From positions 1 to 38,076 of the IMG/VR virus record IMGVR_UViG_2690316068_000004: a stretch of 38,076 nt of DNA; one strand, written 5' to 3'. The position numbers and the translations under genes are program-made. Positions 1-38,076 of this stretch are shown here, piece after piece. Under the pieces are notes generated by a model that was not told the origin of the DNA, did not search any database, and saw only the letters and a program-made list of their open reading frames with translations. Origin of the DNA: a virus. Lineage: Duplodnaviria; Heunggongvirae; Uroviricota; Caudoviricetes. The stretch's first letter is position 1. Every line of letters starts with the position of its first letter.

Positions 1-858
1 ATGATGGCATTATTACTGGAGCCACTGCAGTTCACCTTTATAAGTCACGCACTGCTGATTTCACTGGTAGTTTCCATACCCTGTGCGCTGCTGTCGGTCT
101 TTCTGGTCCTGAAAGGTTGGGCACTGATGGGTGACGCGATGAGTCATGCGGTTTTTCCTGGCATCGTGCTTGCCTGGATTCTGGGGTTACCTTTGGCTAC
201 AGGGGCATTCGTCGCCGGAGTATTCTGCGCGGTGGCGACGGGATACCTGAAAGACAACAGCCGAATCAAGCAAGATACAGTGATGGGGATTGTTTTTTCT
301 GGCATGTTTGCCGCAGGTCTGATCTTGTATATTGCAGTCAAACCAGACGTACATCTTGACCATATTCTTTTCGGCGACATGCTCGGGATAACCATCGGCG
401 ATATAATCCAGACGGTGATTATTGCTGGGCTGGTTACACTTGTTATTAGCGTAAAATGGCGAGATTTTTTGCTGTTCAGCTTTGATTATCAACAGGCGCA
501 GGTAAGCGGTTTGCATACGAGATGGCTGCATTATGGGCTGCTGTGCATGGTCTCTCTGACCATTGTGGCGACGCTGAAAGCGGTAGGTATCATTCTCTCC
601 ATTTCTCTGCTCATTGCGCCTGGCGCCATTGCGGTACTCCTGACACAACGCTTTTATATTGCGCTCCTACTGGCGACTGGCATATCGGTAATAGTGTCAA
701 TGACCGGTGTCTGGCTGTCCTTTTTTATCGACAGCGCACCAGCTCCGACGATTGTCGTCTTATTCGCGGTCGCGTTCATCATGACGTTTACCGTTACCAG
801 CATCAACGCACGCACAAAGGGAAACGCCCATACACAGGATCTGTTATCACCCAATTAG
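1..858 (+). CDS. sitD: ABC-3 family metal (Mn/Fe) transporter permease, SitD/MntB-like; ORF begins at window edge so the true start may lie upstream
   Basis: 285-aa polytopic hydrophobic ORF whose sequence I recognise as SitD/MntB-type permease; ends at 858, convergent with the prophage tail fibre gene. Confidence 0.65.
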   Translation: MMALLLEPLQFTFISHALLISLVVSIPCALLSVFLVLKGWALMGDAMSHAVFPGIVLAWILGLPLATGAFVAGVFCAVATGYLKDNSRIKQDTVMGIVFSGMFAAGLILYIAVKPDVHLDHILFGDMLGITIGDIIQTVIIAGLVTLVISVKWRDFLLFSFDYQQAQVSGLHTRWLHYGLLCMVSLTIVATLKAVGIILSISLLIAPGAIAVLLTQRFYIALLLATGISVIVSMTGVWLSFFIDSAPAPTIVVLFAVAFIMTFTVTSINARTKGNAHTQDLLSPN

Positions 859-1862
859 CACAAGATCCGAGGACATCATCGTCCGCCAGCCTACAGCAGT
901 CCGGAAAGTCATGGAAGGTCGTTGGGAGGAGGTACGAATTCTATCATGCAAAAAATACGTAAAATCGATAATAGCTGGAAATAATTCAATACATGCACTC
1001 TCGAAAGTGCATCAGCCAACCGTGGCACGTTTTTGCATACAACGAGCCACGGTTCTCTTTACGATTTATAGCTGTATTGGTGAACTATGAGCAATTTTCG
1101 CGTTATATTCCAATCTTTAATCTCTTCACGGAACAAGTTGCATGCATGACTATATCAAGACAACTTATAACTACCAAAACATTTGCTTTGCAAGCAAAAA
1201 CGGGGACCATTGACTCTAAGAAAAATCCGATCTATTGTTAGGATTATTAAAGTTACTTAACAGTATTCCGAAATGAAAATACAAAGCAAGCTGATTGTCT
1301 TATTAAACATTATCATTGCATTTATACTATTTGAGCTTTTAGATCAAAAATTCGGTTTGAGTACATTATTTTAAAGCAAGATAAATAATATCGGGCACTC
1401 TAGTTTTTATAATTAACAATTAAACGCCCATAAAATGTTATTTACGTTTCTTCGCTATTGTAATATCTTAATATAGTGGTTTACGCCACTCTACTTTCAT
1501 CATATTTTGTACGTTTATGTACTCGCCATGAAACTCTTTCATGGCGCTTTCTTATTCTCAATCCAAAATCGTACTCTCTATCCTATTGCAAATCACGCCT
1601 TAACAAACTTATAACACATTTAAGTGATTATTACTAACTTACTCAAAAACAGATATTATTCACAGGTGATGAGTTCTAATGAATTACACTTCGGTGCTGC
1701 TGGCCAATCAACATCAGGTGCAGTTGATGTATCAACGCGGTTCAGCAACACCCGATACTTTTTCCAGACTTCCAGCAACGAAGTTTCTTCCTCCGTTGCG
1801 ATTTCCAGCTCAACAACAGTCTGAACGTACCAGGAACAGCCTCCTTCAGGGCTTGAAGGATA

Positions 1863-4800
1863 TCAATGTTCGCTTCCTGTTAACTGCCGGACAAGTGCAA
1901 CCAGTTCGCTTACCTGATTTTCCAGAGTGGTGATCCGGGTGCCTGCTGTTGCCAGATTTTCACGTAACGTTGTATTTTCCTCTTCCAGCGCGGTAACGCG
2001 ATCATCTGTTTCACGGGCGACCTGAATAAGTAAGCCAGTCACGGCGGCGTAGTCAACATTCAGATAACGTGTTTCTTCACGTAATTCATTGCCGTCAACC
2101 GTTGGTCCCTGCAACTCTTTACCGTAATGAGTGAATGAGCCTACCGCTTCCGGTATTGCCTCCATTGCTTCCTGTGCAATAACACCAGCGTAAGGTAGTC
2201 CGTTTTCCTTAAGTGTGTAGGTGTACCCGTTCATTTTACGGATAGCTTCGGTTGCGTCACTGATAATCTGAATATTGTCTTTCAGCTCGCGGTCTGATAA
2301 CTGATTCAGTGTTGTACAGTTAATAGCACCGTTTACATCAAACAGCTGACCTGACGATGTTTTTTGAGCATAAAACAGATACGCGGCAGACGTTCCAACC
2401 TCAAAAACGTTTTGTCGATCACTTGAACCCCACACCTTGACAGCAAATGATAGTTCTGTATTACCTAAGTTCTGTAAAACAAAACGATTGCCAGTCCCTG
2501 TTTGTTTTGTAAGAGCTAAATCAACAGTTGAGTTAACCTCATCCTTGTTGATAGTGAGCGCCTGCGCTTTAGCCCCGTTAACAGCACCTGTTTTGAGTTG
2601 AACCGCGCCGTCATTACCATTTAGCAGTATCTCAGCTCCGCTAAAGAAATTTTTTAGCGACAGCATCTTACTTACGCCGACTGATGAACCCAACGCCCAC
2701 GCGAGAGAATTACCGGTGCTATCAAACCCACGTACAAAGCAATCCATTTTGCTATAGTCTGACGTGCTTCCAAGGACATCAATCCGCCCTCCGCCAGATT
2801 TTAACGGGTTAGATGTGGTTAATGACCTGACAGCAAGATCGGTGGATGAATTTAGATCGTCTACTGTTAGTAATTTCTTCCATTCCTGCGTCGTTCCGTT
2901 TTCAACTGTTCTTCCCCAAAAACCGGAATTGCGGCCTCCGAACTGCACAGCATAATTTTTACTAAATTGAACATGAATGCCGCCAAGAACCATAGAACCT
3001 GCCGGGCCGTTTGTACTGCCTGCAATTGGTATAAATTTATTAATGTTATCAGTATGCTGCGTGTTCCAGTCTCGTCCTGTTTTTGTAAGCAGTCCTAATG
3101 TCGTGTCGAGCGCTTCGGTTAAAGTAAGGTTTTTAAATTTAACTGCGCTACTTTCGCCAAGACTTAAGTTGTTTCGCGCATCTTCTACTGTTGTCGCACC
3201 TGTACCTCCTTGCCCAACAGCTAATGGCAACCAGCCAGTGCCATTATGACAACCCCACAAACCAGATTTGGAAACCTGTAAGCGTGGTGCGCCTGAAGAA
3301 TACGTAGAATATACGTAAGTTGTTTCTTTTCCCTCTTCAACCCTTTCTGTTGATACATCTCTCTTCCATTCAGACCAGGTACCGCTACCTCCTTCATATA
3401 TTCGTCTATAAGTAATTCCCGGATTATTATAAGGGTAGTACACCTGAACGCAGGAAGAAGCAGTGTTGGCTCTCGTTTGGAGCACTATTAAAGCGCCCGC
3501 CAGACCGATTGGGTAATTTAATTCTTCTGTTGCGTAAGCGCTCGCTGGTTGTTGATAGAAACCAGAATATTCACCGGTAAGGGTGTTTAGGTCAGTATTA
3601 GCAAGACCAGCTTTTTGCTCATACATTACCCGCAAGTTCGCACGTGCTTGCTCGATAGTTCTTCCACCAGTACCGCCCTGGGCTAAACCTAACGGAGACC
3701 ATTGTCCAGAAGAAGAATCATAAACCCCCCAACTCCCGTTAGTATGGATTTCAAAGAAACGATCGTTAGTTGGGCCATATATACGAGTCGTCGATTCGTT
3801 TTGAAATAATCGACTGACTTCATCTTTGCGAGCGTGGCGTGTCCATTGCGGGCCTATACTAGTTAACCAGCGATAGGTGTAAATGGATCTGGTGTTCCAC
3901 CCCTGGAAAATACCTGTATAAGCTGGCGATCCGTCAACCTGACTTATAAAGCCAGTTAAATTACCCTCACCCGATGCAATCGAAGGAAAACCCGTGGCAT
4001 TTTCCATGATGCGCATAAAGCCAATATAACCTGATGGATTTCCTGAGATGTCAGAGCAATCACGCGGTGATGATCCCAAACCGATGTTAGTACCAACAAT
4101 ACCCTGGGCCTGGTTGCGATAATTAAGTGCGTCCGCCGCAGATTTCGCCGCGTTTGTTTCACTGGATTTAGCATTAGTTTCGCTGGCTTTAGCGTTGGTT
4201 TCGCTGCTCTTTGCTGCTGCTTCGCTATTTTTCGCGTTGGTTTCTGATTTTTTGGCTGCTGTCGCGGAGTTTGCTGATGCAGTTTGTGAGTCTGCTGCCG
4301 CCTGTGCGCTGTTATCCGCATTCGTCTCAGACGTTTTTGCGGCCTTCGCGGAATTTCCTGCCGCCGTTGCCGAAGAGGCTGCACTACTGGCGCTCGAGGC
4401 TGCGCTCGTTTCTGATGATTTCGCTGCCTCTTTTGAGGCCGCCGCATCCCGGGCTGAGGTGGCAGCTTCTGACGCTTTCGTGGTCGCGGTGGATGCAGAA
4501 GTGGCTGCAGATTTTTGTGACGCTGCAGCATTCGTTTCTGACGTTTTCGCCGCACCGGCACTGGTAGCCGCCGCGCTTTTTGAGGACTCTGCAGCGGCAG
4601 CACTTTTTGATGCTTCAGTAGCCTTTGTTGATGCCGTTCCTGCGCTGGAAGACGCTGACTGAGCCGACGACGCGGCCTGTCCGGCTGACGTGCTGGCTGC
4701 GCGTGCTGAGTCTGCAGCATCAGTCGCATAGGTTGCCGCCTCACTGGCCGATGTGCTGGCATCGCTGGCTGACTTCTTTGCGGCTGCCGTGTTCTGTGCC

Positions 4801-5159
4801 ACTGCGGACGCGTTACGCGCCACCTCTTCCACCATCAGTTCAAAGCGGCGCAGTGCCTCCGGACGGGCATCATCCTCCGTCATGGCACCGAGAAAATCAT
4901 TCAGCGTACCGGGTCGGGAATCTTCATACACGGTGATGGTCCCGGCATGTGACGGCGGGAATCCTTCCACCAACAGAATAACGCTGTACTGACCGTACTC
5001 AACGTCCATGCTGTAACGCCCGGCTTCATCCGGATTTTCAGATGCCACCGTGTTCACCACCACCGTGGTGCTGTTACGTTTTGCTTTCAGCTGGATTGTG
5101 CAGTTCTGTACCGGTTTACCTGCACCGTCTTTCAGTACACCTGAAATCTTTACTGCCAT
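1863..5159 (-). CDS. stf: Side tail fibre protein Stf, with A/S/T-rich repeat region and C-terminal intramolecular-chaperone-like domain
   Basis: N-terminus MAVKISGVLKDGAGKPVQNCTIQLKAK... matches lambda Stf as I recall it; 1098 aa; no separate tfa ORF downstream. Confidence 0.9.
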   Translation of the reverse strand: MAVKISGVLKDGAGKPVQNCTIQLKAKRNSTTVVVNTVASENPDEAGRYSMDVEYGQYSVILLVEGFPPSHAGTITVYEDSRPGTLNDFLGAMTEDDARPEALRRFELMVEEVARNASAVAQNTAAAKKSASDASTSASEAATYATDAADSARAASTSAGQAASSAQSASSSAGTASTKATEASKSAAAAESSKSAAATSAGAAKTSETNAAASQKSAATSASTATTKASEAATSARDAAASKEAAKSSETSAASSASSAASSATAAGNSAKAAKTSETNADNSAQAAADSQTASANSATAAKKSETNAKNSEAAAKSSETNAKASETNAKSSETNAAKSAADALNYRNQAQGIVGTNIGLGSSPRDCSDISGNPSGYIGFMRIMENATGFPSIASGEGNLTGFISQVDGSPAYTGIFQGWNTRSIYTYRWLTSIGPQWTRHARKDEVSRLFQNESTTRIYGPTNDRFFEIHTNGSWGVYDSSSGQWSPLGLAQGGTGGRTIEQARANLRVMYEQKAGLANTDLNTLTGEYSGFYQQPASAYATEELNYPIGLAGALIVLQTRANTASSCVQVYYPYNNPGITYRRIYEGGSGTWSEWKRDVSTERVEEGKETTYVYSTYSSGAPRLQVSKSGLWGCHNGTGWLPLAVGQGGTGATTVEDARNNLSLGESSAVKFKNLTLTEALDTTLGLLTKTGRDWNTQHTDNINKFIPIAGSTNGPAGSMVLGGIHVQFSKNYAVQFGGRNSGFWGRTVENGTTQEWKKLLTVDDLNSSTDLAVRSLTTSNPLKSGGGRIDVLGSTSDYSKMDCFVRGFDSTGNSLAWALGSSVGVSKMLSLKNFFSGAEILLNGNDGAVQLKTGAVNGAKAQALTINKDEVNSTVDLALTKQTGTGNRFVLQNLGNTELSFAVKVWGSSDRQNVFEVGTSAAYLFYAQKTSSGQLFDVNGAINCTTLNQLSDRELKDNIQIISDATEAIRKMNGYTYTLKENGLPYAGVIAQEAMEAIPEAVGSFTHYGKELQGPTVDGNELREETRYLNVDYAAVTGLLIQVARETDDRVTALEEENTTLRENLATAGTRITTLENQVSELVALVRQLTGSEH

Positions 5160-5170
5160 ATTCCCCCCAC

Positions 5171-5198
5171 AAAAAAGCCCGCCAGAACCGGCGGGCTG
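5171..5198 (-). terminator. Rho-independent terminator downstream of lom
   Basis: Minus-strand hairpin GCCCGCC/GGCGGGC (6-nt loop) followed by a T-run (plus-strand aaaaaa at 5171..5176). Confidence 0.5.
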
Positions 5199-5223
5199 TC
5201 ATAACACTGTGTTACCTGGCTAA

Positions 5224-5823
5224 TCAGAACTTATAACCGACACCCACGATGAAACCGTCAGTGCGCCAGTCGCCACTGCCGGAGCCTTCATAAGCAATAT
5301 CAATGGCCACGGATTCGGTCGGGTTAAACTGCACGCCAGCCCCCCACGCCAGAGACGTGTTGCTGCGGCGACCGTCATCACTTCCGGTCAGAACTTCGTG
5401 CGTTTTCCCCTTGTTGTCAGTTACGCGGAGATAATCCCCGGAGAAAGTCGACACACGGCTGTAAGCCACACCCGCCATCGCATACGCGCTGAACCATTCA
5501 TTCACGCGTACAGACGGCCCCGCCATCACGCTGAACCAGCGGTTACGCACGGAATCTTCATGCCAGCGGGTATCGCTGTAACGGGTCAGCTGGCGATTCT
5601 TGTCTCCTGCATAGCTGAATGACGTCACCAGCCCCAGTGTGTCCGTAAACTCATAACGGTATTTCACGTTAATCCCGTTAAGATCATCGCTGCCGGGAAC
5701 GTTCGTCGAGGCATGAAGATAGCCCGCGCTCAGCGTGGACTGATGTTCAGACGCCCATGCAGGCGCACCGGATACGGCCAGACAGATGGCTGCGGACAAA
5801 ATGGCGGCATAAAGTTTACGCAT
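5224..5823 (-). CDS. lom: Lom outer-membrane protein (Ail/Lom family beta-barrel)
   Basis: 199 aa with signal peptide; ends in aromatic C-terminal residue (GVGYKF); position between J and stf as in lambda. Confidence 0.9.
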   Translation of the reverse strand: MRKLYAAILSAAICLAVSGAPAWASEHQSTLSAGYLHASTNVPGSDDLNGINVKYRYEFTDTLGLVTSFSYAGDKNRQLTRYSDTRWHEDSVRNRWFSVMAGPSVRVNEWFSAYAMAGVAYSRVSTFSGDYLRVTDNKGKTHEVLTGSDDGRRSNTSLAWGAGVQFNPTESVAIDIAYEGSGSGDWRTDGFIVGVGYKF

Positions 5824-5844
5824 AATTACCTCTCGCTTTTCTGC

Positions 5845-5871
5845 AATAAAAAAGGCGTCATTTCTGACGCC
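5845..5871 (-). terminator. Rho-independent terminator downstream of J
   Basis: Minus-strand hairpin GGCGTCA-GAAA-TGACGCC followed by TTTTTTATT. Confidence 0.45.
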
Positions 5872-5889
5872 CGTTCTGGGTTATAAAAT

Positions 5890-9291
<3,402 letters not shown>

Positions 9292-9348
9292 TCACGCTCC
9301 ATAAACGACAAAACCGCCCGCAGGCGGTTTCACATAAAACATTTTGCA

Positions 9349-10020
9349 TCAGCGACCAATCACCACAACCTGACCACCATCCCCTTCGTCTGCCGTGCTG
9401 ATCTCCTGAGAAACCACGCGTGACCCCACGCGCATTTCACCGTACAGAACAGGCAGAACATTGCCCTGGGCAACCATGTTATCCAGTGACGAGAAATACG
9501 TGTTCTGCTTACCGTTATCCGTTGTCTGTGTACGGGGAGTTCTGGCTTTCGGTGCCAGCATCTGCGCCACACCACCAAGTACCATACTGGCACCGAGAGA
9601 AAACAGGATACCGGTCATACCACCGGCCCCAATGGCTGCCCCCCATGCTGCAAGGGTGGCTCCGGCAGTAAAGAATGATCCGGCAATGGCGGCAGCCCCC
9701 AGAACAATCTGGAATACGCCCCCTGACTTGGCCCCGGCGACTCTGGGAACAATATGAATCACAGCGCCGTCAGGCAGAACCTCATGTAACTGCGCCGTCA
9801 ATCCGGACGTGCTGACGTCCCGCCCGGAAATCCGTACCTGATACCAGCCGTCGCTCAGTTTCTGACGAAACGCCGGGAGCTGTGTGGCCAGCGCCCGAAT
9901 GGCTTCAGCCCCCGTTTTCACACGAAGGTCGATGCGGCGGCCAAATCGTTGTAAATCCCCGTAAAGGCAGATGCGCGCCATGCCCGGTGACGCCAGAGGG
10001 AGTGTGTGCGTCGCTGCCAT
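9349..10020 (-). CDS. I: Tail assembly protein I
   Basis: 223 aa, lambda I length and position; overlaps K 3' end. Confidence 0.9.
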   Translation of the reverse strand: MAATHTLPLASPGMARICLYGDLQRFGRRIDLRVKTGAEAIRALATQLPAFRQKLSDGWYQVRISGRDVSTSGLTAQLHEVLPDGAVIHIVPRVAGAKSGGVFQIVLGAAAIAGSFFTAGATLAAWGAAIGAGGMTGILFSLGASMVLGGVAQMLAPKARTPRTQTTDNGKQNTYFSSLDNMVAQGNVLPVLYGEMRVGSRVVSQEISTADEGDGGQVVVIGR

Positions 10021-10661
10021 TTGTCGGTATACCTCTCTCGTTTGCTCAGTTGTTCAGGAATATGGTGCAGCAGCTCGCCGTCACCACAGTAAATGGCGGC
10101 ATGATTCGGCACCGATGAACCAAAACAGCACAGCAGCACATCGCCCGGTTGTGCTGATGACAACGGCACCTGATACAGCCCTGTGGCCTCCAGATTATCC
10201 AGATAGAGATTCTGACCGTGACGCCACCAGTCATCCCCGCGATGAAAATCCGGCATCTCAATCCCCGCCAGATGATAAGCATCCCGGAACAGCGTGTAAC
10301 AGTCCGTCACCCCGTGCTCAAAGCGCCGCCCGGTGAGATGCGGCACACAGCGGAACTTGTGAATCGCCCCCCGGCAGACCAGCCACCACGGCAAATCACT
10401 CTGCACCTGCAGCCGCCGGTCAGCCTCACTCAGCCAGGGCAGACCACAGGGATGACTGTGGACCAGTGCCACAATCTCACCCTGCATCTCTGCCTGCAGC
10501 CAGTCCTCCGGAGCCATCCGGAAATAATCCTCCGGCTCACCGGAAATATTCACGCAGGGAAAATATCGTTCCCCCTCCGGCGTGCTTACCACGAAGCCGC
10601 ACGACTCCGCTGGCGCACATCGCCGGGCGTGCGCCAGAATCGCTGATTCTGTCTGTGTCAT
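9918..10661 (-). CDS. K: Tail assembly protein K (MPN/JAB plus NlpC/P60-type domains)
   Basis: Begins MTQTESAILAHARRCAPAESCGFV...; HSHP motif; lambda gene order. Confidence 0.9.
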   Translation of the reverse strand: MTQTESAILAHARRCAPAESCGFVVSTPEGERYFPCVNISGEPEDYFRMAPEDWLQAEMQGEIVALVHSHPCGLPWLSEADRRLQVQSDLPWWLVCRGAIHKFRCVPHLTGRRFEHGVTDCYTLFRDAYHLAGIEMPDFHRGDDWWRHGQNLYLDNLEATGLYQVPLSSAQPGDVLLCCFGSSVPNHAAIYCGDGELLHHIPEQLSKRERYTDKWQRRTHSLWRHRAWRASAFTGIYNDLAAASTFV

Positions 10662-10666
10662 GGGAT

Positions 10667-11365
10667 TTACTGCGAAAGTTTGTTAATGGAAAGGAAGCCG
10701 CCAAAGTTGCCGACGTTATTGCGGAACTTACAACCGCTCAGGCATTTGCTGCATTTATCCTTCGTGATATCGGACGTTGGCTGGTCATATTCATCCGCGA
10801 CAGCCGGACCGCTATAACCGCACTCGTCACCGCGATAGGTCCAGGTGCAGGTGTTGGCCAGCATGATACGTCCCGGAAAAACAGCGCCATCCGTTTCCGT
10901 CGGCGTGGACAGTACAAAAGAGGCACTCACCGCGCTCAGTTCGCTGCACTGCTCGATGCGCCAGCGGCTGATCACCTCCTGCTCCGGATCGGCGTCACTG
11001 TTTCCGTTGACGAAGTTCACCGCATCCAGAAAACGGGCGTAAACCTTACGCCTGACCACCGTTCCGCCGACCAGACTCTGCAGGTCTTCCGCCATCCCGG
11101 TGACCATGCCGTGCAGGTTAGAAACCGTCAGTGTCGGACGGGCAGCACTGCCCTTGCCGTTCAGTTCAAATCCCGTCCCCTGAATGGGGTATGCCTGATA
11201 CTGCCGCCCCTGCCAGGTAACCGGCTCACCTTTTTCGTTCTGCTCATTACAGAAAAAATAACGTTCTCCACCGACCTCTGTCAGATCGATTTCCCAGAGC
11301 ACCACGCTGGCCGACTGCTCCGCACGGGTGCATTCATTCAGTGTTTCCTGCCGGATATCCTGCAT
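10667..11365 (-). CDS. L: Minor tail protein L
   Basis: 232 aa, lambda L length and position. Confidence 0.9.
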   Translation of the reverse strand: MQDIRQETLNECTRAEQSASVVLWEIDLTEVGGERYFFCNEQNEKGEPVTWQGRQYQAYPIQGTGFELNGKGSAARPTLTVSNLHGMVTGMAEDLQSLVGGTVVRRKVYARFLDAVNFVNGNSDADPEQEVISRWRIEQCSELSAVSASFVLSTPTETDGAVFPGRIMLANTCTWTYRGDECGYSGPAVADEYDQPTSDITKDKCSKCLSGCKFRNNVGNFGGFLSINKLSQ

Positions 11366-11694
11366 CAGTTCACCACCTGTTCAAACTCTGCGCTGAACTC
11401 AACACGCAGCATACTGACCCGCGACGACCATTTTGCGCAGGTCACCTTTATCTGCCGCCACTCATAAGGCGGCGTCCACAGAAAGGATTTCCAGCCCCCG
11501 TGCTCAGCCAGAAACGACTCCAGCGCCGTGGCCTCCCAACGGGGAACAGAAAGCGTCACGCTGTACGTTTTCAGGTCGGCATTCAGCCCGGCAGGCGCTC
11601 GCTGGGAATAGCCATCACCAAAGCGCACTTTCCTGACGGAAGGGGCCGAAGCCACATCCATACCGGGTTTCACTTTCCAGCGGAAGGTTTTCAT
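11365..11694 (-). CDS. M: Minor tail protein M
   Basis: 109 aa, lambda M length and position; overlaps H stop. Confidence 0.9.
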   Translation of the reverse strand: MKTFRWKVKPGMDVASAPSVRKVRFGDGYSQRAPAGLNADLKTYSVTLSVPRWEATALESFLAEHGGWKSFLWTPPYEWRQIKVTCAKWSSRVSMLRVEFSAEFEQVVN

Positions 11695-14252
11695 CGTCCA
11701 CCTCCGGAGAACAGACCACCATCGCGCATCTGCCCGGTCACAACATCCATTGCCGCCTTATGGGCTACGTCATAAACCGCCTTCAGCGCCTGTGGCCCTA
11801 TCTGACCGTTCGTGCCGTCGTTGTTAATCACCACATGGTTATTCTGCTCAAACTTCCCGGACGCCTGCGAGCGGCTGTCCGCCATGCTGCCCGGTGTACC
11901 GACATAACCGCCGGTGGCATAGCCGCGCATCAGCCGGTAGAGATTCCCCACGCCAATCCGGCTGGTTGCCTCCTTAGTGAAGACAAATTCACCACGGTGA
12001 ACAATCCCCGCTGGCTCATATTTGCCGCCGGTTCCCGTAAACCCTCCGGTCGCAAAATGGAATTTCGCCGCAGCTGCCTGAATGGCTGTACCGCCTGACG
12101 CGGATGCGCCGCCACCAACAGCCCCGCCAATGGCGCTGCCGATACTCCCGACAATCCCCACCATTGCCTGCTTAAGCAGAATTTCTGTCATCATGGACAG
12201 CACGGAGCGGGTGAAGCTGCGCCAGTTCTGTTCACTGCCGGTCAGCATCGCCGCCATATTCTGCGCAATACCATCAAAGGTCTGCGTGGCAGCACTTTTA
12301 ACCTGCGACATACTGTCCGTGGCACTCTCTTTCCACTCGCTCCAGCCGGACCTGAGGCCTGCCATCCAGCTCCCGCGAAGCAGGTCTTCAGCCGCCCAGG
12401 TCTTTTTCTGCTCTGACATGACGTTATTCAGCGCCAGAGGATTATCGCCATACTGTTCCTTCAGGCGCTGTTCCGTGGCTTCCCGTTCTGCCTGCCGGTC
12501 AGTCAGCCCCCGGCTTTTCGCATCAATAGCGGCCCGTTTTGCCCGTTGCTGCTGTGCGAATTTATCCGCCTGCTGCGCCAGCGCGTTCAGGCGCTCCTGA
12601 TACGTAACCTTGTCGCCAAGTGCAGCCAACTGGCGTTTATACTCCAGCGTCTCATCTTTATGCGCCAGCAGGGATTTCTCCTGTGCAGACAGCTGGCGAC
12701 GTTGCGCCGCCTCCTCCAGTACCGCGAACTGACTCTCCGCCTTCCACAAATCCCGGCGCTGCTGGCTGATTTTCTCATTTGCTCCGGCATGCTTCTCCAG
12801 CGTCCGGAGTTCAGCCTGAAGCGTCAGCAGGGCAGCATGAGCACTGTCTTCCTGACGATCGCCCGCAGACACCTTCACGCCGGACTGTTTCGGTTTTTTC
12901 AGCGTCGCTTCATAGCCCTTTTTCGCCGCCGCCATCAGCGTGTTGTAATCTGCCTGCAGGATTTTCCCGTCTTTCAGTGCCTTATTCAGTTCTTCCTGAC
13001 GGGCGGTATATTTCTCCAGCGGCGTCTGCAGGCGTTCGTAAGCCTTCTGCGCCTCTTCGGTGTATTTCAGCCGTGACGCTTCGGTATCGCTCTGCTGCTG
13101 CGCATTTTTGTCCTGTTGACTCTGCTGCTCAGTCTTCTTTCGGGCGGCTTCAAGCGCAAGACGGGCCTTTTCACGATCATCCCAGTAACGCGCCCGCGCT
13201 TCATCGTTAACAAAATAATCATCCTTGCGCAGATTCCAGATGTCGTCTGCTTTCTTAAACGCAGCCTCTGCCTTAATCAGCATCTCCTGCGCGGTATCAG
13301 GACGACCAATATCCAGCACCGCATCCCACATGGATTTGAATGCCCGCGCTGTCCTGTCTGCCCAGGTCTCCAGCGTGCCCATGTTCTCTTTCAGGCGGCG
13401 GGTCTGGTCATCAAACCCTTTCGTTGCGGCCTCGTTCGCCGCCTGCAATGCCCCGGCTTCATCGCCGGAACGCTGCAACTGAGCAACATACGCAATCTGC
13501 TCCGCCGTCACGTTATGGAACTGGCGTGCCATCGCCGTCAGCCCCGACGTCGGGTCTGTGGTCAGCTTCCCGAAGGCTTCAGCGACCTTGTCCACCTCCA
13601 CGCCGGATGCAGAGGAGAAACGCGCCACACTCTGGCTGATGGACGCAATCTGAGCCTCACCGCTTACCCCCGCCTTAACCAGTGCGCTGAGTGACTCGCT
13701 GGTCTGGTTAAACGTCAGCCCTGCCGCCTGCCCGGCTCTGGACAGGACCAGCATACGATCTGCCGTCAGTCCCGCCTGATTGCCGGAAAGGACCAGCGTT
13801 TTGTTGAAATCGGACAGGGTTGAGTTGCCCTGATACCAGGCATACGCCAGCGCACCGGTCGCCACCGCCAGCGAGGTGGCCCCCACCATCGGCAGGGTGA
13901 TCGCACCGGCAAGCCCCCTGAACATGGGGATCATCCCGCCGAAGGAGTCCTTAACCTGACCACCCTGTTGCAGCAGGATCAGCCACGGACTTTGCCCGCC
14001 TACAAGCTGCGTGGCCACGTCGGTGAACTGTGCAGGCAGCATACGCATGGCGGCTTTATACTGCCCGACGGAAATCCCCGCTTTCTGTGCAGCCAGCGCC
14101 TGTCGGCTCAGCGACTGTTCAACGACTGCCGCTGTTTTTTTCGCATCACTTTCCGTACCGGAAAAATGACGCCTGACTCTGGCCATCTGCTCGTCAAATC
14201 TGGCCGCATCCAGACTCAAATCAACGACCAGATCGCCTACCGGTTCAGCCAT
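11691..14252 (-). CDS. H: Tail tape measure protein H
   Basis: 853 aa, lambda H length; coiled-coil-rich; position after G-T. Confidence 0.9.
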   Translation of the reverse strand: MAEPVGDLVVDLSLDAARFDEQMARVRRHFSGTESDAKKTAAVVEQSLSRQALAAQKAGISVGQYKAAMRMLPAQFTDVATQLVGGQSPWLILLQQGGQVKDSFGGMIPMFRGLAGAITLPMVGATSLAVATGALAYAWYQGNSTLSDFNKTLVLSGNQAGLTADRMLVLSRAGQAAGLTFNQTSESLSALVKAGVSGEAQIASISQSVARFSSASGVEVDKVAEAFGKLTTDPTSGLTAMARQFHNVTAEQIAYVAQLQRSGDEAGALQAANEAATKGFDDQTRRLKENMGTLETWADRTARAFKSMWDAVLDIGRPDTAQEMLIKAEAAFKKADDIWNLRKDDYFVNDEARARYWDDREKARLALEAARKKTEQQSQQDKNAQQQSDTEASRLKYTEEAQKAYERLQTPLEKYTARQEELNKALKDGKILQADYNTLMAAAKKGYEATLKKPKQSGVKVSAGDRQEDSAHAALLTLQAELRTLEKHAGANEKISQQRRDLWKAESQFAVLEEAAQRRQLSAQEKSLLAHKDETLEYKRQLAALGDKVTYQERLNALAQQADKFAQQQRAKRAAIDAKSRGLTDRQAEREATEQRLKEQYGDNPLALNNVMSEQKKTWAAEDLLRGSWMAGLRSGWSEWKESATDSMSQVKSAATQTFDGIAQNMAAMLTGSEQNWRSFTRSVLSMMTEILLKQAMVGIVGSIGSAIGGAVGGGASASGGTAIQAAAAKFHFATGGFTGTGGKYEPAGIVHRGEFVFTKEATSRIGVGNLYRLMRGYATGGYVGTPGSMADSRSQASGKFEQNNHVVINNDGTNGQIGPQALKAVYDVAHKAAMDVVTGQMRDGGLFSGGGR

Positions 14253-15083
14253 ACCGGACTCCTCCTGCGATTCCTTCTGATACTGTCATCAGCATTACGT
14301 CATCCTCCGTCATGTCCGCCACATCCGGGGAAGTAGGGATAACTTCATTCCCGTCCGGGCCAAAGCGGACACCTCCGGCAAGCCCTGCCGCTTTCTGCAT
14401 CAGCACATCATCTTCAGGCTCTTCGTCAGCCTCGCGCCGGTTCAGCAGACTGAAATCCAGCGGATGCATATCCGGATCGCTGAAAAACAGGCTGAGCACG
14501 GTGTACGTCAGCCCGGAAAAGTGCATATCCAGCAGAACATCATGAAAATAATGGGTACTGTAAAAGCGGTGCCAGTCGGCATACTCCGTGGATGACATCC
14601 CGGCAAGCATGGCGCGCCAGTCAGGTCGCCCCATCTCACGCGCCAGTTTCAGGGCAAAACTCAGCTCACCGTCGAACACTTTCCCGCAGAAACAGGCTCT
14701 GCAGACCCGGCGTCCTCTGCCTGTTCAGGGGCATCATTCACCACAAACTCATACATACCGGACAGCCGGTACACCACGTTTTCAGCATGAGAAATTGCCT
14801 CTGTAGGCCAGGTGGTAAGCACTTCCTGCTCAATCTGTTTAACGGCTTCATTCATGGAAGGCAGCTTTGTCTTCTGCGGATGGTTATGCCACAGGGACAT
14901 CGCTACCACAAAAGCACCGGTTCTGATGGCGTCTTCCACAGTAAACTTCCGGTTGCTGTCTGACTCCGCCTGTTCTGCCTGCCGTTTCATCAGGGCGAGA
15001 TGCTCAATACGCTGCAGGGCTGACAGTTCAGAAAGCGTGACGGTCACGCCGTTATGTTCAAATGATTCGGTTTTCAGGAACAT
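14245..15083 (-). CDS. T: Tail assembly chaperone G-T, made by programmed -1 frameshift from G into the T frame
   Basis: The T-frame ORF (14245..14679) overlaps the G 3' end; GGGAAAG heptamer sits in the overlap in G frame. Confidence 0.85.
14661..15083 (-). CDS. G: Tail assembly chaperone G
   Basis: 140 aa, lambda G length; ends just 3' of the slippery heptamer. Confidence 0.9.
   Translation of the reverse strand: MFLKTESFEHNGVTVTLSELSALQRIEHLALMKRQAEQAESDSNRKFTVEDAIRTGAFVVAMSLWHNHPQKTKLPSMNEAVKQIEQEVLTTWPTEAISHAENVVYRLSGMYEFVVNDAPEQAEDAGSAEPVSAGKCSTVS
14679..14685 (-). promoter_or_regulatory. Programmed -1 ribosomal frameshift slippery heptamer G GGA AAG
   Basis: Plus-strand ctttccc at 14679..14685 is GGGAAAG on the minus strand, in zero frame of G (GCG GGA AAG). 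Confidence 0.85.
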
Positions 15084-15098
15084 CGCTGACTCTCCGGA

Positions 15099-15839
15099 TT
15101 AACTGTCGGTGACAGTGATTTCTGCAACCGCAGCAAGTTCACCATTACCGGATACAACCGGAATGTTGACCTTACCTGCAGCAACGCCTTTCACGGTGAT
15201 GGTCATACCACTGACCGACACTGTGGCTTTTGTTTTATCCGCTGACACCGCACGGAAGCTCTTGTCAGTTGCGCCCTCCGGCTGGAATGCCACGGTCAGC
15301 GTGGTGCCCTGCCCTTTCACCACCGAGGAGCTGGCAGGCGTCACGGTCATACCGGTTGCCGCCGTCACCGTACTGCGATCTTCTGCCATTGACGGACGGC
15401 CCACATTGGTGACCTTCACCGTACGGGTGATCACTTCCTTCGCCGTCACCGCCTTACCGATACTGCTGACCCAGCCACGGAACACATCGACCGTGCCGTT
15501 CGGGAAGCGGATTTTATAGGCACGGGTATCACCTTCATTAAACCACGCCAGCAGCGCCTGCTGCCCCTGCTCTCCGGGCATCCACGCCAGCGTGAAGCTG
15601 GTATCTCCGGCGGATTTCTGCCCCTGCCCGGTCGCGGTCCAGTCCGCATCTTCATCATCGAGATAACTGTCGTCATAGGACTCAGCGGTCAGTTCGCCGG
15701 GCGTCAGGTCTTTAACTTTTGCCAGACGCGACCAGTCAACGTCTGAAAGCGGGTTCGCATAAGGGTCGCCGCTCCCGTTATAAACCCACAGGGTGGTTCC
15801 GGCACCTTTCACCGGTATTGCTGGATTTGGTACAGGCAT
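15099..15839 (-). CDS. V: Major tail protein V with C-terminal Ig-like domain
   Basis: Matches lambda V from internal start [14 protein letters not shown] (ORF Met11). Confidence 0.9.
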
Positions 15840-15846
15840 ATCGTCC

Positions 15847-16242
15847 TCACATTTCATAGGTAATGACATAAGTCAGATCGGCAGAACTCCACAGGCCCGC
15901 ATCATCGTCGCGCCGGTAGTCATAGCCACTGGCCACCATACTGGTGATCAAATCTGACAGTGCCGGGATATCGCTCATCACCGGATAAATCCGGGACTCC
16001 ATCCACGAATCCAGCTCTGAATCCGGCACCTGAGCAGGCAGGAAAACTTCGATATGCAGCTCCGCCTGCCAGGTATCGCTGTCCAGCTCTTCGCCCGTGT
16101 ATTCAGCGCCGGTGAGATAAACGGCAACTGCCGGAAAATCTTCCTCATCAAAAACAGCGGGGCGACCATCAAAAAACGTCGCCCCGGTGTCATGCTTCTC
16201 CAGTGCATCCAGTACGGCTGCACGGAGTTCAGTATGTTTCAT
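15847..16242 (-). CDS. U: Tail terminator protein U
   Basis: 131 aa, lambda U length and position. Confidence 0.9.
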
Positions 16243-16817
16243 CGTTTTATTACCATCCTCAGTTGATGATGCAGCGCATAGCCCAGCTCTTTCGGAAGAC
16301 GCTCACGCCGTATCCTCTCAATATTCTGTTTAAACGCCGTGGTCAGCGGCACCGCCATCGGGATTTTCACCACATCAATGGGGTAACGGTTTTTCCCGGC
16401 CACACGCTGCATGACATGCCAGCGGCCATTTTTCAGTTGCTGAATAAACGCGCAGGGAATACGACGGTTTCCCACCACAAGCACGCTGCCGCCACCTTTC
16501 AGGGCTGAACGCTGCCCCTTTTTACGACGCCTGCGTCGGGACAGGACAATCCGCGCGTTACCCAGCTTTATTACGGGCAAATCCCCCCGGTTAACCTTGA
16601 TTCTGGCCTGCGGATTTTTGACCGTGGCCCTTTTCAGCCTGGCCCTTTCCTTTACCAGTTTCCGGCGTACCTTTGTCTCACGGGCAACCTGTGACGCCGA
16701 CTGCGATATCGCGGATGAAGCAACGCGGTTAATGGCCATTGCGGCGGCACCGGGCACCGCCGTTCTGCTGATACGGCTGAGGTTTTCAACGGCCTGCTCA
16801 AGACCTTTTATGGCCAT
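16239..16817 (-). CDS. Z: Tail completion protein Z
   Basis: 192 aa, lambda Z length and position. Confidence 0.9.
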   Translation of the reverse strand: MAIKGLEQAVENLSRISRTAVPGAAAMAINRVASSAISQSASQVARETKVRRKLVKERARLKRATVKNPQARIKVNRGDLPVIKLGNARIVLSRRRRRKKGQRSALKGGGSVLVVGNRRIPCAFIQQLKNGRWHVMQRVAGKNRYPIDVVKIPMAVPLTTAFKQNIERIRRERLPKELGYALHHQLRMVIKR

Positions 16818-16828
16818 ACATCCCCCTT

Positions 16829-17182
16829 TCAGCGGCGACGGTTAACGGCAGGCGGTACGCCCCGCCCAAGCCAGAGATGACAGCTTCCGCCATCATCCGG
16901 CGAAATCCGGTCTATCCAGAAGTTTTCCTCACCGATGGTCAGCGTGTCGCCGCGCCGCAGCTGCCGCACATCATCAGTCCGGACAAACAGGGACGGGCTG
17001 GAGCCTTCAACGCGTACGCCCTGTCCGGCATAGCTGATATTTTCAGGGTCATCAAAAACACCACGTATTACTGCGCCGGACTGCTCACCGGATGTCATGG
17101 TGGCTGACGTTCCCATGTACCCGCGTATCGTTTCATCGGCGCGGGCAATGGCAGCATCGAACAGGTTATCGAAATCAGCCAC
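16829..17182 (-). CDS. FII: Head-tail joining protein FII
   Basis: 117 aa, lambda FII length and position. Confidence 0.9.
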   Translation of the reverse strand: MADFDNLFDAAIARADETIRGYMGTSATMTSGEQSGAVIRGVFDDPENISYAGQGVRVEGSSPSLFVRTDDVRQLRRGDTLTIGEENFWIDRISPDDGGSCHLWLGRGVPPAVNRRR

Positions 17183-17193
17183 AGCGCCTCCCG

Positions 17194-17589
17194 TTATTGC
17201 ATTCTGGCCAGGCCACGTTCTGTCATTTCGGCTGCCACACCGGCAGAGACACGAAACGCCGTTCCCGGCAGCACAAATGCCACAGGTTCATCCCGCGTGG
17301 CGTGAAGTGCATCGGTATGCAGCGTCACCAGTGCCACAACCGTGACCAGAGCAGCCGTATCAGTCACGGTATCCGTCTGTGCTGATACCACCTCATTTTC
17401 ATGTCCGGTCAGCGCATTTTCCGGTCTGAGAGGGGTATCCTGACCGGCAGCGTCATCCGTGTCATCAAGCTCCTCTTCCAGCTCTGCCACACGGAGCGCC
17501 AGTTCTTCTTTCGTCCCCGTCAGGCTGACATCACGGTTCAGTTGCTCACCCAGCGACCGGAGACGGACAATCAGTTCATCTTTCGTCAT
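17194..17589 (-). CDS. FI: DNA packaging protein FI
   Basis: Matches lambda FI from internal start MTKDELIVRLRSLGEQLNRDV. Confidence 0.85.
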   Translation of the reverse strand: MTKDELIVRLRSLGEQLNRDVSLTGTKEELALRVAELEEELDDTDDAAGQDTPLRPENALTGHENEVVSAQTDTVTDTAALVTVVALVTLHTDALHATRDEPVAFVLPGTAFRVSAGVAAEMTERGLARMQ

Positions 17590-17630
17590 GGACTCCTCCA
17601 CAGAGAGAAAATGGCCCCGAAGGGCCACGA

Positions 17631-18656
17631 TTACGCCAGTTGTACGGACACGAACTCATCAGGGTCAGCCAGCAGCATCAGCGGTGCTGACTGAATCATG
17701 GTGAACTCACGCGCCGGATCGCCGGTGGTCACCCAGTTTTTCGGGTAACGGGCAGAGGCGTTAATGCCTTCGCGCTGTGCGTCCGCATCCTGAATGCAGC
17801 CATAGGTGCGCAGACCGCGTGCCTGAGTGTTCCCCAGTACCATCGTGTTGTCCGGCAGGAAGTTCTTTTTGACGCCGTTTTCCACGTACTGTCCGGAATA
17901 CACGACGATGGCCACATCGCCATACATCCCCTTATAGGACACCGCTTTACCCAGGTCTTTCACCGCTGTCTCCAGCTCGGAATGAGAGCCGCGACGGGTA
18001 TCCAGCTTCTCCTTGACGGCTTTGAAGGAACGGAACAGCGCCCAGCCTTTCGGATCAAACACGATGATATTCACCACGCCGCTGGCGTTCAGCGCGTAGG
18101 CTTCGATATCGTCGGTCGGGTCATACGTGGACTTGTCACGCTTGCTCCACTCCGTGCCGCCGGACTGCGTGATGTTGTTCGCCGCACTGCGGCCCATATC
18201 CACCTCAACCGGATCGAAGGCTTCACCGGTCATGGTGTATTTGCCCTTGAGCACGGCAGAAACTGCCTGCATCTCTTCGACCTGAGCAATGGCCAGCTCT
18301 TCGTCACGCATGTTCTGCAGGATGATGCGACGGCGGCGGTAAGCCGGGTCCGCCAGATTCTGCGGATCTTCATCCGGCAGGCGACGCAGGGTCATCTGCG
18401 GATTCACTTCATGCTTGGGTTTGACATATCCCGGCGTAAATTCAGAGGTGGAGCCGCCACGGGAACGGATAACCTCACCGGAAACAATCGGCGAAACGTA
18501 CAGCGCCATGTTTACCAGTCCCGGAATTTGTGAGAGATAGACTTTCTCCGTAGTGAAGGGATAGCTCTCACGGAAAAAGAGACGCAGAAACAGCGGATCA
18601 AACTTAAATTTCTGCTCATTTGCCGCCAGCAGCTGGGCGGTTGTGTACATCGACAT
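17631..18656 (-). CDS. E: Major capsid protein E
   Basis: Matches lambda E from internal start MSMYTTAQLLAANEQKF; 341 aa. Confidence 0.95.
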   Translation of the reverse strand: MSMYTTAQLLAANEQKFKFDPLFLRLFFRESYPFTTEKVYLSQIPGLVNMALYVSPIVSGEVIRSRGGSTSEFTPGYVKPKHEVNPQMTLRRLPDEDPQNLADPAYRRRRIILQNMRDEELAIAQVEEMQAVSAVLKGKYTMTGEAFDPVEVDMGRSAANNITQSGGTEWSKRDKSTYDPTDDIEAYALNASGVVNIIVFDPKGWALFRSFKAVKEKLDTRRGSHSELETAVKDLGKAVSYKGMYGDVAIVVYSGQYVENGVKKNFLPDNTMVLGNTQARGLRTYGCIQDADAQREGINASARYPKNWVTTGDPAREFTMIQSAPLMLLADPDEFVSVQLA

Positions 18657-18711
18657 AAAAAAATCCCGTAAAAAAAGCCGCACAGGCGGCCTTTAGTGAT
18701 GAAGGGTAAAG

Positions 18712-19044
18712 TTAAACGATGCTGATTGCCGTTCCGGCAAACGCGGTCCGTTTTTTCGTCTCGTCGCTGGCAGCCTCCGGCCAGAGCACATCCTCATAAC
18801 GGAACGTGCCGGACTTGTAGAACGTCAGCGTGGTGCTGGTCTGGTCAGCATCAACCGCCAGAATGCCAACGGCAGCACCGTCGGTGGTGCCATCCCACGC
18901 AACCAGCTTACGGGTGGAGGTATCCAGCATCAGCGGGGTCATTGCAGGCGCTTTCGCACTCAATCCGCCGGGCGCGGTTGCCGTATGTGCCGGGTCACTG
19001 TTGCCCAGCGGCTGGTAATGGGTAAAGGTTTCTTTGCTCGTCAT
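18712..19044 (-). CDS. D: Head decoration protein D
   Basis: Matches lambda D from [12 protein letters not shown]; 110 aa. Confidence 0.95.
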
Positions 19045-19053
19045 AAACATCCC

Positions 19054-19659
19054 TTACACTGGTGTGTTCAGCAAATCGTTAACGGCATCAGATGCCGGGT
19101 TACCTGCAGCCAGCGGTGCCGGTGCCCCCTGCATCAGACGATCCAGCGCAGTGTCACTGCGCGCCTGTGCACTCTGTGGTGCAGCTGCCAGAATGCGGCG
19201 GGCCGTTTCCACGGTCATACCGGGGGTTTCGGCTAGCACGCGTGCCTGTTCTTCGCGTCCGTGAGTCTCCTCACAGTTGAGGATCCCCATAATGCGACTG
19301 TTTTCTGCCGCAACCGCTGCGGTGATCTGCGCGTTCACGTCCGGCTGCGCAGCGCTGGCGTTCTCGCCATCCGTCGCTTGCACTACGCCAGTAACGTCAG
19401 CCTGCGAAGCAGTGGCTGAAACAGTTGTTGATTGAGTCTCTTTGGTCATTCGCCCTCCTGAGAGACGGGATTTACGTGCATCCAGTGCATCACGCATGAC
19501 GGTGATCGCATCGGTACTGTTAACAAGTTCATCAGCCAGTCCGGCATCAATGGCCTCCTGACCGCTGTACACTGCAGCCTCGGTATCCAGCACAGCCTGC
19601 ACGGACAGGCCGGTATATGCCGACACCTTCTGTGCAAACATCCGGCGGGTTGCATCCAT
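19054..19659 (-). CDS. nu3: Scaffolding protein Nu3, in-frame internal start within C
   Basis: In-frame ATG at 19657..19659, 714 nt into C as in lambda; begins MDATRRMFAQKVS. Confidence 0.7.
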   Translation of the reverse strand: MDATRRMFAQKVSAYTGLSVQAVLDTEAAVYSGQEAIDAGLADELVNSTDAITVMRDALDARKSRLSGGRMTKETQSTTVSATASQADVTGVVQATDGENASAAQPDVNAQITAAVAAENSRIMGILNCEETHGREEQARVLAETPGMTVETARRILAAAPQSAQARSDTALDRLMQGAPAPLAAGNPASDAVNDLLNTPV

Positions 19660-20353
19660 CCGGGACTGCAGTGTTTCCCGGACATCATCCGGTAGATGGC
19701 TGTAGGGGTTGCCATCCACCTTATGGCTGCCGCTGTAAATCAGCGTGATTTCCACGCCCTGTTTCTCCAGCGCAGCACCGTAATTACTGTGAGCCATCAT
19801 GACGCCGATGGAGCCTGTCCGGGCGGTCTGCGTGACCAGACGTCGGGAGGCGGCGCTGGCAAGCAACTGACCTGCACTGCAGTTCATGTCGTTGGCCAGC
19901 GCCCATACCGGCTTTATGTCACGCACACGGGCGATGATGTCAGCGCAGTCAAATGCCCCTGCCACCATCCCGCCTGGCGTATCCATATCGAGCAGAATGC
20001 CGTCCACCATCGGGTCGCTGGCAGCCTGTTGCAGACGGGCGATAATGCCGTTGTAACCGGTCATCCCCGAATACGGCTGCAGCGCTCGCGTCCGACTGAC
20101 CAGCGTGCCGGACACCGGCAGCACGGCGATGCCGTTCATGACCTGATAACTGCGGGCCTGTCGTGGTCCGTCATCATCAACGGATAACGCCAGCGCCGCG
20201 GGTGCCTCTCCGGCAGTCAGGCTGTCGCCGGATACCGCATCCGTCAGGCGGCTGATCCCAAGCTGGCCTGCAAGCGCACAAAAGAAAACCCGCGCATAGG
20301 CGGGTTCAAGCATCAGCGGCTCATTAAAGGCCATACTGGCAATATGCGGGAGA

Positions 20354-20373
<20 letters not shown>
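19054..20373 (-). CDS. C: Prohead protease / scaffold protein C, GTG start
   Basis: Matches lambda C from (V)TAELRNLPHIASMAF; GTG at 20371..20373; 439 aa. Confidence 0.9.
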
Positions 20374-24054
<3,681 letters not shown>

Positions 24055-24080
<26 letters not shown>

Positions 24081-24600
24081 TCAGCAACCCCGGTATCAGT
24101 TCATCCAGCGCGGCTGCTTTGTTCATGGCTTTGATGATATCCCGTTTCAGGAAATCAACATGTCGGTTTTCCAGTTCCGGAAAACGCCGCTGTACCGAGA
24201 GAGGGATCCCGTCAAGAATACTGGCAATTTCACCTGCGATCCGTGACAGCACGAAAGTACAGAATGCGGTTTCCACCACTTCTGCGGAGTCTCTGGCATT
24301 CTTCAGCTCCTGGGCGTCAGCCTGCGCACGCGTAAGTCGATGGCGTTCGTACTCAATAGTCCCAGGCTGGAGATCTGCCTCGCTGGCAGCCCTGTAATCC
24401 TCAACCTCTTTACGGAGTTTTTCATTTTCGATATCAGCTTCCCTCTGCGCATACCACTGAATTGCCATGGCGGTATCAAATACAGATTCAACGCCCTTAC
24501 CACCTCCGGAGACGCAAGGGAGTCCCTGAGACTGCCAGCGTTCAATCGTTCGCGGATCCACGTTGAAAATTTCGGCAAGTTTCTTTTTATTAACCTTCAT
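24055..24600 (-). CDS. nu1: Terminase small subunit Nu1, N-terminal DNA-binding region divergent from lambda
   Basis: 181 aa; residues ~50-181 match lambda Nu1 as recalled, residues 1-50 differ. Confidence 0.9.
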
Positions 24601-24787
24601 GAAACAGTCTCACAATAAATACAGGGTCCGACATGAAAGTGCCCGAAAATGACTTTTTTAGGCGTTTTCATGTCGGACCTTTACGGATTCGATATTAGAA
24701 AAAACAAATAGTTATGTTCGAGAAGTACCGACATGATTTTCCCCGGAAAATTTTCATAAATAGCGAAAACCCGCGAGGTCGCCGCCC
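24601..24787 (-). promoter_or_regulatory. cos site: cosN cohesive end (aggtcgccgccc at 24776..24787, i.e. GGGCGGCGACCT on minus) and cosB with three CCGACATGA-type repeats
   Basis: Minus-strand GGGCGGCGACCTCGCGGGTTTTCGCTATTTATGAAAATTTTCCGG matches the lambda left end; repeats at 24627..24640, 24667..24679 (inverted) and 24726..24736. Confidence 0.8.
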
Positions 24788-24935
24788 CGTAACCTCTTGG
24801 ATCGACGGAAAGGACCCGAAAACGAGAATAATTATCACTTACAGCAAGAATCGAATCTGATCTATTATGGTGCTTGCTATTACGTGCCGGCACAAGTGCG
24901 TCGTTTACCGTCATTTCACACAGAGGCATCATCAA

Positions 24936-25187
24936 ATGAAAATCAGAAATATTCTCGCTATCTCCCTTGCGACATCATCCTTCAGTTGCCTGGCATTTAA
25001 ATCCTCGCCCAATGTGCTACCAGGACCAACGAATCAACTAACTGCGGTAGAAAGTAAAATTATCGGACATTTTTATGCCCCACACAGTACATTACCCGGA
25101 ACAACCATCACAGGGACATGTGACGCCTCCCCCGTCCCGGGATGCACCTGTCCGTTTTGTACTATGCTGCGTAGCCAAAACCGATAA
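24936..25187 (+). CDS. Hypothetical small secreted protein (signal-peptide-like N-terminus, Cys-rich C-terminus)
   Basis: Internal start MKIRNILAISLATSSFSCLA within ORF 24867..25187; start not verified. Confidence 0.35.
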   Translation: MKIRNILAISLATSSFSCLAFKSSPNVLPGPTNQLTAVESKIIGHFYAPHSTLPGTTITGTCDASPVPGCTCPFCTMLRSQNR

Positions 25188-25550
25188 CATCCGCATTTAC
25201 CTGGTATTCCATGATGAGTTCACGCAGCGACTGATAGAGGAAGGAAAGATGGTTAGTAAAAGCAAGGCGCATTGCCGCCGCATGCTGCAGGCATTGCAAC
25301 AGACGAGAGCAGGTATTTTTGACCAGTTGGAAAACTGCCAGCATACTTTGCCCGAGTATATCGCCATCTCATCGGAAACCAGTGCAACTCTTATTCATCG
25401 GGTTCCACCAGAGAAAAAGAAGAAATGAACAGTGAGGCGTTGTGTGGCATACAACGCCTTCTTCCATCATTCCTCGTCAGCCATGACAAAAATATAACCG
25501 CTGGCTCTTTCATTTTTCTCCTGCTTCCAGCCCCTCTCTACCTGGAAGCA

Positions 25551-25880
25551 TCAAGGACGTGACGGCGTAAAGATAAATTGTCTCTTCACTCCCTGACAGG
25601 GGCGATTCTTTTCAAATCGCCATTTCGCCATGGCCTTCACCACTTCATCACGAAACAAATTATGAGGCTCTGAGCGGAGAAAAACGATCCGTGTCACAGT
25701 CCCATCAGCACCAATATCGAACTTAACCTCAACCAGCCCCTTGATATAATTTGCTGCAGCATATTCCGGATATCGTGGATACACCGTCACTAATTGCCGG
25801 GGCTCATCAGCTTTTTGCTGCGAGCATCCCACTGCCAGGACAGATAACAGAAAAAGTAGTAAAAGGCGTCTTTTCATTTT
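25551..25880 (-). CDS. Putative lipoprotein with TonB C-terminal-like domain
   Basis: Internal start MKRRLLLLFLLSVLAVGC (lipobox LAVGC) followed by a YP...G.V.V.F.I...G.V TonB-C-like pattern. Confidence 0.55.
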   Translation of the reverse strand, partial: KMKRRLLLLFLLSVLAVGCSQQKADEPRQLVTVYPRYPEYAAANYIKGLVEVKFDIGADGTVTRIVFLRSEPHNLFRDEVVKAMAKWRFEKNRPCQGVKRQFIFTPSRP

Positions 25881-26358
25881 TATTCCTACGGGTCTTATTC
25901 TGACAATATATCCTGTGTTCCAGACTGCCACATCACCACATCCTGTGCCATTATCTGACTCACATTACATACATCGCATCGGGATACAGTAGTAGCACTT
26001 TCTGTAATACAGCTTCCTGTTTCTTCCACCATCGCACCGGGATAAACCCGCGAATCATTAACGCGGTAAAAACCCGGTGTGCATCGTTTTTAATTATTCC
26101 CGCACACTCACGCAGAAGGAATTCCCCCGTCGGGCTACGGTCATGGTTAATGCGGGAATACGGCGACGATACAGCGCAGCTAAAAGGGTAATGGACGGAT
26201 AGACCGGTTTATTTCATTCCACAGGATTCTGAGTGTCCCCAACTTCCTCCAATAGTCTGAGCCCACCTGTGTAGTTTTAATTTTCATCAATCCATTTAAC
26301 TATCGTTTAATTGTTGTCACATAGGATTCTGCCGTTTTTAACAATGCAGGATAATAAG

Positions 26359-26652
26359 ATGAAAAAAATGTTGTTTTCTGCCGCTCTGGCAATGCTTATT
26401 ACAGGATGTGCTCAACAGACGTTTACTGTTGGAAACAAACCTACAGCAGTAACACCAAAGGAAACCATCACCCATCATTTCTTCGTTTCGGGAATTGGGC
26501 AGAAGAAAACTGTCGATGCAGCAAAAATTTGTGGTGGTGCAGAAAATGTTGTTAAAACAGAAACCCAGCAAACATTCGTAAATGGATTGCTCGGTTTTAT
26601 TACTTTAGGCATTTATACTCCGCTGGAAGCGCGTGTGTATTGCTCACAATAA
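26359..26652 (+). CDS. bor: Bor lipoprotein (serum-resistance moron)
   Basis: MKKMLFSAALAMLITGCAQQTFTV... matches lambda Bor; opposite strand to the lysis genes as in lambda. Confidence 0.9.
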   Translation: MKKMLFSAALAMLITGCAQQTFTVGNKPTAVTPKETITHHFFVSGIGQKKTVDAAKICGGAENVVKTETQQTFVNGLLGFITLGIYTPLEARVYCSQ

Positions 26653-26683
26653 TTGCATGAGTTGCCCATCGATATGGGCAGCT

Positions 26684-27145
26684 CTATCTGCACTGCTCAT
26701 TAATATACTTCTGGGTTCCTTCCAGTTGTTTTTGCATAGTGATCAGCCTCTCTCTGAGGGTGAAATAATCCCGTTCAGCGGTGTCTGCCAGTCGGGGGGA
26801 GGCTGCATTATCCACGCCGGAGGCGGTGGTGGCTTCACGCACTGACTGACAGACTGCTTTGATGTGCAACCGACGACGACCAGCGGCAACATCATCACGT
26901 AGAGCATCATTTTCAGCTTTCGCATCAGCTAACTCCTTCGTGTATTTTGCATCGAGCGCAGCAACATCACGCTGACGCATCTGCATGTCAGTAATTGCCG
27001 CGTTCGCCAGCTTCAGTTCTCTGGCATTTTTGTCGCGCTGGGCTTTGTAGGTAATGGCGTTATCACGATAATGATTAACAGCCCATGACATGCAGACGAT
27101 GATGCAGATGAGCAGAGCGGAGATAATCGCGGCTACTCTTCTCAC
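26684..27145 (-). CDS. Rz: Inner-membrane spanin Rz, GTG start
   Basis: (V)[44 protein letters not shown]... matches lambda Rz; GTG at 27143..27145 preceded by GGGGGA. Confidence 0.85.
26743..26925 (-). CDS. Rz1: Outer-membrane lipoprotein spanin Rz1, embedded in Rz in the +1 frame
   Basis: 60 aa [24 protein letters not shown]...[15 protein letters not shown], lipobox and proline-rich as in lambda Rz1. Confidence 0.85.
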
Positions 27146-27676
27146 TGATCTATCCCCCAACAGGCTAAATGCGCTTTCCTGGTCACGACGAATAACCTGT
27201 CCGTAGCAGTTATTTGAACGTGTGCGGCAATCACGCCCACCGTCCTTAATCCACCAGCGAATCGACTCACAGGCACCTTTACGATCACCGGCATTAAGCC
27301 GCTTATAAAACGTCGACGGGAAACACTTACCGGGGCCAATGTTATAGGGACAAAATGACGCGATACCTGCTTTTTGTGGCTCGGTCAGTGGAACTTTTAT
27401 ATTACGCTCCACCCATGCCAGCGCCTTATCCCGCTCAATGGCGTTAACCTGGGCGCATTTTTCCTTCGACAGTTTCATGCCCGGAATAACAGGTTTACCC
27501 TCCACCACAGTGGCACCCCGGCAAATGGTCCATATGCCGGAACCATCGCGGTATGCCGTTGTGTGGTTACCCTCTTTTTCGTCCAGAAACTGGTCAAGTA
27601 TCTGAGGAGCAGACGCGCCTGCGGCAATCAGCGCCAGAACAGCAGCCGACAGGCCGTATCTGATTTTTACGTTCAT
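27142..27676 (-). pseudogene. R: Phage lysozyme (GH24-type, signal-anchor N-terminus), apparently frameshifted near the 3' end so the ORF reads through into Rz
   Basis: The 330-aa ORF is lysozyme (aa 1-177) plus Rz (aa 178-330) with no stop; the expected C-terminus ...ACWGIDQ and TGA at 27142..27144 lie in the +1 frame; the span is 535 nt, one more than 178 codons. Confidence 0.7.
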
Positions 27677-27810
27677 GGATATTTATCAGGATTTATCGGT
27701 TTCTGAACCCTGGATATGTTAAGCATTCAGCCCGTCAGTGGTAGGACACTGGCGCTCTGGTTAAGGATTATGGGGGATGCTGGCTGAGCTACCCCATCTG
27801 AGGATTTGAT

Positions 27811-28050
27811 ATGCAAAAAGAAGTTTTTATCAATATTACAGCTGACTGCTCATCTCCTGCATCAACAGCAAAAGAAATTGAAGCTCTTAAATATATGATT
27901 ACAGTAATATTTTCCGTATTGGACCAGAATGAAAAAAATGGAATCATTCATCAATTAAATGAACATGTAAATAATCCATATATCAAAAGCAATCTGGAAA
28001 TGCTGCTACCAATGAAAGATATTGGAAAACCAACTGAAACAAAAGGCTAA
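27811..28050 (+). CDS. Hypothetical 79-aa protein, AT-rich moron inside the lysis cassette on the opposite strand
   Basis: ORF with GAGGA RBS 8 nt upstream of the ATG; AT-rich; no recognised homology. Confidence 0.5.
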   Translation: MQKEVFINITADCSSPASTAKEIEALKYMITVIFSVLDQNEKNGIIHQLNEHVNNPYIKSNLEMLLPMKDIGKPTETKG

Positions 28051-28361
28051 CAACCAGTAATTGAGTTATCTGAACTGTTAATTTTTATGGTATACCGCGC
28101 CTCTGAACAGGGGCGCGTTTCTGGCAACAGCTCGTCCCCTTCACATAACCCGGCAGCAACATCCAGGAAGACCTGTCTGATGCTCCTTCTGGCTGCAGCC
28201 TCATAAAACTCCAGCGCGGCACCTTCAACACGGTCCAGCGAGATGTCCAGGTCAAAAATTTCACCGTCAAAGCGTTTTTTGTCCCGTAATGCTAAAGTTA
28301 CCGTAACTTTATTCTCAAAATTGCGGATTCCTTTCACAATCATTTCATAGTATTGGGCCAT
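28047..28361 (-). CDS. Hypothetical 104-aa protein between holin and lysozyme (possibly YdfR/DUF1327-like; family unverified)
   Basis: Same strand as the lysis genes; starts 5 nt after the holin stop. Confidence 0.55.
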   Translation of the reverse strand: MAQYYEMIVKGIRNFENKVTVTLALRDKKRFDGEIFDLDISLDRVEGAALEFYEAAARRSIRQVFLDVAAGLCEGDELLPETRPCSEARYTIKINSSDNSITGC

Positions 28362-28365
28362 TATA

Positions 28366-28581
28366 TTACTCTCCTCTCGCAGCCTTTCTTCTGTCTTCTC
28401 TGATTTTGAAGTACAGATTTGTCAGATAAGTCAAAAAGCCCAGAACTAGACTTCCCAGCACACCAATTGCAGCCCACTGTGACGGACTGACCTGATCCAA
28501 CCACTGTAAAAACCAGTATCCCGCACTACCAGCGGATGTTCCGTAGGCAATGCCAGTTGAGATTTTGTCCATTGATTTCAT
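28366..28581 (-). CDS. S: Holin/antiholin, phage 21 S21 (pinholin) type with dual-start motif MKSMDK
   Basis: 71 aa [30 protein letters not shown]... with two TM segments; matches S21 as recalled. Confidence 0.85.
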
Positions 28582-28698
28582 AGCAACGCCTCCGCCAGTA
28601 ACGGATTGCGTAGTTCTTATATTGGGAATGGGAAAAAGAAGGCCGCAGCATAACTATCACTGATTAGTTCAGGATAGCCAGTGACTACGGCTAAGTTA

Positions 28699-28774
28699 TG
28701 GTGCTGGTTAACGGACTTGAACCGCCACCCATTCGCTTACAAGGCGACTGCTCTACCATTGGAGCTAAACCAGC
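28699..28774 (-). tRNA. tRNA, predicted anticodon UGU (Thr) from hand folding
   Basis: 76 nt folding as a cloverleaf with GCTC/GAGC D-stem, anticodon loop CTTGTAA, T-loop TTCAAGT, encoded CCA; C at position 14 and a G.A pair at the top of the anticodon stem. Confidence 0.6.
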
Positions 28775-28779
28775 ATGTT

Positions 28780-28854
28780 TGGCGGGACAGCGTGGACTCG
28801 AACCACGATAAGAAGGTTAACAGCCTTCCGTAATGACCTTTATACGACTGACCC
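28780..28854 (-). tRNA. tRNA-Asn (anticodon GUU)
   Basis: 75 nt with anticodon arm GAAGG-CTGTTAA-CCTTC, T-arm CGTGG-TTCGAGT-CCACG, encoded CCA; one T.T mismatch in the acceptor stem. Confidence 0.65.
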
Positions 28855-28910
28855 AAATAAAAAAAGCCACCGTTACAACTTAAGAGTCACTAACGGCAAC
28901 TTACCTGCTA

Positions 28911-28940
28911 ATTATGGCTAAATGGCTAATTGCATGTCAA
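28911..28940 (-). promoter_or_regulatory. Candidate late promoter pR' overlapping the Q stop codon
   Basis: Minus-strand TTGACA (28935..28940), 18-nt spacer, CATAAT (28911..28916); hairpin and T-run follow before the tRNAs. Confidence 0.4.
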
Positions 28941-29436
28941 GGCTTTTAACAGCAATATGCTTAACTTTCTCAACACGTTTACGCATTTTGAAAGCATTTT
29001 GCATTGGTTGGTACAAAACAAATAACGACGCTTTCAGGATGTCGTCAATTTCGTTTCTACAGGTTGCCAGTGAAGGTTTTCTCCATCCCTCGCCACCACG
29101 CCCACACATCTTGCGCGGCTTTGCAGTCGCGTGATAGTAGGATGCAATTGCTCGCTTAGATGAACCATGAGCGTAGTAGCTAAGGAGGATGCCAAAGGCT
29201 TTCTTGTCAATGCACATGACGGAATCGACGACCTGAGAAATCAACATTCCATCATCATCATTGCACATTGGCCTTGTCATAACTCTTCCCGGCTCTACGC
29301 TCTCCATGAACTTCGCTATTACGCTGCTCATGCGCTTTTCCAAACGACCTGAATAAACCCATGCGCCCCACAGTTCAAGCCAGCCATTCAGCCACTCGTG
29401 CTGCTCTTTGGTGAGGTTTAGCTCTCTTATACCCAT
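28918..29436 (-). CDS. Q: Late-gene antiterminator Q (phage 21/82-type Q family, not lambda-type)
   Basis: 172 aa with WGAW and CNDDD motifs characteristic of that Q family as recalled; canonical position before the tRNAs and holin. Confidence 0.7.
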
Positions 29437-30098
29437 GCGACTTCTCCCTGTACCTGAATCAATGTGAGGTTTCCGCAGAACACTGCGCCGGTATCGATAT
29501 ACATCTGGTTGGCAAATTTGAGTGGTTTCACTGCTGGCGTATGACCAAAGATGAACGTGTCCGCGCCTTTGATTTCTTTCACGATCCCGTCTTGTGAGTT
29601 GCCGATTCGTTCGCGGTTCCAGATTACCTGCTGAGGATCAACTGGCTTTCCAAATTCGTATTCGTTACAAGGATAATCGGCGTGGCAAATGACATATTTT
29701 TTATCTTTGCTCACCAGTTCGATGATTAACGGAAGTTCTTCTGCTTTATGGGCAAGAACTTTAGCCAGAGTCTCTTTGTCGTAATCGAGATTAAAGAACC
29801 AGCCACCGCCATTAAGCAGCCAGTGATTAACGTTTCCACGCTCTGATAAGCCATCAATCATCATTTGCTCATGGTTTCCACGTACAGCTCTGAACCAGGG
29901 GAATGTGATTAATTCCAGACATTCGACGTTCTCTGTACCGCGATCAACCAAATCGCCAACCGAGATGAGCAGGTCTTTTTTGTTGTCGAATCCAATCGTA
30001 TCCAGTTTGTTCATCAGGTTCGTGTAGCATCCGTGCAGGTCGCCAGCTACCCAAATATTTCGGTATTTGCTGCCATCAATTCTTTCGTAGATATTCAT
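29427..30098 (-). CDS. Ser/Thr protein phosphatase (lambda PPase / Nin221 homologue)
   Basis: GDLHG, GDLVDRG and GNHE metallophosphatase motifs; matches lambda phosphatase as recalled. Confidence 0.9.
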
Positions 30099-30709
30099 GC
30101 AGCCTCACTTCTGCTGTTTCGCAGGTCTTTGAGTTTCTGTTGGTACTCTGCCTTGATCGCCTTGCACTCTTCGACAGTCCAGCGATGGCGGTTATGGTTT
30201 GATTCGATTTCGTCTACTGCTTCCTGCCCGATGCGGCTAATCAGTTCGACGCGATACGGAACGAGATTTCCGCTTTTGTGCTGGTTGCACACCACGCATT
30301 GCTTGTGAATATTGCGTTCATCAAATCGGAGTTGAGGTGCCGCAGCAGTTGTCCGGTAATGTCCGGCATCCCACTGAGCAGACGTGAGCGTTCCGCACGA
30401 GATACATGGTAAGTCGCGGTCTCTTTCTCTGATGAAGGCGTTTACGGCTTGTTGGGCTTGTTTAATCCAGTAACTGCGGGGCTTTAAGGCGAGTTTTCGA
30501 ATCTTAAGTTTATCTTTCTGTTTCTGCTCCTCTCGTCGTCGTTTCTTCTCTGCTGCTTTTTCCGCTTTTTCGCGTTCTTTACTTCGTCGTTCGAGTGCTA
30601 TCTTGGTTCCACACTCTGGAGAGCACCACCACTGATTAGCGAATGCAGGGTGAAACCATTCCCGACATTCATCGTTTTTACATCGTCTTCGCGCTGGTTT
30701 AGCCATCAT
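30095..30709 (-). CDS. ninG: NinG (Rap) recombination-associated protein
   Basis: 204 aa [28 protein letters not shown]..., matches lambda NinG. Confidence 0.9.
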
Positions 30710-30869
30710 CTTCTTCCTCGTGCATCGAGCTATTCGAATCGCTCATCAGCTCTGCACAGCAGTGCTCACACACGTGAACTTCCAGCACATGCAGCTTCTG
30801 ACCGCAATTAGCGCACGTTAAAGCCCGCTCGACGCTTTCTTGTTCGTAACTTCGATTTGGGTCAATCAC
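30699..30869 (-). CDS. ninF: NinF, probable GTG start overlapping the NinE stop
   Basis: (V)[37 protein letters not shown] matches lambda NinF; longer ORF to 30911 is possible. Confidence 0.65.
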
Positions 30870-31048
30870 CTTGTATTCCTCGCACGATGTCTTAGCCACC
30901 GGATATCCCACAGGTGAGCCGTGTAGTTGAAGGTTTTTACGTCAGATTCTTTTGGGATTGGCTTGCGTTTATTTCTGGAGCGTTTCGTTGGAAGGTATTT
31001 GCAGTTTTCGCAGATGATGTCGGTGAAACTTCGTCGTTGTCGCCTCAT
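30866..31048 (-). CDS. ninE: NinE
   Basis: Internal start [23 protein letters not shown]... matches lambda NinE (60 aa). Confidence 0.8.
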
Positions 31049-31572
31049 GCCGCCCTCCTGACGCCCTGCCCGATCGCCATCAATGCCGCTTTGGATACGA
31101 TAGTAAACATCCGTCGAGGACTGATGAACGGTCGCCAAATCAGCAGCATGGAGCCTTTGCTGTTTCCCTTCTTTTCCAGCCCTGTCGATGGTTCGATAAA
31201 ATTAATCCGTCCATCAGTGATAATACGAACTTCGTCAACACTCTCCAGAGCCTTGCTGAACCATCCGACAGACATATCCTCTGGCACAAGCATCACTACC
31301 GTCTGTCGCTGTTGTATGCACTGCTCAGCGGCTTTTTCCACCCACGGCCTGATATTGCTGTACGGTGGGTTATTCCAGATTGCACCGTGGCTTACCCACT
31401 CAGAATTGAGCGCGTCGTCGTCCTCAGTTAGCCAGTGAGCGCACAGAGCATTTTTGTCGCTCGCTGCCGAATCCAGCCAGAATCCAAACTCAATATCCAG
31501 TGCATCAAAAAGCCAAAGCGGCGTTTGCCAGCAGTCCTTGTCGTGTGCTGGAGTATTTGATTTGATAGTCAT
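31045..31572 (-). CDS. Phage Dam-like DNA N6-adenine methyltransferase
   Basis: NPPY motif (IWNNPPYSN); ATG at 31570..31572 overlaps the NinB stop; occupies the slot of lambda ninC/ninD. Confidence 0.75.
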
Positions 31573-32009
31573 GCAGCCCGATCTCCCCATCGCGCTTTCC
31601 ATTCGAGAGCTAGTCGCGCTTCGTCTGACCACTTAACGCCACGCTCTGTACCGAATGCCTGTATAAGCTCTAATAGCTCCGCAAATTCGCTTACACGCAT
31701 CCTGCTGGTTGACTGGCCTATTACCACAAAGCCATTCCCGGCAAGGTTAGGAACAACGTCCTGCTGCTTTAATGCTGCTGTAAAAACGCACTTCCAGCTT
31801 TCTGCATCCAGCCAGCGACCATGCCATTCAACCTGACGAGAGACGTCACCAAGGCAAGCCCAAAGCTTTCGATTCTGGTCTAAGCTGCGGTTGCGTTCCT
31901 GAATGGTTACTACGATTGGTTTGGTTGGGTCTGGAAGGATTTGCTGGATAGCTTGAATGGCGTTCTGCTGATGTGCTGGAGATCGAATTTCAAAGGTTAG
32001 TTTTTTCAT
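31569..32009 (-). CDS. ninB: NinB (Orf) recombination mediator
   Basis: Internal start MKKLTFEIRSPAHQQNAI... matches lambda NinB. Confidence 0.9.
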   Translation of the reverse strand: MKKLTFEIRSPAHQQNAIQAIQQILPDPTKPIVVTIQERNRSLDQNRKLWACLGDVSRQVEWHGRWLDAESWKCVFTAALKQQDVVPNLAGNGFVVIGQSTSRMRVSEFAELLELIQAFGTERGVKWSDEARLALEWKARWGDRAA

Positions 32010-32082
32010 GACTTCCCTCTCCCCCAAATAAAAAGGCCTGCGATTACCAGCAGGCCTGTTATTAGCTCAGTGATGTAGATGG

Positions 32083-32373
32083 TCATCTTTTAACTCCATA
32101 TACCGCCAATACCCGTTTCATCGCGGCACTCTGGCGACACTCCTTAAAAATCAGGTTCGTGCTCATCTTTCCTTCCCGTTCTTCCCTGGTAGCAAACCGG
32201 TAATACACCGTTCGCCAGACCTTACCTTCGATAACCAGAAGACCTGCCCGTGCCATTTTAGCCGCGGCCTGATTTATGCTGGTTACTGTTGCGCCTGTTA
32301 GCGCGGCAACGTCCGGCGCACAGAAGCTATTATGCGTCCCCAAGTAATGAATAATTGCCTCTTTGCCCGTCAT
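32083..32373 (-). CDS. ren: Ren (Rex-exclusion relief) protein
   Basis: 96 aa MTGKEAIIHYLGTHNSFCAPDVAALTGATV..., matches lambda Ren. Confidence 0.9.
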   Translation of the reverse strand: MTGKEAIIHYLGTHNSFCAPDVAALTGATVTSINQAAAKMARAGLLVIEGKVWRTVYYRFATREEREGKMSTNLIFKECRQSAAMKRVLAVYGVKR

Positions 32374-33071
32374 ACACTTGCTCCTTTCAGTCCGAACTTA
32401 GCTTTGAGTTCTGCGATCTTCGCCAGAGCCTGTGCACGATTTAGAGGTCTACCGCCCATGACAGGAAGTTGTTTTACTGGTTCAGGGATCGCCTCACCAC
32501 GGTTAATTCTCGCAGTCATATGGACAAGCTCATCTGCGGCCTTACGGCGTAATTCCGCATCAGTAAGCGCATTGGCCCGCATGTTCTGATACAGGTTGGT
32601 AACCAGCCAGTAGTGCGCGTTCGATTTCCACGGATAAGACTCTGCATCCGGATACAGGCCTCGCTTCCGGCAATACTCGTAAACCATATCAACCAGCTCG
32701 CTGACGTTTGGCAGTCCGGCGATAACGGATGCTTCTTCTCGGCACCATGCAACAAACTGCCCGGGTGATGGCAGAAATGGTCGATTCTGCCGACGGGCTA
32801 CGCGCATTCCTGCGTTAACCTGTTCCATTGTGGTGATCCCGTTTTCCCGGAAAGCCAGAACCCACTGGCGGCGGATTTCGTTCAGTTCGTTCTGGTCACG
32901 GTTAGCCAGACTCGCCGGGAAAGTTGCCAGTAACTGGCTGAACACACCGTTGATGATCTGCGCAACCTGCTGTACCTGCGGCTTTTCGTCGTACTGTTCC
33001 GGCATGTTGTTGGCGATCCGACGCATCTGCTCACGGTCAAAGTTAACCATCTGTGCGGCGATGTTTTTCAT
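32370..33071 (-). CDS. P: Replication protein P (DnaB helicase loader)
   Basis: 233 aa MKNIAAQMVNFDREQMRRIANNMPEQYDEKPQ..., matches lambda P. Confidence 0.95.
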   Translation of the reverse strand: MKNIAAQMVNFDREQMRRIANNMPEQYDEKPQVQQVAQIINGVFSQLLATFPASLANRDQNELNEIRRQWVLAFRENGITTMEQVNAGMRVARRQNRPFLPSPGQFVAWCREEASVIAGLPNVSELVDMVYEYCRKRGLYPDAESYPWKSNAHYWLVTNLYQNMRANALTDAELRRKAADELVHMTARINRGEAIPEPVKQLPVMGGRPLNRAQALAKIAELKAKFGLKGASV

Positions 33072-33967
33072 AGATCCACCCCGTAAATCCAGTCTGTGTT
33101 TGTCAGGTCCAGTTTTGGTTTGCTGGCTGTCACGACTGCCTGTTGCTTGTTACGGTTGATTTCGAGCTGGGTCCACTTGTCGCGGAGTTTGGCCGGGCTA
33201 AGCACGTTACCGGACCAGAAGTTGTCCTGGCATGCCCAGCGGAACAGCACGCACATGTCGCGGTGGTTACGTCCGTCACGTTCACGCATCAGGCGGATAT
33301 CGTTAGCCCACCCAGCAAAATTCGGTTTTCTGGCTGATGGTGCGATAGTCTTCACCATGTCAAACATCCACTCTGCGGCGGTCAGGTCTTCTGCTGTTCC
33401 CCACTTGCTGCCGCTCTGAATTGCAGCATCCGGTTTAACCACAGAAAGATCGTTTTCTGGCTGGTCAGAGGATTCGCCAGAATTCTCTGACGAATAATCT
33501 TTTCTTTTTTCTTTTGTATTAGTGTCTTTTGTGTCCCCCTGTTTTGAGGGATAGCAATCCCCCAATTTGAGGGATGTTTTATCCCTCGTTTTAGGGGATT
33601 TTCCCTCGTTTTGAGGGATACACCATTCTGAGATGTTTTTATTTGGTCCAAACATGCCGCCTTGCTGCTTGATAATATTCATTCTGACGAGTTCTAACTT
33701 GGCTTCATTGCACCGTTTGACGGGTAACTTTGTAATCTCGCTAAGTTGAGAATCGGTGATTCTGTCCATTGGTTTATTCCACCCATAGGTTTTACGCAGA
33801 ATGGCAAGCAGCACTTTAAACTGTCGCTTGGTCAGATCTGCGCCTGAATAAGCCTCAAGCAGCATATTTGATAGTCTGGCGTAACCATCATCGAGATCTG
33901 CCACATTACGCTCCTGTTTGGCAAAGTTACCTCTGCAGAAGTTGAGTATTTTTGCTGTATTTGTCAT
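33068..33967 (-). CDS. O: Replication initiator O
   Basis: 299 aa MTNTAKILNFCRGNFAKQERNVADLDDGYARLSNMLLEAY..., matches lambda O. Confidence 0.95.
   Translation of the reverse strand: MTNTAKILNFCRGNFAKQERNVADLDDGYARLSNMLLEAYSGADLTKRQFKVLLAILRKTYGWNKPMDRITDSQLSEITKLPVKRCNEAKLELVRMNIIKQQGGMFGPNKNISEWCIPQNEGKSPKTRDKTSLKLGDCYPSKQGDTKDTNTKEKRKDYSSENSGESSDQPENDLSVVKPDAAIQSGSKWGTAEDLTAAEWMFDMVKTIAPSARKPNFAGWANDIRLMRERDGRNHRDMCVLFRWACQDNFWSGNVLSPAKLRDKWTQLEINRNKQQAVVTASKPKLDLTNTDWIYGVDL
33545..33629. repeat. ori-lambda iterons (four ~19-bp O-binding repeats) inside the O coding region, next to an AT-rich segment
   Basis: tccccctgttttgagggat, atcccccaatttgagggat, atccctcgttttaggggat, ttccctcgttttgagggat in tandem. 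Confidence 0.85.
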
Positions 33968-33979
33968 AATGACTCCTGT

Positions 33980-34056
33980 GGATTGATCCAGTAATGACCT
34001 CAGAATTCCATCTGGATTTGTTCAGAACGCTCGGTTGCCGCCGGGCGTTTTTTATT
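33980..34056 (+). ncRNA. oop: oop antisense RNA with tO terminator, overlapping the cII 3' end; 5' end approximate
   Basis: Plus-strand ...gttcagaacgctcggttgccgccgggcgttttttatt matches the lambda t0 terminator region as recalled. Confidence 0.6.
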
Positions 34057-34296
34057 GGTGAGTCCATCAAGCGCATACTTAAAAGCCCTGCTAATCGGAC
34101 TGATGTCTGATGCCATTCCGAAAGCACACAAGACCGAAGCAATAAATCTCCAGTCCGTTCTGCTTATCTTCGATTCATGACAGCCAATCATCTTTGCCAG
34201 ACCGCGCTGGGTAATAGCTGACAGATTGATAAGTAAATCTGTTTCTGCGCGATCAACGTCACGCTGTGATAGTTTGCTGTAACTTGTTCTTTCCAT
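34000..34296 (-). CDS. cII: Transcriptional activator CII, C-terminus lambda-like and N-terminal region divergent
   Basis: 98 aa ending TNKKRPAATERSEQIQMEF as in lambda CII. Confidence 0.8.
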   Translation of the reverse strand: MERTSYSKLSQRDVDRAETDLLINLSAITQRGLAKMIGCHESKISRTDWRFIASVLCAFGMASDISPISRAFKYALDGLTNKKRPAATERSEQIQMEF

Positions 34297-34382
34297 CTCT
34301 TAAGATTTCCAATAGTGAATAGTTAGTTGAAAGGTATGCGTGGAAACGCATATGGCCTTAGTTGGTCAGATATCTTGGAACT

Positions 34383-34427
34383 CGCTTTTCAGCGACGTAG
34401 GACGAATGTCCGTTGTTACAAAGAGCG
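34383..34427 (-). promoter_or_regulatory. nutR: boxA (CGCTCTTTG, 34419..34427) and boxB hairpin (CGCTGAAAAGCG, 34383..34394)
   Basis: boxA immediately after the cro stop; boxB stem-loop with GAAAA loop. Confidence 0.6.
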
Positions 34428-34437
34428 GATCCGCTTA

Positions 34438-34653
34438 TTAAGCGGCTTTGTGTTCCGGCGGGAACACGTCATCAAGACTGACTTTTGCGCCTAACTTGTT
34501 TAGGCACGCAACAAGAGCACGGCATGTTTTAAGGTCTGGGAAGCGACGACCAGATTCCCAATGTCCGATAGCTCCCTGTGTGCATCCAACTGCCTTAGCA
34601 AGTGTTGTTTGAGAGATATTCAGTGACTCTCGATATTTTCGTAGGTTGCTCAT
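34438..34653 (-). CDS. cro: Cro-type HTH repressor
   Basis: 71 aa from MSNLRKYRESLNISQTTLAKAVGCTQGAIGHWESG (HTH); GGAGGG RBS; divergent from cI. Confidence 0.8.
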   Translation of the reverse strand: MSNLRKYRESLNISQTTLAKAVGCTQGAIGHWESGRRFPDLKTCRALVACLNKLGAKVSLDDVFPPEHKAA

Positions 34654-34763
34654 ATGCCCTCCATAGTAAACACGAATAAAAAATACAATATGTACTTTAC
34701 GAATACAAGTAAAAATACACATTGTGCATGGATGGTTCCAGTACAAAGCGTAATAATAAGGAC
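34654..34763. promoter_or_regulatory. OR/pR/pRM region with candidate operator palindromes
   Basis: 110-bp cro-cI intergenic region; TACAATATGTA (34684..34694) and repeated ATACAA half-sites; shares AAAGTACATATYGTA with OL. Confidence 0.6.
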
Positions 34764-35423
34764 ATGAAAATGAAATGGTATGAACTGGCTAGATCCAGAA
34801 TGAAAGAGCTCGGCATAACTCAAGAGAAGTTAGCCGAAGAGCTAGGTATGACGCAGGGTGGGATTGGACACTGGTTGCGCGGATCTCGTCATCCATCTCT
34901 TAGTGATATTGGTGTGGTGTTTAAATACCTTGGTATTGATAACATATCATTCAACCACGACGGGACATTTTCACCTGTTGGCGAATACTCATCGGCCCCA
35001 GTTAAAAAACAATATGAGTACCCTGTTTTTTCTCATGTTCAGGCTGGGATGTTCTCTCCAGAACTCAGAACCTTTACCAAAGGCGATGCGGAGAGATTGG
35101 TAAGCACAACCAAAAAAGCCAGTGACTCTGCATTCTGGCTTGAGGTTGAAGGTAACTCAATGACCGCACCAACAGGTTCCAAACCCAGCTTTCCTGACGG
35201 GATGTTAATTCTGGTTGACCCTGAGCAAGCTGTTGAGCCCGGCGATTTCTGCATAGCCAGACTTGGTGGTGATGAATTTACCTTCAAGAAACTGATCAGG
35301 GATAGCGGTCAGGTGTTTCTACAGCCACTAAACCCACAATACCCAATGATCCCATGCAATGAGAGTTGTTCCGTTGTGGGGAAAGTTATCGCCAGCCAAT
35401 GGCCTGAAGAGACGTTTGGGTGA
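34764..35423 (+). CDS. cI: CI prophage repressor (N-terminal HTH, C-terminal LexA/S24-like autocleavage domain), non-lambda immunity
   Basis: C-terminus [35 protein letters not shown] matches lambda CI; N-terminal domain differs; AAGGA RBS before ATG 34764. Confidence 0.85.
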
Positions 35424-35462
35424 TGAAACCACTTTTATCTACAATTTACAGGGCGGTAAACA

Positions 35463-36020
35463 TTGGCAAAAATAGATGATTATCAGCCAAGCCAAGTAGA
35501 AGTTGATAAAGTACTTTATTGTAAAAAAATAGTTAACTTTTCTGGCGTTAAATGGAAACAGAAACCAAGTCGCTCTGATATGTGGCTACAAGCTCATATC
35601 ATCCCCTTGGATGAGGATTGTATACCTATACAAGGGCTAAAGTTTGAACTGAAATGGAAACCAGATCAGGATTCAGAACCTGATGACCCGATTTCTTACC
35701 CTAAAATAAATATTATTGCTTTCTATCATAACAAGAGGGTTTTCGCGGTAGATACCTATCACTTTGACAAACACACGAATAGTTACAAGGTCGATCATCC
35801 GAAGTACCAAGATATCATTTACGGTGCTCACTACCATGTATACTATGAAGAAGCTGGATACTATAGTGATAGAATAGCGTTTCCAATCGAAGATGACATA
35901 AACCCAGATGACCTGGTAGGGTATTGGAATTACTTCTGTAAACATCTGAACATAACTTACTCTGGGAGAATACCTTTACCGCTTGAAGATGAGTCGGGGC
36001 AAATGGGGTTTGGAATATGA
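35463..36020 (+). CDS. Hypothetical 185-aa protein, first gene of the module in the rexA slot; TTG start
   Basis: ORF begins 39 nt after the cI stop; AT-rich; acidic, Tyr/His-rich; no TM segments or motifs recognised. Confidence 0.6.
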   Translation: MAKIDDYQPSQVEVDKVLYCKKIVNFSGVKWKQKPSRSDMWLQAHIIPLDEDCIPIQGLKFELKWKPDQDSEPDDPISYPKINIIAFYHNKRVFAVDTYHFDKHTNSYKVDHPKYQDIIYGAHYHVYYEEAGYYSDRIAFPIEDDINPDDLVGYWNYFCKHLNITYSGRIPLPLEDESGQMGFGI

Positions 36021-36769
36021 TGTGCTCAACAGTGATCTCACAACTAGGTTTCGAATGCCATCCAATAGGCAAGACCTTGAGAATTATCAGTCCATTCACT
36101 TACTGTGATGATGGAGAGCATGTCGGTGCCTTTATCCGTGAAGTCAATGGTAGGTATTTAGTTAGTGACAGATGCGATGCCTTAATGAATATGGAGGCAA
36201 GAGGGATCTCGCTTACCAAAAAACGACTTGATGAGATACGACAATTACTGCTTAAAGAAGGCGCAGAACTCAATGCTCGAGGAGAAATCATTGCTTGGGC
36301 AACAGAAAAGGATGTCGGTGCGATTACATCGAACATAATTAGAGCTGGTATACTCGCATCAACTTTGTCGTTAGACTGGTATCAGCCAGTTCAAGCTGAA
36401 AAGTTTGAAAGTATGGTTATTGATTATCTATATCACACAGAGCTTAGAGACGCACTTTCTCTTCGTGAAAACGTATATGGCTTGAGTGGACATCAAATTA
36501 CCGTCCCTGTAACAATAAAAACCGACATACCTAAATACGTTTTTACATCAAGCGTGAAACACGGAGGAAGCTGGAATAGTGCTTACTCATTGCTTGGGAA
36601 ACTAATTGATCTTAAAGCTTCAAGTGAGGAGTATAACAACAGATTTGTTGTTATAGACAGCGAAGCAATTGGTGATCAAATGCAACAACTCTCCTTACTC
36701 TTCCATGAATCAAGCCAAGTTCTACCATTCTCCAAAAGAGAGACTTGGGTTAAGAGACTTGCAGCATAA
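36017..36769 (+). CDS. Hypothetical 250-aa protein, second gene of the module in the rexB slot
   Basis: ATGA start/stop overlap with the upstream ORF; soluble; no homology recognised. Confidence 0.6.
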   Translation: MMCSTVISQLGFECHPIGKTLRIISPFTYCDDGEHVGAFIREVNGRYLVSDRCDALMNMEARGISLTKKRLDEIRQLLLKEGAELNARGEIIAWATEKDVGAITSNIIRAGILASTLSLDWYQPVQAEKFESMVIDYLYHTELRDALSLRENVYGLSGHQITVPVTIKTDIPKYVFTSSVKHGGSWNSAYSLLGKLIDLKASSEEYNNRFVVIDSEAIGDQMQQLSLLFHESSQVLPFSKRETWVKRLAA

Positions 36770-36774
36770 TACAA

Positions 36775-36800
36775 CCCGGCCTCAGCGCCGGGTTTTCTTT
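36775..36800 (+). terminator. Rho-independent terminator ending the cI operon (tImm-like)
   Basis: cccggc-ctcagc-gccggg hairpin followed by ttttcttt. Confidence 0.7.
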
Positions 36801-36972
36801 GCCTCACGTTCGCCCACCTAAAAACACATAACCAATTATATTTATTGAAAAATAAATAGATGCAACCCACTAAACCACGCAATTCTGATCTCTCCTTACA
36901 TCGCCGAGGCAATACATCCACGCTAAAAAACAACACTATTAAATACAAAGCGTTATAAAAAACCACGCCAAC

Positions 36973-37016
36973 TTACAACAAATTGTATTGATCTTGCAAA
37001 GTACATATCGTACTAT
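36973..37016 (+). promoter_or_regulatory. pL promoter with OL operators
   Basis: -35 ttgatc (36988..36993), 17-nt spacer, -10 tactat (37011..37016); operators ttacaacaaattgta (36973..36987) and agtacatatcgtact (37000..37014). Confidence 0.6.
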
Positions 37017-37062
37017 TCAACCGTCAGCAGGACGCTGGAAGCCAAATGGAACAGACTGGCAG

Positions 37063-37107
37063 GCTCTTTAAACAACGTCGACTCTCGACTACGTGGCTGA
37101 AAAGCCA
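37063..37107 (+). promoter_or_regulatory. nutL: boxA (gctctttaaa, 37063..37072) and boxB hairpin (tggctgaaaagcca, 37094..37107)
   Basis: Same boxA/boxB pattern as nutR on the other strand; GAAAA loop as in lambda boxB. Confidence 0.6.
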
Positions 37108-37205
37108 GATCACCCAACCACATAAGATGTGGGATGCAATGCCGAAGCAACCGTCTCAGGAGGAGCTTCGAGATTGCATCGCCAAAGTTTATTCGGGAGG
37201 AATCC

Positions 37206-37478
37206 ATGTCCAGAAAAACAGAATTTAAAGGCACCGCAGCTTCTCGCCGTAGAGCTCGTCGCGCAAATCTGCAAAGTCAGGAGGCGATCAGCTCCGACAA
37301 GCTACACAGGCCAACCCCTTCACGAGTGGTCTTGCAATGCAAGCGCAAACCAGCAATGAGAGCAGAAGTGATAACTCTGACAACGTTGACCAGAAAATAT
37401 GAAGGTTCAACTTGTCTTCCGAACGTAGCTCTTTACGCGGCAGGCTACCGGAAATCAAAACAACTGACGGCGAGATGA
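37206..37478 (+). CDS. N: Antitermination protein N (arginine-rich motif near N-terminus)
   Basis: 90 aa from MSRKTEFKGTAASRRRARRANLQS; GGGAGGAA RBS; downstream of pL and nutL. Confidence 0.7.
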   Translation: MSRKTEFKGTAASRRRARRANLQSQEAISSDKLHRPTPSRVVLQCKRKPAMRAEVITLTTLTRKYEGSTCLPNVALYAAGYRKSKQLTAR

Positions 37479-37494
37479 TAAATTCATTTGCTAA

Positions 37495-38076
37495 TTACTT
37501 GTTTTTGCCATGCTTATCCTGAGCGATAAGTTCATCCATAAGGCTGTCTGCCTTCCCGGCAAACCTAATGTAGCACTCATGTCTATAGCTTTCAGGGATA
37601 ACGAAACGGTCGGTATCAGGATATCCAACAGCAGGAGGCCTTCGAACGAGGAGTCCTTTTTTGAGCAATGAAATTGATTCATGAGCGCCCTTTTCCGTTT
37701 GTAGCTGGTTATTAGCGGCTACAGCGAATGCCAAATACGCTCTTTCTCCAAGAGTTAACGAATCAAACAAATCTTGCACATATTTTTCTTCTTTAGATTT
37801 GCGCTTCTGAGCAGCGAATACCTCAATTCTTTCAGTCACAGCGTGATAAGCGGAATTAACAACGCCGTTAAGCACATAGCTAACGCAAAACAACAGGATG
37901 TAATACATCCAGTAATGAGGAAGGATTTCTGGATTATGCAGGTTTATCCATTCTTTTACGCTTACCGGCATAACAATAATCAATATGATCAGGATGATTA
38001 GCATATGAATCAACTGTTTAAGTGTCATTCCTTGCAGGAAAAAATGCATTAGTTCCTGCCACCATGAGTTGTTCAT
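37495..38076 (-). CDS. sieB: SieB-like superinfection exclusion protein; start is at the window edge so may be 5'-truncated
   Basis: 193 aa with hydrophobic N-terminal segments (MLIILIILIIVMPV; YILLFCVSYVL); convergent with N, where lambda sieB lies. Confidence 0.55.
   Translation of the reverse strand: MNNSWWQELMHFFLQGMTLKQLIHMLIILIILIIVMPVSVKEWINLHNPEILPHYWMYYILLFCVSYVLNGVVNSAYHAVTERIEVFAAQKRKSKEEKYVQDLFDSLTLGERAYLAFAVAANNQLQTEKGAHESISLLKKGLLVRRPPAVGYPDTDRFVIPESYRHECYIRFAGKADSLMDELIAQDKHGKNK

What the first reader, a model, noticed from the sequence alone, without database searches (positions are those of the whole stretch)
35463..36769. Unrecognised two-gene module in the rexAB slot downstream of cI: candidate lysogen-expressed phage-exclusion system
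Two ORFs (185 aa and 250 aa) sit exactly where lambda carries rexA-rexB: immediately after cI, on the cI strand, ending at a tImm-like terminator (36775..36800) upstream of pL. They are translationally coupled by an ATGA overlap, the first uses a TTG start 39 nt after the cI stop, and the DNA is visibly more AT-rich than the rest of the phage, which suggests a swapped-in cassette. Neither protein resembles RexA or RexB, has predicted TM helices, or carries any catalytic motif I recognise. By analogy this slot carries prophage defence cargo, but the function here is inference from position only.
Basis: partly seen in the sequence, partly recalled or inferred. Interest (0 to 1): 0.85.

Follow-up and report, generated by a model that had tools for sequence, protein, structure and literature searches.

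The report
Repressor-linked two-gene candidate defence cassette
Two overlapping genes sit directly behind the repressor gene of this lambda-like prophage, where lambda keeps rexAB; they form a swappable cassette from a small family that two published computational screens flag as probable anti-phage defence, but nobody has tested it and its mechanism is unknown.

Summary
Gene A (35463-36020, TTG start, 185 aa) and gene B (36017-36769, 250 aa) overlap by ATGA. They follow cI after 39 nt on the same strand and end at a strong terminator (36773-36804) upstream of pL (36988-37016). Phages with the same cI but other cargo lose homology at the cI stop codon and regain it at the first base of the terminator, so 35426-36772 is a discrete cassette (39% GC against 52%).

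The pair is not unrecognised. B is DUF1828 (YbjN/chaperone-like fold) plus DUF1829 (PD-(D/E)xK fold without the canonical catalytic triad). A is a divergent DUF6978 with no structural match in PDB or BFVD and an invariant His/Asn/His-x-His cluster. Together they are a divergent branch of PADLOC's untested candidate PDC-M24. These exact proteins (WP_001062368.1, WP_000968518.1; also in CFT073 and Nissle 1917) are listed as 'predicted novel defense gene' by DefensePredictor and were not among its screened units.

In 14 of 16 related contexts the pair adjoins a prophage repressor, in S24/cro-type and ImmR/ImmA-integrase-type lysogeny modules.

Best reading: a lysogen-expressed exclusion or abortive-infection module (about 0.55). 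The proposed mechanism is speculative. It is a new member of a known candidate kind, of moderate interest.

The parts
34728..35423 (+). cI repressor (231 aa; HTH_3 plus Peptidase_S24). It is the upstream gene of the presumed pRM operon.
   Evidence: Pfam S24 at 1.3e-28 and HTH_3 at 2e-10. Annotated as cI or a LexA-family regulator in ev207 and PhiR57_1.
35424..35462 (+). 39-nt spacer between cI and gene A, with a partial Shine-Dalgarno sequence (GGGCGG). No terminator is present.
   Evidence: Sequence. The terminator scan finds none here.
35426..36772 (+). Exchangeable cassette: the segment replaced by other cargo in phages that share the same cI and the same terminator/pL backbone.
   Evidence: BLAST break points against 2G7b (35425 / 36773) and Stx1 phage AP005153 (35421 / 36772). 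GC is 39.4% against 51.7% for the window. The identical cassette sits behind a different S24 repressor in Stx1_121427.
35463..36020 (+). Gene A, 185 aa, TTG start. A divergent DUF6978 / PDC-M24A protein, beta-rich, with no structural match. Invariant W31, H104, N106, H123, H125, F158.
   Evidence: Identical to WP_001062368.1.
36017..36769 (+). Gene B, 250 aa, ATG-ATG start overlapping the stop of A (ATGA). N-terminal DUF1828 (YbjN / type III secretion chaperone-like fold) plus C-terminal DUF1829 (PD-(D/E)xK fold with a conserved G-x-S-G-H loop, K195, D198 and R209).
   Evidence: Identical to WP_000968518.1.
36773..36804 (+). tImm-like intrinsic terminator that ends the cI-A-B unit. It belongs to the conserved backbone, not to the cassette.
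   Evidence: Terminator scan. The stem is conserved in 2G7b and AP005153 even though their cargo differs.
36988..37016 (+). pL promoter (-35 TTGATC, 17-nt spacer, -10 TACTAT) within the oL region. It marks the downstream limit of the slot.
   Evidence: Alignment to AP005153, where operators and the promoter are annotated.
37206..37478 (+). N-like antiterminator gene (context: the first gene of the pL operon).
   Evidence: Annotation of ev207 and PhiR57_1.

Best explanation
The two genes are a prophage accessory ('moron') cassette. They are most likely transcribed together with cI from the maintenance promoter in lysogens and terminated at the tImm-like hairpin. Their most likely function is to protect the lysogen against other phages by superinfection exclusion or abortive infection.

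The cassette is a divergent enterobacterial branch of the two-gene DUF6978 + DUF1828/DUF1829 module, which PADLOC lists as candidate PDC-M24.

Proposed mechanism (inferred, not shown):
- A is the effector. It is a small acidic beta-rich protein with no structural match in PDB or BFVD, and it has a putative mononuclear metal site (D97, H104, N106, H123-x-H125). Its level is kept low by a conserved non-ATG start codon.
- B is made by translational coupling in at least equal amounts. It holds A in check through its chaperone-like DUF1828 domain.
- B's DUF1829 domain has the PD-(D/E)xK fold but lacks the canonical acidic/lysine triad, and it has a conserved G-x-S-G-(H/K/R) loop. This domain would serve as a DNA- or ligand-sensing module.
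- An infecting phage would disturb the A:B complex and release A's activity.

The logic resembles RexA/RexB in ratio-dependent two-component control. It also resembles HipAD (DS-6), in which a DUF1829-containing protein partners a toxin.
For: Shown here:
- The position and signals are those of rexAB: same strand as cI, a 39-nt gap with no terminator, a strong terminator directly after B, then pL.
- The cassette is discrete and exchangeable. Its break points fall at the cI stop codon and the first base of the terminator. The identical cassette lies behind a second, unrelated S24 repressor. 237 E. coli genomes carry this cI with A-B; 1212 match this cI or its S24 part, mostly without A-B.
- A-B pairing is obligate. 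A directly precedes B in all 8 loci from other genera, including a 518-bp fragment, and in all 9 distant relatives looked up. The TTATGATG overlap is conserved in 5 of the 7 full loci.
- The pair is linked to repressors. In 7 of 7 full-length loci from other genera an S24/HTH repressor lies just upstream. Of the 9 distant relatives (18-41% identity), one contig was too short to judge. Of the other 8, 6 lie in the repressor/cro switch region (two convergent to cI; one repressor inferred from layout only) and one lies in an ImmR-ImmA-A-B-integrase lysogeny module.
- Independent defence signals exist. B matches PDC-M24B over its full length (4.7e-10), and A matches PDC-M24A weakly (4.8e-4). 60 of 77 members of the B family match PDC-M24B, down to 9e-55. 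Canonical members score 1.6e-80 and 5.5e-34.
- PDC-M24 was nominated because such cassettes are embedded in BREX, DISARM or type I RM loci.
- One chromosomal relative lies 4 kb from an AbiLi-like ATPase.
- The slot also collects PDC-S43 (DUF3024) and HicAB in relatives.
- DefensePredictor scores the identical proteins 5.64 (B) and 4.90 to 5.42 (A) against a cut-off of 4.
- Both genes are under purifying selection.

For the mechanism:
- Fold assignments.
- Conserved residues.
- Non-ATG start of A in 7 of 8 genera.
- In the validated system DS-6/HipAD, a DUF1829 protein is the predicted toxin-binding and DNA-binding partner.
Against: - There is no expression data and no phage-plating data for this pair. 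DefensePredictor did not include it among its 118 cloned units.
- PDC-M24 is itself untested.
- The overall validation rate of DefensePredictor hits was 45%.
- The match of A to PDC-M24A/DUF6978 is weak, partial, and below Pfam's gathering score.
- In two distant relatives the pair is convergent to cI rather than co-oriented. Co-transcription with the repressor is therefore not universal.
- The assignment of A as effector and B as regulator rests on analogy. No toxicity, interaction or metal binding has been shown.
- B could instead be an unorthodox nuclease.
- I could not inspect model coordinates, so the spatial clustering of A's conserved residues is inferred from strand positions only.
Confidence: 0.55

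Rival explanations
1. B is the effector. It would be an unorthodox PD-(D/E)xK-fold nuclease (DUF1829) that cuts invading phage DNA directly, in a restriction-like manner. A would act as a specificity, activating or self-protection factor.
Against: No conserved acidic residue sits at the start of strand 2 or on strand 3, where the D...(D/E)xK residues belong. The positions there are G155-x-S157-G158-H159 (H in 69%, otherwise mostly K or R), and K173 is not conserved in the wider family. In DS-6/HipAD the DUF1829 protein is the predicted non-toxic partner.
Confidence: 0.15
2. The pair is a toxin-antitoxin-type addiction module. It would stabilise the prophage or its immunity region in the host and have no dedicated anti-phage role.
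For: It has a TA-like layout: two small, translationally coupled genes, with a weak start codon on the first. HicAB occupies the same slot in one relative. The pair is kept intact in the defective prophages of CFT073 (cI disrupted) and Nissle 1917.
Against: Neither protein matches any known toxin or antitoxin family. Relatives in BREX or RM loci and next to AbiL point to defence. Many TA systems are themselves defence systems, so this rival overlaps the best explanation. The CFT073 and Nissle copies are 99.9% identical to the window, so their retention says little.
Confidence: 0.12
3. The pair is an accessory of the lysis-lysogeny switch itself. It might sense a signal and modulate repressor stability, induction or establishment of lysogeny. 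That would explain why it is tied so closely to repressor genes of unrelated types.
For: The pair shows unusually constant linkage to repressor loci across S24/cro-type and ImmR/ImmA-type modules.
Against: The same cI works with quite different cargo or with none of this kind, and the same cassette works behind a different repressor. The switch therefore does not depend on the pair. Chromosomal, non-prophage copies exist. The tested occupants of this slot named in the papers I read, RexAB and BstA, are both exclusion functions.
Confidence: 0.1
4. The pair is a lysogenic-conversion cargo that benefits the host in some way unrelated to phages, such as stress tolerance or virulence, like bor, lom or sitABCD.
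For: The same prophage carries sitABCD, and the closest phage record (ev207) also annotates ompC-like and bor-like morons. The cassette is common in extraintestinal and probiotic B2 strains such as CFT073 and Nissle 1917.
Against: Both proteins are cytoplasmic, with no signal peptide or transmembrane segment evident. Family members occur in phages of unrelated hosts and in defence-type neighbourhoods.
Confidence: 0.05

Closest known systems
PADLOC candidate system PDC-M24 (DUF6978 protein followed by a DUF1828/DUF1829 protein; Payne et al. 2024 preprint, 10.1101/2024.01.29.577857)
   Same: It has the same two components in the same order. B aligns end to end with PDC-M24B, and the B-family profile retrieves the PDC-M24B family. 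A shares the C-terminal core and the H-x-N ... H-x-H motif with DUF6978/PDC-M24A proteins. Canonical members also sit in prophage lysogeny modules.
   Different: This is a divergent branch. B scores only 37.5 bits and A only 18 bits against the PADLOC models. A is about 30-40 residues longer than the canonical members seen (157-159 aa), and the match covers only residues 104-163. The overlapping stop/start junction and the fixed place behind S24 repressors are features of this branch. PDC-M24 itself is only a prediction from embedding in BREX, DISARM or type I RM loci and has never been tested.
Lambda RexA/RexB
   Same: It occupies the same slot (between cI and tImm/pL) on the same strand, as a two-gene unit. 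It is presumably expressed from pRM in lysogens. That the cI-N interval is a mosaic hotspot holding abortive-infection genes is already established.
   Different: There is no sequence or profile similarity. Neither protein is a membrane protein, whereas RexB is a polytopic membrane protein (RexB topology and my own knowledge). The folds are different.
BstA of Salmonella prophage BTP1 (Owen et al. 2021, PMC8585504)
   Same: It is a prophage defence gene placed directly downstream of cI, sharing its promoter and followed by its own terminator. Its linkage to repressor loci is strikingly conserved across genera.
   Different: BstA is a single protein with a DNA-based self-immunity element (aba). 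There is no homology to A or B. No aba-like element was sought or found here.
DS-6 / HipAD (DefensePredictor, PMC13092281)
   Same: It is a validated two-gene E. coli defence system whose second protein contains DUF1829. That protein is predicted to bind both the toxic partner and DNA. It is the only experimentally validated setting of DUF1829 that I found.
   Different: The partner there is a HipA-like kinase, not DUF6978. The N-terminal domain there is DUF3037, not DUF1828.
Superinfection-exclusion genes of Gram-positive lysogeny modules (Sie2009 of lactococcal phages, Ltp of S. thermophilus TP-J34); recalled from my own knowledge, not checked here
   Same: Canonical PDC-M24 relatives lie between the repressor/ImmA genes and the integrase. 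This is the slot in which those exclusion genes are found.
   Different: Sie2009 and Ltp are membrane or lipoproteins that block DNA entry. A and B are soluble.
Restriction endonucleases NgoMIV, Cfr10I and PspGI, and the Can2 nuclease domain
   Different: The canonical catalytic residues are absent from B and its family. Sequence identity is 5-12%.

Membership tests
PADLOC PDC-M24 (candidate two-gene system) | Second protein matches the PDC-M24B profile (DUF1828 + DUF1829 architecture). | tested here: met
   B matches PDLC04540 at E 4.7e-10 over residues 2-249 of 250. 60 of 77 members of the B-family alignment match PDC-M24B, with best E-values of 2e-41 and 9e-55 for the two models. HHpred in DefensePredictor Table S5 gives DUF1828 at 99.5% and DUF1829 at 98.8% for the identical protein.
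PADLOC PDC-M24 (candidate two-gene system) | First protein matches the PDC-M24A / DUF6978 profile. | tested here: inconclusive
   A matches PDLC04536 at E 4.8e-4 over residues 104-163 only. It matches DUF6978 at 22 bits, below the gathering score of 29.6. 5 of 12 A-like proteins match PDC-M24A or DUF6978 models. The invariant H104/N106/H123/H125 residues are shared across the aligned A-like proteins, which include 6 upstream partners of distant B homologues.
PADLOC PDC-M24 (candidate two-gene system) | Genes adjacent, on the same strand, in the order A then B. | tested here: met
   True in the window, in 8 of 8 loci from other genera and in 9 of 9 distant relatives.
PADLOC PDC-M24 (candidate two-gene system) | Anti-phage activity. 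| not testable with these tools
   PDC systems are described as untested candidates. This pair is absent from DefensePredictor's list of screened units.
Lambda RexAB | Homology to RexA and RexB. | tested here: not met
   There is no RexA or RexB hit in PADLOC (E up to 1) or Pfam. The PHROG families are of unknown function.
Lambda RexAB | One component is a polytopic inner-membrane protein (RexB). | tested here: not met
   The maximum 19-residue hydropathy is 0.45 for A and 1.19 for B. The AlphaFold models are globular and soluble.
Lambda RexAB | Located between cI and tImm/pL on the cI strand and co-transcribed from pRM. | tested here: inconclusive
   The position and signals are met. Co-transcription is inferred only; there are no expression data.
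PD-(D/E)xK nuclease superfamily | Alpha-beta-beta-beta-alpha-beta core fold. | tested here: met
PD-(D/E)xK nuclease superfamily | Catalytic D ... (D/E)-x-K residues on strands 2 and 3. | tested here: not met
   No conserved acidic residue lies on strand 2 or 3. The conserved positions are G155, S157, G158, H159 (H/K/R), P164, W186, Y190, G194, K195, D198 and R209. Positions were judged from sequence and predicted secondary structure, not by superposition.
YbjN / type III secretion chaperone-like fold (DUF1828) | Fold similarity of the N-terminal domain. | tested here: met
Type II toxin-antitoxin systems | One protein is a known toxin fold and the other a neutralising antitoxin. | tested here: inconclusive
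   There is no match to any toxin or antitoxin family. Only the TA-like layout is present. Toxicity is not testable here.

The most novel reading that the evidence does not exclude
The DUF6978 + DUF1828/DUF1829 pair could be a mechanistically new abortive-infection system specialised for life inside the lysogeny operon of temperate phages, in both Gram-negative S24/cro-type and Gram-positive ImmR/ImmA-type modules.

In this reading a metalloenzyme with no known structural relative (A) is gated by a chaperone-like, nuclease-fold sensor (B).

In E. coli Nissle 1917 it could be the unidentified prophage-3 factor behind that strain's unexplained full resistance to lambda and Stx phages (PMC5987069).
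Probability: 0.3. Interest if true: 0.75.

Novelty: new member of a known kind. Interest (0 to 1): 0.5.

Why it matters
If the pair is a defence system, it would add a mechanistically uncharacterised occupant to the classic rexAB slot. It is present in about 4% of complete E. coli genomes, including the reference uropathogen CFT073 and the probiotic Nissle 1917, where phage resistance matters for safety and for phage therapy.

Protein A has no structural relative in the PDB or among viral models, and it carries a conserved His cluster. Its activity would therefore probably be new.

The near-constant placement of this family next to repressor genes of unrelated types suggests that a simple positional rule, 'what follows the repressor', could be used to find lysogen-expressed immunity genes.

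The general ideas are not new. The cI-N interval is a known mosaic hotspot, and these genes are already flagged as likely defensive. The value lies in a well-defined, ready-to-test candidate.

Tried and rejected
- Sequence search of both family profiles against all PDB chains gave nothing below E = 0.2.
- Foldseek of the A model against viral models gave one uncharacterised 154-aa hit.
- The AlphaFold-database library was not available.
- NCBIfam gave nothing useful.
- The search for related loci with the wide B alignment failed because no stretch was conserved enough.
- The third word-indexed homologue search, run with the wide alignment, returned almost only the close relatives already in hand.
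- Literature searches for DUF1828, DUF6978 and PDC-M24 found no functional study, and searches for the two RefSeq accessions found no paper.
- Motif ideas for A were considered and dropped:
  - HNH / beta-beta-alpha-metal: the His-Asn spacing is wrong and no helix follows.
  - Metallo-beta-lactamase H-x-H-x-D-H: absent.
- A Ser-His-Asp triad in B (S157/H159/D198) was dropped because H159 is replaced by K or R in 12 of the 77 aligned family members.
- An internal promoter analogous to lambda pLIT is not supported. Promoter-like hits in the region are no more frequent than in shuffled sequence (5 found against 7.2 expected).
- I could not obtain model coordinates, so there was no superposition on restriction-enzyme active sites and no check that A's conserved residues cluster in space.
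Full report
**What the window is.** The window is a lambda-like prophage in prophage gene order. The + strand corresponds to lambda's leftward direction. The immunity region is 99.9% identical to Escherichia phages ev207 and ev017 (genus Jouyvirus for ev207) and to PhiR57_1 and PhiR63_2. Their annotation gives the order O, cII and cro on the minus strand, then cI, two unnamed genes and N on the plus strand, then sieB on the minus strand.

**Checking the observation.** All stated features are present.
- Gene A runs 35463-36020 (TTG start, 185 aa) and gene B runs 36017-36769 (250 aa).
- The A stop (TGA, 36018-36020) overlaps the B start (ATG, 36017-36019), and a second ATG follows at 36020.
- cI ends at 35423, so the spacer before A is 39 nt and holds no terminator.
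- An intrinsic terminator with an 8-pair stem (36773-36794) and a T-rich tail follows B.
- pL maps to 36988-37016 by alignment to the annotated Stx1 phage AP005153.
- The cassette is 39.4% GC, against 46.1% for cI and 51.7% for the window.
- Neither protein has a hydrophobic segment long enough to span a membrane.
- Neither matches RexA, RexB or any other named defence protein in PADLOC.

**Both ORFs are genuine genes.**
- They match PHROG families 2017 and 1960 at E = 6e-67 and 1.6e-106.
- Homologues of 47-84% identity occur in Salmonella, Klebsiella, Yersinia, Serratia, Providencia, Xenorhabdus, Photorhabdus, Pectobacterium, Aeromonas and others.
- dN/dS against other genera is 0.05-0.19, with saturated dS.
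- The TTG start is real. The N-terminus MAK-DDY-PSQ-EVD is conserved. The same position carries GTG in six other genera and ATG in one.

**The cassette is a discrete, exchangeable unit.**
- Phage 2G7b and Stx1 phage AP005153 carry the same cI (98-99% identity). Homology to them ends at 35425 and 35421 respectively, that is at the cI stop codon. It resumes at 36773 and 36772, the first base of the terminator stem.
- The terminator and pL therefore belong to the shared backbone.
- The alternative cargo in 2G7b is a 285-aa protein plus a 163-aa hydrophobic protein. In AP005153 it is a 173-aa protein. None of these matches a defence profile.
- Conversely, the identical A-B cassette lies behind a different S24 repressor in Stx1a phage Stx1_121427. 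There homology runs from 35394 to 36902.
- Among 5,426 complete E. coli genomes, 241 carry the cassette, always as one chromosomal copy. 237 of these have this cI. 1,212 genomes match this cI or its S24 part, mostly without the cassette.
- Carriers include CFT073 and Nissle 1917, whose A and B proteins are identical to those of the window.

**What the proteins are: B.**
- The AlphaFold2 model (pLDDT 84) has two domains.
- An exhaustive profile search of 1.84 billion representative proteins found only 229 clusters at E up to 0.001, nearly all about 250 aa long.
- Distant members of this family are recognised by Pfam as DUF1828 plus DUF1829.
- A published HHpred run on the identical protein gives DUF1829 for residues 155-241, in the PDDEXK clan.
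- Across 77 diverse members the conserved positions are D51 (invariant), P26, D32-G33, G63 and G89 in the first domain. In the second domain they are F130, G155-x-S157-G158-H159 (H, K or R), P164, W186, Y190, G194-K195, D198 and R209.
- The canonical D...(D/E)xK residues on strands 2 and 3 are absent. The domain is therefore either an unorthodox enzyme or, more likely, a binding module.

**What the proteins are: A.**
- The model (pLDDT 82, pTM 0.80) is mostly beta strand.
- Among viral models it has only one match, an uncharacterised 154-aa protein.
- It matches DUF6978 and PDC-M24A weakly, through residues 104-163.
- I aligned it with homologues from other genera and with the upstream partners of six distant B homologues. 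The invariant residues are W31, H104, N106, H123, H125 and F158. R92, A95, D97, N163 and P173 are nearly invariant.
- The pattern is two His on one strand, with His and Asn on a neighbouring strand and an Asp nearby. I read this as a probable metal site. This is an inference from strand positions, not from coordinates.

**Relation to known candidates.**
- PADLOC's PDC-M systems are multi-gene 'phage defence candidates'. They were nominated because the cassettes are found embedded inside BREX, DISARM or type I restriction-modification loci, and they are explicitly untested. PDC-M24 is one such two-gene cassette.
- 60 of the 77 B-family members match PDC-M24B, with E-values as low as 9e-55. A canonical pair scores 5.5e-34 for A and 1.6e-80 for B. 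The window pair is thus a divergent branch of this family.
- DefensePredictor (Science 2026, PMC13092281) lists WP_000968518.1 (B) and WP_001062368.1 (A) as 'predicted novel defense gene'. Their log-odds are 5.64 for B and 4.90 to 5.42 for A, against a cut-off of 4. Neither accession appears in its table of screened units.
- In that study 45% of the 94 selected units validated.
- The same paper validates DS-6/HipAD. There a DUF3037-DUF1829 protein is the predicted partner of a HipA-like kinase and a weak DNA binder.

**Genomic context of relatives.**
- In all eight loci recovered from other genera, A ends where B begins.
- The seven full-length loci are from Izhakiella, Yersinia, two Providencia, Xenorhabdus, Pantoea and Thorsellia. 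In each, an S24/HTH repressor lies directly upstream and faces a cro-like gene.
- In three of these, a DUF3024 gene (PADLOC candidate PDC-S43) is inserted between the repressor and A.
- I looked up nine distant B relatives (18-41% identity). One contig was too short to judge.
  - Six lie in the repressor/cro switch region. In four the pair is co-oriented behind an S24- or HTH-type repressor gene. In one the repressor is inferred from layout only. In one the pair is convergent to cI, in both of its contigs, once alongside HicAB.
  - One lies in an ImmR-ImmA-A-B-integrase module of the Gram-positive type.
  - One is chromosomal and lies 4 kb from an AbiLi-like ATPase gene.
  - One lies beside housekeeping genes.
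- In total, 14 of 16 interpretable contexts are next to a prophage repressor.

**Interpretation.**
- The cI-N interval is already known as a mosaic hotspot that holds RexAB in lambda and BstA in BTP1.
- Three things point to a lysogen-expressed anti-phage function, and I put this at about 0.55:
  - the position and signals here;
  - the two independent computational nominations;
  - the company the pair keeps (PDC-S43, HicAB, AbiL).
- For the mechanism I propose that A is the effector and B its gatekeeper and sensor. The reasons are:
  - A has the conserved enzyme-like site;
  - A's non-ATG start codon in 7 of 8 genera, together with the coupling to B, should keep A at or below the level of B;
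  - chaperone-like folds bind partner proteins;
  - the only validated DUF1829 protein is a predicted toxin partner.
- This mechanism is inference. The main alternative within the defence reading is that B is an unorthodox nuclease.
- Non-defence rivals are an addiction module, a switch accessory and a host-fitness cargo. All are less well supported. The independence of cI and cargo argues against a role in the switch.

**Novelty and score.**
- The structural observation is right, and the positional inference is strengthened.
- The module is not unrecognised. It belongs to a named, untested candidate family, and the exact proteins are in a published prediction list.
- New here:
  - the exact cassette borders;
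  - the fold and motif description;
  - the conserved weak start codon;
  - the strong repressor linkage across unrelated lysogeny modules;
  - the presence of the pair in Nissle 1917 prophage 3. The authors who studied that strain's resistance to lambda and Stx phages concluded that a further prophage-3 factor remained untested.
- I rate it a new member of a known candidate kind, with interest 0.5.

Noticed in passing
window 34000-34296 (-), primers at 34041-34059 and 34082-34099: Bury et al. 2018 (PMC5987069) named gene EcN_1294 of Nissle 1917 the 'phage repressor pr' and reported that it partly protects MG1655 against lambda and Stx phages. Both of their qPCR primers map inside the cII-like ORF, not cI. 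The published 'repressor' is therefore the cII homologue.
   Followed up: partly
L003 2317-3174 and 3212-3703 (phage 2G7b, same cI): The alternative cargo in the same slot is a 285-aa soluble protein followed by a 163-aa very hydrophobic protein. The sizes and layout resemble RexA/RexB, but neither matches any PADLOC or Pfam family at a significant level.
   Followed up: partly
L006 5044-5385, L008 5053-5394, L009 5052-5393: In Izhakiella and Providencia prophages a 113-aa DUF3024 gene (PADLOC single-gene candidate PDC-S43; E 1e-38 in L006 and 3e-35 in L008) is inserted between the repressor and gene A. The slot therefore stacks several candidate defence genes.
   Followed up: partly
L019 3676-7649 and L020 6777-9735: In a distant relative the A-B pair lies in the same interval but convergent to the S24 repressor. 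In L019 a HicA/HicB toxin-antitoxin pair sits between them.
   Followed up: no
window 35463 and equivalent positions in L006-L012: Gene A uses a non-ATG start in 7 of 8 genera (TTG here, GTG in six, ATG only in Thorsellia). Gene B starts with two consecutive ATG codons in the window and five of those genera. This suggests selection for a low A:B ratio.
   Followed up: partly
window 1-858 (+): The window starts inside a sitD-like Mn/Fe ABC-transporter permease gene. The prophage carries sitABCD beyond its tail-fibre genes, as annotated in ev207. A very AT-rich stretch (33% GC) follows at about 1001-1500.
   Followed up: no
window 37495-38076 (-): A sieB-like superinfection-exclusion gene lies immediately after N on the opposite strand. 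The immunity region may thus hold two separate exclusion functions.
   Followed up: no
L014 2760-3461 (CFT073): In CFT073 the cI gene upstream of the cassette is split into a 198-nt HTH ORF and a pseudogene fragment, while A and B are intact and identical to the window. In Nissle 1917 the prophage is truncated by an IS3-family element right after sieB.
   Followed up: partly
L013 (518-bp contig labelled Actinomadura rugatobispora): A 518-bp contig in an actinomycete assembly encodes the end of A and the start of B at 64-82% identity to the enterobacterial genes. This is most likely contamination of that assembly.
   Followed up: no
L025 6163-6351 and L026 1340-1528: In the one relative found beside housekeeping genes, a 62-aa ORF overlaps the end of B. 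It could be a third component in that branch. It has no PADLOC match.
   Followed up: no
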